Positions 1-64,000 of a stretch of DNA of 64,000 nt are shown here, one piece after another; the first letter of the stretch is position 1, and every line of letters begins with the position of its first letter. The notes below the pieces were generated by a model. That model did no database searches. It was not told the DNA's origin and saw only the letters and a program-made list of their open reading frames with translations. A program made the translations under genes and the position numbers. Source of the DNA: an uncultured delta proteobacterium. Its GTDB lineage: Bacteria > Desulfobacterota > Desulfuromonadia > Desulfuromonadales > BM103. The stretch is taken from positions 96,001 through 160,000 of the forward strand of contig CAVQRZ010000005.1 of NCBI GenBank assembly GCA_963715335.1. The letters are read 5' to 3'.

Positions 1-375
1 AGAAAAAATAAGATCATCAGGGCCGAACAGCCCTTGCAGAATCCCGGTATTTGCGGCATATCCCGAGTTGAAGAACAAAGCTGCCTCGGTCCCCTTGAAT
101 GTTGCGAGGCGCGCTTCGAGTTCAGCGTGGACCGGCATCGTTCCGGAAATCAGACGACTGGCGCCGGAGCCGGCACCATATCGCACCGTGGCATCAATCA
201 TCTTCTTCACCAGGGTCGGGTGATTGGCGATACCGAGATAGTTATTGGAGCAAAGCAGCAAAACGTTGCGGCCGTTGATCTGCACCCTCGGACCCTGGCC
301 ACCATCAATAACCCTCAGGGAACGCAACATCCCCTGGCGCTGGAGCCGGGCCAGATCATCTTGCCAGTTATCCAT
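1..375 (-). CDS. bioF: 8-amino-7-oxononanoate synthase (N-terminal part, runs off the window edge)
   Basis: Not in the ORF track. Manual translation from ATG at 375: MDNWQDDLARLQRQGMLRSLRVIDGGQGPRVQINGRNVLLLCSNNYLGIANHP...GAGSGASRLISG...AALFFNSGYAANTG, which carries the BioF motifs. Overlaps the bioW stop. Confidence 0.93.
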   Translation of the reverse strand, partial: MDNWQDDLARLQRQGMLRSLRVIDGGQGPRVQINGRNVLLLCSNNYLGIANHPTLVKKMIDATVRYGAGSGASRLISGTMPVHAELEARLATFKGTEAALFFNSGYAANTGILQGLFGPDDLIFS

Positions 376-1177
376 GTCCCCCCCCCCACCTTGCCGCCGG
401 TCTTATCTCGCCGAGGCTATCGAACAAAACCGGTTTCCGCTCAAGGTAATCCGTGAGTTCCGAAATCGAACAGGCATCGGATCTGACGAAAAAAATTCTG
501 CCGCCACGCAGGTCACCGACAGACTTCAAGCTACTGATTCGCTGGTAACCGTGAGCGGGGTCAGCAACATATCCGGTGAGATATTCCGGGTCATCCGACC
601 AGCAAAGTTCAGCGATGATTCCAGGGGCACTCAAGACCTTTCCGGCAAGGACAAGGGCCTCCAGAACGCGACGGTGCCCGAGACCCGCTTGATGCAGGCG
701 GCCCTCAAAATCCCGCCGGCATTCCATGGCAACATCCATTCGGGAAACCCTGACACCCCGGCCAGGATCGCCTTCAAGGCGCTCTCCGGTTACGGCATCC
801 ATGATCACGGCACCGCGCATCACTGTTTCACCCGGCCCGGCGCCCCCGGCAAGAAGTTGCACTCCCCGGCAGGCTAAGTCCCGATCAATTCCGGCCCGGG
901 ACAGCAATTCAGCGGCAACGGCACGACCCTCCCGGTAATCATTCACCTGCCAGGTCGAAACATCGGGAAGTTTCGCATGCCACAAGGTGACAGGGTCGAT
1001 GCGTTCCGCCTGACAATACACGTCGTCGGCTACGCTGCCGGCGTCGGCGATTCCCCGCGACATGAGCTCCGAGGCGACTTGCCTGACCTCTGACAGCGGG
1101 ACAATCCTTTCGGCACCGGCGAGATGCCGACCGCACAATGAGGCGCGCATACGCACTGAAAAAAGGGGGGTGTCCAT
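368..1177 (-). CDS. bioW: 6-carboxyhexanoate-CoA ligase (pimeloyl-CoA synthetase)
   Basis: FSVRMRAS..HLAGAERI, MRGAVIMD..TGERLE, RGVRVSRMD, EALVLAGKV, ELCWSDDPEYLTGYVA, GGRIFFV. Directly upstream of bioF. Start taken as ATG 1177. Confidence 0.9.
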   Translation of the reverse strand: MDTPLFSVRMRASLCGRHLAGAERIVPLSEVRQVASELMSRGIADAGSVADDVYCQAERIDPVTLWHAKLPDVSTWQVNDYREGRAVAAELLSRAGIDRDLACRGVQLLAGGAGPGETVMRGAVIMDAVTGERLEGDPGRGVRVSRMDVAMECRRDFEGRLHQAGLGHRRVLEALVLAGKVLSAPGIIAELCWSDDPEYLTGYVADPAHGYQRISSLKSVGDLRGGRIFFVRSDACSISELTDYLERKPVLFDSLGEIRPAARWGGGHG

Positions 1178-1207
1178 GGAGGAAGAAATTATCATTGCCG
1201 ACATAGC

Positions 1208-1238
1208 TTGTCAACCTCAACAAGGTCTTGGTTAACAA
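1208..1238. promoter_or_regulatory. Putative BirA (biotin repressor) operator
   Basis: TTGTCAACC-N13-GGTTAACAA inverted repeat about 30 bp upstream of bioW. It matches the BirA consensus TGTaAACC-N14-16-GGTTtACA except for a spacer one base short. Confidence 0.75.
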
Positions 1239-1315
1239 TGCTTTTAGCTTGGGTTAATCGGTTGAAAATGTTAGCTTCGCACAGGAACAACCGGCCACAT
1301 CAAGCGGTCATAACC

Positions 1316-2107
1316 ATGTCAAAAACACTCTTACATCTGCTCTTCGCAATCTACTTGATGGCGACATCCGGCTACCTTCTGCATATCTTCTGGAGACGGT
1401 CCGCCGTTGCCACGGCATCACTCGTCCTGGTCTTTGCCGGAGTCATTTTACAGACCGCCCTGCTTGGTCACCGGTGGTGGGCTGCCGGCTATCTACCGGT
1501 CACCAACCTTTTTGCCACGCTCTTCTTCTTCAGTTGGTCGCTGGCGCTGGTTTACCTTTACTTCGAACTGCGCTACCGGATTCGCGCCACCGGTCTGTTT
1601 GTCATGCTGCTCAACCTGCTCCTGCTTGGTGGCGCACTGCCACGGGACCCTGCTGTCTCTGCACTGATACCAGCCCTCGACACTCCCCTGTTCAGCCTGC
1701 ACATCATTTTTTCCTTTGTCGGTTACGCATTTTTCGCCATGGCATTTTCAATAGGAGCCTTGTTTCTCTGCCAGGGGCGCCTGAACACCACGCTCCTACC
1801 TGACCTGCCGACACTCAGAAAGATCAATGAAGAAGCGATCTTCCTTGGCTTCGGCCTCTTCACCTTCTGCATGGTCGCCGGCAGCATCTGGGCGCATATT
1901 GCCTGGGGACACTGGTTCAGCTGGAACATCAAAAGCATCTGGTCGGTTCTGGTCTGGATGTTTTATGCCGGTATGTGTCACGCCAAATTTATCCGCCGCT
2001 GGCAGGGTGGCGTTTATGCATGGCTGTCGATTGCCGGCTTTGGCGTTGTCCTGTTCACCTACCTCGGCATCGGCTTGCTGCTTGAGAGTAATCATCCCCT
2101 GGAGTAA
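1316..2107 (+). CDS. ccsA: Cytochrome c biogenesis protein CcsA/ResC (system II)
   Basis: Multi-TM protein with a WWD-like motif GSIWAHIAWGHWFSWNIK, flanking His residues and C-terminal FTYLG. Start at ATG 1316. Confidence 0.85.
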   Translation: MSKTLLHLLFAIYLMATSGYLLHIFWRRSAVATASLVLVFAGVILQTALLGHRWWAAGYLPVTNLFATLFFFSWSLALVYLYFELRYRIRATGLFVMLLNLLLLGGALPRDPAVSALIPALDTPLFSLHIIFSFVGYAFFAMAFSIGALFLCQGRLNTTLLPDLPTLRKINEEAIFLGFGLFTFCMVAGSIWAHIAWGHWFSWNIKSIWSVLVWMFYAGMCHAKFIRRWQGGVYAWLSIAGFGVVLFTYLGIGLLLESNHPLE

Positions 2108-2109
2108 CG

Positions 2110-3183
2110 ATGTTACCGGGAAAACCAACCAGACCATTTTTACTGAAACTGTGGGCTCTCTGCTGTTCGTTGAAGCTGGCAATTACTCTGGCTTCAATGG
2201 CGACGCTGCTGATTATGGGCGGGTCCCTGGTCATGCATTACAACCCGGCTATCTTTGCCGACATGGAGCAGGAAGTCATGAGCCGCTGGCTGCCGCAGGC
2301 GTGGGCACGCGCCCCATTGCTGGTATCCTGGGTGCCTTTGAGCGGCCTGTGTGTGCTGTTGTTCGCCCTCAACACTTTCTGCTGTCTGGTCGACTGGCTC
2401 GCCGGGATCAGAGCCCGCTGGAGAAAAACCGGCGAATACCTGATCCATGCAGGCTTCGTCCTGTTGACCATCGCTTACCTGTGGGGCAACATCAGCGGAT
2501 TCCGCTCCGGACCTCACCGGCTTGCCCCCGGTGATCGCATAGCGATCCCCGAGATGCCGGGCTATCTCCTTGAACTTGAGGATTTCACCCCGCAACTCGG
2601 ACCGAGTGGCCGGCCTCTGGATATGATCAACCAGGTAGTCCTCTGGAAGAACGGTCAACCGGTTGCGCAAACAGCCGTCCGCATCAATCATCCCCTGATT
2701 TACGATGGCTTGGTCATCCTGCCAACGTCTTACGGCCAGGACCTGCAGGGCTTTCGCTTTAACCTGCCAGGCGTCGGTGTTGTTGATCTCACACCAGGGA
2801 GTCGCTTGACGATCTCAGCCGAACTCTCGCTTGCGGTTCACAAATTTCTCCCCGATGCCCGTCAAGACAGGCAAGGCCGAGTCATGCAGGTCAGTAGCTA
2901 TCTCAACAACCCTGCCCTGCAGGTCTCTCTCTTCAGCCCCTCCGGGACGGTCTGGAAGGGCTGGTATTTCCTGCGCCAGCAAGCCCCTGAAGGGCTGTTA
3001 AAAGCCGGTGTTTATTTGCGACCGATGGAACCCGTCCTGACGACTTTCAGTCTCCTGACGATTAACCGCGACCCGGGCGACAAAATGGCCCTGGCCGGAA
3101 GTCTCTGTATCAGTGTCGGCATTATCTTTGCCTTCTTCTCTTTTTACCGAAAGCGGACAATGGGGGATCGTCCGGACTTATAA
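2110..3183 (+). CDS. ccsB: Cytochrome c biogenesis protein CcsB/ResB (system II)
   Basis: SLKLAI N-terminus, LNTFCC, GEYLIHAGF, VRINHPLIYDG..ILPTSYG, INRDPG before the last TM. Adjacent to ccsA. Confidence 0.85.
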   Translation: MLPGKPTRPFLLKLWALCCSLKLAITLASMATLLIMGGSLVMHYNPAIFADMEQEVMSRWLPQAWARAPLLVSWVPLSGLCVLLFALNTFCCLVDWLAGIRARWRKTGEYLIHAGFVLLTIAYLWGNISGFRSGPHRLAPGDRIAIPEMPGYLLELEDFTPQLGPSGRPLDMINQVVLWKNGQPVAQTAVRINHPLIYDGLVILPTSYGQDLQGFRFNLPGVGVVDLTPGSRLTISAELSLAVHKFLPDARQDRQGRVMQVSSYLNNPALQVSLFSPSGTVWKGWYFLRQQAPEGLLKAGVYLRPMEPVLTTFSLLTINRDPGDKMALAGSLCISVGIIFAFFSFYRKRTMGDRPDL

Positions 3184-3283
3184 AGCCTTTGCCGCTTGTC
3201 ACAACAGGTTTCGTTAGCTATTATTCAGCTAGGTTAGGCAACATACTGAACTGGTTTTATTATAGCGACTTACGGGGGCCAAG

Positions 3284-4267
3284 ATGTTGACCAGGAACCA
3301 CTCCATACTGATCGTTGACAATGTCACCGAGCGCCGCAAGCAACTCCAGTCAATGCTGTCCGAGCGTGAAGATTCTGTCATTGAAGCCGACACATCGGAA
3401 GCGGCCCTTGAGCTGATGAAGGAAATGCAGGTGGACCTGGTCATCACGGAGACCGAGCTACCGACACGCAGCGGGCTTTACCTGCTTCAGGAGGTAAAAA
3501 AGCGCTACCCGGAAACCGAGGTGATTCTCACCACGCACAACGCATCATCTTTCAACCTCCTGCAGGCCCTGAGGCATGGGGCGTTCGATTTCATTGTCCG
3601 TCCGATCGATACGTCGGAAATCCTCTTCAATATCATTGACAAGGCCTTCACCCAGATCGACCTGCGCGTTCATAACCAGGCACTCCTGGCTGAACTGGCA
3701 CATCGCAACCAGGAGATGGAGCGATCGCTCGCCATGATGACCGCTCTCAGTGAAGCGATCGAAAAGATCAACTCGGCGATTGAGGTATCGGAACTGCTGA
3801 GCCGCCTGCTCAGCTCCGCGATGGGCGCCCTGCACGCCAAGAAAGGGTTATTGGCATTGATTTGCGGTCCAGGGCAGAGCCCCTTCGGCATCAAGATGGG
3901 ACGTGGCGTTGCAGAAGAATTCGTCCAGAAGTATGCCGACAAGCTCCCCGAAGGCCTCCTGCTGGACATTGCTCGAAGTGGCAGCCCGATGGTTGTTTCC
4001 GATGTACTGCCCACTTATATGATGGATCGGGTCAACGAGGAAGAACGACATCTGGTTGCCGATCCCGGTCTTCTGGCCGTGCCGCTCTATCATCGCGACC
4101 GGGCCATCGGCGTCATGATCCTGTTCGGGCATGCGGAGGGAACCCCGTTTACCGGCCAAAACCTGCAATTCCTGGCTCAATTGGCGCATCACGCCGCCAT
4201 TACTCTGGAGAAAGCCGGGATCATCCACCAACTTAAACGACAGGGGAAAACCACCAAAAGTAAATAG
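3284..4267 (+). CDS. Atypical receiver domain + coiled coil + GAF domain protein
   Basis: N-terminal REC fold (ILIVD, DLVIT, GAFDFIVRP). C-terminal GAF (LLAVPL..RDRAIGVMIL...FT..NLQFLAQLAHHAAITLE). Confidence 0.8.
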   Translation: MLTRNHSILIVDNVTERRKQLQSMLSEREDSVIEADTSEAALELMKEMQVDLVITETELPTRSGLYLLQEVKKRYPETEVILTTHNASSFNLLQALRHGAFDFIVRPIDTSEILFNIIDKAFTQIDLRVHNQALLAELAHRNQEMERSLAMMTALSEAIEKINSAIEVSELLSRLLSSAMGALHAKKGLLALICGPGQSPFGIKMGRGVAEEFVQKYADKLPEGLLLDIARSGSPMVVSDVLPTYMMDRVNEEERHLVADPGLLAVPLYHRDRAIGVMILFGHAEGTPFTGQNLQFLAQLAHHAAITLEKAGIIHQLKRQGKTTKSK

Positions 4268-4346
4268 CGCACACAAGGTCCTCGCTTAACAGAAGCAAAT
4301 TCAGCACAACGGCACTGGTTCATCATAAAGAGATAGGAAGCGGCAC

Positions 4347-4982
4347 ATGTTGCAGATGAAATGCCCGAAATGTGAAGCAATCATCAGCTCTCCCTTCCTT
4401 GTTGAGATCGGCGCCGTCACGTGTGAGCAATGCAAACAAGATGTCACCGTCAATGATGTGTTTGTCACGACCAGCGGCTTTAAAATGCACCGCGACGATC
4501 TGCTTGCGCGAGTTCTCCATTACCGTGCCCTTTTGAAAGATGTTGAAAGGGAGAAGATGCAGATCAGCAACAGTGGCAGTGCGTCGGCTGAAGCCCAAAA
4601 AAGCCTGGACCAGTTCTACAACACCCTCCGGGAATTACTGGCTGCAGCGAGAGAGCATTTCCGACTGCAAATTGCCAAGGATTTTCCACTGGATATCGAA
4701 TGGGCCGGCAAGACGGGCAGAGGGTGTTTACTGAATTTAAGCACCAAAGGTGCCGCGATCAAATACCAGGCACAAAGGCTGCCGATCCACGGATCAGTCA
4801 TTAGATTGCAAATGGCCCTGCCGAATATAGCCGAGCCATTTTGTCTTTCGGCTGAAATTGTCTGGATCGATAAGCGTAGCAGAAATGAGCAACAGGGCAA
4901 CGTCATAGTGGGCGTGAAATTCATGGGTCTGAACGAAGTGACCCAGAATCACTTATGGAAGTACATTTCCAGTTCGCACTAG
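4347..4982 (+). CDS. Zinc-ribbon + PilZ domain protein
   Basis: CPKC...CEQC at the N-terminus. PilZ motifs RxxxR (REHFR) and NxSxxG (NLSTKG), plus AEIVW and VGVKF. Confidence 0.8.
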   Translation: MLQMKCPKCEAIISSPFLVEIGAVTCEQCKQDVTVNDVFVTTSGFKMHRDDLLARVLHYRALLKDVEREKMQISNSGSASAEAQKSLDQFYNTLRELLAAAREHFRLQIAKDFPLDIEWAGKTGRGCLLNLSTKGAAIKYQAQRLPIHGSVIRLQMALPNIAEPFCLSAEIVWIDKRSRNEQQGNVIVGVKFMGLNEVTQNHLWKYISSSH

Positions 4983-5110
4983 AACTCCCGGTGAGCCTGA
5001 GCACTCGATAGCCATTATTCTCGCTGCAGGTAATTCAACAAGACCCCTGAAAGCTTTGAACAGGCAAAGGGCACCATCTTTTATCAGACAAGACCTACAA
5101 GGAGTTGGTT

Positions 5111-5458
5111 ATGAGAATTGAATCTTTGGTCGGGAAAATATTCATGATTGCAACTTTGGTGATCCCCGTCATGTCGATTGCACCCGCAACACATGCTGGC
5201 GAACTCCCCGATTTTTTGTACAGCAAGGGCGGCATTATTTATCCGCATACGGGTGACTCCACACAGGAAATTTTCCGCACCCCGCCCAATGTTAAAGATT
5301 TCATCGAACCGGGAATGCTCATCGGCGTCTTGCCGGAAGACTGTACCTCTGCAAGTCGAGGTACGATTGGGGATTACTATATCTGCAATCACGATCTGGC
5401 GCTTAAACCCGAAGAGCACTACGGCAAGACTGTTTATCGAGTGATTGAAGTAGACTGA
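5111..5458 (+). CDS. Small exported hypothetical protein (possibly DUF6515-like)
   Basis: AAGGAG RBS, a signal peptide ending ATHA, and a PG..IGVLP.DC....G.YY.C....P....YRVI pattern. Confidence 0.6.
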   Translation: MRIESLVGKIFMIATLVIPVMSIAPATHAGELPDFLYSKGGIIYPHTGDSTQEIFRTPPNVKDFIEPGMLIGVLPEDCTSASRGTIGDYYICNHDLALKPEEHYGKTVYRVIEVD

Positions 5459-5504
5459 GAGCGGGGTTTGTTTTTTACCTGGCAGATGGAGACTCTATGA
5501 AGCC

Positions 5505-5535
5505 AAGGGCATCAGATGGTTAATCTGTTGCCCTT
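5505..5535. terminator. Terminator-like hairpin, inverted copy of 6028..6056
   Basis: AAGGGCATCAGAT-GGTTA-ATCTGTTGCCCTT followed by a T-rich tract, downstream of the 5111..5458 gene. Confidence 0.6.
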
Positions 5536-5565
5536 TGCCTTTTCTTGAAATGCTAGTAAAAGCAA

Positions 5566-5985
5566 AACCGGCGGGTCGCGTCCCGCCACGACGCCATACT
5601 CTTTTGTCCGGCAACAAAAGTATGCAAAAGTGCCTTCTCCTTGCGGAGGGCATCTCCTTTGCCGGATGTCTGTGACTTCAAGAACCTGTTACTGATGGGG
5701 ATCCGGCCCTGTGTCAGAAGGGCCTGACCTTTCCTGCTGTGAATTTACAAGGGAAAAGCCTGAAAACATGACCTTTATCCATGCAAATCTTCACGAGAAG
5801 GAGAGGCTCTCAAGAGCCTCGGATCCTGCGGGGGAAGCGTAGGCTCTTGATCGTTTAGAACGTTCTGAATTGATGTCGCCGCCATCCCGCGCCAGACATG
5901 CCCAGCGCAGCGCAGGCCTTTTTCTGCTTACTCTTTTAGGCCAGTAAAAGAGTAAGGCGCAGTCGGGGGGCGCGACCCCCGGGTT
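5566..5985. repeat. Non-coding structured repeat element, copy 1 (REPIN/MITE-like)
   Basis: The first ~170 bp closely match 60988..61150. Both ends carry inverted GC-hairpin plus TACT..TTT/AAAAG..TA hairpin arms. No ORF. Confidence 0.85.
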
Positions 5986-6027
5986 CTGATTTTGGTTTTG
6001 TCTCTAAATTGCAGTGGACAACGACAA

Positions 6028-6056
6028 AGGGCAACAGATGAACCATCTGTTGCCCT
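6028..6056. terminator. Terminator-like hairpin downstream of dxs
   Basis: Perfect 13-bp stem AGGGCAACAGATG-AAC-CATCTGTTGCCCT, with TTTGT following on the minus strand. Confidence 0.7.
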
Positions 6057-6131
6057 CTCTATATATGAAATCTGAACTTTGTCAGCATCCTGAAGGGAGG
6101 CAGAAACACTCCCCTCCTTTCGATACGGTTA

Positions 6132-8009
6132 CTATTTATCGGCCAGTGCCTCCCTGACCTTAGCAGCGACCCCGCTGGCATTCAGGCCGTAACGTTCCCT
6201 CAGTTCAGCCTGGCTGCCCTGTTCAACGAATTTGTCCGGCAGGCCAATACGCCTGACAGGCACGTGGACCCCCTCGTCACAAAAGAGCTCCAACACGGCT
6301 GAGCCGAAGCCTCCCCGGAGCGCATTCTCTTCTGCGGTAATCACACAACCGGTCCTTGTCGCTTCGGCAACCAGCAGGTCTCTGTCCAGTGGTTTAAGGA
6401 ACACCGGATCGACGACCGCGACACCTATGCCTTCGGCTTCGAGAAGCTCTGCTGCTGCCATCGCCTCAGGAACCTGGGTGCCAAGGGCGAAGATGACACA
6501 ATCATTGCCGTCGCGAAGTTTATCCCCCTTGCCGATCACAAGCGCTGCAGCTGCTTCCTCGGCAACACCTGTTCCCGTGCCACGGGGATACCTGAAAGCA
6601 AAGGGGCCATCAAAACCCAGTGCTGTCGCCACAGCGTGACGCAGATAATTCTCGTCACGCGGAACCATGAACACCAGGTTCGGGATATGCCGGAGGTAAG
6701 AGTAATCGAATACACCATGGTGGGTCGGCCCATCGGCCCCGACAAGACCGCCACGGTCGAGGGCAAAGGTGACTGGCAGCTTTTGCAGGCAGACATCGTG
6801 CAGAACACTGTCATAGGCCCGCTGTAAAAAAGTCGAATAAATTGCGACAAACGGTTTAAGCCCGCGGCTGGCGATACCGGCGGCAAAGGTCACGGCATGC
6901 TGTTCGGCAATCCCAACGTCGAAAAAGCGCTCCGGATATTGTTCGGCAAACGCTTTCAGTCCGGTCCCTTCGAGCATGGCAGCCGTGATCGCAATGATCC
7001 GGTCATCATGCGCCGCCATTTCAGTCATCACATCACCGAAGACCTTGGTATAACTGGGTGGACCGCTGCTCTTTTTCACCTCTCCGGTAGCCTGGTCAAA
7101 CGGGCCGACGCCATGGTAAATATGCGGGTTCTCTTCGGCGGGAGCGTAGCCCTTGCCTTTTTTGGTGACCACGTGCATCAGGATCGGGCCATCCATATGA
7201 GTTATATTTTCAAGGGTCTGAATCAGTTCATCTAGCTTGTGGCCATCGATCGGGCCGACGTAGTCAAAATCAAACGCCTCGAAAAGCATTCCCGGGGTCA
7301 GAAACCCCTTGACGGCCTCTTCGGCCTTTTTCGCCAAGCGTCTGAGGTCCTTGCCAACCTTCGGCACGCTATCAAGGAAATGCTCGGTTTCCCGTTTTAG
7401 TCGTACGAAAAAATCGGACGTCAACTGTCGACTGAAAAAAGAAGAAAGCGCGCCGACGTTGGGTGAAATTGACATTTCATTATCATTGAGAATGACAAGC
7501 AGGTCTTTTTTGAGATGACCGGCTTGGTTGAGTGACTCGAAAGCCAGTCCGGCGGTTAGCGAACCGTCACCGATCACTGCGACAACCCGTTCATCACCAC
7601 CCCTGGCGTCCCGAGCCGTTGCAATGCCGAGGGCTGCGGCAATCGAGGTGCTGGAGTGGCCGACATCAAAGCAGTCATGAGGACTCTCGGCACGCTTGGG
7701 AAAGCCGCTAAGGCCGTCGAGCTGACGCAGGGTATGGAACTGTTCATATCGACCGGTCAAGAGTTTGTGTGCGTAAGCCTGGTGCCCAACATCCCAGACG
7801 ATCTTGTCGGTAGGGGAGTTGAAAACCCGGTGCAAAGCAATAGTCAGTTCAACAACCCCCAAGGAACTGGCCAGATGGCCACCGTTTGCTGCGACAGTCC
7901 GCACGATAACCTCACGCAGCTCTTCCGCCACCTGCGGGAGTTCCGCGATCGGGAGTTCCTTGAGGAAAGCAATGGGATCTTCAAGCTTCAGGATGTCTGT
8001 CATGTTCAT
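6132..8009 (-). CDS. dxs: 1-deoxy-D-xylulose-5-phosphate synthase
   Basis: [64 protein letters not shown]. Confidence 0.98.
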
Positions 8010-8021
8010 CACACTTACATT

Positions 8022-8912
8022 TCAGTTGTTTCGATTGACAATGTAGCGAGCCAGCTCCTGCAAGATTTCCGCAGGCTCACCTAAAGGAGCCAGCGCAGCA
8101 ACGGCAATTTCGCAAAGCTCGTCGGCTCGTTGTCGCGCTTCATCAAGACCGAGCACCGCCGGGTAAGTCGCCTTACCTCGGGCCTGGTCGCTACCGACAT
8201 CCTTACCAAGTTGCGCCTGGTCACCAACGACATCCAGAATATCATCTGCTATCTGAAAAGCCAATCCAGCAGCACCGCCGAACCGTTTTATAGCCTTGAT
8301 TTCTGCATCATTGGCGCCGGCCAATAAAGCTCCGACCTGGACTGAGGCCAGAATCAGGCCACCCGTTTTGTGCGTATGGATATATTCAAGAGTCGGGAAG
8401 TCAATTTCCTTCCCCTCCGATTCCATGTCCACCACCTGTCCGCCAACCATCCCCTGGGAGCCCGCGTAGCGTGCCACGAGCTCGATCACCTTGAGAGCCC
8501 TGGCCGGTGGAATTGACAAATTGGCCTCGGTATCGGCAAGCAGGCGAAAAGCTTCTGTCAGCAAGGCGTCTCCGGCGAGAATAGCGGTCGCCTCGCCGTG
8601 CACCTTGTGGTTGGTCGGGCGTCCGCGCCGGAAATCATCATCATCCATAGCCGGCAGGTCATCATGGACCAGTGAGTAGGTATGGATCATCTCCATTGCA
8701 CAGGCAGCATGCAGCACCTGCCGGGCGTGACCGCCAACCGCTTCACAGGCAGCAATCATCAGGATCGGGCGCAGGCGCTTGCCTCCGGCAAAAACCGAAT
8801 ATCGCATAGCCTGGTGCAGGGAGCGAGGTAAAACGTCCTCACCCGGCAACCACCGCTCCAACCCCTGATCTACAAGTGCAGAGCGATTTTGCAGGTAATC
8901 CTTGAGGTCCAT
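8022..8912 (-). CDS. ispA: Farnesyl diphosphate synthase / polyprenyl synthetase
   Basis: GGKRLRP, HDDLPAMDDDDFRRGRPTNH, AFQIADDILD. Lies in the xseB-ispA-dxs operon. Confidence 0.96.
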   Translation of the reverse strand: MDLKDYLQNRSALVDQGLERWLPGEDVLPRSLHQAMRYSVFAGGKRLRPILMIAACEAVGGHARQVLHAACAMEMIHTYSLVHDDLPAMDDDDFRRGRPTNHKVHGEATAILAGDALLTEAFRLLADTEANLSIPPARALKVIELVARYAGSQGMVGGQVVDMESEGKEIDFPTLEYIHTHKTGGLILASVQVGALLAGANDAEIKAIKRFGGAAGLAFQIADDILDVVGDQAQLGKDVGSDQARGKATYPAVLGLDEARQRADELCEIAVAALAPLGEPAEILQELARYIVNRNN

Positions 8913-8920
8913 GGCAAGGC

Positions 8921-9160
8921 TCAGTCCTGATCGTCTTTGCCGTTGAATACTTCTGTCACCAATTCCCCCCCCGCGCCTTTTGTCAGGGTTTCAATACGGC
9001 TTTCAACCACCTGAAGCTTTTGCCGGCACAGATTGGCACTAAGCACTCCTGCTTCGAAACAATCGAGAGCTTCATCGAGAGGTATCTGCCCTTTCTCCAG
9101 CCTGACAACAGCTTCCTCGAGATTTTTCAGCGCCTGCTCAAATGTCGTCTCTTCCGACAT
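8921..9160 (-). CDS. xseB: Exodeoxyribonuclease VII small subunit
   Basis: TFEQALKNLEEAVVRLEKGQIPLDEAL. AAGGAG RBS before ATG 9160. Confidence 0.93.
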   Translation of the reverse strand: MSEETTFEQALKNLEEAVVRLEKGQIPLDEALDCFEAGVLSANLCRQKLQVVESRIETLTKGAGGELVTEVFNGKDDQD

Positions 9161-9236
9161 CCTGACTCCTTTCCTGTGCGTTGGAACGCAACGAATCGAT
9201 GTAAAACACCACGCTATCAACGTTGTGTCAAGAAAC

Positions 9237-10073
9237 TTATTCCATGAATGCCGCCAGCAACGCAAGGGGGTCAATCCGCTCCGACAAGAGCCTCACTGTA
9301 AGATGAAGATGCGCCCCCGTGGAACGCCCGGTGCTGCCGACCTTACCAAGCACATCACCGACAAGGAGTTCGTGCCCCTGGTCGACCAGAATCTCCGAAA
9401 GATGTGCGTAAAGCGAAAACAACCCTTCACCGTGATCGACAACCACGGTCTGCCCGGTGTAAAACAGATCGGCAACCATGATCACCCGGCCGTTGCTGAT
9501 CGAACGGACCGGCGTACCGTCCGGGCTGCGAAAGTCGGTTCCGCTGTGTGGTGCCCTTGGTTCGCCATTCATGAGCCTGCGCTTGCCAAAAACGCTGCTG
9601 ACCTCTTCATCAACCGGCCTTGCAAATTGCGTCCATAACCGTGGTGACTTCACAGCGAAAACTTCGCTGAGTTGTTTGCTCTCCCGGTCGATTCGGGCCA
9701 GGCTTTGCGCATCTGGAGAGACCATATTCTTCGGCAACGTCAACTGTTCGAGGGGGCGCTCCTTGTGGCCGACATGCAGTTGCAGCTCTTCCGTAGCAGT
9801 CCGGCCCTGTTGGTCAACCAGTGCCACCAGCAGAGGGTAATATCCCTCGGCGACTTCAAGCCCGATCGGTAACAAGGCAATGGCTCCGCTACGGTCCGGG
9901 TAGAGGTAGATGACACTGTCCATGAAGCGGACCACGCCGAAGGAAAGCGGCTCGCCTTGCCAGCGCAGCACAGAGACCCCGCCATTATCGACTTGAGCAG
10001 GGTGCAGAGCCAGTTCAGCCCGAACCGGCACCGAGGTGATCAACAACAGGACAAAAAGAGCAAGGAGGCGCAT
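9237..10073 (-). CDS. M23 family metallopeptidase (exported)
   Basis: Signal peptide. HSGTD and TGAHLH zinc motifs. Confidence 0.9.
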   Translation of the reverse strand: MRLLALFVLLLITSVPVRAELALHPAQVDNGGVSVLRWQGEPLSFGVVRFMDSVIYLYPDRSGAIALLPIGLEVAEGYYPLLVALVDQQGRTATEELQLHVGHKERPLEQLTLPKNMVSPDAQSLARIDRESKQLSEVFAVKSPRLWTQFARPVDEEVSSVFGKRRLMNGEPRAPHSGTDFRSPDGTPVRSISNGRVIMVADLFYTGQTVVVDHGEGLFSLYAHLSEILVDQGHELLVGDVLGKVGSTGRSTGAHLHLTVRLLSERIDPLALLAAFME

Positions 10074-11272
10074 CAGCTTTCAACCTCCTCGACGCGAACG
10101 GCGACTCGGCCCCGGGAAAAGCGCAGCCAGAGTGAATCGCCCGCATCCAACCCTTTAGTTGAGGTCAGCCCGGCACCATCCCGGTCATGGCTGGCGATCA
10201 CAAAGCCACGATCAAGCTGCTGCAGCGGCGAAAGCGCATTGAGCCGGCCAGCAGAAACCGCCAGGCAATCCGTATACTGGCGCATCTTCGATCTGATTGC
10301 GATGACCAGGCGATTTTCCAGTTCGGTGATCACTTCCGGAAGGGCGGCAAAATCACGAGCATAAACTTTCAGCTGCCTTTCAAGCCCTGCCAGGCGTTCT
10401 GCAACCAGGCCAAGAGACTGATCGAGCCGGGCAGAGAGTCGAATCAGCAGATGGTCGAGATGAGCTTCCAGTTCCTGGCGATTTCTGGCAACCAGTTCAG
10501 CCGCAGCGCTCGGTGTCGGTGCTCGCAGGTCGGCGACAAAATCTGCGATGGTAAAGTCTGTCTCGTGCCCGACGGCGGAGATGACCGGTACCGCAGAGCC
10601 TGCAATTGCACGCGCGACGACCTCCTCATTGAAAGCCCAGAGGTCTTCGATTGAGCCGCCGCCGCGGCCGACAATCAGGACATCCAGGCCGCCATGGCGA
10701 TTCAGTGCACTGATTGCCTCGGCGATTTCCTCTGCAGCGCCATCGCCCTGGACCCTGACCGGGCACAGCAGCAGGTGGACATCGGGTGCACGACGCTGCA
10801 TGACATTGAGAATATCCTGGATCGCGGCACCGGATGCAGAAGTAACGATACCGACTGAGCGGGGGAACTGCGGCAACGCCCGTTTGCGTTCCACAGAGAA
10901 CAGGCCCTCCTCAGCGAGCCTCGCCTTGAGTGCTTCAAAGGCGACCTGCAAATCACCCTGACCGCCAACAACCAGAGTATCGACGACCATCTGCAACTCG
11001 CCGCGCGCAGAATAAACCGTCACCGTACCGGAACAGACGACCTGAACGCCGTCGCTTGGCAAACCTCCCGCCAAACGGTTGCGGCCCCGGAACATGACCC
11101 CGCGCAGTTGGGCATGGCTGTCCTTTAGCGTGAAATACCAATGACCGGAAGCCGGAGCCGCGAAATTCGAGATTTCACCTTCCACTGTCACAGTGACAAA
11201 GTTGGTTTCCACAACCTCCTGCAACAACCCAACCAGGCCGCTTACCGATAACTTTCCGTGCAGATCAGACAC
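10073..11272 (-). CDS. xseA: Exodeoxyribonuclease VII large subunit
   Basis: GEISNF..ASGHWYFTLKD, GRGGGSIEDLWAFNEE, SAVGHETDFTIADFVAD.RAPTPSAAAE. Confidence 0.97.
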   Translation of the reverse strand: MSDLHGKLSVSGLVGLLQEVVETNFVTVTVEGEISNFAAPASGHWYFTLKDSHAQLRGVMFRGRNRLAGGLPSDGVQVVCSGTVTVYSARGELQMVVDTLVVGGQGDLQVAFEALKARLAEEGLFSVERKRALPQFPRSVGIVTSASGAAIQDILNVMQRRAPDVHLLLCPVRVQGDGAAEEIAEAISALNRHGGLDVLIVGRGGGSIEDLWAFNEEVVARAIAGSAVPVISAVGHETDFTIADFVADLRAPTPSAAAELVARNRQELEAHLDHLLIRLSARLDQSLGLVAERLAGLERQLKVYARDFAALPEVITELENRLVIAIRSKMRQYTDCLAVSAGRLNALSPLQQLDRGFVIASHDRDGAGLTSTKGLDAGDSLWLRFSRGRVAVRVEEVES

Positions 11273-11361
11273 GCAACAAACACCCCATATCTTGTGGTTT
11301 CATTTGACATTTTATTGACTTAACACTATATATTGGCGGACTTGAATTGCAAGGGAAGATC

Positions 11362-12762
11362 ATGTCCATACCATATATTGTTACCATTTCCAGTGAGAAA
11401 GGTGGCGTCGGCAAAACCACCCTGGCGACCAACCTGGCAATCTACCTGAAAGCCCTGCATGAGGATCTTCCGGTCACCTTGCTGAGCTTCGACAATCATT
11501 TCTCCGTCGACCAGATGTTCCGTATCAACAAGCAAACGGTGCAAGGGGATGTGGGCGACCTCTTTACCGGCAGCAATCCTGACCGCCTGGTTGAAACCGG
11601 AGAATATGGCGTGCAGTTCATCCCGTCGAGCAAGCAACTACACACCCTGCGTCGCGAGCTGGATGACCCCTCAGCCCTGGCCAGGGCTTTCGTCAAATCC
11701 TCCCTCGAGGGGATCATTATAATAGATACGCGCCCCGACCTGGACATTTTTACCCAGAGCGCCCTGTTTGCGGCAGACCGGGTCATCGTGCCGGTCAAAG
11801 ACGCACCATCGATGGACAATTGCAGGCACATCTACGATTTCTTCGACACCCATGGCCTGTCACGTCGGCCATTGCGTATTCTGCCCTGTCTGGTCGATGG
11901 CCGCATCCACTATGAGGGGCCGTTCCGCGATCCGTACCAGCTATTGAAAGCTTACGCCATCAATCGCGGCTACCGTTGCCTGGAAGGCTATATAGCCAAG
12001 AGCCCGAAGGTTGAATCACTCAACACCAACCCTGAAGGCAAAATATACCCGATCCTCACGCACGGTCGTCAGACTGATGTCCATGTCCAGATGACGCATA
12101 TTGCCCGGCAGGTCTACCTCAGCGCCAAAGAAGCCGAGACCCGACGCCTGACCGAGTACAGCACAGACATGGCTCACGCCGAAGAGGAACATCTGAGTTC
12201 GTACGAGGCCAGATTCAGCAACCTGGCAACCGGCTGCATGGTGTGCGGCAATCCTTTGCTTGAAAATGGCCGAATCGGGCAGGTCGGTTATTTTGCCCAG
12301 AGTTCTGACCAGAAGATCGCTGGCTTTATCGAGGAAGAGTGTTTTGCCGGCCTGGCTTTTCGCTACTTCTATGGTGCGAAGCGCGTCGTTGAGACCCAGG
12401 ATCCGATCTGGGACCTGTTCCGTGAATCGGCACAACGCTCCTATTTCGTCCTGCAACGTGCACCGCACACACGTAATTTCTACCTGCAGAAACTGTCCTT
12501 CTACCGCTTTGACGAAAACGGCCTGGAAGTGTCACACAAAACCATTGAACTCCAGGAATTCGAAAAACGACTGCTTGCCAAGGAACGTTCCGACCTGTTC
12601 CCGCTGCTCGAACGAACTCTGTTTGATGAGCAAGGCCGTTTGGGGGAGGCGTTTCTGCTCGTGCGCAAGGTCAGCTCCGACCTCCCGGAAGAAATCCTTT
12701 ACGATCAGAAGTTCGCCGGCTTTGCCAAGGCCATGGCCAAAGTCAGCACGCAGCTGCCATAG
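11362..12762 (+). CDS. ParA/Soj family ATPase with a long C-terminal extension
   Basis: Deviant Walker A SEKGGVGKTT, IIIIDTRP, AADRVIVPV, and about 200 extra C-terminal residues. Confidence 0.85.
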   Translation: MSIPYIVTISSEKGGVGKTTLATNLAIYLKALHEDLPVTLLSFDNHFSVDQMFRINKQTVQGDVGDLFTGSNPDRLVETGEYGVQFIPSSKQLHTLRRELDDPSALARAFVKSSLEGIIIIDTRPDLDIFTQSALFAADRVIVPVKDAPSMDNCRHIYDFFDTHGLSRRPLRILPCLVDGRIHYEGPFRDPYQLLKAYAINRGYRCLEGYIAKSPKVESLNTNPEGKIYPILTHGRQTDVHVQMTHIARQVYLSAKEAETRRLTEYSTDMAHAEEEHLSSYEARFSNLATGCMVCGNPLLENGRIGQVGYFAQSSDQKIAGFIEEECFAGLAFRYFYGAKRVVETQDPIWDLFRESAQRSYFVLQRAPHTRNFYLQKLSFYRFDENGLEVSHKTIELQEFEKRLLAKERSDLFPLLERTLFDEQGRLGEAFLLVRKVSSDLPEEILYDQKFAGFAKAMAKVSTQLP

Positions 12763-12825
12763 CAATCGCACTGGGTCTGCCGTGACAACTCCGCTGACAC
12801 CGCCATTTCAACCGCCACGGTCCGT

Positions 12826-13992
12826 CTACTGGGCACGTTCGATAATCCCGGTGATTGATGCCTGCTTCCGCAGCAGCACTGAGACAGGCACAACCGTGAT
12901 GCCCCGACCGCGCATCTCCGGCAACTCCCTGCGCAAGGCTTCAAGAGTCTCCGGATAGGGATGGCAGATCCCTATCGCCGCACCCTGTCTGCGAGCCTTG
13001 TTTTCCAGCCTCTTGATCTCCCGCACAATCGCGCCGACCTCGGCAACATTATCGAGGAATACATCACGATCCATTGTCGGCACACCGAAGTGGCGAGCGA
13101 CCTCCGTCACTCTTGATTGCCCGGTGGTTCGGCTATCGATAAAGAAGAGCCCTTTTTCCCGCAAAATTTCCATCACCGGGGAAAGCGCTCTGGCATCTTC
13201 GGTGAAGCGCGAGCCCATATGATTATTGGTGCCGGTCACATACGGGATCCTGGCAAGCAGAAGATCGAAACGGCGGCGGATTTCGGCATCGCTCTGTGCC
13301 ACAAACAACGCATCATCTCCCGGATCGACGGCGGGATATCCCTGCGGTTCCATCGGCACATGCAACATGACTTCGTGGTCTGCAGCGTGGGCTATCTGGG
13401 CGACTTGCACCGCATGAGGCTCACCGGGCAGAATCGCAAAAGTGATCGGTTCGGGAAAAGAGACCAGCATTTCGGCGGTGAGGGCACTGCGGCCAAGATC
13501 ATCCATAATGATGGTCATCAGTGGCCCATCGGGGAATTCAGGTAGCGGCGGTATGAAGTGAATGACTATCTGCGTCACCCGGGACTTTTCAACCGTCAGG
13601 GAATTCGCTTCGCGTAAGCGGATCGAATAATCTCCCGGTATTGTGCGCAGACGTTCTGCGAAACCGGCAATCAGATCAGGCGCAGGGAATTCGACAGCGA
13701 CAGAATAACGTGCCGGGGACTGATCGAGATCACGCTGAATGCTGCCGGGCTCAAGATCCATTGCGGCGAGCAGGGATTCGACTTCAGCGTGAACCTTGCC
13801 GGTATAGTCAACCGGTGGTTGTGTGCCCGGCGCGACGGCGGGTGGTTTGGGCTGCTCTTCCAGACGCGCCAGGAAGATCAGACTGATCAAGGCAAAAGCG
13901 GCAAGACCCAAAACCACGAACAGGCGTTGGTTTTTTTCTAAAAAACCAGGGCGCCGTTTTTTGGTACGGCGCCGTTTGGTTGATTTCGTCAT
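12826..13992 (-). CDS. Divergent polysaccharide deacetylase family protein (YibQ-like)
   Basis: IIMDDLG, MLHVPMEP, NNHMGSRFT, FFIDSRT, RDVFLDN, IGICHP. N-terminal TM. Confidence 0.92.
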   Translation of the reverse strand: MTKSTKRRRTKKRRPGFLEKNQRLFVVLGLAAFALISLIFLARLEEQPKPPAVAPGTQPPVDYTGKVHAEVESLLAAMDLEPGSIQRDLDQSPARYSVAVEFPAPDLIAGFAERLRTIPGDYSIRLREANSLTVEKSRVTQIVIHFIPPLPEFPDGPLMTIIMDDLGRSALTAEMLVSFPEPITFAILPGEPHAVQVAQIAHAADHEVMLHVPMEPQGYPAVDPGDDALFVAQSDAEIRRRFDLLLARIPYVTGTNNHMGSRFTEDARALSPVMEILREKGLFFIDSRTTGQSRVTEVARHFGVPTMDRDVFLDNVAEVGAIVREIKRLENKARRQGAAIGICHPYPETLEALRRELPEMRGRGITVVPVSVLLRKQASITGIIERAQ

Positions 13993-14024
13993 CGGCAACT
14001 CATCAAATCAGCAGCCAGGTCACA

Positions 14025-15326
14025 TCACGCGGCCTTCAACCCCTGAAAGATCCTCCACCCCTTGAGCAGGTCCAGTGCACGCAGCAACTGGAAATCTTTG
14101 CGGGTTTCTTCATCAAGCACCGGATCCTTTTTCTGCTCGACACCTGAAGCATTCCCCTCAATGTTGAAATGATTCTTCAGGTCCTTTTCGCGGAAGTGGT
14201 TGAAATCTTCCATTTCCTTGATTTCAATCTGCTGCACCTCGATGTCCGGAATAATCCCGCGGGCCTGGATCGAAGTTCCGTTCGGTGTGTAATACTTTGC
14301 CGTCGTCAGTCTCAGGCCGGAGTCATCGCTGAGCGGAATAATCGTCTGCACAGAACCCTTGCCAAAGCTCTGGGTCCCCATGATCACCGCGCGATCGTGG
14401 TCCTGCAGGGCGCCCGCAACGATTTCCGAAGCACTGGCACTACCACCGTTAATCAGCACGACGATCGGATAGTCAGGCTCTGTTCCGTTGCGCATGGCCG
14501 AAAATTCCATCTGTGCGTCATCCTCGCGACCCTTGGTGTACACGATCAGCCCGTCAGTCAGGAACTGATCGGAAACTTCAATAGCCTGATCGAGCAAGCC
14601 CCCGGGGTTATTACGTAAATCCAGCACCAGTCCTGCAAGTTTGCCGCTGTTCTCCTCACGCAAGGTGTCAAGGGCCTTCGCAAGATCGGGTCCCGTGCGT
14701 TCCTGAAACTGCGCGAGGCGAACATAACCGAAGCCCTTTTCCAGAGTCCTGGCCTTTACACTTTTGACCTTGATGACCTCGCGTGTGAGAGTGAATGATT
14801 GTGGTTTCTCGAATGACGACCGCATGATGGTGATTTCGATCTCTGTCCCGGCAACTCCACGCATGAGCTGCACCGCTTCCATGATTTTCATATCCTTGGT
14901 GAACTGGTCTGCTATTTTCAGGATATGATCACCGGCTTGCAGACCGGCCCGTGAGGCAGGAGTATCTTCAATTGGCGAAACAATTATCAAAAGCCCGTCA
15001 CGCAGTGAAATTTCGATGCCGAGACCGCCGAATTCGCCACGGGTGTCGACCTTCATCTCCTTGTAGATCTCGGGAGACATAAAACCGGAATGCGGGTCGA
15101 GGGAGGCGAGCATACCATCGATAGCCCCGTAGACCAGGTCTTTGATAGACACCTCTTCGACATAACTGCGCTTTACGATTGTCAGGACATCAGTAAAAAT
15201 CTGCAATTCCTGGTAATCCGAAGCCTCATCGGCCGCGGCAAGCGGGGGATGTCCGACGAACGCCACTCCGCATATCAGTAAAAGCAGTAACGCAAACATA
15301 AGAATGGTCGTCTTGTTTTTCAACAT
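14025..15326 (-). CDS. ctpA: Carboxyl-terminal processing protease (S41, PDZ)
   Basis: LDPHS, GEFGGLGIEI, DLRNNPGGLL, SASASEIVAGALQD, FGKGSVQT. Confidence 0.96.
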   Translation of the reverse strand: MLKNKTTILMFALLLLLICGVAFVGHPPLAAADEASDYQELQIFTDVLTIVKRSYVEEVSIKDLVYGAIDGMLASLDPHSGFMSPEIYKEMKVDTRGEFGGLGIEISLRDGLLIIVSPIEDTPASRAGLQAGDHILKIADQFTKDMKIMEAVQLMRGVAGTEIEITIMRSSFEKPQSFTLTREVIKVKSVKARTLEKGFGYVRLAQFQERTGPDLAKALDTLREENSGKLAGLVLDLRNNPGGLLDQAIEVSDQFLTDGLIVYTKGREDDAQMEFSAMRNGTEPDYPIVVLINGGSASASEIVAGALQDHDRAVIMGTQSFGKGSVQTIIPLSDDSGLRLTTAKYYTPNGTSIQARGIIPDIEVQQIEIKEMEDFNHFREKDLKNHFNIEGNASGVEQKKDPVLDEETRKDFQLLRALDLLKGWRIFQGLKAA

Positions 15327-15342
15327 GCTCTCCTCCGTAACC

Positions 15343-16512
15343 TCAGCGCGGCTTCAGCCAGTCGCCGGGGTTGAGGGGTTTTCCCCCTTGGCGAATTTCA
15401 AAATAGACCGCATCACGGCCCTCGTAGCCGGAGTAGGCAATCACCTCGGCGGCGGCCACCGGGTCTCCAACTTGCTTGGTAAAGCGTTCCATATGTGCAT
15501 ACAGGGTATAGTACTTGCTGCCATGATCAACAATCATCAACTTGCCATAGCCACGCAAACTGTTGGCAAAAATCACTTTCCCACTGGCGGCAGCGTTGAC
15601 GGGGGTCCCGACAGCCGTCTCAATATCAAAGCCATGGCTTTCGATGAGAGTTCCCAGGTCACCATGACGGCTGGTGCCGAAACCGACCCTGAGTTTGCCG
15701 GGAACGGGCCAGAGAAGACGTCCTTTTTGCGACAGGAACCCTTGTCGATTTTCAGTATAGGGTTGCACCTGATCCGTTTCAAGTTTTTTGACCAGTTCGT
15801 TGAGCCGGGTCGCTTTGGCGCGCAAGCCCTGCAGCAACTTCTCGAGCGATTTGGCATCCTGCGTCACTTCTGTCAACAGGACCTTCTTGCTTCTCCTCGC
15901 TTTTTGCAGGGTTTCCTGCTCCCTGTTTCGCCTCAGAACCACAGCCGACTGCTTTTTCTCCATCACCTCAAGATCGTCAAGTCCGGCACGATGTTCCTGC
16001 ATCTGCATCCGGTATTGATCGAGCAAATCGCGATCATGACGGACCATCCTGGACAGGAACGCATATTTCTCGGCTATGTCGCGAGGGCTCTCCGTTTCGG
16101 CAAGCAAAGCCCTGATCAAACCGACCTCGCCGGTCTTGTAAAGGACAACCAGACGGCTCCGGATCTGCTGTTCAGTCTGGTCACGCGAAGCATCAAGCTT
16201 TTCCAGGGCATTGCGTTTAAGCTTAATTTGCGCCTGTAATTCGGCCAATTGCTGTTGACTTTTTCTTTCCAGCCTCTCGATGCGGCGCACTTCGGCGGTC
16301 AGGCGCTCGAGATCCTCCGCCAACGCGCCCCCTTCGGACTGTTTGTTCCGCAAACCCTCAAGGGTCGTCCTGATCTGCCTCTGGAGCTTATCAAGGCGCT
16401 CACGACTCTCATCCAGTTCATCCGCAGCGGATGCCATCCCCGGATGCAATACCAGCGAGACAATCAACAGCCGCAGCAGCATATTTGCCATGATGCCAGT
16501 GAATCGCTTCAT
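15343..16512 (-). CDS. envC: Murein hydrolase activator EnvC (coiled coil + degenerate M23)
   Basis: Long coiled coil, KGRLLWPV.G, and an M23 domain lacking the final HxH (VYFEIR). Follows ftsEX. Confidence 0.88.
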   Translation of the reverse strand: MKRFTGIMANMLLRLLIVSLVLHPGMASAADELDESRERLDKLQRQIRTTLEGLRNKQSEGGALAEDLERLTAEVRRIERLERKSQQQLAELQAQIKLKRNALEKLDASRDQTEQQIRSRLVVLYKTGEVGLIRALLAETESPRDIAEKYAFLSRMVRHDRDLLDQYRMQMQEHRAGLDDLEVMEKKQSAVVLRRNREQETLQKARRSKKVLLTEVTQDAKSLEKLLQGLRAKATRLNELVKKLETDQVQPYTENRQGFLSQKGRLLWPVPGKLRVGFGTSRHGDLGTLIESHGFDIETAVGTPVNAAASGKVIFANSLRGYGKLMIVDHGSKYYTLYAHMERFTKQVGDPVAAAEVIAYSGYEGRDAVYFEIRQGGKPLNPGDWLKPR

Positions 16513-17414
16513 GAGGCTCCGAAACGAACGAACTTGCGAAGCGCAAACAGGCTGCCCAACAGGCCGATCAGACCACCACCAACGATCAGCAACACCTGCC
16601 AGATGACCGGCAGGAAATGGATCGTGTCGATTCCGGTAATCAGCAGCAGGCTGCCCAGACTCTTTTGCAGGACAATCTCGAAAACCACGAAGCTCAAGCC
16701 GAGGGCGGTCAAGCCGCCGAGAACTCCCTGGATAGCCCCTTCCACCAGAAACGGCAATTTGATAAACAGTGCGGTGGCACCAACCATCGCCATCGCCTCG
16801 AGTTCATCCTGGCGCGCATAAAGGGTCAATTTGATCGTGTTGGCAACTATCACCAGCGCCGCGAAAACCAGGAAGCCTCCCAGCGTTGCACCGGACATTC
16901 TCAACAGAAGCAGGAAGGCCTCAAGCTTCTCCAGCCAACCCTGACCATACTGCAAATCCGTAAACCGATGGTCCACACGCAAACGCTCGACCACTGCGGT
17001 CATTGCAAGTTCCTTTCGCGAGTCATCAGTCAGACTGATTTCAAGCGATGCCGGCAACACGTCAGGTCCAAGGCCCTCGACCAGTCCGGCATCGTCTCCG
17101 AGCCGTTTGCGAAACCGTTCGAAAGCCATATCACGAGAGACAAAGTGAACCTTCGCCACTTCGGGATATTGCTCGATATCCCTGATCCACTCCTTGACGA
17201 CACCTTCCTCGGGAACTTCATCCAGGTAGGCGACTATCGTCAGGGTTTCACCCCACGACGCGGTGAGTTGCTGGACATTCAGGACAGCGATGGCAAAAAA
17301 CGCCAGCAGGGCCAGGGCGACCGCAATCGTGCCGACTGACGCCAGACTCAGCACAGGGCTCTGCCGCATGTTACGCAGTGCACGTCTGAAGAAATATCCA
17401 CCACGTAGGATCAT
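16509..17414 (-). CDS. ftsX: Cell division permease FtsX
   Basis: Four-TM topology, LPASLEI, IVANTIKLT, MVGAT..FIKLPFLVEG. Confidence 0.95.
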   Translation of the reverse strand: MILRGGYFFRRALRNMRQSPVLSLASVGTIAVALALLAFFAIAVLNVQQLTASWGETLTIVAYLDEVPEEGVVKEWIRDIEQYPEVAKVHFVSRDMAFERFRKRLGDDAGLVEGLGPDVLPASLEISLTDDSRKELAMTAVVERLRVDHRFTDLQYGQGWLEKLEAFLLLLRMSGATLGGFLVFAALVIVANTIKLTLYARQDELEAMAMVGATALFIKLPFLVEGAIQGVLGGLTALGLSFVVFEIVLQKSLGSLLLITGIDTIHFLPVIWQVLLIVGGGLIGLLGSLFALRKFVRFGAS

Positions 17415-18115
17415 CAGGGTTGACCTGTCACTTTGGTTTGTCCGTGGAACAGGGGCATGTCGTCCATCGCCAGACTGCCGGAGTCCAGGGAGACCACGCG
17501 GCGCGGGAACTGGCGAATCAGGCTGCGGTTATGGGTTGCCATGATGATCGTAGTACCGCGTGCGTTGGCACCTTTGAATAATTCCATGATATCCAGAGTC
17601 ACATCCGGATCGAGATTACCGGTCGGTTCGTCAGCCAGCAGCACCAGGGGGTCGACCACCAGCGCGCGCGCCACGGCCACTCTTTGTTGCTCGCCACCCG
17701 AGAGCTGCAAAGGCTGATGATTCAGACGATGTTCAAGCCCGACATTTTTCAGGGTCTGGTACACCTTCTTGCTGATTTCAAACCGTTTGCGCCCCTGGAC
17801 TTCGAGGGGAAAGGCCACGTTTTCGTACACTGTGCGGCGGTTCAGCAGTTTAAAATCCTGAAAAATGATACCGATATTGCGCCGCAGGTAGGGGATACGG
17901 GAGACCCCGTAACGGGTAATGTTCCGGCCATCGACCAGGATCTGCCCACGGGTCGGCCGTTCAGCGCAGTAGAGAAGCTTAAGCAAGGTGGATTTACCGG
18001 CTCCGGAAGGCCCGGTCAGGTAAACAAACTCACCTTTCTCTACCGTGAGAGTGACATCCTTGAGGGCGTACTGGTCGCGCTGGTAAGCTTTGCAGACATT
18101 ATACAGCTGTATCAT
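17414..18115 (-). CDS. ftsE: Cell division ATP-binding protein FtsE
   Basis: GPSGAGKST, YLRRNIGIIFQDFKLL, LSGGEQQR, ADEPTGNLDP. Confidence 0.96.
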   Translation of the reverse strand: MIQLYNVCKAYQRDQYALKDVTLTVEKGEFVYLTGPSGAGKSTLLKLLYCAERPTRGQILVDGRNITRYGVSRIPYLRRNIGIIFQDFKLLNRRTVYENVAFPLEVQGRKRFEISKKVYQTLKNVGLEHRLNHQPLQLSGGEQQRVAVARALVVDPLVLLADEPTGNLDPDVTLDIMELFKGANARGTTIIMATHNRSLIRQFPRRVVSLDSGSLAMDDMPLFHGQTKVTGQP

Positions 18116-18552
18116 CACCAATCTCGATATGGAATGCCATTCAGACCGACACGGTCATCGCCACTGTAAACATCTTCCAGCCCGCCTTCGGCGACTTCAC
18201 CATCAAGTGGCGGGGCCGGCGGAACCTCCTCCCAGGTCTCGGTCGACTCGGTAAAGGGGTCACGGGGGATATCACGCAGGTACTTGCTGGCGACCAGATC
18301 CTCCAACGAATCAGGGTAACGGATATGATCGGCAAAATAAGTATCGATGGCCCGGCGCATCTGGTACAAGTCTTCCATCAGCACTGCTTCGCGGGCCTTG
18401 ATCAGGTTGCGCTGGTAGTTCGGCACCACGATACTGGCCAGGATGCCGATGATCGTCATGACGATCAGCAGCTCGATAAGGGTAAACCCTTTTTCTGATT
18501 TTTTCCAAACAACAGGCGCATCTGTATCACCAGGTGTTGTAAGGTGTTCCAT
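18115..18552 (-). CDS. oxpG: Type II secretion pseudopilin, OxpG-like (start uncertain)
   Basis: KG/FTLIELLIV prepilin motif, KAREAVL.EDL.QMRRAID, YLRDIPRDPFT. Its position just upstream of ftsE matches the Geobacter oxpG locus as I recall it. Confidence 0.75.
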   Translation of the reverse strand: MEHLTTPGDTDAPVVWKKSEKGFTLIELLIVMTIIGILASIVVPNYQRNLIKAREAVLMEDLYQMRRAIDTYFADHIRYPDSLEDLVASKYLRDIPRDPFTESTETWEEVPPAPPLDGEVAEGGLEDVYSGDDRVGLNGIPYRDW

Positions 18553-19024
18553 CCAGCGCGTAACGCTGGCTCTGGGAGTAAACATCGTAAACATCATCTC
18601 CGCTGTAAAAGGTCGAGTCGGGGTCGTCTTTGTAAGAGCGCAGTCCCCACCCCTCGTCATACTCATCAAATGGGTCCTTAGGCAAACGCCTCAGGTATCT
18701 GCGTTTGTAAGGGTACAGGCCGCCCCAGTCACTGCCTTCCAGAAGAGCTTCGAGAGATTCCGGATAGCCGGTTTGGTCAATTGTCACGATGATTTTTTTC
18801 TGTTCTACGGCTTTGTCAAAGTCCGCCTTGTAATAATCGATCGCCGTGCGGATTTCCCGTAATGACCGGCGCAGCTCGAGTTCCTTGCTACGTCTGGCGG
18901 TCATTTCCGCCATCGGCACAATCACCGAGGCAAGCACTGCCAGGATGGCCATGGCCAGGACCATTTCCAGCAGGGTCAGGCCACGCTGTCCTCTGCAGAA
19001 GCTTATGTCGTCATGAGAACTCAA
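18527..19024 (-). CDS. gspG: Type II secretion pseudopilin (GspG/PulG-like)
   Basis: RG/LTLLEMV prepilin motif, KELELRRSLREIRTAID, YLRRLPKDPF. TTG start overlaps the upstream TGA. Confidence 0.82.
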   Translation of the reverse strand: MSSHDDISFCRGQRGLTLLEMVLAMAILAVLASVIVPMAEMTARRSKELELRRSLREIRTAIDYYKADFDKAVEQKKIIVTIDQTGYPESLEALLEGSDWGGLYPYKRRYLRRLPKDPFDEYDEGWGLRSYKDDPDSTFYSGDDVYDVYSQSQRYALDGTPYNTW

Positions 19025-21546
19025 CGTACTTCAATCACGAGCGCTTCGGGCACGACCTGGAGCCGGGCTCCTTCAGGATTGCGGAAGTTAACCCGATTGA
19101 CCTTGAGTTCGGTCTCCCCCGCTGCAATCGGCTTAAAAACCGCGTTGAACAGCGTACCGGAACCGGAAGCCCCTTTGCCGCCCGGTCCCTGCTTGTAACC
19201 CACGATCACTTGTCCCGTAGCCTGGTTGGGGCTGTTGGAGAAGACAGTGGGCTGGCCTCCTTGCTGGAGAAAATCACCTTCGTTGATACTGACCAGTTCG
19301 AGAACAGCAGGATCGTAACCGATAAAGAGCGGCGCACTGTGGAGCTGTTCAACCCCGCTCACCAGCACTGCGACCGTGAACTCCTGTCCCTGTTCGGCTT
19401 GTCCCGGCCCGGCAAAGCTGATGATCGCCGGGCCCGGGCTGGTTGTCTCGGCCACAATCGGCGGGCCGACTTCTTCCTTTGGCTCAAACTGTTCTGTCTG
19501 TACAGCCTCATCGGCAGCTTCAACAGTCGGCGTTGTCTCCTTCCAGGCAGTCATTTCTTCCGGTTCGGCGATCTCTTCCGCAGCAGTGGTCGGGACAGCG
19601 GTCGGTTGCGACGCCATTGCCCCTTCAAGACCTGCCGGAACCGTTTCCCCTGTCATGGCGTGCCCGGATGAGGGCGAGGGAACATTCGCATCCGCCGTGA
19701 CGGACATCGGCGTAATCCCCGGTGCGGCGAGAGGCCTTGTCGCATCAATCTCACTCAGAAACGGCCTGACAAAGGCACCGAAATTCGGGCCGTCTTTCAG
19801 ATTGTCCTCGCCACCCGACCAGATGGTCGCGACATCAACGTCGGGGAGTTCAAGCTTCTTGATGATGTAGGGTGTGATCGACAGGATGATCTCACGCTTC
19901 TCCTCGTTATTCGAGTAGTTGGTAAACAAACTCCCGAGCCAGGGGATTTCGCCCAGAAACGGCAGCGTTGACTTGTTGCTGGTCTTATTGTTTTCGTACA
20001 GCCCGCCGAGGATGGTGCGTGCACCGTCGCGCAGTACCAGGGAGGTTTCCGCATTGGTCGTAGTCAGGGCAATCGGTGACTCCCCGGTTGTGTCAGCGGC
20101 ATTCAGTCTCTCCGCGCTGCTGACCTCCAGCTTGATCTTGGTCAGCACCGTGCCGTCGAGCTGCACGCTCGGTTCGATGTCGAGCTTGATGCCGGAATCG
20201 ACGTACTGGACGTTCTGTGTCGTTGAGTCAGTGTTGCCGATTTGCGTCGTGGTCACGATCGGGTCGCGCTTGCCGATATGGACTTTCGCCTTCTCCTTGT
20301 TCTTGACCCGAATCTTCGGACTCGCCAGAAGCTCGGTCGAATTCAGCGATTTCGCAAAATCGAAGGTGGCTGTGGGGATAGTGTAAAAGGTTTGCAAGCT
20401 ACTCAAACTCGTCGTCAACCCGTCTGTAGAAGCACCTGGGCCGAGGGCATCTTTTTGGATATTGGTGCCGTCCTGGGAAAAGCCGAGGCTGGTACTGTAG
20501 GTGCTCAATTTGGGCCCGAAGTTCAGAGCATCGGTATCCCTCACGCCAAGCACTTCCACATCAAAAAGCACCTCTGAATCAGCACGGTCCGCGGCGGCCA
20601 GGATCTGCTCGGCAAGCCTGATAACCTCCGGTTTGTCACGGATCACCAGGGCGTTGCGCTCTTCGTGGACGTAAATCTTGCGCAGCTGCAACATGGTCCG
20701 CAACAGGTTGACCGCCTTCTTGGCGTCGATGTGCGACAGGTAGAAGGTCTGGATCAACTGGTCTTCGTACTGTTTGGCTTTCTCACGGGATTCGGGATAG
20801 ATGATAATGGTCTTGCTGTTGAGCACCTTCTTGCTCAATCCATTCATCTGCATGATCAGTTCCATCGCCTGGGCGAAGCTGGCTTTTTCGAGGAGGACCG
20901 TAACCTGCTGGCTGCGGATACCTTCATCAAAGATGAAGTTGATCCCGCTCAATTTCGACAGGATGGCAAACACATCCTTGATTTTGGCATCCTTGAAGCT
21001 CAGGGTGATCGGCTCGCCCGAAGCCACGTCCAGTTCAATGCCGTCCATGGAGACCGTATTCTGATCACGGTCCAGCAGATCCTTGATCGCCAGGGCCCGG
21101 GCACTGTTCGGATCCAGGCTCAACGCCTTGTCTATAGCCTTCCTGGCTGAAGCCAGGCTCCTCTTGGTGTAGAAGGCTGCCCCTTCCTCCGCGTACTTTT
21201 GTGCTTCAATGATTTTTCTCAGATCAGCTTCTTCCTGTATCCCGACTTCGATGCTGGGGTCGAAATCCTTGGCCCGTGCGTACTCGGTCAGCGCTTCGGC
21301 GTACTTTCCCGCAGTCCTTAATTCGCGGGCCTGCCTGACATGATATGCTGCAGCACGGGTCCGGGAGGCGACCAGCTTCAGTCTGTAGGTCATGCTCCCC
21401 GGTTCCAGGTCAATCGCTTCAAGATATTTTTCAACAGCCTGATCATAATCCTCTTCGGCGACCAGTTGTTCGGCCTCATCGAATGCTGAGCGGGCCTGCA
21501 TGGCGGAGGTACAGCCTCCGACCCATAACAGTGCGAGCGCCAGCAA
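19021..21546 (-). CDS. gspD: Secretin (GspD/PulQ-like) with N-terminal TPRs and C-terminal cohesin-like domain; lipoprotein
   Basis: Lipobox VGGC, TPR repeats, STN/N domains, secretin core (LASPKIRV, VQYVDSGIKL, LPFLGEIPWLGSLF), a P/A/E-rich linker, then a cohesin-like FTV.V...YDPAVLELVSINEGDFL domain. Confidence 0.9.
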   Translation of the reverse strand: MLALALLWVGGCTSAMQARSAFDEAEQLVAEEDYDQAVEKYLEAIDLEPGSMTYRLKLVASRTRAAAYHVRQARELRTAGKYAEALTEYARAKDFDPSIEVGIQEEADLRKIIEAQKYAEEGAAFYTKRSLASARKAIDKALSLDPNSARALAIKDLLDRDQNTVSMDGIELDVASGEPITLSFKDAKIKDVFAILSKLSGINFIFDEGIRSQQVTVLLEKASFAQAMELIMQMNGLSKKVLNSKTIIIYPESREKAKQYEDQLIQTFYLSHIDAKKAVNLLRTMLQLRKIYVHEERNALVIRDKPEVIRLAEQILAAADRADSEVLFDVEVLGVRDTDALNFGPKLSTYSTSLGFSQDGTNIQKDALGPGASTDGLTTSLSSLQTFYTIPTATFDFAKSLNSTELLASPKIRVKNKEKAKVHIGKRDPIVTTTQIGNTDSTTQNVQYVDSGIKLDIEPSVQLDGTVLTKIKLEVSSAERLNAADTTGESPIALTTTNAETSLVLRDGARTILGGLYENNKTSNKSTLPFLGEIPWLGSLFTNYSNNEEKREIILSITPYIIKKLELPDVDVATIWSGGEDNLKDGPNFGAFVRPFLSEIDATRPLAAPGITPMSVTADANVPSPSSGHAMTGETVPAGLEGAMASQPTAVPTTAAEEIAEPEEMTAWKETTPTVEAADEAVQTEQFEPKEEVGPPIVAETTSPGPAIISFAGPGQAEQGQEFTVAVLVSGVEQLHSAPLFIGYDPAVLELVSINEGDFLQQGGQPTVFSNSPNQATGQVIVGYKQGPGGKGASGSGTLFNAVFKPIAAGETELKVNRVNFRNPEGARLQVVPEALVIEVR

Positions 21547-21569
21547 TAACCACTCCGGCTAAATGAAAC

Positions 21570-22382
21570 TTATTGATTCTTGCCATTGACTTCTCCCTCC
21601 GGGGCATTTTCATCGCCAGGATTTTCCTGCTCCTGTACTGCATCGGGGTCATACTCTTCCAGCAATGTCTCGTCACCTTGAAAATTCTGATCTTCCTGCG
21701 GTGCGACAGGCCGTACAGGCCTGGGCCGAGGTCTTATGGCCCGCGCATTCGCCGGCTGCCTCTCCGGACCAGAATCGCGGGAGATGCTGACCGGGGCACT
21801 GACCGCCGCATTGAGTTTCTGTTTCTCAATCAACTCGATTTCTATCAGCCCCTCGCGCCCCGCATGACGTACTTTCAGAAGCTTGTTGTCGATCTGCTCA
21901 ACCAGGAATTCCTGGCCTGTACCGAAGCGTTCGCCCTGCTTGACCAGGAACAGGTTCCCGCCGCTGGAGAGAAAGACCGTCTTTTCTCCGCCTTTTTCCA
22001 GAAACCCGAGAAAGGTGAATTGACTCAGCGATTTCTGCACCACTTCGACAGGAACTACCTCGCGCACAATAACGGGCACCGGAACTTGCTTTTCAACAAC
22101 CGGGGGCACCGGCTTGATCAAGTGACGCTGGCCAAACCGGAAGATATCACGCTGCGCGCCGGTAAATTCCTGCTGTTCCGCTGTCAGGTAGGTAAAGTCA
22201 ATGCGCCCGCGGGACTCTTTTTCGTCGACCTCAGGTAATTTCTCGCTGACAGCTTGCTTGCCCCCCTGGCCGACCGCCCTTGGAGGAGCCTTTTCCAGGC
22301 GCGGTGTCGCCAGGTATGCATAAACCAGGCAGACCGCCAGAACTCCGAGCAAGGCTCCCAGGATGACGCGTTTGCGATTCAT
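21570..22382 (-). CDS. T2SS/T4P assembly protein (PilP/PulP-like)
   Basis: N-terminal TM, RDIF.F motif, FTFLGFLEKGGEKTVFLS. Lies between pilO-like and secretin genes. Confidence 0.7.
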   Translation of the reverse strand: MNRKRVILGALLGVLAVCLVYAYLATPRLEKAPPRAVGQGGKQAVSEKLPEVDEKESRGRIDFTYLTAEQQEFTGAQRDIFRFGQRHLIKPVPPVVEKQVPVPVIVREVVPVEVVQKSLSQFTFLGFLEKGGEKTVFLSSGGNLFLVKQGERFGTGQEFLVEQIDNKLLKVRHAGREGLIEIELIEKQKLNAAVSAPVSISRDSGPERQPANARAIRPRPRPVRPVAPQEDQNFQGDETLLEEYDPDAVQEQENPGDENAPEGEVNGKNQ

Positions 22383-22951
22383 GTATCGCGCCCTCCCGAT
22401 CGAAAATAGGTTTCCAGTTTCAAGCGCAGGCTGACACCTTTGTCATCAGCACCCTGCAGACCGATCTGTTTGATTGCAATCAACCGGGTCGATTGCTCAA
22501 GGGAGTGGATGAACCTCTTGATCTGATCGTAACCTCCTGCGACATTGAAGTTCAGCTCGAGCCGTAAAAGTTCGCTCTCCTTGAGTTGCGTCGAGCTGTA
22601 ATTAATTCTGGTGATGTTCAGACGGGCGCGACTGGACAGGACCAGCAGCTCCTCGATCAGACCGGTGAATTCCTGGTAATCAGGTATGGACTGATGAAAT
22701 TTGGCAAGGTCCTGAGTCGCCATGAGATACGCTTGTTCCGGGGTGTTCGTCGCCCCCCCCTGGTTGCGCAGCAGCTGCCGGACTTCAGCCTGTCTTTTCA
22801 GGAAAGCGATTTCCTGTTCAGCAACGCGGGGCACAACGAACTGCTCCAGCGCGACGACGAGCAGTAAGTTGATTACAAGCAAGACACCGAGCAGCACCAA
22901 CGAGCTGCGATGGGATCTCCAGAGTTGCCCGGCCAGTTCCTTCCAGCGCAT
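22379..22951 (-). CDS. pilO: PilO/GspM-like inner-membrane platform protein
   Basis: One TM and a ferredoxin-like C-terminus (V.GGYDQIKRFIHSLE). Operon position. Confidence 0.8.
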   Translation of the reverse strand: MRWKELAGQLWRSHRSSLVLLGVLLVINLLLVVALEQFVVPRVAEQEIAFLKRQAEVRQLLRNQGGATNTPEQAYLMATQDLAKFHQSIPDYQEFTGLIEELLVLSSRARLNITRINYSSTQLKESELLRLELNFNVAGGYDQIKRFIHSLEQSTRLIAIKQIGLQGADDKGVSLRLKLETYFRSGGRDT

Positions 22952-23505
22952 CAGAAAGCCTCCCTGATCACGATAGAGAACCCAGTGAGGAGCTGACTGC
23001 TGTTGCCCTGGTCCTGCTTGATTTCGCCATGACTCTGCAGGAAAGCCTGATTCAGGTCCTCGGACGCCAGGAGATTGTCGACGAACCTGGTCAGTGCCGA
23101 GACATCACGGGCAACCCCGGACAGCTGGACCGTGCGCGCCTTGAAATTCGGTTGGATCGAATGAATACTGACATCATCAGGAAGTACACTTTCAAACCTG
23201 CTGAGAAGGTTCGTCCAATGGAACCGGTCGGCATCGACGATCTCGTTTGCAAGCTCAACCTCGTCTTTAACTGCAATCAGTTTTTCCGGGGCGTAATCCG
23301 CCGACGTCCCGTGAATCCCTGCAATCTGATCATTCAATTCATGGAAGCGTTTGTCGAGCATCTGTAGCTGCCGATAGTTCCTGTATCCATAGGAGCCATT
23401 CAACAGCAACAATAGCAGCAGCAGAATACCGAACACCGATAGCCAGAGACGGACGTTCTGGCGATTCAGGTAAGGCTTGCTGGCTAGATTGAGTTTAATT
23501 TCCAT
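22951..23505 (-). CDS. pilN: PilN-like protein
   Basis: IKLNLASKP N-terminal motif, TM, WTNLLSRFESVLPDDV. Start ATG 23505. Confidence 0.82.
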   Translation of the reverse strand: MEIKLNLASKPYLNRQNVRLWLSVFGILLLLLLLLNGSYGYRNYRQLQMLDKRFHELNDQIAGIHGTSADYAPEKLIAVKDEVELANEIVDADRFHWTNLLSRFESVLPDDVSIHSIQPNFKARTVQLSGVARDVSALTRFVDNLLASEDLNQAFLQSHGEIKQDQGNSSQLLTGFSIVIREAF

Positions 23506-23510
23506 AAGTT

Positions 23511-24419
23511 CTACATCATGCGCTCGGCGGCACCGAGGGCCGCAACAACCGAACCGACCGGCTGCAGCCCGCCGGTTCGACCTTCGCCACTGAATCGTTT
23601 CAGGGCCGGGTCCAGGCATCTGACTTCACGATCAAACGCGGAGGACAGCAATTTTTCGTTCTCTGCACCCAAGCCCGGGTCAACATGGGCAAAAACAGCG
23701 CAACGTTTCATCGACGGGAAAGCTTCATAGGCTTCAACAAGGGTGCGGTTGATCTCACGAAAAGCTCTCTCAGGGGTCATCTTGAACTCACGAACACGCT
23801 GATAACAGGGGCTGTGGCCGAGCACATACTGGATCCCGAGGATTCCCTGTTCCAGGCTGACCAGGATGAACTCATCCCCGAGGTCCAACCGAGGCCGGTA
23901 ATAATTGTAAAGGTTCAGCGAATGGAAAGCGATCTGGATTGCATGTCGACCGGCTTCGTTGACCAGATCCTCATACTGCTCGAGAACCGGCCGCGACAGG
24001 GCCGCGACCACACATTTCTGGCGGCCGTCTTCCCGTTTACCAAGAACCTGGTAATCCAACTGGACCTGCGCCGGGGGTGCGGGCAGGTTCGCCTTGAGTC
24101 GCCACTTCAGAATTTCCACACCTTCGTCATGCGTTTTAAAGGGTGCATCGACATCGGTCAGGTAAATACGGCCGGCCCGGTCAGGCAGGCTCAGAGCAAT
24201 ACGCTCTTCCTGGCCGGCCAAAGCATCGACGCCACGACGCAACCCCTCGACAAAGCGACGGGCATCGCGGATGTTCGGCTTACGGCTGGAAGCCTCCAGC
24301 ACACCTTCCAGGCTCTCAAAACGCAAACCGACCAACCGGGTATGCGGCCGATGCCGCTGCAAGACCGCAAAAAAAAGGCCAGCCGGCTGGACATCTACGC
24401 CGACGTAAAACCTGCTCAT
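23511..24419 (-). CDS. pilM: PilM/GspL-like actin-fold protein
   Basis: YVGVDV N-terminus, IALSLPD, VQLDYQVL, AALGAA C-terminus. Precedes pilN. Confidence 0.8.
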   Translation of the reverse strand: MSRFYVGVDVQPAGLFFAVLQRHRPHTRLVGLRFESLEGVLEASSRKPNIRDARRFVEGLRRGVDALAGQEERIALSLPDRAGRIYLTDVDAPFKTHDEGVEILKWRLKANLPAPPAQVQLDYQVLGKREDGRQKCVVAALSRPVLEQYEDLVNEAGRHAIQIAFHSLNLYNYYRPRLDLGDEFILVSLEQGILGIQYVLGHSPCYQRVREFKMTPERAFREINRTLVEAYEAFPSMKRCAVFAHVDPGLGAENEKLLSSAFDREVRCLDPALKRFSGEGRTGGLQPVGSVVAALGAAERMM

Positions 24420-26149
24420 GCCTCCCTCCCCGGCAACTCGACAAAGGTCACACGATTTATTTCCTCGAGCGTCGTGACTCCATTCAACAGTTTTTCCACT
24501 GCCGAATCTCGTAAAAAAGCGGTTCCTGCCGCACGTGCGGCTTCCTTGAGACGGCCGACCGGAGCCTTGTTGATGATCATGTCGCGCAAGTTATCGTCCA
24601 GATCCAGCAGCTCGATAATTGCAGTTCGGCCATGATAGCCCTGGCCATTACATTTTGCACATCCGGTCCCCTTGTAGAAGGCATGCTTCCCGTACCTGTC
24701 GTAATCCAGGCCGGACTCTGTAAAGGCCTGGCGATCATGGGTCACCGGCACTTTACAGTGCTCGCAGATCTTTCTCACCAGGCGTTGCGCAACAACACAG
24801 TTGAGGCAGGAAACAAAATTGTAGGCGTCGATGCCCATGTGCAGAAAGCGTCCGAGGACATCGAAAACGTTGTTGGCATGTACCGTAGTGAAAACCAGGT
24901 GCCCGGTCAATGCCGATTGGACGGCGATCTGGGCCGTCTCCGGGTCGCGGATCTCACCGACCATGATTTTGTCGGGGTCATGGCGCAGAATGGAACGCAG
25001 GCCGCGGGCAAAAGTCAGGCCCTTTTTCTCATTGACCGGAATCTGCACCACTCCCTTGAGTTGATATTCGACCGGGTCTTCGATCGTGATGATCTTTTCC
25101 TGCTCGTTGTATATCTCGGTCAGTGCCGCATAGAGCGTGGTGGTCTTGCCGCTACCGGTCGGTCCGGTCACCAAAACCATGCCGTAAGGCTCGCGAATCA
25201 TCCTCCGGAACCTGGCCAGCTCGTGGCCCTCGATGCCAAGCACATCCAGAGTCAGGCCATGCAGGTCCTTGGCAATACTTTCTTTATCGAGGATCCGGAT
25301 CACAGCGTCTTCGCCAAAGATGCTCGGCATGATGGAGACGCGGAAATCGATCGATTTACCGGCCATGCGGACTTTGAAGCGCCCGTCCTGGGGGATGCGG
25401 CGTTCCGAGATATCGAGGTCGCTCATGACCTTGATACGGGAGATGATCGGCCCCTGGAAACGTCCGTCGAGAGGTTCCGTTGCCCGAAAAAGGACGCCGT
25501 CGACACGGTATTTGATCTGCACTCCATCGAGGTTGCTTTCGATATGGATATCGCTGGCACGCTTGTTCAGAGCATCGAACAGGGTGGAATCGATCAAACG
25601 GATAATCGGGCTGCTGTCATCAGTCAACTTTTCTATCGAGAGGACCTCTTCACCCTTGTCCGTCTCCTTGACCAGCTGCAACTTGAAATCCTCGGAAACC
25701 TCCTGCAAAACCTGTTTCGAGCCATGTAATCGCTCAAGCAGGGTGCCAATCTTGCTTTTGGCTGCAACCTGGTAGGTCAAGCGGAGGTCGAGTTGCATTT
25801 CCAGATCATCGAGATTCGCTACATTGGTCGGATCGGCGATCGCGACAACCAGGCCGTCCTCGGTTTTTTGCAATGGGATAAAATTGTAGCGCACCGTCAA
25901 CTCGGCGGGGAATTCTTCATCCAGCACCGGGTCGGCGACAAATGCGTCAAGGTCGACGTATTCCAGGCCAAACTGCTGCGCCAGGGCCTGGGCCAGCACA
26001 TCGTCCTTGAGCAGGCCTTTGGCAATTGCGGCTTCACCGAAACGCAGACTCAGCTGGCCCTGTTGCTCAAGCACGAGGCGCACCTCCGCCGGCGCAAGGA
26101 CGCCCATTTCAACAAGTATTTCACTGATTTTGCGATGCTCGAACGACAT
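24416..26149 (-). CDS. gspE: GspE/PilB family secretion ATPase
   Basis: [62 protein letters not shown], tetracysteine motif. Start ATG 26149. Confidence 0.95.
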   Translation of the reverse strand: MSFEHRKISEILVEMGVLAPAEVRLVLEQQGQLSLRFGEAAIAKGLLKDDVLAQALAQQFGLEYVDLDAFVADPVLDEEFPAELTVRYNFIPLQKTEDGLVVAIADPTNVANLDDLEMQLDLRLTYQVAAKSKIGTLLERLHGSKQVLQEVSEDFKLQLVKETDKGEEVLSIEKLTDDSSPIIRLIDSTLFDALNKRASDIHIESNLDGVQIKYRVDGVLFRATEPLDGRFQGPIISRIKVMSDLDISERRIPQDGRFKVRMAGKSIDFRVSIMPSIFGEDAVIRILDKESIAKDLHGLTLDVLGIEGHELARFRRMIREPYGMVLVTGPTGSGKTTTLYAALTEIYNEQEKIITIEDPVEYQLKGVVQIPVNEKKGLTFARGLRSILRHDPDKIMVGEIRDPETAQIAVQSALTGHLVFTTVHANNVFDVLGRFLHMGIDAYNFVSCLNCVVAQRLVRKICEHCKVPVTHDRQAFTESGLDYDRYGKHAFYKGTGCAKCNGQGYHGRTAIIELLDLDDNLRDMIINKAPVGRLKEAARAAGTAFLRDSAVEKLLNGVTTLEEINRVTFVELPGREA

Positions 26150-26162
26150 CTCTTGCTCCGGG

Positions 26163-27368
26163 CTACTGTACCGTACCCGCCAACTGGAAAATCGGGATAT
26201 ACATGGCGACGACAATCCCGCCGATCAGGAGCCCCATCGTCATCATCATCAAGGGCTCGACGATCGTCGTCAAGCGATCGAGCCTACGCTCAACCTCGTC
26301 CTCATAATACTCGGACACGTCGGTCAGCATATCAACCAGCGAACCGCTCGTCTCACCGACACCGATCATCCGCAGGGCAATCAGCGGAAAATGACCCGAC
26401 TGTTCCAGTGCTTCGGAGATTTTTGCCCCCTCCTGGATACGATTGACCGCCCCGGAAAGACGTTTCTCCAGGACCCGGTTGTTCAGGGTGCCGCGAGCCA
26501 TCTGCATCGACTGGACAATCGGAATACCGCTGGCCAGAGTTGTCGAAAAAGTCCGGCAAAACGTAGAAAGAGCATATTCATTCAACAGCTCACCGAAAAA
26601 AGGCAGGCGGAATTTGAGACGGTCCACGAGCAGTGCACCACGTTCAGTCCGCGCGTAAGTACGCAGCAGAAAAATTCCAACCACTAAACCTGGCAACCAG
26701 AAGGGGAGGCCCGACACCAGCCCGTTTGCCAGGGCAGTCACCATCCTGGTCAGGAGAGGCAGTTGTACGTTGGCGTCCGCATAAACCTGGGTAAAAGTTG
26801 GAATCACGTAGAGCAGAAGAAACCCAACAACGACCGTAACGGCAATGGCCAGAATCGCCGGGTAGAATGTCGCACTGCGGACCTTCGCCTTGATCGCCTC
26901 GACACGCTTCTGATACTCGATGTAACGCCCGAGGGTTATCGGCAGGTCTCCGGACTGCTCTCCAGCGCGCAGTGAAGCAACGTAGAGTTGAGGGAACAGC
27001 TGTGGAAATTTGCCGAATGCATCGGACAGGGAACTGCCGCCTTTTACATCAGAGCGGATTTCCTGCAAAGCATTCAACAGCCCTCCGGCCTCCATGCGAT
27101 CAACCAGGGTATCAAGGACCTGCAAAATCGGCAGACCGGAACGGATCAGAACCAGCATCTCCTGGTTCAAGGAAAGGAACCGGCGCCCACCTAAACTACC
27201 GCCACCCATCCCTTTGGCAAACCACTGCAGGGAGGATTTGCGGATTCTGAAGACGAAGAAGCCCTGCTCTTCCAGGCTCTCCTGGAGGGCCTCGCGGCTG
27301 GCCGCCTCAAAGTCCTTCTCAAGCACCCGGCCATCGGCAGTGCCAATTTTGCAGCGGTAGGTTGACAT
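26163..27368 (-). CDS. gspF: GspF/PilC family platform protein
   Basis: SGLPILQ, GEQSGDL, ATFYP, GETSGSL, IVEPLMM, AMYIPIFQL. Confidence 0.95.
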   Translation of the reverse strand: MSTYRCKIGTADGRVLEKDFEAASREALQESLEEQGFFVFRIRKSSLQWFAKGMGGGSLGGRRFLSLNQEMLVLIRSGLPILQVLDTLVDRMEAGGLLNALQEIRSDVKGGSSLSDAFGKFPQLFPQLYVASLRAGEQSGDLPITLGRYIEYQKRVEAIKAKVRSATFYPAILAIAVTVVVGFLLLYVIPTFTQVYADANVQLPLLTRMVTALANGLVSGLPFWLPGLVVGIFLLRTYARTERGALLVDRLKFRLPFFGELLNEYALSTFCRTFSTTLASGIPIVQSMQMARGTLNNRVLEKRLSGAVNRIQEGAKISEALEQSGHFPLIALRMIGVGETSGSLVDMLTDVSEYYEDEVERRLDRLTTIVEPLMMMTMGLLIGGIVVAMYIPIFQLAGTVQ

Positions 27369-27425
27369 TAGCCTTGTTATTTAGCACATCTCACCCGCAA
27401 AAATGAATTAAAAACCACTGACTTA

Positions 27426-27582
27426 GTCCTGCCAGGGACGACAAAACGGCCGGGCACAATGACCGGCCGCCAGTCATAGTCTGATCAAGAGATTCACCCA
27501 GGACAGCGGCCGGTTGGGTGCGAAGTCACGGCTCTAGAAAGAGCGGGAGCCATCTCCGGAGGCCATGCCCGGAGGGCAGGCC
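27426..27582. ncRNA. Candidate structured RNA or attenuator upstream of the T2SS operon
   Basis: Several complementary segments and a terminator-like hairpin with an alternative pairing partner. No known family recognised. Confidence 0.3.
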
Positions 27583-27603
27583 AAGGTCAAGTCAACGCAT
27601 CAG

Positions 27604-27642
27604 AAACAAACAAGGCGACTCCATGGCTATCAGGAATCGCCT
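27604..27642 (-). terminator. Intrinsic terminator after the tRNA-Asp/Val/Asp cluster
   Basis: Minus strand AGGCGATTCC...GGAGTCGCCT followed by TGTTTGTTT. Confidence 0.65.
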
Positions 27643-27652
27643 CATCTGAATC

Positions 27653-27729
27653 TGGCGGGGCTGACGGGACTTGAACCCGCGACCTCCGGCGTGACAGGCC
27701 GGCGTTGTAACCGACTCTACTACAGCCCC
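27653..27729 (-). tRNA. tRNA-Asp (GTC)
   Basis: GGGGCTGTAGTAGAGTCGGTTACAACGCCGGCCT-GTC-ACGCCGGAGGTCGCGGGTTCAAGTCCCGTCAGCCCCGCCA. Confidence 0.96.
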
Positions 27730-27747
27730 TTGGTTAAATTGTGAAGA

Positions 27748-27823
27748 TGGTGGGCGAAACAGGGCTCGAACCTGTGACCCTCGGCTTGTAAGGCCGATGC
27801 TCTCCCAGCTGAGCTATTCGCCC
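27748..27823 (-). tRNA. tRNA-Val (TAC)
   Basis: GGGCGAATAGCTCAGCTGGGAGAGCATCGGCCT-TAC-AAGCCGAGGGTCACAGGTTCGAGCCCTGTTTCGCCCACCA. Confidence 0.97.
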
Positions 27824-27834
27824 AAACTTTAAAA

Positions 27835-27911
27835 TGGCGGGGCTGACGGGACTTGAACCCGCGACCTCCGGCGTGACAGGCCGGCGTTGTAACCGACTCT
27901 ACTACAGCCCC
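27835..27911 (-). tRNA. tRNA-Asp (GTC), second identical copy
   Basis: Same 77-nt sequence as 27653..27729. Confidence 0.96.
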
Positions 27912-27921
27912 GCAACAGACA

Positions 27922-27973
27922 GAAAATAGGAAACGCTGTCAGGGGGAAGCCCTCTCCCGCGTTTCCTATTTTC
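27922..27973. terminator. Long hairpin between hup and the tRNA cluster (terminator or processing signal)
   Basis: 15-bp stem GAAAATAGGAAACGC / GCGTTTCCTATTTTC. Confidence 0.5.
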
Positions 27974-28029
27974 AGGGTCTTCACAGCCGATTCCGGACGA
28001 ACCTGAAGCGACTGTATTTCTAGTTTGAC

Positions 28030-28302
28030 TTAGTTGATGGAATCCTTCAAAGCCTTACCAGCTTTGAACTTGGGAACCTTCGCTGCGGGGATATTGATTT
28101 TTGCGCCGGTCTGGGGATTCTGACCGGTGCGAGCAGCACGCTGACCTACGCTGAAAGTACCAAAACCAACCAAAGAGACTTTCTCACCGGCCTTCAGGGC
28201 ATCAGTCACTGCATCCGTGAATGCTTTCAGTGCCTTCTCTGCATCGGCTTTACTCAGTCCCGCCTTCTCTGCAATTGAATTAACAAGATCGGCCTTTGTC
28301 AC
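28030..28302 (-). CDS. hup: DNA-binding protein HU
   Basis: [42 protein letters not shown] and GTG start. Confidence 0.97.
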
Positions 28303-28403
28303 AACATACCTCCACGTATAAAAGAATGATTAAGCCCTGCTGAAAACGAAATATTTATATCAGACGCTTCAAAATCTAGTCAAGCAATAATTGGCTGTGT
28401 TGC

Positions 28404-30821
28404 TCAATGATGCACCGAATTTGTCGGGTCTGAGGCATAATCTTTATTATCGACGGCCGGCGCCGCCGGAAAGCATCCCAGGATTGCTTCGTCAAGGACT
28501 TCATCCATATGTGCAACCGGGAGTATTTTCAGAGCTCGGCGGATTGTCACTGGGACCTCTTCTAGGTTCTTTGCGTTTTCCTGGGGAATCAGCACGCGGT
28601 GGATACCGGCCCGCTTGGATGCAAGGAGCTTCTCCTTCAGCCCGCCAATAGCCAGCACCCTGCCACGCAGCGTTATTTCTCCCGTCATCGCCAGGTCCTG
28701 GTCGACCGCAAGGCCGGTCAAGGCGGAGGCCAGGGCTGTTGCCATGGTGATTCCGGCGGATGGCCCGTCCTTGGGTATTGCGCCTTCCGGAACGTGGATG
28801 TGGATGTCGACCCGGGTGTAAAAGTCCTTCTCCAGGCCCAGTTCCAGCCACCGGGAGCGCACATAGCTGAGTGCCGCCTGGGCAGATTCACGCATGACCT
28901 CGCCAAGTTTGCCGGTCACGGTCAATTTGCCCTGACCCGGCAGTACCGTGACTTCGACAGTCAGGAGCTCGCCACCGGCCTCAGTCCACGCCAGGCCGTT
29001 GACAAGACCGATCCTGTGCTCTTCTTCCCGGACGCCAAAACTGTAACGCGGCACACCCAGGTATTTCTTGATTTGCGGAGCCCCGACCTGGAACCTGTTC
29101 CCTTGCAGACCCGCCCTGACAACCTCGCGGGCGATCTTACGGAACACGTTCGCGATCTCACGCTCCAGGCTTCGTACGCCGGCTTCACGCGTATAGCGAC
29201 GGATAATCTCGAGCAGTGCGGCCTCCGAGAACCGGACCTGGCCCTCTTTGAGTCCGTGCGTCTGCAACTGCTTCGGCAGAAGGTAGCGCTCCGCGATATG
29301 CACCTTCTCTTCTTCAGTGTAGCCTTCGATGCGGATCACTTCCATGCGGTCACGCAATGGCCCGGGGATCGCCTGCAACGTATTCGCTGTCGCGATAAAC
29401 ATGACCGAGGAAAGGTCGTAATCAACATCGAGGAAGTGATCACCAAAGGCATTGTTCTGCTCGGGGTCCAGAACTTCCAGGAGGGCGGAGGACGGGTCCC
29501 CACGGAAATCCGTGCTCATCTTGTCGACCTCGTCAAGCAGAAAAACAGGATTACGCGTACCGACCTTACGCAGACCCTGGATCACCTTGCCGGGCATGGC
29601 CCCGATGTAAGTACGTCGGTGTCCGCGGATTTCCGCTTCGTCGCGCACACCGCCCAGGGAAACGCGGATGAACTTGCGCCCCATGGCCCTTGCAACAGAG
29701 CGGCCCAGAGAAGTTTTGCCAACGCCGGGCGGACCGACCAGGCAAAGGATCGGCCCCTTGATCTTCTTGACCAGCGCCTGCACGGCCAGGTATTCCAGAA
29801 TCCGTTCTTTGACTTTTTCCAGCCCATAGTGGTCCTCTTCAAGGATCTCTTCGGCATGGACAAGGTCTATCTGGTCCTTGGTCCCCTTCTTCCATGGCAA
29901 AGCCACGAGCCAGTCGACATAATTCCTGACCACCGTCGCTTCGGCAGACATCGGTGACATCATCTTCAGCTTGCGCAACTCCGCAGTCGCTTTCTCTGTC
30001 GCTTCCTTGGACATCCGCGCCTTATCTATTTTCTCTTCAAGTTCACGCAGTTCCTGCTTGAACTCGTCCTTCTCGCCAAGCTCCTTCTGGATGGCCCGCA
30101 TCTGCTCATTCAGATAGTACTCTTTCTGACTGCGCTCCATCTGGTTCTTGACACGATTGCGAATCTTCTTTTCGATCTGCAGGATTTCAACCTCGCGCTC
30201 CATGAGGGCCAAAAGCTTCTCGAGCCGCAGCAGGGAGTCCATTTCCTCGAGGATCTCCTGCTTGTCGGGAATCGGCACCGTCAGGTGCGCTACAATGGTG
30301 TCGGCAAAACGTCCGGGCTCTTCGACGCCGGAGATCGATGACACCATTTCAGCGGGGATTTTCTTGCTCAGGTTCGCGTAGACATCGAAGGTCGTATTGA
30401 CGCTGCGCATCAGGGCTTCCTGCTCGGGTGACGCGACTTCCTGATCCGGCAACTGTTGCAGGCTGACGAAGATGCACTCATCTGTGTATTCAAGATCGAT
30501 CAGGCGCGCCCTGACCTTACCCTCGACCAGGACCTTGACGGTTCCGTCCGGCAGCTTCAGCATTTGCACAACCTGCCCCAGGGTCCCAATTTCATACAAC
30601 TCGTCAGCGAGGGGGTCGTCTGTTTTGGGATCCTTCTGGGTCACCAGAAGCACCTGCTTGTCGTGCTCCATTGCCCATTCCAGAGCCTGGATCGACTTTG
30701 GCCGCCCGACAAACAGAGGGGTCACCATATGCGGGAAAATCACGATATCCCGCAACGGCAGGACCGGGAATGATACAGGGGGGACAGATTCAGGCATGAA
30801 GTCTTCCGAGGGTGCGGTCAT
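28404..30821 (-). CDS. lon: ATP-dependent protease La
   Basis: [38 protein letters not shown] (catalytic Ser), IGGLKEK. Confidence 0.98.
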
Positions 30822-30863
30822 AACAATATCTTCCGGCTGAGCTAACGCCCGACAGGAACTCTA

Positions 30864-32111
30864 TCAGGCCGACTCAGCACATTCGTAGATGATAATAGGC
30901 TGGGAACCCTTGAAAATGACATCTTCATTGATAACAACCTCCCGGACCCGATCCTGGGACGGGATATCATACATGACGTCAAGCATTGCATTCTCAAGGA
31001 TGGAACGCAAGCCGCGCGCACCGGTTTTGCGTTTGAGGGCCTCCTTGGCAACAGCGACCAGGCCACCGTCGGTAAACTTGAGATCAACATTTTCCATATC
31101 AAAGAGTTTCTGGTACTGCTTGATCAACGCGTTCCTGGGCTCGCTGAGGATTCTGACCAGCGCTTCCTCATCCAGCTCATCGAGAGTCGCGACAACCGGC
31201 AAACGGCCAATGAACTCGGGGATCAATCCGTACTTGAGCAGGTCACAAGGTTCCACCAGGCACAGGACCTCACCGATCTTCTGATCAGTTTTCTGCACGG
31301 AGCTGGAACCAAAGCCCATGGTTTTGGAGCCGACCCGCTGGTTGATAACCGTTTCCAGCCCTGAGAATGCTCCGCCGCAGATAAACAGGATATTGGTGGT
31401 GTCCACCTTCAGGAATTCCTGTTGCGGGTGTTTTCGGCCACCTTTCGGTGGTACGCTGGCGGTCGTCCCTTCGATAATCTTCAATAGAGCCTGCTGCACC
31501 CCTTCACCGGACACATCCCTGGTGATCGAAGGCGAGTCTGATTTGCGGGCGATCTTGTCGACCTCGTCGATATAGATGATCCCCTTCTGGGCTTTCTCCA
31601 GGTCGTAGTCAGCCGCCTGCAAAAGGTTCAGAATGATATTTTCGACATCTTCGCCAACATAACCGGCTTCAGTCAGGTTGGTGGCGTCGGCGATTGCAAA
31701 CGGGACATTCAGGACCCGGGCCAGGGTCTGGGCCAGCAAGGTTTTGCCACTGCCAGTCGGCCCAAGCAGAAGGATGTTGCTCTTCTGTATTTCAACTTCT
31801 CCGGCTTTTTCAGAGGCTTCAATGCGCTTGTAATGATTGTAGACAGCAACCGCCAGAACTTTTTTCGCCCGCTCCTGCCCGATCACGAAATCATCCAGGA
31901 CATGTCTGATTTCAACAGGCTTCGGCAGCAGGCCTTCACCCATCGGGGTTTCATCAAGCTGGGCCTCTTCCGCGATGATGTCCTTGCACAGTTCTATGCA
32001 TTCATCGCAGATATAGACTGCCGGTCCGGCGATAAGCTTCTTCACCTCTTCCTGCGCTTTACCGCAGAATGAACAGGTCAATTGATCACTGTGGCCACTC
32101 TTTTGCGTCAC
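30864..32111 (-). CDS. clpX: ATP-dependent Clp protease ATP-binding subunit ClpX
   Basis: CSFCGK...ICDEC zinc finger, [28 protein letters not shown]. Confidence 0.98.
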
Positions 32112-32129
32112 TGCCTCACCTCGTGTAAA

Positions 32130-32714
32130 TCAGTCTTTTCTCGACACAATATCGTCGATGATACCATATTCTTTTGCCGCTTCGCTACCCATGAAGAAAT
32201 CACGCTCCGTATCGGCCGACAACTGGCTCAGCCGCTGGCCAGTATGCTCGGCCATGATCGAGTTCAGGGTGTCCTTCAGACGCAGGATTTCCTGGGCATG
32301 GATGCTGATATCGGTCGCCTGCCCCTGGAATCCGCCCAACGGTTGATGGATCATGATCCTCGAATGCGGCAGGGCGTAACGCTTGCCCGAAGTCCCGGCC
32401 GCGAGCAGGAGCGCGCCCATGCTGGCCGCCTGGCCAACACAGATAGTCGAAACGGGAGCCTTCAGGTACTGGATGGTATCGTAGATCGCCAGACCGGCGG
32501 TCACGATGCCGCCCGGGGAGTTGATATACAGGTGGATGTCTTTTTCAGAATCCTCCGACTCGAGAAAGAGCATCTGGGCGATGATCAGGTTGGCCAGATG
32601 ATCGTCAATCCCGCCACCAAGGAAAATAATCCGATCCTTGAGCAGTCGCGAATAGATATCATAGGCGCGCTCTCCACGTCCGGTCTGCTCCACGACCATT
32701 GGAATCAGGTTCAT
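32130..32714 (-). CDS. clpP: ATP-dependent Clp protease proteolytic subunit
   Basis: [36 protein letters not shown]. Confidence 0.98.
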
Positions 32715-34042
32715 GCGTCCCCCTCGGTTTTCTTGTCAGCCTTCTTTTTCGGTTTATTCGGTGACACTTCCTTGATCTTGGCATTATCCAGAAGGAAACT
32801 GATGACTTTTTCTTCCGCAATCTGCGCCATCAGGCCGACGCGCGCCTCGGGTGCGGAGTAGTACTTCTTCACCGTCTCGAGGGGAGCGTTGGCCATGGTG
32901 GAAATTTCCTCCAGCTTGGCATCAATTTCACTTTCATCGGCCCGGATACTCTCCTGGCGGCCAATCGCTTCGAGGATCAGGTTGCCACTGACCTGCTCAA
33001 CGGCCGTGTTCCGGTAATTTTCACGGAAATTCTCTGGAGTGATCCCCAGCATGGCGACAGACATCCCCTGCGACTGCATGCGGTTGCTGATATTCTCGTA
33101 CATATAGTCAAGCTGTTTGGCGATCATCGCCTCAGGAACTTCGACTGGGTTTCGCTCGATCAGGGCGCTGACCAGCTTTTCACGCAAGTCATTCTCAACC
33201 CGGTTCTTCTCTTGGGTGGCGTGGCTCTTTTGCAATTCCGCTTTAAGTTCGTCAAGTGTATCAACGCCGAAGCCTTTGGCAAATTCATCGTCAAGCTCCG
33301 GGACGACCTTCTCCTTGATCTCCTTCAGCTTCACTTTGAAAACGGCCGGCTTGCCGGCCAGTTCGGCCTGACCGTATTCTGCGGGAAACGTGACTTCAAC
33401 ATCCTTGTCCTCGTCCCGTTTCATGCCGACAACCTGGTCTTCAAAGCCGGGGATAAAGGAGCCAGAGCCCAACTCGAGGAGGTAATCTTCGCCTTTACCG
33501 CCGGCAAAAGCCACGCCATCGACAAAGCCCTCGAAATCAATCACGACGGAATCGCCATTGCGGGCCTTTTTGCGGCTGCTGACTTCGAGCTGCGAGCGGG
33601 AGATGCGCATCTCTTCAAGACGACCCTCTACAACCTTGGCATCGGCAACAAACTTTTCTTTTTCCAGTGACAGCTTGGTGTAATCCTTGGCTGTCACTTC
33701 CGGCTTGATCTCAACTTCAGCCTCGTAGGTGAAGACTGCACCCTTGTTGATCCCGCTGCTGTCGACGATGTTCGGCTCACCAACCGCCGGGATATCATTC
33801 TCGTCGAGGGCCTTGAAGTAAGTATCATTGATCAGCCGGGTCAGGACTTCCTGTTCCACCTGGGCCCCGTAATATTTTTCCAGAACCGAATCGGGCACTT
33901 TTCCGGCACGGAACCCTTTGACCTTGGCCGTCTTGCCGATCTTCTTATAGGCACGACCGATTTCCTTGTCGACCTTCTCCGAGGCGACCTCAAAAATCAG
34001 TTTCTTCTTGATGCTGCTGACATCTTCAACCTTCACATTCAT
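32711..34042 (-). CDS. tig: Trigger factor
   Basis: GFRAGKVP ribosome-binding motif and FKBP domain ([13 protein letters not shown]). The true start is ATG 34042; the longer ORF runs into tRNA-Leu. Confidence 0.97.
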
Positions 34043-34129
34043 ACTAGCGCTCCTCATTTGCTCTGCCATGACAGCGGACAGGATACCGGTATCGGCAAGA
34101 TTTATCGACAGGTTTTCATCCTTGAAGAT

Positions 34130-34214
34130 TGGTGCGGGTGAAGGGACTCGAACCCCCACGCCTCTCGGCACTAGATCCTAAATCTAGCGTGTCTACCAGT
34201 TCCACCACACCCGC
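34130..34214 (-). tRNA. tRNA-Leu (TAG)
   Basis: GCGGGTGTGGTGGAACTGGTAGACACGCTAGATT-TAG-GATCTAGTGCCGAGAGGCGTGGGGGTTCGAGTCCCTTCACCCGCACCA, with a long variable arm. Confidence 0.96.
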
Positions 34215-34316
34215 GCAACCAACCGGCGCTCTGCATACAATTAAGGCCCGACTTTTCCCGGGATAACCGCCACATTCTGAGGGGTCGACGGGGAAAAGGC
34301 AGGCCCGGAATATTTA

Positions 34317-34393
<77 letters not shown>

Positions 34394-34466
34394 ATAAAGA
34401 ACAAGATTCTAGACAAGGCCGAGGAGCAATGTCAACGAGAAACCACCCCTCGATCGCCAAACGTAA

Positions 34467-34543
34467 TGGCGCGCCAGGAAGGACTCGAACCCTCGACCGT
34501 CGGCTTAGAAGGCCGATGCTCTATCCAGCTGAGCTACTGGCGC
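34467..34543 (-). tRNA. tRNA-Arg (TCT)
   Basis: GCGCCAGTAGCTCAGCTGGATAGAGCATCGGCCT-TCT-AAGCCGACGGTCGAGGGTTCGAGTCCTTCCTGGCGCGCCA. Confidence 0.96.
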
Positions 34544-34549
34544 TTTAAG

Positions 34550-34626
<77 letters not shown>

Positions 34627-34729
34627 AAGGGCGATTTTCTAGCATGCCAGGAGCAATAATGCAAGACTAAATCACACTTTGCTCTTCCGAATGGCAAGAA
34701 AAGCCGCAACCCTACTGACAGGCTTCGCC

Positions 34730-35576
34730 TCAGCTATCTTTCAGGCTGAAACGAACCGGGATGCGGACCCGACTTTCCACTGGCAGGCCGGCCCGCGTTG
34801 CAGGGGTAAATTCCCAGCGTTTTACGGTTCTGCTGGCAGCCCGGTCCAGGACCTGGTGGCCACATGATCGCTCAACATCAACATCCTCGACCAGGCCCGA
34901 TGCCGACACGTCGACCAACAGCCACACCACGCCCTGCCAATGTCGTTGGCGAGCTATGTAAGGATACTCGGGTAAAGGGTTATTGAGGTAATCCGGCATG
35001 GCTTCTACCAGTGCCTCACCGGTCGGCCTCACAGCGTTGCGATGGGCCGGTCGACGATCCTCATGCTGTACAACCCGAACCTCCGGCGCGGATACCTCGG
35101 CACGCACCCCTTGCAAGGTCATTTCGACCGGGCCTTTTATCGTCGCGACTTCGGTCGGAGGCGCCGGCACACTCTCCCGGGGCTCAACGCAAACCGGGGC
35201 TGTCGGCTCACCTCTTCTGTCGATTCTTCGACGATTTCGACAGCGTCCTTGACCGGTCCGGTTTCGGCCGTGTCATGCGAGACGGCTTCACGACCGGCCG
35301 GGGTGAAATCCCCGGGGCAATTTTGGCCGTTACTTTACGCTCTGTAATCGCGGAGTCCTGCTCCGGAAGGGCCTGCGGAACGTCATCAACGACGAAGGAT
35401 TGATCGTCTGCAGCGGTAACCAGGGCGACGACAACTGCAGATTGGCCATCGGCTACGCTGGCAGGCTGATTCGCCCAGTCATAATAAGCCATGCCTCCGT
35501 GGGCCCCTGCAGAAACCAGCAGGCACAGTGAAAGCCGAAGGATCATCGGCATGGATGTCAGTTTGCTCAACATCAT
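34730..35576 (-). pseudogene. tonB: TonB energy transducer, frameshifted (true pseudogene or sequencing indels)
   Basis: The N-terminal ORF 35208..35576 has the TM SxxxH motif (LVSAGAHGG). The C-terminal ORF has the TonB_C motif (NP.PEYPYIARQRHWQGVV...SCGHQVLDRAA...WEFTPA). The frames break around 35200-35300. Confidence 0.8.
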
Positions 35577-35762
35577 CGCATAACCAAATTGAGAGACCGG
35601 AAAGAGGCTCTGGAGTTAATTGCTCGATTCGGGCTGCAAAGCAATCCGACCGACCAGGGTTAGAGCTTTTTAGGTTGACACTTTGCGATAAAAATTAAGA
35701 CAATGCGTCGCTTTATTTGTCCGAATAAACAACAACTTAACAACTCAGTCAAGTGCTATATC

Positions 35763-38231
35763 ATGGCTTTCCGGAAAGCAATCATTCTCGCTGCTGTTGT
35801 TGTCGCAACGCTACCGACAAGTTTGTCCGCTGTGGAAACGGCTGACAATGGGCAACTGGCCGCTCCTTCAGGGAAGATTCCCACCCTGGGACAGGTGACT
35901 GTGGTAGGCACGACTGAAAACCTGCTTTCCGGTAGCTCGGAACTGACCAGCAACGTTCTGCATTCCCTGCCGAAAAAAAACAGCAGCATCACCGAGGCAA
36001 TCACCATTCTGCCGCGAGTCCAGATCGGGGAAGGACAGCGCACATCAGAAAATTCGGGCGAGATCCTGCCACCGCTCATATCCATCTCCGGCGGACGCGC
36101 TTATGAAAACAATTACACGATCGACGGCGTCAACCTGGGCAGCGTCCTTGATCCTTTGACGGGCAATAATGTTGCCGAGTCGATCAGGGAGGTTCCGAGT
36201 CACCCGCAACGCAGCTTTATCCACCAGGATCTTATCGACAACATAACGGTTTATGACAGCAATATCCCGGCTAAATTCGGCGGTTTTACCGGTGGCGTCG
36301 TCGATGCTGATACCCGGTCACCGAATAAAAAGTTTGCAGGTCAAGTCAGTTTCCGGACGACCCGGGATGCATGGACCGAGTTTCGTATTGACCCCGACAG
36401 ACGGGAAGAATTTTACAACTCAACCGACCAGCAGATGCAGCCACGCTTTAAAAAGTACGATATAGGCCTGGAACTCGACGTGCCGATCAACGAAGAGACG
36501 GCGTTCCTGGCTGCATATAAAATGATTCGGTCTGACCTGGAGACGTTCAACATCGACGATTGGAACGAGCGCCACAAAACTCTCGAGAATTATTTCCTGA
36601 AATATGTCTGGCAGCCCAAAACGCCCTTCACCCTGGAATTGACCGTCAGCCACACACCATCTAAAGAAGATTTCTTTATCGACGGTGCCAGGGACAGTGA
36701 CGTTGAGATTGAGCGCGGCGGAACCAGCGTCAGCGGCAAACTGACAGGAGAGTTGCCATTCGGTGTTCTGGAATTCTCATCAACCTACCTGAACAATGAC
36801 AACTCGAGGCAGGCAAACTCAAATCACTTTTTTTGGCCCTCCGACACGCCTTCCAAAAACTGGGGGGAACAGTACGGACTGCCGTGGAGTGCGGAGGGCG
36901 GTTACGGTGACATCGACAACGAGGAAGAAAGCCTGCAAGCATACATTGACTTGGTTTCGCATCCGGCAACCTTCTATCAGACTGTAAACACGTTCAACCT
37001 CGGGCTGGAAGCCAGTCATGATAAAGGCTCTTTTGATCGCAAACGAACAACCTACGAACACGCCCTGAACAGAGCGGTCGAAGATTTAACGGTTGTCTGT
37101 AGCGATGATGACCCGTCATGCATTAACAGCGAAGTCTACTTCCGGGAAAGACGTGTCTACTTTGCAGAATCCGAGGAAGCAACGATCAACAGCTTTGCCG
37201 CCTATCTTGACGACCTGATTGAAGCAGGGCCTTTTCGTTTCCGGCCCGGGGTTCGTGTGTCCTATGACAATTTCATGGAGAACACCGACATATCTTACCG
37301 TTTTGCCGGGACGTGGGATCTGTTCGGGAACGAAAAAACCATCATCAAGGGCGGTTATAATCGTTATCACGGGAAAGCCTTGTTGACTTATAAGTTACGT
37401 GAAGGAAGAACCCCATACCTGAGAGAGGCTCGTTCCAAAAATCCGGACGATTCCCTGACAATCTGGACACCAGTTGCAAACGAAGGGTTTCTGAGTCACC
37501 GATATTCAGAACTCGACACCCCCTATTCCGACGAATGGAACATTGGAGTCGTACAGAGATTGCTGGGCGGCAGCCTGGAGATCAATTACCTGGAACGTGA
37601 CAACCGGGACCAATTTGCCAAGGAGTTGTTCACAACCGTTGTCGACGGCAGCACCATCCGCGGTTGGGAACTCAACAACAACGGCTCAAGCGACTACAAG
37701 AGCGCCAAGCTTTCGTGGGAACGGCAATGGCAGAACCATTTCCTGAACATCAACTATACCTATAGCGATCAGGAATCGAGCAATGACTCTTACGATGATA
37801 TTTTCGACGAAGATGATCTTGATGACAGCGTCTGGTACCGGGGCAAGTTGATCAGCCTGGATGATTTACCCCGACCGGACTATAACCGCGAACACAGGTT
37901 AAACATCATCTATGTCGGTCGATTGCCCGGGAATTTCACCTTCACAAACACTGCCCGTTATCAAAGCGGTTACGAAACACTAGAAGACACCAGGGACAAT
38001 ATCACGCTGCCTTCAGGTGAGAGTTATGACATTTACGCGAAGGGTGAACAACCCGGCTACTGGATTTTCGACTGGAGAATTGACTGGGAGAAAATCATCC
38101 TTCGCAGCCAGAGCATCGTTCTCTCACTGGAGATCAATAATGTTTTTGACCGGACACCGCCGGCGGATGATTCCGACGACGTCTACGAGCTCGGCCGCCA
38201 GTTCTGGTTGGGCATGACCTACAAATTCTAG
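35763..38231 (+). CDS. TonB-dependent outer-membrane receptor
   Basis: Signal peptide, TonB box (LGQVTVVG), plug domain (ISISGGRAYENNYTIDG, YDSNIPAKFGGFTGGVVD), LEINNVFD and C-terminal GRQFWLGMTYKF. Confidence 0.93.
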   Translation: MAFRKAIILAAVVVATLPTSLSAVETADNGQLAAPSGKIPTLGQVTVVGTTENLLSGSSELTSNVLHSLPKKNSSITEAITILPRVQIGEGQRTSENSGEILPPLISISGGRAYENNYTIDGVNLGSVLDPLTGNNVAESIREVPSHPQRSFIHQDLIDNITVYDSNIPAKFGGFTGGVVDADTRSPNKKFAGQVSFRTTRDAWTEFRIDPDRREEFYNSTDQQMQPRFKKYDIGLELDVPINEETAFLAAYKMIRSDLETFNIDDWNERHKTLENYFLKYVWQPKTPFTLELTVSHTPSKEDFFIDGARDSDVEIERGGTSVSGKLTGELPFGVLEFSSTYLNNDNSRQANSNHFFWPSDTPSKNWGEQYGLPWSAEGGYGDIDNEEESLQAYIDLVSHPATFYQTVNTFNLGLEASHDKGSFDRKRTTYEHALNRAVEDLTVVCSDDDPSCINSEVYFRERRVYFAESEEATINSFAAYLDDLIEAGPFRFRPGVRVSYDNFMENTDISYRFAGTWDLFGNEKTIIKGGYNRYHGKALLTYKLREGRTPYLREARSKNPDDSLTIWTPVANEGFLSHRYSELDTPYSDEWNIGVVQRLLGGSLEINYLERDNRDQFAKELFTTVVDGSTIRGWELNNNGSSDYKSAKLSWERQWQNHFLNINYTYSDQESSNDSYDDIFDEDDLDDSVWYRGKLISLDDLPRPDYNREHRLNIIYVGRLPGNFTFTNTARYQSGYETLEDTRDNITLPSGESYDIYAKGEQPGYWIFDWRIDWEKIILRSQSIVLSLEINNVFDRTPPADDSDDVYELGRQFWLGMTYKF

Positions 38232-38239
38232 GCCAGGGA

Positions 38240-40369
38240 TTAATCAGGCGGATTCTCGATCAAGACCCTGTTTTGCGAGTGTTCGTCATAGAGATATACA
38301 TACCCCGCGCCAGAGGCAGGCGCTTCGCTCTGCAACAACTCCCTGCTAACGATCCGATAATTATCCAATTTTTCCGGGTAAGGCAACTTCAAGGTCCCAC
38401 CGGGGTAATTGCTGATCAGGATTCCATCCGGCACGGTTGCAATTTCATTGGCCCGCAGCGGAGTCGGCAAAGAGCCGATCGGCAGAAGCCGGCCCGGCAT
38501 GCTGGCATCAAGCATATAGATCCCTTTATCTCCATCGGCAACCAGCAGGAGACCATCGTGCAACACCATTTTTCTGGCCAGCCCCGGAGTATCAACAATC
38601 TGCACCAACTCAGGATGCCTTGGATCGCCAAGATCGATAACGTTAAGACCGCCGCTTCCTTGCGAGACATAGGCAAACTTGCCATTTATAAAGATATCAT
38701 GGGCTATGAAGGACGACTGCAGGTGCTCTGGTGGTCTCACCTCTGCGATTTGTACGGGATGCGTCCGATCAGAGACATCCACAACCTTGAGGCCTTCCTC
38801 TTTCGTGGTCACCAATATGTAGCCCGGCTCCAGAGTCCTCAGGTGAACAGGCTGCCCGGAAAGTTCCATGTCTCCGACAACAACCACCTCGCCCAATTGT
38901 GGATCGGACAGAATCCGCAACCCCCCGCGATGCAGAACATGCAGAGACCCTTCTGAGTAAACCGCGTCCAGCGCTCCGCTTTCCAGCATGATGGACCCAT
39001 CCAAGCTCACCTCGCCATTCTTCGACATGCGGAACAGGGTGACGCCATCCTGGTCATGTACCGGCAAAACCGGGCCGGAGGTGGGCGATCCGGAACGTCC
39101 CTGATCAGCCAGGGCGACCAGGGTTTTGTCTCTACGGTAACCGAAAAGACGACCGTTCCAGGAAGACAAAGCATGGTAATTACGATCGACATAAGTCGCC
39201 GGGACAAAACTGCTCTGTTCAATCCCCTCCATGGAAAACGCGACTAACCCTCGTAATCCAGCCTGCATGGAGGCGTATATTGCGTCATCCTGAACAGCCA
39301 TGGCAATGACAGTCGAAGGCAGCATGAGATGCCCTGAAACGACTGCGCTCGCGGAGGGCTTTACGTCAATCAGGGCGACACCCGCTGACACAAGACTTAC
39401 CACCAGTCGGTCTCGACCGACAACCGGCATAACCCTATATGGCACCCCCGGAACCGGCAAGCGACTGACTTCCTGCAGCTTTGGCCACGCAGCCAGAGAG
39501 AACACCCTTATCGAGCCGTCCGATACAGCTACCGCAAGCGTTCCTGCCAAGAAGGCAAGCCCCCTGACCCCGCCTTTATTCAGGTCGGGAAGGTTTAAAG
39601 TGCCAGCCTTTTCGACGCTATCCTCCGGGGAAATGTTGTAAAAAAACAGGTTGTTGTCCACGGAAGCAGCCACTAACCGGTTGCCGGAAACGGCTAGCCT
39701 CCAAGGTTTATCCGGTGCATCCAGGAATTCCGGAGACGGGTTCTCCACGGCAAGGTTGATTCTGCCGAGTCCACGATAGATATCTGCATAGTAGATAGAC
39801 TCACCAACGGTAACCATGTCGGCGACAGACCCTTTCAAAGGGATGATCGCAGACAGCTTCAACTCTTCCGGATGGCTCAGATCGATGATTGCCATACCTT
39901 TATCATGTGCCATTCCGACCAGGGCCCGATTGCCGACAATCCTGACTGTCTTGATATGAGCCGGGAGTTCCAGTGAGTCCAGCAGAGTCGGCCCCCCAGG
40001 GGTGGACAGGTCAACACTGGTCAGCTTGTTTATAAAGCATGCAGCAAGGGCAATCCGGCCTTTCACAGCGACAGCACGCACTGAAATTCCCGGCAATATT
40101 TCCCATGTGCGAGCACGCTCATCAACCATATTGGCGGCATGCAGAACACGCACATTTCCATGCATCCCCCCTCCATGGATAGCAAGGGAGGTTTTCGAGT
40201 CATGGTTTTCAGTGACCACTGCGCGAGTCATGCTGACCGGTACGTCAATGCGCCATTTTTCACCGGCGATGATCGTGACCAGGGCACCAAGCGCGAGGCT
40301 GTAGGCCAGCACCGGCAAATGCCAGGATGATATTTTGCCTGGCGATGTTCTCTTCGGTGATTCTTTCAT
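38240..40369 (-). CDS. Membrane-anchored LVIVD-repeat (beta-propeller) protein
   Basis: N-terminal TM and repeated G(L/M)x(V/I)(V/I)D(L/V)SxPxxP units (GLKVVDVSDRTHP, GLNVIDLGDPRHP, GMAIIDLSHPEE). Start taken as ATG 40369, just after the kinase stop. Confidence 0.8.
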   Translation of the reverse strand: MKESPKRTSPGKISSWHLPVLAYSLALGALVTIIAGEKWRIDVPVSMTRAVVTENHDSKTSLAIHGGGMHGNVRVLHAANMVDERARTWEILPGISVRAVAVKGRIALAACFINKLTSVDLSTPGGPTLLDSLELPAHIKTVRIVGNRALVGMAHDKGMAIIDLSHPEELKLSAIIPLKGSVADMVTVGESIYYADIYRGLGRINLAVENPSPEFLDAPDKPWRLAVSGNRLVAASVDNNLFFYNISPEDSVEKAGTLNLPDLNKGGVRGLAFLAGTLAVAVSDGSIRVFSLAAWPKLQEVSRLPVPGVPYRVMPVVGRDRLVVSLVSAGVALIDVKPSASAVVSGHLMLPSTVIAMAVQDDAIYASMQAGLRGLVAFSMEGIEQSSFVPATYVDRNYHALSSWNGRLFGYRRDKTLVALADQGRSGSPTSGPVLPVHDQDGVTLFRMSKNGEVSLDGSIMLESGALDAVYSEGSLHVLHRGGLRILSDPQLGEVVVVGDMELSGQPVHLRTLEPGYILVTTKEEGLKVVDVSDRTHPVQIAEVRPPEHLQSSFIAHDIFINGKFAYVSQGSGGLNVIDLGDPRHPELVQIVDTPGLARKMVLHDGLLLVADGDKGIYMLDASMPGRLLPIGSLPTPLRANEIATVPDGILISNYPGGTLKLPYPEKLDNYRIVSRELLQSEAPASGAGYVYLYDEHSQNRVLIENPPD

Positions 40370-40374
40370 CCGTA

Positions 40375-42418
40375 TCAAACGTCTGCGTTTTCGGTGTTGG
40401 AAGACACGCACTGCGGTTTGCATCCCAGCCATTTCTGCAACATAGCCCGCATTTCTGATTGTCGGAACGGCTTGCTGAGAAAATCGTTCATCCCTGCAGC
40501 AAGACACTGTTCTTCATCTTCATCGCGGGCATAGGCGGTCAGGGCAATAACCGGCGTCTCAATTCCTTTTGCGCGGAGCAGGGCCGTGGCTCTAAAACCA
40601 TCCATATGTGGCATCTGGCAGTCCATCAGGATCAGATCGACCTTTTCCTGCTCCAGGAATTCGACTGCAGCCTGACCATTATCAACGATCGTCAAGCCAA
40701 AACCCATCTGCTCCATGAGGATGGAAATAAGGCTCTGGGTAGTAGGATTGTCCTCGGCCAGGAGGATGTGCAACTCCCTGCCCGTTGCATTGCATGGAGA
40801 CTGTTCAAAGCTCCTTGGAACCAGGTCGCCAGACTCAGCATGATCGTTCGGCAGAGACCGTGTCTGGACTGTTTTATCAGTGATGGTCAGGGGCAGACAG
40901 ACACTGAAAGTGCTTCCCACACCGGGCGCACTCTCAAGCGAGACAGCCCCCCCCATGGCCCGGACAAGGTCTTTGACTATGGCCAGGCCAAGCCCGGTCC
41001 CGCCATACCTGCGCGTCGTACTGCTGTCACCCTGGTCGAAGTAATCGAAAATACGATCCTGAACATCCGGATCGATCCCGGCACCGGTATCATGAATGTC
41101 GAACAGGCAGTTGCAGATGTCCGCAGTTTCATTGCAAGACGCCCGCAAGGAAACCGAGACGGTGCCGGAATCGGTAAATTTTATGGCATTGCCGACCAGA
41201 TTCAGGAGAACCTGGCGGATCCGTCCCGGGTCGCCGATCACGGCCGGCATCAGGTCGGGCGTATCCACCTTTAATGCAACCCCTTTGGCGTGGGCATTGA
41301 TAGCCATCAAGTGCACGACTTCTCCCGTCAACTGTTTCAAATCAACAGGAATCGCATCGAACTTCAATTGTCCTGCTTCAATCTTGGAAAAATCGAGGAT
41401 GTCGTTGAGAATTATCAGCAGGGCCTCTCCTGACCTGTAAATGGACTCAACCATCTGCTTGTCGCGACTCTCGAGAGGTCTTTTCCGCAGCAATTCCGCC
41501 ATTCCCAGGACACCGATCATTGGTGTGCGTATTTCATGGCTCATATTCGCCAGAAAACTGGATTTTGCAAGTGTCGCCTGTTCCGCCTTCTCCTTTTCCG
41601 CTTCCATGGCCCTGGTCCGGAGTTGGACTTCCAGCTCGAGGTTCTTGCGCTGCTGCTCGAGTAACCGATCTCTTTCTTTCAGAGCCTTGATCATCTCTTC
41701 AAAACCGGTGTAAAGAACTCCGAACTCATCTTCGTTTTCATGCTGAATCGGGCCGATCAGGCGTTTTTCCCTGGAGATCTGCTGCATTTGCGAAGCCAGA
41801 TTCTCAACAGGACCTGAAATGTGTCTCTGCATCCTGACACTCAACAGGTAGGTCACCAGAATCGCAATCACCATCGTCAGTAGCCAACTCAGGGCAAGAT
41901 ACAGCGTTATCCTCGCGCTGTCTCACCATCTCAAGGCTCAGGTAACTGTAACCGACGGTTTTATTTTGATAAACAACCGGCATGAAATGAGACATCCGAC
42001 CGGCGTCCCGCCAGATCTTCTCGCACATTTGTCGCCCCTGCTCGATCTGCCTTTTCTCTGTTTCCAGCAGTTCAACCAGTTGTCTTGCATCGATTGCCGA
42101 TCTGTTATAGGAGAAGACGGATAGCTTACGATGGTTCGACCATCCGCTGTCAGAAGATGTGCAAAAACGATATCCTTGCGTACCCCAGAGGGCGTGAGAA
42201 CTCCTGCATGCTGCGCGAGTCCCGACTTGCCATCGGCAAGACGACATTCGAGCAACGACCCTGGCCAACGAACTCAGGTCGTCTTCGGCAAAGTCATTAT
42301 ACGCTTTGATTCAAATAGAAACGAACTGCACGGAGGTCAGAATCAGTACGAATATGCTGACCAGGAAAATTATTCCCGTCATTTTCTGTTGTACGGAGAG
42401 GGACATACGATGCGACAT
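40375..42418 (-). CDS. Hybrid sensor histidine kinase (periplasmic sensor-HAMP-HisKA-HATPase-REC); 5' part broken by several frameshifts
   Basis: The intact ORF 40375..41874 has [32 protein letters not shown] and LMDCQMP. Upstream, a TM1 ([24 protein letters not shown], from ATG 42418) and sensor fragments lie in different frames. Confidence 0.85.
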
Positions 42419-42607
42419 GGATTTTCCGGGACCTTTTGGGCCGTGATGGGCAGATTAAAATTTTGCGAATTTTACCAGTTCAGCGTCTCAATGAAAAGGG
42501 AAAGCACAGGGGGAAGACATTAAGAGCCAGGATCTTCCTGTCAGGCTCTCACAGTTACCAAATCAGGATTCAGCCCACAGTCTCTATTTGTTCCGAATTG
42601 AATTTCC

Positions 42608-43600
42608 TCATAGTTTCAGGTCGACGACCACACGACCGGACACCTGTCCGGCGAGAAGTTTTTCGCTATACTGCGGGACCTCTTCCAAAGAGACAACTTT
42701 GTAAATCTGGCCCAGAAGGTTGTCGGAGAGTTCTTTCGACAGGCGCATCCAGGCCGTCTTTCGTAGCGGGATCGGACAGGTTGTCACTTCCACCCCGACC
42801 ATCTTGATCGCCCGCAAGATGAAAGGCATGACTGTTGTGTTAAGGTCTGCCCCTCCGGTCAGGCCGGTCGCAGCGACTGTGCCGCCGTATTGCATCTCTG
42901 CCAGCAGACGGGACAGGACCTTCCCGCCAACCGTGTCGATCGCTCCGGACCAGCGTTGCTTTTCCAGGGGACGTGCAGGTTTTTCAAGTTCTGTGCGGCT
43001 CACTATTTCGGTAGCACCAAGTTGGTAAAGGTAATCGTCATGTTCTCTATTACCGGTAGCCGCAGCGACAGAGAAGCCCAACCCGGCGAGCAGGGCGACC
43101 GCAATGCCACCGACCCCGCCGCTCGCTCCAGTGACCAGGATAGTTCCCTGCTCCGGAGTCACGCCCTGGTCCTCCAGAGCCATAACGCACAACATGGCAG
43201 TGAGACCTGCAGAGCCGATGGCCATAGCTTTCAATTCTCCAAGTTCCTCCGGAAGAGGAATAAGCCATTCGGAATTCAGTCGAGCCTGCTGCGTATAGCC
43301 GCCCCAGTAGCGTTCCCCAACGCCCCAGCCAGTCAGCAGCACTTTATCCCCAGGCTGAAAATCTGGAGACTCTGAGGACAATACTTCTCCGGTCAAGTCC
43401 ACTCCAGGGATCATCGGGTATTGGCGAACGATATTTCCCCGACCGGCAACAGCGAGGCAGTCCTTGTAGTTGAGACTTGAGTATTTTACTGCGACCAGAA
43501 CATCACCTTCAGGAAGATCATCGATCGAGAGTTGACGAATACTATGCTCGACGACACCGTTCTCACGAGTCACAATCAGGGCTTTAAATCTATCGCTCAC
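42608..43600 (-). CDS. acuI: Acryloyl-CoA reductase AcuI/YhdH family MDR
   Basis: YSSLNYKD, IPGVDLTG, TGWGVGERYWGG, AMAIGSAGLTAMLCV, VTGASGGVG, LNTTVMPFILR. GTG start overlaps the regulator stop. Confidence 0.88.
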   Translation of the reverse strand: MSDRFKALIVTRENGVVEHSIRQLSIDDLPEGDVLVAVKYSSLNYKDCLAVAGRGNIVRQYPMIPGVDLTGEVLSSESPDFQPGDKVLLTGWGVGERYWGGYTQQARLNSEWLIPLPEELGELKAMAIGSAGLTAMLCVMALEDQGVTPEQGTILVTGASGGVGGIAVALLAGLGFSVAAATGNREHDDYLYQLGATEIVSRTELEKPARPLEKQRWSGAIDTVGGKVLSRLLAEMQYGGTVAATGLTGGADLNTTVMPFILRAIKMVGVEVTTCPIPLRKTAWMRLSKELSDNLLGQIYKVVSLEEVPQYSEKLLAGQVSGRVVVDLKL

Positions 43601-44346
43601 TGCGTTTCCCCGTCACGGTCACGGCGCCACTCCTGGGCCTGGGCGTATTGTTCGCACAGGTAATTCATCTGCTCTGCCATAGCTTCTTCAGCGATGCTGG
43701 CATTCTGAACTCTGATCGCTTCGTAGATGCGTTCATGCTGGGCGAGAATTTTTTCACGTTCCCTGAATCGGAAGATGACCAGGTTGGTTGCCGGTTGCAA
43801 CGCCTCAATGACGGCAAACATGACAAATTGCAGAACCGGGTTTCGGGTTGCATCCACCAGTGCCCGGTGGAAACGAACATCTGATGCGCAGAAGTCTACA
43901 TCCGTTGTAGCGGGATTTTTTTGCCGTTTAAGCTCTTCAGCCATGGCCAACAGGTGCTCATCCTGCCGACGTTCTGCGGCAAGACGGCAGCAGGTCAATT
44001 CCAGTTCTCGGCGCGCTTCAGCGATTTCAGAGAGGCTGAATTCACCCATACTGACCAAAAGCATGGCGGCGCCCGTCAGCGAGGAGCTAAGGTCTTCCTG
44101 ACTGGGGCGGTTGATGAATGTTCCACCGGTCGGACCGCGGCGGCTGCGAATCAGGTTCTGAGCGGCAAGCCGCTTTAATGCCTCGCGAATAGTCGGACGA
44201 GACACGTTGAACTTTTCTGCTAGAACTTCCTCAGTCGGAAGTTGGTCATCAACCTTGAGACTTCCATCCAGAATTGAACTGCGGATGTTTTCCGCGATTT
44301 GCTTGGCAAGGCTTTCTGCAACAAGCGGCTGAAAATTAATCGCCAT
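43597..44346 (-). CDS. FadR/GntR family transcriptional regulator (DmdR-like)
   Basis: LPTEEVLAEKFNVSRPTIREALKRL, RGPTGGTF, FCD domain (SDVRFHRALVDATRNP, LAQHERI). Start ATG 44346. Confidence 0.9.
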   Translation of the reverse strand: MAINFQPLVAESLAKQIAENIRSSILDGSLKVDDQLPTEEVLAEKFNVSRPTIREALKRLAAQNLIRSRRGPTGGTFINRPSQEDLSSSLTGAAMLLVSMGEFSLSEIAEARRELELTCCRLAAERRQDEHLLAMAEELKRQKNPATTDVDFCASDVRFHRALVDATRNPVLQFVMFAVIEALQPATNLVIFRFREREKILAQHERIYEAIRVQNASIAEEAMAEQMNYLCEQYAQAQEWRRDRDGETQ

Positions 44347-44438
44347 TTTTCCAGAGCTCTCCCTTTTCACTCGGGACACGAGTGATAATATTGTTATTCT
44401 CAGCGTCCAAGATATCTCATTTACAAGATCATGGGAAG

Positions 44439-44482
44439 CATTTATATATTTGTTTGACAAATATATAAATGGTGGATAGGGT
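44439..44482 (+). promoter_or_regulatory. Palindromic operator overlapping a sigma70 promoter
   Basis: CATTTATATATTTGT-TTG-ACAAATATATAAATG, perfect 15-bp arms. Contains TTGACA (44454-44459), with TAGGGT 17 bp downstream. Confidence 0.75.
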
Positions 44483-44571
44483 AGCAAAATCGTACCGACA
44501 CTTTGGAGAACCGCTCTTCTCGAAAACATATTTACAGGACGCACCCCAACCAAAAGGAAAGGATCTAAAGA

Positions 44572-45636
44572 ATGAAAGCACTTGTCTACAAAGAGTACGC
44601 CCCAGATGATAATTTTGCAGACATCCTGACAGTAGAGGAGGTCCCGAATCCAAAGCCAAAAGCGAATGAAGTGCTGATTCAGGTTAAGGCCTCTGCATTG
44701 AATTATAACGACGTATGGGGCATGCGCGGCAACCCGATTCCGGTCGAACTCCCCCACACCTCTGGGTCCGACGCCGCCGGGGATGTCCTCGCTGTCGGCA
44801 GCGACGTGACCAGCATCAAGGTCGGCGACCGGGTTGCAGTTCACGCCAACATGTCCTGCCGGGTTTGCGAAGCCTGCACCAGCGGTCGTGAATACGACTG
44901 TTCCAAACGCATGGTCTGGGGTTTCCAGACGACCCCCGGCAGCCATGCTGAGCAGGTTTGTCTACCCGAGGTTAACGTGGTAAAGATCCCCGATACGGTC
45001 AGCTACGAGCAAGCGGCGGCGGCGGCCATGAACCTGCTCACCGCATGGCATATGCTGGTCGGACGTGCTCAGATCAAACCGGGCCAACTCGTGCTGATCA
45101 TGGGCGGGCGCTCCGGTGTCGGCCACCTCGGGATCCAGATTGCCAAACTCTACAACTGTACTGTTATTGCCACCGCCAGTCCGGAGAATGCCAATCTGTG
45201 CAAAGAGCTCGGCGCAGATTACGTGGTCAATCACCGCGATGAAGGCTGGGTTAAGGAGGTTCGTGGCATTTGCAAAGAGATCGCCAAGCAGACTGGTGGC
45301 GCTCCTGGGGTCGATGTCTCTTTCGACCATGTTGGCGAGACCCATTTTAATGCCCAACTTACCTTGCTGAAATTCGGCGGCACCTTGGTCAGCTGTGGGG
45401 CGACCACAGGTTTTGACGCCAAAATCGACTTGCGCCACGTATTTTTCAAGGGCACCAACATCCTTGGTTCCACCCAGGGCACCAAGGCTGAACTTGAGCA
45501 GGGTTTTTACTGGATGGGACAAGGCAAGATCAAGTCCGCTATCGGCGCCGAGTATACATTCGATCAGGCGGCAAAAGCCTATGACCAATTTCTCTCCGGC
45601 AAAGGGCTTTTCGGCAAGATCATCATCAAGCCATAA
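44572..45636 (+). CDS. Zinc-binding MDR oxidoreductase (structural Zn only; enoyl-thioester/quinone reductase-like)
   Basis: ALNYNDVWG, HTSGSDAAG (no catalytic Cys/GHE), CRVCEAC-x7-C, GGRSGVG, FGKIII. Confidence 0.88.
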   Translation: MKALVYKEYAPDDNFADILTVEEVPNPKPKANEVLIQVKASALNYNDVWGMRGNPIPVELPHTSGSDAAGDVLAVGSDVTSIKVGDRVAVHANMSCRVCEACTSGREYDCSKRMVWGFQTTPGSHAEQVCLPEVNVVKIPDTVSYEQAAAAAMNLLTAWHMLVGRAQIKPGQLVLIMGGRSGVGHLGIQIAKLYNCTVIATASPENANLCKELGADYVVNHRDEGWVKEVRGICKEIAKQTGGAPGVDVSFDHVGETHFNAQLTLLKFGGTLVSCGATTGFDAKIDLRHVFFKGTNILGSTQGTKAELEQGFYWMGQGKIKSAIGAEYTFDQAAKAYDQFLSGKGLFGKIIIKP

Positions 45637-45720
45637 CAATTCAGGAGGCACTTTTTCCAAATGCCCGAAAAATAAACGCCCTCATCAACTGGCATTCCTG
45701 TAAAAAATATGTCACTCTCC

Positions 45721-45751
45721 AGCCCCGCTCCATGAGCGGGGCTTTTATTTT
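45721..45751 (+). terminator. Intrinsic terminator
   Basis: AGCCCCGCTC-CAT-GAGCGGGGCT followed by TTTATTTTT. Confidence 0.8.
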
Positions 45752-45825
45752 TAACCTCAACTATCAATCAGAGCGCAGTACGCTACAATTAATCTTCATA
45801 ATGACGCCACGAATTGGAGCCCTCA

Positions 45826-48783
45826 ATGGATAACAAACTCCCCCTGCCCGGCGACCGGCTCGGCAGTTTTTTGATAAAGCAGAATCTGCTGGTCCCGGAG
45901 CTGAACCTGACAGCGGTCACACTGCTGCATGAGCCGACCGGAGCACGGCTCCTGCACCTGGCCTGTGACGACCCGAACAACGTCTTTGCCGTCGGCTTTC
46001 GCACCCCGCCGCCGGATTCGACCGGCGTCGCCCATATCCTCGAGCACACAGTCCTCTGCGGATCGCAGAAGTATCCGGTGCGCGACCCGTTTTTCGCCAT
46101 GCTCAAACGCAGCCTCAACACCTTCATGAATGCCCTGACGGCAGCCGACTGGACCCTTTATCCGGTCGCGAGCATGAACCGCAAGGACTTCTACAACCTG
46201 ATGGGGATCTACCTCGACGCCACCTTTTTCCCCCTGCTGCGTGAACAGGATTTTCTCCAGGAAGGCCATCGGCTTGACTTTGCCAACCCGGAGGATCCCG
46301 CCAGCCTGATGATCAAGGGCGTGGTGTTCAACGAAATGAAAGGGGCCATGGCCGACCCGTCATCACTGCTCGGCCGGCGCCTCAACGCGGCCCTCTTCCC
46401 GACCACCTGCTACGGCGAAAATTCAGGCGGCGAACCGCTGGTGATTCCGGACCTGACCTGGGAGCAGCTGCGAGCGTTCCACAAGAGCTATTACCACCCG
46501 AGCAACAGCTGGATTTTCACTTACGGAAACCTGCCGCTCGAAGACCATTTGCAACAGATCGACGATTTGGCCCTGGGCCGCTTCGAAAGACAGCCGGTCA
46601 GCAGCGAGATCCCCCGTGAGGCTCGTTTTACCGAACCGATCAGCAGGACGCAGACCTTCCCGGTCGACGCAAAAGACGACATGCGGCAGCGCAGCATGGT
46701 CCATCTGGCCTGGCTGACCTGCCCGATCGAGGACACTTTCGAGCGTGCCGCGACCGGCATCCTGGCTAACCTGCTGCTCGGCAATCCGGCCGCGCCCCTT
46801 TACCAGGCCCTGATCGAATCGGGCCTGGGCCGCAACCTTTCGCCGGGGACCGGATATCACGACGACTATCGCGACACTTTTATCGCTGCTGGCCTGCAAG
46901 GAACGGATCCGGAGAGATTACCGGAGATTGAGAAGGTGATTTTCGACACCCTGGCACGGGTTGCCGAGCAGGGACTTCCGCAGGAGCGTATCGATGCCGC
47001 CCTGCATCAGTACGAGTTTGCCAACCGCGAGGTAACCGGTGACCAGTACCCTTACGGACTCGGACTGATGATGCGCCTGTTCGGCCCATGGCTGCACGCC
47101 GACGATCCGATCAGCACACTGATGATCGGCGACAACCTGAAGCGCCTGAGAAGCGCTACGACTGACCCGCAGTTCTTCCCGCAGATGATCCGCCGCCACC
47201 TGCTCGACAACCCGCACCGGGTCACCCTGCTGTTGCACCCCGATCCCAAACACGCGCAACGTGAAGAGCAGGCGTTTGCCGAACGACTCGAGGGGATTCG
47301 CGAGCATCTCGACGAAGCTGCGATCGCCGTGATCAAAACGAAAGCAGCCGATCTGCAAAAGAGCCAGGAAGCCCAGGACGACATGAGCTGCCTGCCGATC
47401 CTCGAACTGTCGGACATCGAAAGCGCTGAGCCGATAACGCCATTTAACACGGAGGCGATCTCCAGCTGCAAAACGTTCTGGTTCAACCAGCCGACCAACG
47501 GCATCACCTACCTGAACCTGCAGTTCAACGCCAGCGGCCTGGATGACAGCTTGCGGCCTTACCTGCCAATGTTTGGCGCACTGCTGCCGCAAATCGGTGC
47601 GGCGGGGCACGACTACCTCGCCATGTCGCGACGGATCACTGCGGCAACCGGTGGCATCCGTCTCGGCACCAACATGCTGGAAAGTCCGGTCGACCTCGAC
47701 ATCATGCAGCCGGTACTGGAACTCAAAGGCAAAGCCTTGAGCTGCAACCAGGAGAAACTGTGCGGAATCATCGCCGACATGCTGTGCGCACCTGATTTTA
47801 CCGATCTCGACAGGCTGCGCACGGTCATCGGCCAGGTCAGGACGTCGATGGAGAACTCGATCCCCGGAGCTGGCCACTCCTTTGCTGCACGCGCGGCCGC
47901 AGCATCGTTGACGCCCGCTGCTGCGCAGCGTGAGGAATGGAGCGGCATGAGCCAGACCCAGATCATCCGGGCCGCCAGCGATCTGGACGAAAAAGGCCTC
48001 TCGTCCCTGGCCGACAGTTTCGCTGCAATCGCCGCAGAGCTCTTCACACCGGTACGCGCCACCATTGCTGTGACCGCCGAGGAATCGGCCCACCAGACGA
48101 TGCGGGCCCCATTGACGGGCCTGCTGGCCGCACTTCCGGGGAAGCTGTCGACGGGCGATGGCCAGCTCGCTCCGTTTACAAGCGAGGCGACATCCATAGC
48201 GTGGCAATACAACCTGCCGGTCGCTTACGTCTCACAGGTATTCCGGACTGTCTCCTACACGCACCCTGACGCCCCTGTGCTGATGGTCCTCGCCAAGTTG
48301 TTGCGCGCGGAGTTCCTGCATCGGGAGATTCGTGAAAAAGGCGGCGCCTACGGCGGCATGGCCGGGTACAACGCCGATGGCGGTCTTTTCTCGATGCTTT
48401 CCTATCGCGATCCACACCTGGAAAGGACCCTGGATGTCTACCGCCTGGCCGTCGAATGGGCCGGCAGGGGAGATTTCGGTGACGAAACGATCAAGCAGTC
48501 GATTCTGACTGCGTTTGCCGAGCTTGACCGCCCCCTCTCACCCGGCGGCAGGGGATATCGCGAGTTCATCCATCAGCAACAGGGGATGACTCATGACATG
48601 ATTCAGGCCTTCCGCAACGGCATCATCGCAGTAGACCGGAAGTCTCTGGTCAGGGTGGCGAGGACTTATCTCGAACAACTTTTTGCTGCCAGTTCAGTCG
48701 GCATCCTGGCCGGTGAAGAAATGTTCAGCAAGGCGGAGCAGACCCTGTTGCAGATGAACACCCGGATCAAGCGGTTCGAGTGA
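45826..48783 (+). CDS. M16C family zinc metallopeptidase (presequence protease-like)
   Basis: HILEHTVLCGS.KYPVRDPFF.MLKRSLNTFMNA, GVVFNEMKG, IREKGGAYGG, SYRDP. Confidence 0.95.
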   Translation: MDNKLPLPGDRLGSFLIKQNLLVPELNLTAVTLLHEPTGARLLHLACDDPNNVFAVGFRTPPPDSTGVAHILEHTVLCGSQKYPVRDPFFAMLKRSLNTFMNALTAADWTLYPVASMNRKDFYNLMGIYLDATFFPLLREQDFLQEGHRLDFANPEDPASLMIKGVVFNEMKGAMADPSSLLGRRLNAALFPTTCYGENSGGEPLVIPDLTWEQLRAFHKSYYHPSNSWIFTYGNLPLEDHLQQIDDLALGRFERQPVSSEIPREARFTEPISRTQTFPVDAKDDMRQRSMVHLAWLTCPIEDTFERAATGILANLLLGNPAAPLYQALIESGLGRNLSPGTGYHDDYRDTFIAAGLQGTDPERLPEIEKVIFDTLARVAEQGLPQERIDAALHQYEFANREVTGDQYPYGLGLMMRLFGPWLHADDPISTLMIGDNLKRLRSATTDPQFFPQMIRRHLLDNPHRVTLLLHPDPKHAQREEQAFAERLEGIREHLDEAAIAVIKTKAADLQKSQEAQDDMSCLPILELSDIESAEPITPFNTEAISSCKTFWFNQPTNGITYLNLQFNASGLDDSLRPYLPMFGALLPQIGAAGHDYLAMSRRITAATGGIRLGTNMLESPVDLDIMQPVLELKGKALSCNQEKLCGIIADMLCAPDFTDLDRLRTVIGQVRTSMENSIPGAGHSFAARAAAASLTPAAAQREEWSGMSQTQIIRAASDLDEKGLSSLADSFAAIAAELFTPVRATIAVTAEESAHQTMRAPLTGLLAALPGKLSTGDGQLAPFTSEATSIAWQYNLPVAYVSQVFRTVSYTHPDAPVLMVLAKLLRAEFLHREIREKGGAYGGMAGYNADGGLFSMLSYRDPHLERTLDVYRLAVEWAGRGDFGDETIKQSILTAFAELDRPLSPGGRGYREFIHQQQGMTHDMIQAFRNGIIAVDRKSLVRVARTYLEQLFAASSVGILAGEEMFSKAEQTLLQMNTRIKRFE

Positions 48784-48809
48784 GCAACCCTGCCGGCCGG
48801 AGAAACCGC

Positions 48810-48871
48810 TCAGGCGCAAAAGGGTAACCGAAAACCCCCTTTTGCGCCTGACTTTGCTTTGCGCCTTTGCG
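48810..48871 (+). terminator. Terminator-like hairpin followed by TTTGCG repeats
   Basis: 15-bp stem TCAGGCGCAAAAGGG / CCCTTTTGCGCCTGA, then ctttgc-tttgcgc-ctttgcg. Confidence 0.55.
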
Positions 48872-48930
48872 TTAATGATGCCGATTCGCTATAGTCTCAA
48901 ACGTAACCAGACACCTGAATAACCGAGAGC

Positions 48931-49977
48931 ATGCCGATGACGACAAAAAACCAGTTTGCGAGCGATAATTACGCCGGCATCTGCCCGGAGGCCTGGCAGG
49001 CATTAAAGGATGCCGACAGCGGTTATGCAACCAGCTATGGCAACGACCCCTGGACAGCCAAAGCGTGCGACGCGCTACGCGATTTTTTCGATACCGACTG
49101 TGAAGTTTTTTTCGTCTTCAACGGGACGGCCGCCAACTCCCTGGCCCTGGCGTCACTCTGCCAGTCGTACCACAGCGTTATCTGCCACGATATGGCCCAT
49201 GTCGAAACCGATGAGTGTGGTGCCAGCGAATTCTTCTCCAATGGCACCAAGCTGCTGACTGTTGGCGGCGGGAACGGCAAGGTCGACCTGGTCGAGGTCG
49301 AACATACGGTCAAGAAACGCAGCGACATCCACTATCCGAAGCCGAAGGTCCTGTCTTTGACCCAAGCCACGGAGCTCGGGACCCTGTACACGCCGGATGA
49401 GCTGGTTGCGATCCACGGCCTGGCCAAGCGCCTTGGCCTCAGGTTGCACATGGACGGTGCGCGCTTTGCCAACGCCGTCGCTGCGCTGCAGATCCACCCG
49501 AAGGAACTGACCTGGCGGGCCGGGGTTGACGTACTGACTTTCGGCGGCACCAAGTGCGGCATGCCGATGGGTGAAGCCGTGGTCTTTTTTGACCGGAAAC
49601 TCGCTAACGAATTCGATTACCGCTGCAAACAGGCTGGCCAGCTGGCGTCGAAAATGCGTTATCTCTCCGCCCCCTGGTTCGGCCTGCTCAAGGACGACGC
49701 GATTCTCAGGCATGCCGGGCACGCCAACGCCTGCGCCCGCAAATTGTCCGACGCCCTTGCCGAGATACCCGGCGTCAGCCTCGTCCACCCCACCGAAGCC
49801 AACGCCGTTTTCGTCGAGCTCCCGGAGAGGGTTGTCACCACCCTGCACAACCGGGGCTGGGTCTTTTATACCTTCATCGGCTCCGGGCACTGCCGCTTCA
49901 TGTGCTCGTGGGCTACCACCGAAGGGGATATTACTGCCCTGTCGAACGACATCCGGGAGGTCATGAAGACTCCGTAG
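48931..49977 (+). CDS. ltaE: Low-specificity L-threonine aldolase
   Basis: FASDNYAG, NGTAANSLAL, TQATELGT, LHMDGARFAN, FGGTK (PLP Lys), KQAGQLASKMR. Confidence 0.92.
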   Translation: MPMTTKNQFASDNYAGICPEAWQALKDADSGYATSYGNDPWTAKACDALRDFFDTDCEVFFVFNGTAANSLALASLCQSYHSVICHDMAHVETDECGASEFFSNGTKLLTVGGGNGKVDLVEVEHTVKKRSDIHYPKPKVLSLTQATELGTLYTPDELVAIHGLAKRLGLRLHMDGARFANAVAALQIHPKELTWRAGVDVLTFGGTKCGMPMGEAVVFFDRKLANEFDYRCKQAGQLASKMRYLSAPWFGLLKDDAILRHAGHANACARKLSDALAEIPGVSLVHPTEANAVFVELPERVVTTLHNRGWVFYTFIGSGHCRFMCSWATTEGDITALSNDIREVMKTP

Positions 49978-50010
49978 CGATCGTCGCGGGGGATTCATTG
50001 CGAACCTTTC

Positions 50011-51003
50011 ATGTCAAAAACTCCGAGCCAACACCCTTTCGAAGCCCTGACTCCCAGTTTCATCATGGATGCCGTCGAGAGCTGTGATGTCCTGTGTGAT
50101 TGCAGGAACTTCGCTCTGAACAGCTACGAGAACCGCGTCTACCAGGTCGGCATAGAGGACGGTGATCCGTTGATCGCCAAATTTTATCGTCCCGCACGCT
50201 GGAGCGATGAACAGATCCTCGAGGAGCACCGGTTCTGCTTCGAACTCGCGGAACACGAACTGCCGGTCGTCGCTCCGATTATCAACGAACAGGGAGCAAG
50301 CCTCTTCCATTACCAGGGCTTCCGGTTTGCCCTGTACCCGCGCCAGGGCGGCCACGCCCCGGAATTTGACAATTTCGACAACCTTCTGATCATGGGGCGG
50401 ACTCTGGGACGCATCCACGCGATCGCCGCGACCCGTCCTTTTGAACATCGCCCCCGGCTCGACTGCACAACCTTCGGCCATGAGTCCGTCGCTCTGATCA
50501 GCGACCGGTTCATCATTGCCGAGTACAAGGCAAACTACGATGCACTGACCCGCGACCTGCTGCAGACGCTCGACGACCTGCTCGCCGGGTTCGACGATTC
50601 CGCTTACATTCGCACCCACGGCGACTGCCATGCCGGAAACGTCTTGTGGCGCGGAGACGCACCGCATTTTGTTGATTTCGATGATGCCCGAAGCGCTCCG
50701 GCGATTCAGGATCTCTGGATGATGCTTTCGGGGGATCGTGCTCATCAGACGGCGCAGCTGGCGGAGATTGTCGAGGGGTATAACGAGTTCTACGATTTCC
50801 GACCGGGAGAATTACGGCTCGTGGAAGCTTTGCGAACCCTGAGGATTTTGCACTACTGCGCCTGGCTGGCAAGGCGCTGGGACGACCCGGCGTTCCCGCA
50901 CCACTTCCCCTGGTTCAATACGACCAACTACTGGGGTGAGCACATCCTGCAGCTGCGCGAACAGATGGCAGCTTTGAACGAGCCGCCTTTGGCAACCAGT
51001 TAA
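50011..51003 (+). CDS. srkA: Stress response kinase A (SrkA/RdoA/YihE)
   Basis: LNSYENRVY, KFYRP.RWSDEQILEEH, HGDCHAGN, VDFDD, QDLWM, WLARRWDDPAFP. Confidence 0.94.
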   Translation: MSKTPSQHPFEALTPSFIMDAVESCDVLCDCRNFALNSYENRVYQVGIEDGDPLIAKFYRPARWSDEQILEEHRFCFELAEHELPVVAPIINEQGASLFHYQGFRFALYPRQGGHAPEFDNFDNLLIMGRTLGRIHAIAATRPFEHRPRLDCTTFGHESVALISDRFIIAEYKANYDALTRDLLQTLDDLLAGFDDSAYIRTHGDCHAGNVLWRGDAPHFVDFDDARSAPAIQDLWMMLSGDRAHQTAQLAEIVEGYNEFYDFRPGELRLVEALRTLRILHYCAWLARRWDDPAFPHHFPWFNTTNYWGEHILQLREQMAALNEPPLATS

Positions 51004-51125
51004 CCGGCACCGCGCCACCTCGATCGCAGCCGGGTCAAAGTAAAATTGATGATAAAAACCCTGCATTTCCGGATTCACTCTTTGGCCGGCAGTGATCCAA
51101 GTCTTCCATGCCTCACGCATCCCGA

Positions 51126-52262
51126 CTACGCCTGCCGGACAATTTCTACCAGAAGTTCCGTAACCTCGACCATATCGGCAACAGCCACGTATTCATCGTG
51201 GGTATGGACCTTTTTCATGCCGGTGGACAGAATGATCATTTCGACACCGTGACCATTGAAAATATTGGCATCACTGCCGCCGCCACCCAGGCGGACCTTA
51301 AGCTCCTTGCCCAACCCTGCGGCCGCAGACCTGGCCAGCTTGACCGTTTCGGCATCTTCAGACACCGACATGCTCGGAAAATCCGACCGGATATCGGCGC
51401 GGATCTTCGGCACGACCTGTTTGCCGTCGATCGTCCGGGCCATCTCTGCCGCTGCAGCCTCGAAACAGGCCAGCATGTGCGCCGTCTGCTCCTGCAACTT
51501 GCCTGCATCGTGACTGCGCGCCTCACCGACGATCGAGACCTTCTGCGGCACGATATTCCGGGCGACGCCGCCCTCGATGCGGCCAATATTGGCCGTTGTC
51601 TCTTCATCGATACGACCCAGGCGCATCCGGCTGATCGCCAGAGCCGCGGTATGGATTGCCGAGAGGCCCCGCTCCGGCGCTATGCCGGCATGGGAGGCCA
51701 CCCCTTCGACGTCGATCTGCAGCTGGTTGGCTCCCGGCGCCCGCAGAACCATCCAGCCGGTGCCTTCCGTATCCAGAGCGTAACCGCGTTTTGACTCCAG
51801 CAGGGCGTAATCCAGGTTTTTCGCTCCGATCAGGCCGATCTCTTCGGCGATCGTAACCACCACTTCAATTGGTCCGTGCGGAACCTTCTGTTCGCGGATA
51901 ACCTCCAGGGCCTCGATCAGTTCCGCGATCCCGGCCTTGTCATCGGCACCGAGCACCGTGTCGCCGGCGCTGAAGAAAATGCCATCCCGCAGGACGGGCT
52001 TTACCTGGCCTCCCGGTTCGACCGTATCCATGTGTACGGAGAAGAGGAGCGACTCGGCGTGTTTGCCCCGTCCTGGAAACCTGGCGACCAGGTTTCCGAC
52101 CTCGCCACCGGTCGCTTCAGCGGCATTGTCAAAAAGTACTTCGGCGCCAAGTTTCTCAAGACGTTTGGCGAGGTAGCAGGCAATCTCACTTTCATGCAAA
52201 GGGGGGCTGTTGATTGCCGCCAGGCGGGCAAATTCGTCACTCAGGCGCTGCCGGTTGACCAT
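51126..52262 (-). CDS. M20B peptidase (peptidase T-like)
   Basis: HMDTV, LGADDKAG, AEEIGL, SHAG..PERG, GGGSDAN, VHTHDE. Confidence 0.92.
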   Translation of the reverse strand: MVNRQRLSDEFARLAAINSPPLHESEIACYLAKRLEKLGAEVLFDNAAEATGGEVGNLVARFPGRGKHAESLLFSVHMDTVEPGGQVKPVLRDGIFFSAGDTVLGADDKAGIAELIEALEVIREQKVPHGPIEVVVTIAEEIGLIGAKNLDYALLESKRGYALDTEGTGWMVLRAPGANQLQIDVEGVASHAGIAPERGLSAIHTAALAISRMRLGRIDEETTANIGRIEGGVARNIVPQKVSIVGEARSHDAGKLQEQTAHMLACFEAAAAEMARTIDGKQVVPKIRADIRSDFPSMSVSEDAETVKLARSAAAGLGKELKVRLGGGGSDANIFNGHGVEMIILSTGMKKVHTHDEYVAVADMVEVTELLVEIVRQA

Positions 52263-52467
52263 GCAAGTCTCCTTTGTTGTAATGACTCACTTTAGTACCT
52301 TATCCTGCCCCTTTGTGACAAGCAAAACCGGTTGATTCGATCCCCAAACCAGAATAAATTCGACAACAGCTTCTACAGATTTCTAGACAAATCCATCGCA
52401 GGGCTGATATCATCAATAAATTTTGTTTTCCGGTAAGTTGACTCTTTTTCTCGCGGGAAAAAAGCTC

Positions 52468-53784
52468 TTGAATTCAGATTTCCATCCGCCAAAATCATCG
52501 CCTGTAACCCGTCGCCGCTCAGCCCCGCGCCTGCGGCTCTGGCTGACCCTGGCCCTGGTTGCTCTGCTTGTCATTCCGCTGTTCTTGCGTCCGACGGTGA
52601 CCAGCACCGAAGCCAACATGTCGGAGCCGGCCATACCAGCACCGCCACCGGTTCCGGAAATCCGCAAGGAGACCATCAAGGGGACCGTTGCCCAGGGCGA
52701 TACGGCGACCGCAATATTGGGTGACTATTTCTCGGCGGGCGAGATCCATGAACTGAGCAGGCAGTGCAAACCGGTCTTCCCCCTCTCCCGCCTCAGCGCC
52801 GGACAAGCATACCGGCTCTGCCTGAGCAATGATGACTTCGAACGCTTCGAGTACGACATCGACCACGATGAGCAACTGATTATTTCCCGCGAGGCGGAGG
52901 AATTCTCCGTTCAGAAGGTACCGATCCCCTACACGACCGAAACTGTTCGCGTCCGGGGCAAGATAGAAACCAGCCTGTTCGAAGCGGTCACCGACTCGGG
53001 AGAAAGTGATGTCCTGGCTATGAACCTGGCTGATATTTTCGCCTGGGACATCGACTTCATTCTTGATATCCGCCAAGGCGATTCATTCCAGGCGTTGGTG
53101 GAAAAGCGTTACCGAGACGGACAACCGGCCGGTTACGGTCGCATCCTGGCGGCAGAATTCACCAACCAGGGGAAAACCTTCCAGGCCCTTCTCTACCAGG
53201 ACGGTGACCGCCGCCCCGATTACTTCGACGCCGAAGGGCAGAGCCTGCGCAAGGCCTTCCTCAAGGCGCCACTCTCTTTCTCCCGCATCTCGTCCGGATT
53301 CAGCATGCGCCGTTTCCACCCGATCACCAAAACCTGGAAATCCCACCCGGCGATCGACTACGCAGCAACTCCGGGGACACCGATCAAAAGTGTCGGGGAT
53401 GGCGTCATCATCAAAAAGGGCTACAACAAGGGGAATGGCAACTATGTGAAGATCCGGCACAATAGTAGCTACGAAACCCTGTATCTGCACATGAAAGGCT
53501 TCGCCAAGGGGATCGCCCAGGGTAAACGCGTGGCACAGGGACAGACGATCGGCTACGTCGGCAGCACCGGCCTGGCCACCGGGCCGCATCTCTGTTTCCG
53601 GATGTACAAAAATGGTGCCCCGGTCAACCCGCAACAGGTCAAGGCTCCATCGGCTAAACCGGTCTCTGCAGAGAACCTGGCTGATTTCAAACTCGAGGCT
53701 GCAACCCTTACCGCCTCGCTGGCCGATCATCAACCGGTCAAAACGGCGCAGCAGCACTCGGCAGGCACATCGGTTATCCAGTAG
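52468..53784 (+). CDS. M23 peptidoglycan DD-endopeptidase (MepM/Csd3-like); start uncertain
   Basis: TM, IFAWDIDF..DIRQGD.F, AAEFTNQG, FLKAPL...RISSGF, HPAIDYA, TGPHL.F. Confidence 0.9.
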   Translation: MNSDFHPPKSSPVTRRRSAPRLRLWLTLALVALLVIPLFLRPTVTSTEANMSEPAIPAPPPVPEIRKETIKGTVAQGDTATAILGDYFSAGEIHELSRQCKPVFPLSRLSAGQAYRLCLSNDDFERFEYDIDHDEQLIISREAEEFSVQKVPIPYTTETVRVRGKIETSLFEAVTDSGESDVLAMNLADIFAWDIDFILDIRQGDSFQALVEKRYRDGQPAGYGRILAAEFTNQGKTFQALLYQDGDRRPDYFDAEGQSLRKAFLKAPLSFSRISSGFSMRRFHPITKTWKSHPAIDYAATPGTPIKSVGDGVIIKKGYNKGNGNYVKIRHNSSYETLYLHMKGFAKGIAQGKRVAQGQTIGYVGSTGLATGPHLCFRMYKNGAPVNPQQVKAPSAKPVSAENLADFKLEAATLTASLADHQPVKTAQQHSAGTSVIQ

Positions 53785-53802
53785 CATCCAAGGGGGCATT
53801 TG

Positions 53803-54963
53803 ATGGCTATCAGACTCGGCGAATTACTGATCAAAAAAAACCTGCTGACCCAGACTCAGCTTGAAGAAGCTTTGCAGGCTCAGGTCATTTTTGGCGGCAC
53901 GCTCGGCACGATCCTGATAGAAATGGGACTGATCTCCGAAAACGTCCTTGCCGAGATTCTGGCGAGCCTCCTCAAAATCCCTTGCCTGAAACCTGACCAG
54001 CTTGAGGAGATTCCCGAGCATGTCATCAAGATTATCAGCCCGGAACTGGCAGAAAAGCGCAAGGTCGTGCCTGTGGCAGTCAGCGGCAAGAAGTTGACCC
54101 TGGCGATGGAATCGCCCCACGATCTGAAATGCATCGACGAGATCTCTTTCCGCACTGGATATATTATCGTGCCGATCCTGGCTCTCGAAGTCCGCCTCAT
54201 TTTTGCCCTGGAACACTACTACGGCATCAAGCGCACGATGCGCTATATCGCCCCACCGAAAGAGGTCCGCGACGAGCTGGATAAGGCACCGGTCTTTCAC
54301 ACGCCCGAAGGGCCGCTCGCCGCGGCAGAGACAGATGAAGACCTCAGCGAACCGGGATCCGAGCTGATCTACCAGAGGCCGGACACGTCGGTCGCAAATG
54401 TCAAAGAAGAAAAACCGGCCGGGGTCATCGAAGAGCTCGACGACATCGAGGTCATCGAAGACCTGGTCGAAGAAGAAGTCACCCTTGCCAGCACTTCCCG
54501 GGCATTAATCAAAGTCTCCGACCGCAACGATGTCGCCGATGCAGTTATCTCTTACCTAGGAACGCACTATGCGAGGGTCGCCCTGTTCATGGTGGTGGCC
54601 GGGCAGGTCACCGGCTGGCGTTCGGCGAAACAAGGGGTGGCAATCCCGGGATTTGACCAGTTCCAGCTGCCCCTCTCGGAGCCCTCGGTGTTGAAAACCG
54701 CCGTCGCCAGCAACAGTTATTTTCTCGGCCCGGTGCAGCAGAGCGGCGCGAACCTTGCCCTGACGTCCTTCCTCGGCAAGCCCGCACCAAAAGCCGCACT
54801 GCTCATCCCGATGAGCATGCTTGGCCGCGTGGTCGGCCTGATCTATGTCGACGACCCCGATGCCGATCTCTCCCAAGCGGTTGTCGAAGTCCAGCAGCTC
54901 GCCAGCAAGGCATTGATGGCGTTTGAAATCCTGATTTTGCACAACAAGATCCTCAGAACCTGA
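53803..54963 (+). CDS. MshEN (GspE N-terminal) domain protein without ATPase
   Basis: RLGELLIKKNLLTQTQLEEALQAQ..GGTLGTILIEMGLI, LTLAMESP, an acidic linker and a GAF-like C-terminus (LLIPM....RVVGLIYVD). Confidence 0.82.
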   Translation: MAIRLGELLIKKNLLTQTQLEEALQAQVIFGGTLGTILIEMGLISENVLAEILASLLKIPCLKPDQLEEIPEHVIKIISPELAEKRKVVPVAVSGKKLTLAMESPHDLKCIDEISFRTGYIIVPILALEVRLIFALEHYYGIKRTMRYIAPPKEVRDELDKAPVFHTPEGPLAAAETDEDLSEPGSELIYQRPDTSVANVKEEKPAGVIEELDDIEVIEDLVEEEVTLASTSRALIKVSDRNDVADAVISYLGTHYARVALFMVVAGQVTGWRSAKQGVAIPGFDQFQLPLSEPSVLKTAVASNSYFLGPVQQSGANLALTSFLGKPAPKAALLIPMSMLGRVVGLIYVDDPDADLSQAVVEVQQLASKALMAFEILILHNKILRT

Positions 54964-54965
54964 CC

Positions 54966-55556
54966 TTGAACTACCTCGTTCACCTTTTTCTGGCCGGACC
55001 CGATCCCGAGCATCAACTCGGCGGGCTGATGGGTGATTTTGTCAAAGGCCCGATTCCTGAAGGCTACCCTCGAGGAATAGCGCAGGGATTGCACCTGCAC
55101 CGGCGCATCGACAGCTTTTCCCATAACAACCTCCACACCCGCAGAAGCCGGAACCGGCTGGGCCAGAGATACGGCCATGGGCGCGGCATTATCGTCGACA
55201 TCTTCTACGACCACTTCTTGGCATCCTCGTGGTCCGAGTACTCTCCAGAGCCTCTTGAAGATTATGCTGAAGGAGTCTACAAACTTCTGCAAACCCATCA
55301 CCAACTGCTGCCTGACGACCTCAAGGCGGTCTCGGCGCGCATGATCGAGCACAACTGGCTGGTCTCTTACCGCCATAGCGAAGTTGTCGGCAGAGCTCTC
55401 CACAGGATCTCCCAGCGTTTGAGCAGACCGCTGCCCCTGGCAGACGCGACCGAAGATCTGGCCTGCCATGAGGATGCCTTACGCAGTGATTTCAGGGAGT
55501 TTATGCAAGAGGCCGGTCTGTTCACCAGCAAAGAAGCGGCAATCAACCCCTTCTGA
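54966..55556 (+). CDS. acpH: ACP phosphodiesterase
   Basis: MNYLVHLFLA, MGDFVKG, LHRRIDSF, DIFYDHFLA. Confidence 0.9.
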   Translation: MNYLVHLFLAGPDPEHQLGGLMGDFVKGPIPEGYPRGIAQGLHLHRRIDSFSHNNLHTRRSRNRLGQRYGHGRGIIVDIFYDHFLASSWSEYSPEPLEDYAEGVYKLLQTHHQLLPDDLKAVSARMIEHNWLVSYRHSEVVGRALHRISQRLSRPLPLADATEDLACHEDALRSDFREFMQEAGLFTSKEAAINPF

Positions 55557-55589
55557 GGATCGACTGCATATCCCGGACGTATCAAGCTG

Positions 55590-56207
55590 TCAACCAGCCA
55601 TGATCTGGCGAATGCCATCGACAACAAACTGGACCGAAAGGGCTGCCAGGATCACACCAAACAGACGCCGCAGGATGTTGTCCCCGGTCCGTCCGATGAC
55701 GTCCTTGATCCGGCTGGACAGCGAAAGGGCGACAAAGGCGCACAGGTACATGACCATGACCGCCGCGATCAGGAGGAGATTCCCTCCTGCACCAGAGGCT
55801 TTCGAAAAGAGCAGGACGGTCACCGTGAGGCAGCCAGGACCGGCCAGGAGGGGGATCGACATCGGGAAAACCGAGATATCCACGTCGGGACCGCTCTCCC
55901 ACTTCTTGCCGGTTTCCCCCTTGGTGACCATATTGAAGGCCGTCACGAAGAGCAGCAAACCACCAGCTACGCGCAGAGCATCAATACTGATCCCCAGTTT
56001 GACCAGAAGTATCTCGCCAAGGAACGCGAAGGCCAGCACAATCATTAACGATATCAGCGTCGAGCGAAAGGCCATCTGGCGCACATAGGTCCGATCGCAC
56101 TCCGAGGTCAACCCATGGAAGATCAATGCGCAGCCGATCGGGTCGATCACGACGAAATACGACGTCAGTGCATGCAGAAAAATCTCAACGGTCATCGACA
56201 ACTCCAT
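55590..56207 (-). CDS. MarC family inner-membrane protein
   Basis: VVIDPIG, LRVAGGLLLF, VFPMSIPLLAGPG, RLFGVILAALSVQF. Confidence 0.92.
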   Translation of the reverse strand: MELSMTVEIFLHALTSYFVVIDPIGCALIFHGLTSECDRTYVRQMAFRSTLISLMIVLAFAFLGEILLVKLGISIDALRVAGGLLLFVTAFNMVTKGETGKKWESGPDVDISVFPMSIPLLAGPGCLTVTVLLFSKASGAGGNLLLIAAVMVMYLCAFVALSLSSRIKDVIGRTGDNILRRLFGVILAALSVQFVVDGIRQIMAG

Positions 56208-56311
56208 TCGCAGGCAACAGTTGGGATTAACTGTTGAAAAGCCTGAGATCGTTTCTACCTCAGCCCTGACAGCGAGTCAAATTCTAAACCGCAGTCAAAA
56301 AAAATGGCCGG

Positions 56312-56857
56312 CTAGAGGTAAAAGGCCAGGAACAGCAGGGGGATGACGAAACCAATGCAGGTCAGGACAATACCGCGACGCATGCTTTTACGATGGATCA
56401 TCAGCATGCCGCTGACAGCCAGAAACCCGAGCGCAACGGCATAGACGTCAGCAACCCAGGTCCAGCTTTTTTTGGGATGGTTGAGATGCAGGAAGTTCAT
56501 CTCGTGCAGGACCGGACGCGGGATGGCGCGATCGTGAACGACATGCCCGCTGCCCAGGTTGACGAGAATTGAACGGCCTTCGACAAACAGCTGGAGGCTG
56601 TGCGGATCGGGGCGGTAGCTGCTCTCGAGCTTGCCCGTTTCATTGAGCCGGGCGAGGATCGTGCGGATGGTGTCGGCATCCATCGGTTTGCCGGAGATCG
56701 GGCCGATATTGGTTTCAGCGCGCTCTACGCTGTAGCTCGGGTTCCACTGGTTGATATGGTTGACCGCCACCCCGGAGATGGCATAGACCAGGGTCAGCCC
56801 GATACAGAGGAAGCCGATATCACGATGGAGAGCAGTGTTCCAGTGTCGCCAGCCCAT
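56312..56857 (-). CDS. PepSY-associated TM helix domain protein
   Basis: LHRDIGF...LVYAISGVAVNH, MNFLHLN...WTWVADVYA....LAVSG. Confidence 0.82.
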   Translation of the reverse strand: MGWRHWNTALHRDIGFLCIGLTLVYAISGVAVNHINQWNPSYSVERAETNIGPISGKPMDADTIRTILARLNETGKLESSYRPDPHSLQLFVEGRSILVNLGSGHVVHDRAIPRPVLHEMNFLHLNHPKKSWTWVADVYAVALGFLAVSGMLMIHRKSMRRGIVLTCIGFVIPLLFLAFYL

Positions 56858-56859
56858 CT

Positions 56860-57324
56860 TTACAACGAGGGGATCTCGGCACCGAGCCCGCGAATCCGCA
56901 GAACTGTCTCACCCGAAGTCACGCTGGCCGGATCGAAGGCTTCACCGGTCTCTTCGGCGTGATGCTTGCCGCGGGCGATCACTTCGTCCCTGGTCAGTTC
57001 CATGCTTTCCACGATGCCTTCAACGATGGCCTGCTTGCCCCGGGCCTCCATCGGGAAGACGATTTCGCCATCGGTGACCTTGATGCGGATCTTTTCAAAT
57101 TCTCGGTCACCCGCCAGGTAGATCCAGCAACCGCGCCGGCTGCAGACATCCACCACCAGGCCGGACACTTTGACCCTGTGACCGACATAAGCGACGGGAT
57201 TATCGATAATCGAAGAGATGGCCGTCTGTTCCAACTGGGAGACACCCTGGCCAAAGGTCCTGGCAAAAGTGGCCGAAGGGACCAGGATTGTGACGGCGGC
57301 GAGGATAACCAGAAAAGTTCGCAT
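56860..57324 (-). CDS. Exported OB-fold protein (DUF4920-like)
   Basis: Signal peptide, VSG.VVDVCSRRGCW, IKVTDGEIVFP, HHAEE. Start ATG 57324. Confidence 0.78.
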   Translation of the reverse strand: MRTFLVILAAVTILVPSATFARTFGQGVSQLEQTAISSIIDNPVAYVGHRVKVSGLVVDVCSRRGCWIYLAGDREFEKIRIKVTDGEIVFPMEARGKQAIVEGIVESMELTRDEVIARGKHHAEETGEAFDPASVTSGETVLRIRGLGAEIPSL

Positions 57325-57428
57325 GATCTGCTCCTGAGGTTTGATGGACAACGGGATTGATCATACTTTCTCTATATATGGAGAGTCAAGCCATAAACAG
57401 GGTTTTCACTGTGCGACAGGCCGGCAAT

Positions 57429-58757
57429 TTATGCCGGGATTGGCCAATCCGATGCGTAGCCCGGCGGGAAAAATGTTTCGCGGGTCCGGTTGAAATATCC
57501 GTACTGCAACTGCGGGAAACGTAGCTTGTGCTGCCTGAGCATTTCCAGCATGCCGACCCCGTGACCTTCAATGCCGAGGGAAGAGAGGTAGAGAAACGGG
57601 TCAAGGCTCAAGTTGCGCATCTGGACCATGTCGATACCAACCTCATCGATCAGGCCGGCCAGGGCTTCTATCTCATCGCTGCGGTCCGAGACCCCGGGGA
57701 AGACCAGGTAATTCAGCATGGTGTACAGCCCGGCGGCCCTGGCCCGTCTGAGTGACTCGAGGACATCAGCAAAGCGATAACCGCGCGGCCGGTAATAGGC
57801 ATTATAGAAAGACTCCTGGGCCGAATTCAGCGAAACCCTGATCGAGTCGACCCCGGCATCCGCCAGCTGGTCAATCGCATCAGGGATCGACGCGTTGCTG
57901 TTGAAGTTGATCGTGCCACGTTCGGTCTGGCTGCGCATCTGCCGAACCGATTCGACAATGAGACCGGTTTGCATGATCGGGTCGCCCTCACAACCCTGGC
58001 CAAAAGAGACGATAGCATTTTCGGCTTCCCGGAGATGCGGAACCGCCACCTCGCAGAGTTCGGCAACAGTCGGCACGAAGGTCAGGCGCTCCTGGCTGGC
58101 CGGACAGCAGTCCGATTCCTGCAGGGAGATACAACCGATACAGCGTGAATTGCAGGTCGGCGAAGTCGGCAGTGGGGCCTCCCAGCGCCGGAAGAAGAGG
58201 TTCTTGGCGGCAAAGCAGTGGTAATCCACGGCGCAGCGCGCCAGTTGCTCCAACAGGCGGTTGTCAGGATACTCCTGCAGCACCTTGCGCACCAGGGGAT
58301 CGAGCTTGCGATCATCAAAATGGTCTGGCTGCCACTGAGGATTGCGATCAACCTGCACCGCGGCAACATAAAAACGCTCTTCCTCGACACACCAGCCGAC
58401 CGCAGTGTAGGACCAGAGCGGCAGGGTCTGCCCTCTACGCTGGAAATCTGCCGCAGGCAACAGCGTCCGCGTGTAGCCCGGTGTCAGGAAAGCTGAAACA
58501 GCCTGGATACGCCCCCCGCCCCACTCCCTGGGCAGACGATCGACCGTCACCTGCACGCCGCTACGCCGGTCGAATCCGATCGGCGGCGTCTGCGGGATGG
58601 TGAAGAGGCGACTCCCTTCCGGCATCGGCATCATTTCATCAGCGAGCGGCTGAACCGTATCCGTACCGTTCATTCCTGCCAGCAACAGGTCGGGATGCTC
58701 GAAGACCTCGCCCTGTTCATCGGCGACCAGCGCCAGGATCGTTTTGTTTGTTGCCAC
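57429..58757 (-). CDS. Radical SAM protein
   Basis: CNSRCIGC (CxxxCxxC), SFGQGCEGDP, SIRVSLNS. GGAG RBS before GTG 58757. Confidence 0.88.
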   Translation of the reverse strand: MATNKTILALVADEQGEVFEHPDLLLAGMNGTDTVQPLADEMMPMPEGSRLFTIPQTPPIGFDRRSGVQVTVDRLPREWGGGRIQAVSAFLTPGYTRTLLPAADFQRRGQTLPLWSYTAVGWCVEEERFYVAAVQVDRNPQWQPDHFDDRKLDPLVRKVLQEYPDNRLLEQLARCAVDYHCFAAKNLFFRRWEAPLPTSPTCNSRCIGCISLQESDCCPASQERLTFVPTVAELCEVAVPHLREAENAIVSFGQGCEGDPIMQTGLIVESVRQMRSQTERGTINFNSNASIPDAIDQLADAGVDSIRVSLNSAQESFYNAYYRPRGYRFADVLESLRRARAAGLYTMLNYLVFPGVSDRSDEIEALAGLIDEVGIDMVQMRNLSLDPFLYLSSLGIEGHGVGMLEMLRQHKLRFPQLQYGYFNRTRETFFPPGYASDWPIPA

Positions 58758-59006
58758 GTAGAACTCCAGTCCAATGACCCGTCGAAAAATCGAACACCCC
58801 CGTGCGAGAACCCTATTCAGACTAGCATAGGCCGACGTTTCAAACAATTTCTCCCTTGCAGTTATGACCTGATTTTGCGCAACAGAAATACCTCCAAGCC
58901 ATTCCATACTAATATACTGTATATTAATTTTACATAAAAACATCTTGACACAGTTATATAAATATTTTATTTCTTACCTACGAAATCAACTTTAAAGGAG
59001 TCAATC

Positions 59007-59930
59007 ATGCAATCGCTGAGAACAATCACCGTCACTGCCGTTCTTCTGATCGCCCTGCCGGTTCTGGCGGCAGCAGCGATAGAGGACTATTTCGTCCAGA
59101 CCGACTGGCTGGCCGCAAACCACTCACAGGTCGTTGTCCTCGATGCACGCCAGGCACCGCTCTACCTGCTCGGACATATTGACGGGGCTTACAGCATCCC
59201 CCGCAGCGAGTTCCTCGACAAACGCGGTGGGGTCAAGAGCCTCGTACCAACCACCACCGACTTCGAAGTCCTGGTGGAAAAGTTCGGCATCACCCCGAGC
59301 ACCACGGTGATCATCTACGCCGAGCATGACAACCCCTATGCAGCACGCCTTGCCTGGACCCTGAGCTATCATGGCCACGAAAGAGCCCTGGTCCTCGATG
59401 GTGGTTACGAGAAATGGTCCCGTGAAGGGCGTCCTACCTCACTGTTGCCGACCACCGCAGCCGTTCCCAGCGAATATCGCGTCACCTCCCACGGTGAAAC
59501 ACGCGCCGAGGTTGACTACGTTTTGACACGCCTCGGCAATCCCGGCGTGCTGGTCTGGGACACCCGCACTGCCGAAGAATATGTCGGGACCGATGTCCGC
59601 GCCGAGCGCGGCGGTCACATCCCCGGCGCGACCCACCTCAACTGGACCGAACTGCAACATGAGATCGACGGCGTAAAGGTCCTGCGACCCGAGCCGGAAA
59701 TCCGCGCCCTGCTTGCTGCACACGGCATCAACGACGGCCAGGAAATCATTGCCCATTGCCAAACCGGCATCCGATCCTCCTACGCCACCCTGGTTCTCCA
59801 GGCCCTTGGCTACAAGCAGGTCAAGAACTACGACGGCTCCTGGATCGAATGGGCCAACAACCCCGACCTGCCGATCGTCGCCGGCACAGAAACCTCGCAC
59901 AGCGATGAGATTGCCCTGCTCCGCAAGTGA
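59007..59930 (+). CDS. Exported tandem-domain rhodanese / sulfurtransferase
   Basis: Signal peptide (..VLAAA), GHIDGA, LDGG, GGHIPGA, active-site loop HCQTGIRS, YDGSWIEW. Confidence 0.92.
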   Translation: MQSLRTITVTAVLLIALPVLAAAAIEDYFVQTDWLAANHSQVVVLDARQAPLYLLGHIDGAYSIPRSEFLDKRGGVKSLVPTTTDFEVLVEKFGITPSTTVIIYAEHDNPYAARLAWTLSYHGHERALVLDGGYEKWSREGRPTSLLPTTAAVPSEYRVTSHGETRAEVDYVLTRLGNPGVLVWDTRTAEEYVGTDVRAERGGHIPGATHLNWTELQHEIDGVKVLRPEPEIRALLAAHGINDGQEIIAHCQTGIRSSYATLVLQALGYKQVKNYDGSWIEWANNPDLPIVAGTETSHSDEIALLRK

Positions 59931-59968
59931 TTGACTCCGTTTACGCAGCCCGTTCGCGTGGGCACACG

Positions 59969-59999
59969 GGAGTCTGACCGTATCCGGTCAGACTCCTTT
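59969..59999 (+). terminator. Terminator-like hairpin after the rhodanese gene
   Basis: GGAGTCTGACCG-TATC-CGGTCAGACTCC followed by TTTG. Confidence 0.65.
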
Positions 60000-60072
60000 G
60001 CGTTTGGTAAAGAAAATAATTTCACGCCGCAAATTTCGAGCTATACTATCGGCAAAAATGAGGATGCGAAAC

Positions 60073-60906
60073 ATGTCCAGCCGTATCAAGAACCAGTTGA
60101 TTGCCAAGATCATCACCCGCTTCCCGAGCCTGGCGCAACGTTTTATCGCTGCCTACCAGCCCTGGGAGTCCGGGGAAACGCCTCCCTGGACACCTGTTAC
60201 CAGACCTCTGGGCGAATGCAGGGTTGCACTGGTCACAACCTCGGGCATCCACCACAAAGACCAGCAGCCTTTCGATATGCTGGACAGCGAGGGCGACCCC
60301 AGTTTCCGGGAAATAGAGGGGGCAACTATTGCCAGCAACTACATGATCACCCATGACTACTACGACCACGGCGATGCCGAGAAGGACCTCAACATCATCT
60401 TCCCGATCGACCGTCTCCGTGAGTTGCAGACCGAGGGGGTGATTGGCGACCTGGCGACCCGCCATTACTCCTTTATGGGACATATAGACGGGCGTCATAT
60501 CGCTACGCTGGTCAACAAATCAGCCAGACAGCTTGTCGGGAAGCTCCGCCAGGACGCCGTTGATGCGGTCCTGCTGACCCCTGCCTGAGGCATCTGCAAC
60601 CAGTCCGTGGGACTGGTCCAGAGAGAGATCGAAAAAGCCGGCATCCCGACTGTCGGGGTCTCGATCGTACGCGAATATACCGAAAAGGTGCAGCCTCCCA
60701 GGACCGTTTACCTCAAGTGGCCCTTCGGCCATCCGCTCGGTGAACCGGGCAACATCAGGCAGCAACGGGCCGTGGTCCTGGAGGCCTTCAGGGTGCTTTA
60801 TTCGGCGACAACTCCGGGAGAGATTGTTGATCTGCCGTTTCGTTGGCGACGGCATGATTATGATAGTTACGAGGAGCCGAAGGGGTTTGTGCCAATTCGG
60901 GAATAA
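60073..60906 (+). CDS. PrdB/GrdB-family selenoprotein (Sec at TGA 60586-60588)
   Basis: ORFs 59998..60588 and 60607..60906 are in the same frame and separated by one TGA, giving DAVLLTPA-U-GICNQSVGLVQREIEKAGIPTV. Family motifs VALVTTSG, GDPSFREI, D.NIIFPIDRL.EL, YSFMG, PPRT, PFGHPLG. SECIS-like hairpin follows. Confidence 0.9.
60599..60617 (+). promoter_or_regulatory. Putative bacterial SECIS hairpin
   Basis: ACCAGTCC-GTG-GGACTGGT, an 8-bp stem with a G-initiated loop, beginning 11 nt after the TGA. Confidence 0.75.
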
Positions 60907-60987
60907 AGAATTTATCGAGCCACCATATTTGATTGTATGGTGGCATCGTTGATTTTAAATTCTTTAGAATCTTAAGATCAAAGCTTA

Positions 60988-61479
60988 AACCGGCGGGTCG
61001 CGTCCCGCCGGACGCCATACTTTTGTCCGGCAACAAAAGTATGCAAAAATGCCTTCACCTTGCGGTGGGCATCTCCTTTGCCAGGTTTCTCTGAATTCAA
61101 GAACCTACTGTGATGGGAATCCGGCCCTGTGTCAAAGGGCCTGACCTTTCTGTGTGATCTTTATGGGTCATGTCTAAATTACGACGGTGCTAGCAATCAT
61201 CCTTAACAGGAGAGGCTCTTTTGCTCCTTGCTCCTTTAGTGGTGTTCCGTGCCTGCTGGTTGTAATTGGTCTCAGCAGCTTGATCTTGCCACCCCATTTT
61301 GACAGCAGTGCGGCGAGGCCCCCTGTAACGGGCCGGCTTGTCTCCTCTGCTGTTTTTTGAGGCCATTGACCCTTCGCGAACGTCTATAGCCCTCCGCTAG
61401 GAGTAAGGCGTTTTTTGCGTACTTTTTGTCGCCGCTTGGACAAAAAGTACGGCGTCTGGCGGGACGCAACCCGCCGGTT
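60988..61479. repeat. Non-coding structured repeat element, copy 2 (REPIN/MITE-like)
   Basis: About 70-bp imperfect terminal inverted repeats (AACCGGCGGGTCGCGTCCCGCC.GACGCC.TACTTTT..). The left 160 bp is homologous to 5566..5733. Confidence 0.88.
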
Positions 61480-61594
61480 CTGATTTTGAACTTAAACTCA
61501 TAACCAATTAAATTATGCAGGCGACATATTCCTAGCAATGTGTTGCCCGCATAATTTACTTTATCTCCCCCTCCCCCTTCGCTATCCTTGCCGC

Positions 61595-63301
61595 ATGCGC
61601 ACCATTCTGGCCACCCTGCACAGCAAATTCATCCACAACAGCCTGGCGTTGCCCTGTCTGGCAGCCTACTGTGGTGACGGCTGCGGCGAACTCCTGATCC
61701 GCGAGTACACCGTACATGAGCCGCGGGAATCCGTCCTTGCCGTGTTGCTGGCTGACGAACCGGATGTCATCGCTTTCTCAGTCTATCTCTGGAACCGGCG
61801 GGAGACCCTCGACCTGGCCGATGCCCTGGCCGTCGCCCGCCCCGATCTGCGCATTGTTCTTGGCGGGCCGGAGACCTCTTTTGACGATGACACAATCTTT
61901 GCCCGGCATCCGGGACTGACTGCGCTGGTCCGTGGCGAAGGGGAAGAACCGCTGCGGACACTCCTCCATGCGTGGCAGCAGGGACTGCCTCCGGGATTGG
62001 TTCCGCGCGCGGTTATCCGTCAGGATGCCAAACTCATCAGCGGTTCCGACAGCCCGCCGCTCAGCAACCTGGACAGCATCCCTTCGCCATTTCAGCTAGG
62101 TCTGGCCGATTTTTCCCGGGGCCTGGTCTATTACGAAACCAGCCGCGGCTGCCCTTTCCGTTGCAGTTTCTGCCTCAGCGCCCGCGACAACCTGATGCGA
62201 AGCTACTCGATGGAGCGAATCCGGAGCGACCTGCTCCTGCTGATGCAGAACGAAGTCCCCAAGGTCAAGCTGGTCGATCGCACATTCAACTACGATCCCC
62301 GGCGCGCTCTGCAGATCTTCCGTTTCATCCTCGAGCACAACCGTTCGACCCAGTTCCATTTCGAGATTGGCGCTCACCTGCTCGATGACACCACCCTGTC
62401 CTTTCTCGAAACGGTGCCGGCCGAGATGTTCCAGTTTGAAATCGGCGTACAGTCGACCCTGGAGAGCACCCTTGACACGATCGGCCGCAAGGTCAACCTG
62501 GAGGAACTCGAAGAGAATGTGCGCAGATTGATGGAGAGCTGTCGCATCCGCCTGCACCTTGACCTGGTTGCCGGCCTGCCGGGCGATAACTTCGAGAATT
62601 TTATCGCATCGATCGATCGGGTGATCGCACTCAATCCCCACCACCTGCAGGTCGAGCCGGTCAAGCTTTTACCAGGTTCCCCGCTGCGCGACCAGGCCGA
62701 ATCACACCGTATCAGGTTCGACCCCAATCCGCCCTACACAATCCTGGGCAGCCCCGACCTCTCATATAACGAGCTGCGGCAACTCCAGGAGATCAGCCGA
62801 CTGCTTGATCTGACCTACAACAGCGACTGCTTTGCAACCTTCCTGCACGAACTGACGGCAGTCTCAGGTTCCTTTGCCAGCGGGCTGGTATGGCTGGCCG
62901 GCGAATGGCGCCGCCGCAACCTGTTCCGGTTCCCCATGGACCGCCGGGAGGTGTTCAACAGCCTGGTCAGGATTATCGAACAACGTGACAACGACATCTC
63001 AAGGCAACGCCTTCTGGAGGGTCTGGCTTACGATTTCGCCCGTTGCGAACGAGTCGTCACCAACCGCATCCCGGCATTCTTCAACACCGGCCTTAGCGCC
63101 GAAGAGCAGCTCTGGGTCCAGAATACCGTGCAGAAGCGAGCCGGGGAGATCAAAGGCCAGGGGATCAAGCTGCAATACTTCGCCACAGTTTTTTCAGCCC
63201 TCCACGACGTCGAACAACCCACCGCCTACCTGTTTCTCTACCTGACGCAGACCGGCCAAAAGATGCAGGTCGAGGAATATCTTTTCTGCGAACAACCGTG
63301 A
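61595..63301 (+). CDS. B12-binding domain radical SAM protein (DUF4080-type C-terminus)
   Basis: HSKFIHNSLAL, FSVYLWN, LGGPE, GEGE, YYETSRGCPFRCSFCLS, VDRTFN, HLDLVAGLP. Confidence 0.92.
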   Translation: MRTILATLHSKFIHNSLALPCLAAYCGDGCGELLIREYTVHEPRESVLAVLLADEPDVIAFSVYLWNRRETLDLADALAVARPDLRIVLGGPETSFDDDTIFARHPGLTALVRGEGEEPLRTLLHAWQQGLPPGLVPRAVIRQDAKLISGSDSPPLSNLDSIPSPFQLGLADFSRGLVYYETSRGCPFRCSFCLSARDNLMRSYSMERIRSDLLLLMQNEVPKVKLVDRTFNYDPRRALQIFRFILEHNRSTQFHFEIGAHLLDDTTLSFLETVPAEMFQFEIGVQSTLESTLDTIGRKVNLEELEENVRRLMESCRIRLHLDLVAGLPGDNFENFIASIDRVIALNPHHLQVEPVKLLPGSPLRDQAESHRIRFDPNPPYTILGSPDLSYNELRQLQEISRLLDLTYNSDCFATFLHELTAVSGSFASGLVWLAGEWRRRNLFRFPMDRREVFNSLVRIIEQRDNDISRQRLLEGLAYDFARCERVVTNRIPAFFNTGLSAEEQLWVQNTVQKRAGEIKGQGIKLQYFATVFSALHDVEQPTAYLFLYLTQTGQKMQVEEYLFCEQP

Positions 63302-63495
63302 TGTGGCCCGTCACGAAAGGCTGTGGCGCAGCAGCGCCGGGGAGAGGCCCTGTCAGAAAAACCGCACTTGTTCAAAGGGATTCTCTCTGGCGGCAAAAAG
63401 CAGATCGAGAGAGGCGAGGAACCGCCATCAGGAGAATACTCAGGGGTGAGAATTTAAACTCGGCGACGATCAGCGTTTCATGGCAATCTTTTCCT

Positions 63496-64000
63496 TCACG
63501 CACTCCCCAACCGCACAATTAACCCACCGATATAACGCGGATCAATATCTTCGAAGCCGATCGAGCAGAACTCCTCCTCCCAGATATCCAGGCAATACCC
63601 GGCAAAGTCGCCGCCATCCGGCACCAGGGACTCGAGCCAGTGGACAGTTTCTTCGCGCAGGCGCGGGTGCAGCACACCCGATTGCGAGACCATCCCGTGC
63701 AGACCTGCCAGCTCTTCTTCGGCAAGCGGCAGGGGGAGAAAATCACGGCCCATGAGCTTGTTGGAGAGCGCCGTCAGGAAGAACTCCACCAGGCTAATGT
63801 CTTCGATATCGCCGGGTTGACAGCCATCCAGGTCCAGCGTTGCCGGGTCAGGCAACACAAATGGCAGCCCTTCCTCAAAAATACGCCGTTGCACTTCGAT
63901 CCTCGCCAGCCACTGGTCAACCGACCTGATTTCATACAGGTTGGCGAACATGCGCGTGCCACCCCGGGTCGGGTCACCCACACCCTCGAAATAGAGCGGC
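63496..64000 (-). CDS. Conserved deltaproteobacterial hypothetical protein, C-terminal part (DUF6178-like)
   Basis: Open frame runs in from the window edge: FFLTAL.N..MG..F.PLPL and C-terminal DPRYIGGL. Family assignment is from memory. Confidence 0.6.
   Translation of the reverse strand, partial: PLYFEGVGDPTRGGTRMFANLYEIRSVDQWLARIEVQRRIFEEGLPFVLPDPATLDLDGCQPGDIEDISLVEFFLTALSNKLMGRDFLPLPLAEEELAGLHGMVSQSGVLHPRLREETVHWLESLVPDGGDFAGYCLDIWEEEFCSIGFEDIDPRYIGGLIVRLGSA

What the first reader, a model, noticed from the sequence alone, without database searches (positions are those of the whole stretch)
60073..60906. Hidden orphan selenoprotein: PrdB/GrdB-like gene read through a TGA with a SECIS hairpin
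Seen: two in-frame ORFs joined by a single TGA (60586-60588) give a 277-aa protein with TPA-U-GIC, a UxxC motif. An 8-bp hairpin with a GTG loop starts 11 nt downstream. Established: this is the catalytic Sec position of the D-proline reductase PrdB / glycine reductase GrdB family, and bacterial SECIS elements lie just 3' of the UGA. Unusual: no prdA, grdA, grdE or grdC/D partner occurs in this 64 kb. A terminator-like hairpin and a TATACT box upstream suggest the gene is monocistronic. Inference: a stand-alone Sec enzyme with an uncharacterised substrate, outside Stickland fermentation. Standard gene callers would split it in two.
Basis: partly seen in the sequence, partly recalled or inferred. 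Interest (0 to 1): 0.78.

Follow-up and report, generated by a model that had tools for sequence, protein, structure and literature searches.

The report
Partner-less PrdB-like selenoprotein beside a rhodanese
The two reading frames are one conserved gene whose internal stop codon is predicted to insert selenocysteine; its product resembles the selenium subunit of proline reductase, but no gene for that enzyme's partner was found in the genome, so it likely works alone as a sulfur- or peroxide-reducing enzyme, and it belongs to a long-catalogued family.

Summary
Observation confirmed. 60073-60906 is one 277-codon frame with a single in-frame TGA (U172, motif U-G-I-C). TGA stands at this site in 67 of 67 motif-matched homologous loci, and Cys stands there in 53 of 77 full-length homologs. 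The 8-bp hairpin covaries (97.7% of cells paired against 65.6% under synonymous redraw) and fits the published bacterial SECIS model. The genome has selA, selB, selD and tRNA-Sec. It has no detectable PrdA/GrdE or GrdA, with positive controls ringing. The protein fails the PrdB equivalog cut-off (182 < 300 bits) and branches apart from operon-encoded PrdB, so it is unlikely to be D-proline reductase. It is common: 87 of 301 phylum genomes carry a strong homolog and 79 of those lack PrdA/GrdE. Such proteins have been listed as 'PrdB' selenoproteins since 2005, and this scan noted the gene before in other genomes. Best guess (0.5): a stand-alone selenol/thiol reductase for reactive sulfur or peroxide; the substrate is untested.

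The parts
60073..60906 (+). Gene for a 277-aa (about 31 kDa) stand-alone PrdB-like protein, predicted selenoprotein
   Evidence: PF07355 53 bits, cut-off 22; TIGR01918 78.6 > 65.45; TIGR04483 182.4 < 300; AlphaFold pLDDT 96.3 for the whole chain; mass
60586..60588 (+). In-frame TGA, predicted Sec172 of the U-x-x-C motif
   Evidence: TGA in 67 of 67 motif-matched loci out of 73 examined; Cys at this site in 53 of 77 full-length homologs
60595..60597 (+). Cys175, predicted resolving cysteine
   Evidence: 45 of 45 close and 37 of 42 distant rows of alignment A2
60599..60617 (+). Bacterial SECIS-like hairpin: 8-bp stem, GUG loop 18 nt after the UGA
   Evidence: meets the four published constraints quoted
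60042..60047 (+). TATACT, possible -10 box (inferred)
   Evidence: a loose TA[TCG]A[ACG]T pattern lies upstream in 29 of 63 loci, mostly close kin, with no chance control; not called by the promoter scan
59968..59997 (+). Terminator-like hairpin between the rhodanese gene and the selenoprotein gene
   Evidence: (z -6.06); a strong hairpin recurs in this gap in close kin
59007..59930 (+). Tandem-domain rhodanese (sulfurtransferase, CQTGIR loop) with a signal-peptide-like N-terminus; conserved upstream neighbour

Best explanation
This is one gene whose TGA is predicted to be decoded as selenocysteine, giving a PrdB-like protein that likely acts without a pyruvoyl subunit as a selenol/thiol oxidoreductase on reactive sulfur (persulfides, disulfides) or hydroperoxides. 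Shown by sequence comparison: the intact frame, the conserved TGA/Cys site, the covarying SECIS-type hairpin, Sec machinery in the genome, and no detectable PrdA/GrdE or GrdA. Inferred from the PrdB mechanism: the Sec172 selenolate attacks the substrate, Cys175 resolves the adduct to a selenenylsulfide, and thioredoxin/thioredoxin reductase (present in the genome) would re-reduce it. Inferred from gene neighbours only: that the substrate is sulfane sulfur or peroxide. I put the selenoprotein reading at about 0.97, 'not D-proline reductase' at about 0.93, and this substrate class at about 0.5.
For: Read-through; the part after the TGA is as conserved as the part before (68% vs 59% mean identity, 44 rows); one compact model, pTM 0.93. 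Machinery: selA, selB, selD with its own in-frame TGA, tRNA-Sec. No partner: PF09338 in 0 of 61 relatives and not in G000, while the same search rings in 16 of 301 phylum genomes; GrdA not in G000 but found in 4 of 4 GrdE-bearing controls; PrdC only below cut-off. D-proline binds at the pyruvoyl group of PrdA (PMC11229817 passages), so PrdB alone has no substrate-activating group. Sulfur context: rhodanese ortholog directly upstream in 18 of 23 genomes that have it, in four families, on three separate branches of the tree; in one further genome the gene lies inside a cystathionine beta-synthase / cystathionine gamma-synthase-or-lyase / cysK run. A paper title reports peroxidase activity for the homolog GrdB (Groebe et al. 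2007, PMID 17009022; seen only as a reference-list entry). Thioredoxin and two thioredoxin reductases are in G000.
Against: No biochemical or expression data. The rhodanese is not obligatory: it is adjacent in 16 of 30 relatives that carry the gene and in 3 of the 87 strong carriers of the phylum sample, and 13 of the 18 adjacent cases besides G000's own are further members of one family plus one more genus of it, so they are not independent. The rhodanese has a signal-peptide-like N-terminus and the selenoprotein has none (read by eye, no predictor run), so they may sit in different compartments. Here a terminator-like hairpin separates the two genes. Most homologs have unrelated neighbours. 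The fold gave no clear match to a solved enzyme, so it offers no support for a substrate. Thioredoxin systems are near-universal (controls), so their presence says little.
Confidence: 0.5

Rival explanations
1. It keeps the ancestral PrdB/GrdB chemistry: Sec attacks a carbon and reductively cleaves a C-N, C-S or C-As bond of a substrate that needs no pyruvoyl activation (an onium compound, as recalled for betaine reductase), alone or with an unrecognised partner.
For: Homology to the catalytic part of PrdB and GrdB over residues 37-260; sister group of PrdB. Distant subfamilies lie beside catabolic genes (luciferase-like monooxygenases in 4 loci, acyl-CoA dehydrogenases, a GcvT-type oxidoreductase), and three loci lie near genes of the TIGR04283 / DUF2064 / DUF3641 radical-SAM type. 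The predicted fold is a three-layer alpha/beta enzyme-like domain with many invariant His/Asp/Tyr residues.
Against: No GrdA to take over a selenoether intermediate; no conserved transporter or catabolic neighbour in the close subfamily; no conserved partner gene found in the loci examined.
Confidence: 0.2
2. It binds or reduces soft metals (Cu, Ag, Hg) through Sec172/Cys175 and conserved histidines as part of metal resistance.
For: 5 of 42 gene copies in 41 genomes lie within 5 kb of a P1B heavy-metal ATPase or CusA/CzcA-type gene, against about 0.7 expected (Poisson P 0.0007). H60, H94, H137 and H220 are invariant in 45 of 45 close rows.
Against: The test was post hoc, one of the five is a partial, below-cut-off CusA match, 37 of 42 copies show no such neighbour, accessory genes cluster in islands for other reasons, and in G000 the nearest such ATPase is about 86 kb away.
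Confidence: 0.15
3. It is a true D-proline reductase PrdB whose PrdA gene is missing from the assembly or too divergent to detect.
For: Best NCBIfam match is TIGR04483; 41% identity to annotated PrdB; JGI names truncated homologs 'D-proline reductase PrdB'; G000 has a proline-racemase-family gene.
Against: 182 bits against a cut-off of 300 (6). PF09338 missing in 0 of 61 relatives' favour (none found) and in 79 of 87 strong carriers. Operon-encoded PrdB branches apart from all 50 stand-alone rows (SH-aLRT 95 and 98). The racemase-family protein has a Cys/Thr dyad (MCGH...SPTGT), scores best, though below cut-off, as trans-3-hydroxy-L-proline dehydratase, and is not found in 20 of 30 carriers.
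Confidence: 0.03
4. The TGA is a real stop or a sequencing error: a pseudogene or two separate genes.
For: 118 of the 120 best database proteins end at the residue before the TGA.
Against: That is the expected gene-caller truncation. The TGA is conserved across the phylum, aligns with Cys in full-length homologs, is followed by a covarying hairpin, and both halves are conserved. Contigs of other runs that cover the site list no other letter at 60586-60588 among the 40 rows shown (53 rows not shown).
Confidence: 0.01

Closest known systems
PrdB, selenoprotein subunit of D-proline reductase (TIGR04483; C. sticklandii, C. difficile)
   Same: Same single domain, similar length (277 vs about 240 aa), U-x-x-C at the same place, 35-41% identity to annotated PrdB over residues 36-261; sister group in the tree.
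   Different: Below the equivalog cut-off; no prdA/prdC/prdF context (contrast); extra N-terminal amphipathic helices; FMGHI where operon PrdB has MGGGG (118); conserved rhodanese neighbour in part of the clade.
GrdB/GrdF/GrdH, selenoprotein B of glycine, sarcosine and betaine reductases (PF07355, TIGR01918)
   Same: Matches the C-terminal half above the Pfam and TIGR01918 cut-offs; Sec at the homologous site.
   Different: Lacks the N-terminal ~215 residues; U-x-x-C rather than UxxCxxC; far below the GrdB/F/H equivalog cut-offs; no GrdE or GrdA found in the genome.
'Proline reductase (PR/PrdB)' selenoproteins of environmental surveys (Sargasso Sea, GOS, Olavius symbiont, Geobacter uraniumreducens, Anaeromyxobacter dehalogenans)
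   Same: Predicted UxxC selenoproteins homologous to PrdB in deltaproteobacteria and sea water: 42 genes, 235 genes against 5 GrdB, 5 genes in one symbiont, named genomes. This protein most likely belongs with them (inferred; those sequences were not fetched).
   Different: The passages read name them proline reductase and do not discuss a missing PrdA, a separate clade or a rhodanese neighbour.

Membership tests
Bacterial selenoprotein gene | In-frame UGA conserved and aligned with Cys in homologs | tested here: met
   67 of 67 motif-matched loci TGA; Cys in 53 of 77 full-length homologs
Bacterial selenoprotein gene | bSECIS: 3-9 nt loop, 4-16 bp stem, G early in the loop, 16-37 nt from UGA, MFE at most -7.5 | tested here: met
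   3-nt GUG loop, 8 bp, 18 nt, -12.4 kcal/mol; covariation
Bacterial selenoprotein gene | selA, selB, selC, selD in the genome | tested here: met
Bacterial selenoprotein gene | Selenium found in the product | not testable with these tools
   needs 75Se labelling or MS
Glycine/betaine/sarcosine/D-proline reductase selenoprotein B superfamily (PF07355, TIGR01918) | Score above the curated cut-off | tested here: met
   PF07355 53 > 22; TIGR01918 78.6 > 65.45
D-proline reductase PrdB (TIGR04483) | Score above the equivalog cut-off of 300 bits | tested here: not met
   182.4 bits
D-proline reductase PrdB (TIGR04483) | Pyruvoyl proprotein PrdA encoded in the genome | tested here: not met
   no PF09338 or TIGR04480 match in G000 (completeness 100%); PF09338 control rings in 16 of 301 (30)
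D-proline reductase PrdB (TIGR04483) | Branches with operon-encoded PrdB | tested here: not met
   separate branch, SH-aLRT 95/98, quick IQ-TREE, only 4 PrdB-type rows
D-proline reductase PrdB (TIGR04483) | Reduces D-proline to 5-aminovalerate | not testable with these tools
   needs an enzyme assay
Glycine/sarcosine/betaine reductase GrdB/F/H | About 435 aa, UxxCxxC, above equivalog cut-off, with GrdE and GrdA | tested here: not met
   277 aa, UxxC, 70-76 bits against 602-800; no GrdE or GrdA
Thioredoxin-fold UxxC oxidoreductases | Thioredoxin fold | tested here: inconclusive
   no thioredoxin-fold chain among the listed rows; best Z 8.6 (rmsd 3.0, 133 aligned) to a LacI-type regulator domain, within background

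The most novel reading that the evidence does not exclude
The stand-alone PrdB-like selenoproteins, among the most abundant selenoproteins of sediments and sea water and mislabelled 'proline reductase' for twenty years, are a separate enzyme class: Sec-dependent sulfane-sulfur reductases that, in this lineage, work with an exported rhodanese as a two-gene relay disposing of persulfide or polysulfide sulfur across the membrane, with a fold that has no solved representative.
Probability: 0.2. Interest if true: 0.62.

Novelty: new member of a known kind. Interest (0 to 1): 0.3.

Why it matters
As a gene, it corrects an annotation: 118 of the 120 best database homologs are cut at the UGA, and pipelines name the stub 'D-proline reductase PrdB', which would wrongly suggest Stickland proline reduction in genomes where no PrdA is found. 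As a family, the partner-less branch is far more common in this phylum than the glycine/proline reductases themselves (87 vs 16 of 301 genomes), has no solved structure and no function in the papers found. The rhodanese and cysteine-metabolism neighbours give a first testable substrate class.

Tried and rejected
Solved-structure searches by sequence and fold gave no credible homolog; the best Z of 8.6 is within the tool's stated background, which shows neither a new fold nor a function. Rfam found only tRNAs in the window. The proline-racemase-family gene in G000 was considered as support for proline reduction and rejected. A universal conserved neighbour was sought in 45 + 67 + 12 loci (partly redundant) with Pfam on subsets (58 proteins, 134 of 220 selected, 64 of 121) and none was found. 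A profile of 14 tandem rhodaneses found a rhodanese within 2.5 kb in 31 of 136 loci (redundant loci included), all but one being the same ortholog; it detected no Sec-rhodanese, with low sensitivity for single-domain forms. No language-model atlas comparison and no complex prediction were obtained. Paper searches for 'PrdB-like', 'PrdB' + 'without PrdA' and 'betaine reductase selenoprotein B' + 'Desulfuromonadales' (103) returned 0 papers; searches returned surveys and clostridial enzymology only. The library lacks most subscription papers, and no supplements were read, so a prior description of the partner-less clade is not excluded.

Full report
Observation. The frame 60073-60906 translates to 277 residues with one TGA at codon 172, in LLTPA-U-GICNQSVG. 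Table 11 splits it into 171 and 99 residues. An 8-bp hairpin with a GUG loop lies at 60599-60617, a strong hairpin at 59968-59997, and TATACT at 60042-60047 (not called by the promoter scan).

The TGA is very likely Sec. Of 73 homologous loci examined (partly redundant between searches), 67 matched the motif and all 67 have TGA; five of the other six show TGA there, and one contig ends before the site. Among 77 full-length database homologs that span the site, 53 have Cys, 9 Ser, 6 Gly, 4 Trp (probably TGA read as Trp by a gene caller; inferred) and 5 other residues. Identity to the query is 59% before and 68% after the TGA in 44 close rows. In 55 distinct 48-nt segments the stem pairs in 97.7% of 440 cells with 21 double-sided changes; redrawing synonymous codons gives 65.6% and never more than 71.8% in 1000 draws, so protein conservation alone does not explain it. 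Related sequences are not independent, so these are not probabilities. The hairpin meets all four constraints of the bSECIS model quoted in PMC13188914 (passages). The genome has selA, selB, selD and tRNA-Sec. AlphaFold with 87 rows gives one confident alpha/beta model, pLDDT 96.3, with U172 in the loop between strand 165-169 and helix 175-188.

What family. PF07355 and TIGR01918 are passed; TIGR04483 (PrdB) scores 182.4 against 300 and the GrdB/F/H models 70-76 against 602-800. The nearest named homologs (76-90% identity) come from records titled Desulfuromonadales or delta proteobacterium. In a quick IQ-TREE of 59 rows rooted on five long GrdB domains, four Bacillota PrdB rows form one branch and all 50 stand-alone rows another; the close subfamily is a branch within it (the FastTree of 105 rows also recovers the close subfamily). 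Only four PrdB-type rows were included and support is SH-aLRT alone.

No partner. In the known enzyme D-proline binds the pyruvoyl group of PrdA and Sec of PrdB attacks its alpha carbon (PMC11229817 passages); a PrdB cysteine is proposed to resolve the selenoether (PMC3091704 passages). G000 (100% complete, 6.87% contamination) has no match to PF09338, TIGR04480 or GrdA and only sub-cut-off matches to PrdC. The gene is in 30 of 61 relatives, PF09338 in 0 of 61, selA in 58 of 61. In 301 phylum genomes of at least 90% completeness, 96 match, 87 with E at most 1e-24; PF09338 is in 16, of which 8 are among the 87, and in each of those 8 it lies on another contig beside a long GrdB-type hit (counted by hand from the tables). 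Annotated prdB genes in three of four fetched Bacillota records sit beside prdA; the fourth has no prdA within 4 kb. The racemase-family gene of G000 looks like a hydroxyproline dehydratase and is not found in 20 of 30 carriers.

Neighbours. No neighbour is universal. The upstream tandem rhodanese is the only recurrent one: an ortholog of at least 57% identity occurs in 23 genomes of the two samples and lies directly upstream on the same strand in 18, from four families, one outside the class. In four more distant genomes the gap is -11, -4, 6 and 40 nt, as in an operon; in close kin it is 120-274 nt and holds a strong hairpin and a TATACT-like box. Against a strict link: 14 of 30 related carriers and 84 of 87 strong phylum carriers lack this neighbour, 15 of the 18 cases are one family, four genomes have the rhodanese without the gene, and the rhodanese looks exported while the selenoprotein does not (by eye). 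One genome places the gene between cystathionine beta-synthase, a cystathionine gamma-synthase/lyase and cysK. Five of 42 copies lie within 5 kb of heavy-metal efflux genes against 0.7 expected, a post hoc result.

Mechanism. Shown: gene, Sec signals, absence of detectable partners. Inferred: Sec172 attacks, Cys175 resolves, thioredoxin re-reduces (Trx and TrxB present). Without a pyruvoyl subunit the substrate must be electrophilic by itself. Sulfane sulfur or peroxide fits the neighbours and the title of Groebe et al. 2007 on GrdB peroxidase activity (reference entry only); I give this 0.5. Cleavage of an onium compound (0.2; the betaine reductase parallel is recalled, not from a call) and metal handling (0.15) remain open. 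True proline reductase (0.03) and pseudogene (0.01) are unlikely.

What is known. [quoted passage not shown] PMC1914089, PMC2702500 and PMC6778437 were seen as passages and added nothing on this branch. Ten searches found no paper on a partner-less clade; most subscription papers and all supplements were unseen. Earlier notes of this scan report the same kind of gene in other genomes (8 shown of 16 windows) and two report a pairing with a Sec-rhodanese; these are unchecked leads.

Verdict. A real, correctly spotted selenoprotein gene of a catalogued superfamily, misnamed in databases and without a known substrate. New member of a known kind; interest 0.3. The useful additions are the clade-level absence of PrdA with controls and the rhodanese link.

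Noticed in passing
window 60955-61512: Repeat element right after the gene, with 70-nt inverted ends (77% complementary) and internal hairpins. Its left ~170 nt occurs 63 times on 22 contigs of G000; the full-length form once. Looks like a MITE/REP-type element.
   Followed up: partly
G000 C6:149754-151046 and C40:6614-7981: Two selA matches, nearly identical over most of their length; the C6 copy, upstream of selB and selD, lacks the normal N-terminus and has a stop there, while the short contig C40 holds an intact copy. Possibly an assembly artefact.
   Followed up: partly
protein P0161: A close-subfamily homolog fused behind a VTT (DedA-type) membrane domain and cut at the Sec site; VTT genes also lie near homologs in L109 and L115.
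   Followed up: no
L085, L103, L109: Homologs of three different subfamilies lie near TIGR04283-type glycosyltransferase, DUF2064 and DUF3641 radical-SAM genes, which NCBIfam links to arsenosugar biosynthesis.
   Followed up: no
L131 (G250 C36): Gene embedded in a cystathionine beta-synthase / cystathionine gamma-synthase-or-lyase / cysK run followed by an RND efflux system.
   Followed up: partly
L021 434-1355 (G002): The rhodanese ortholog is split by a frameshift in this genome while the selenoprotein gene is intact.
   Followed up: no
L156 (NZ_CP007453.1): Peptoclostridium acidaminophilum carries a prdB-annotated gene with no prdA within 4 kb; it branches with true PrdB, not with the stand-alone clade.
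   Followed up: partly
L086, L090, L098, L099, L102: A subfamily has U-P-L-D-H instead of U-x-x-C, so it lacks the resolving cysteine.
   Followed up: no
proteins P0127, P0140: Cys-containing homologs with long N-terminal extensions; P0127 carries an HTH_3 domain, suggesting a redox-sensing regulator.
   Followed up: no
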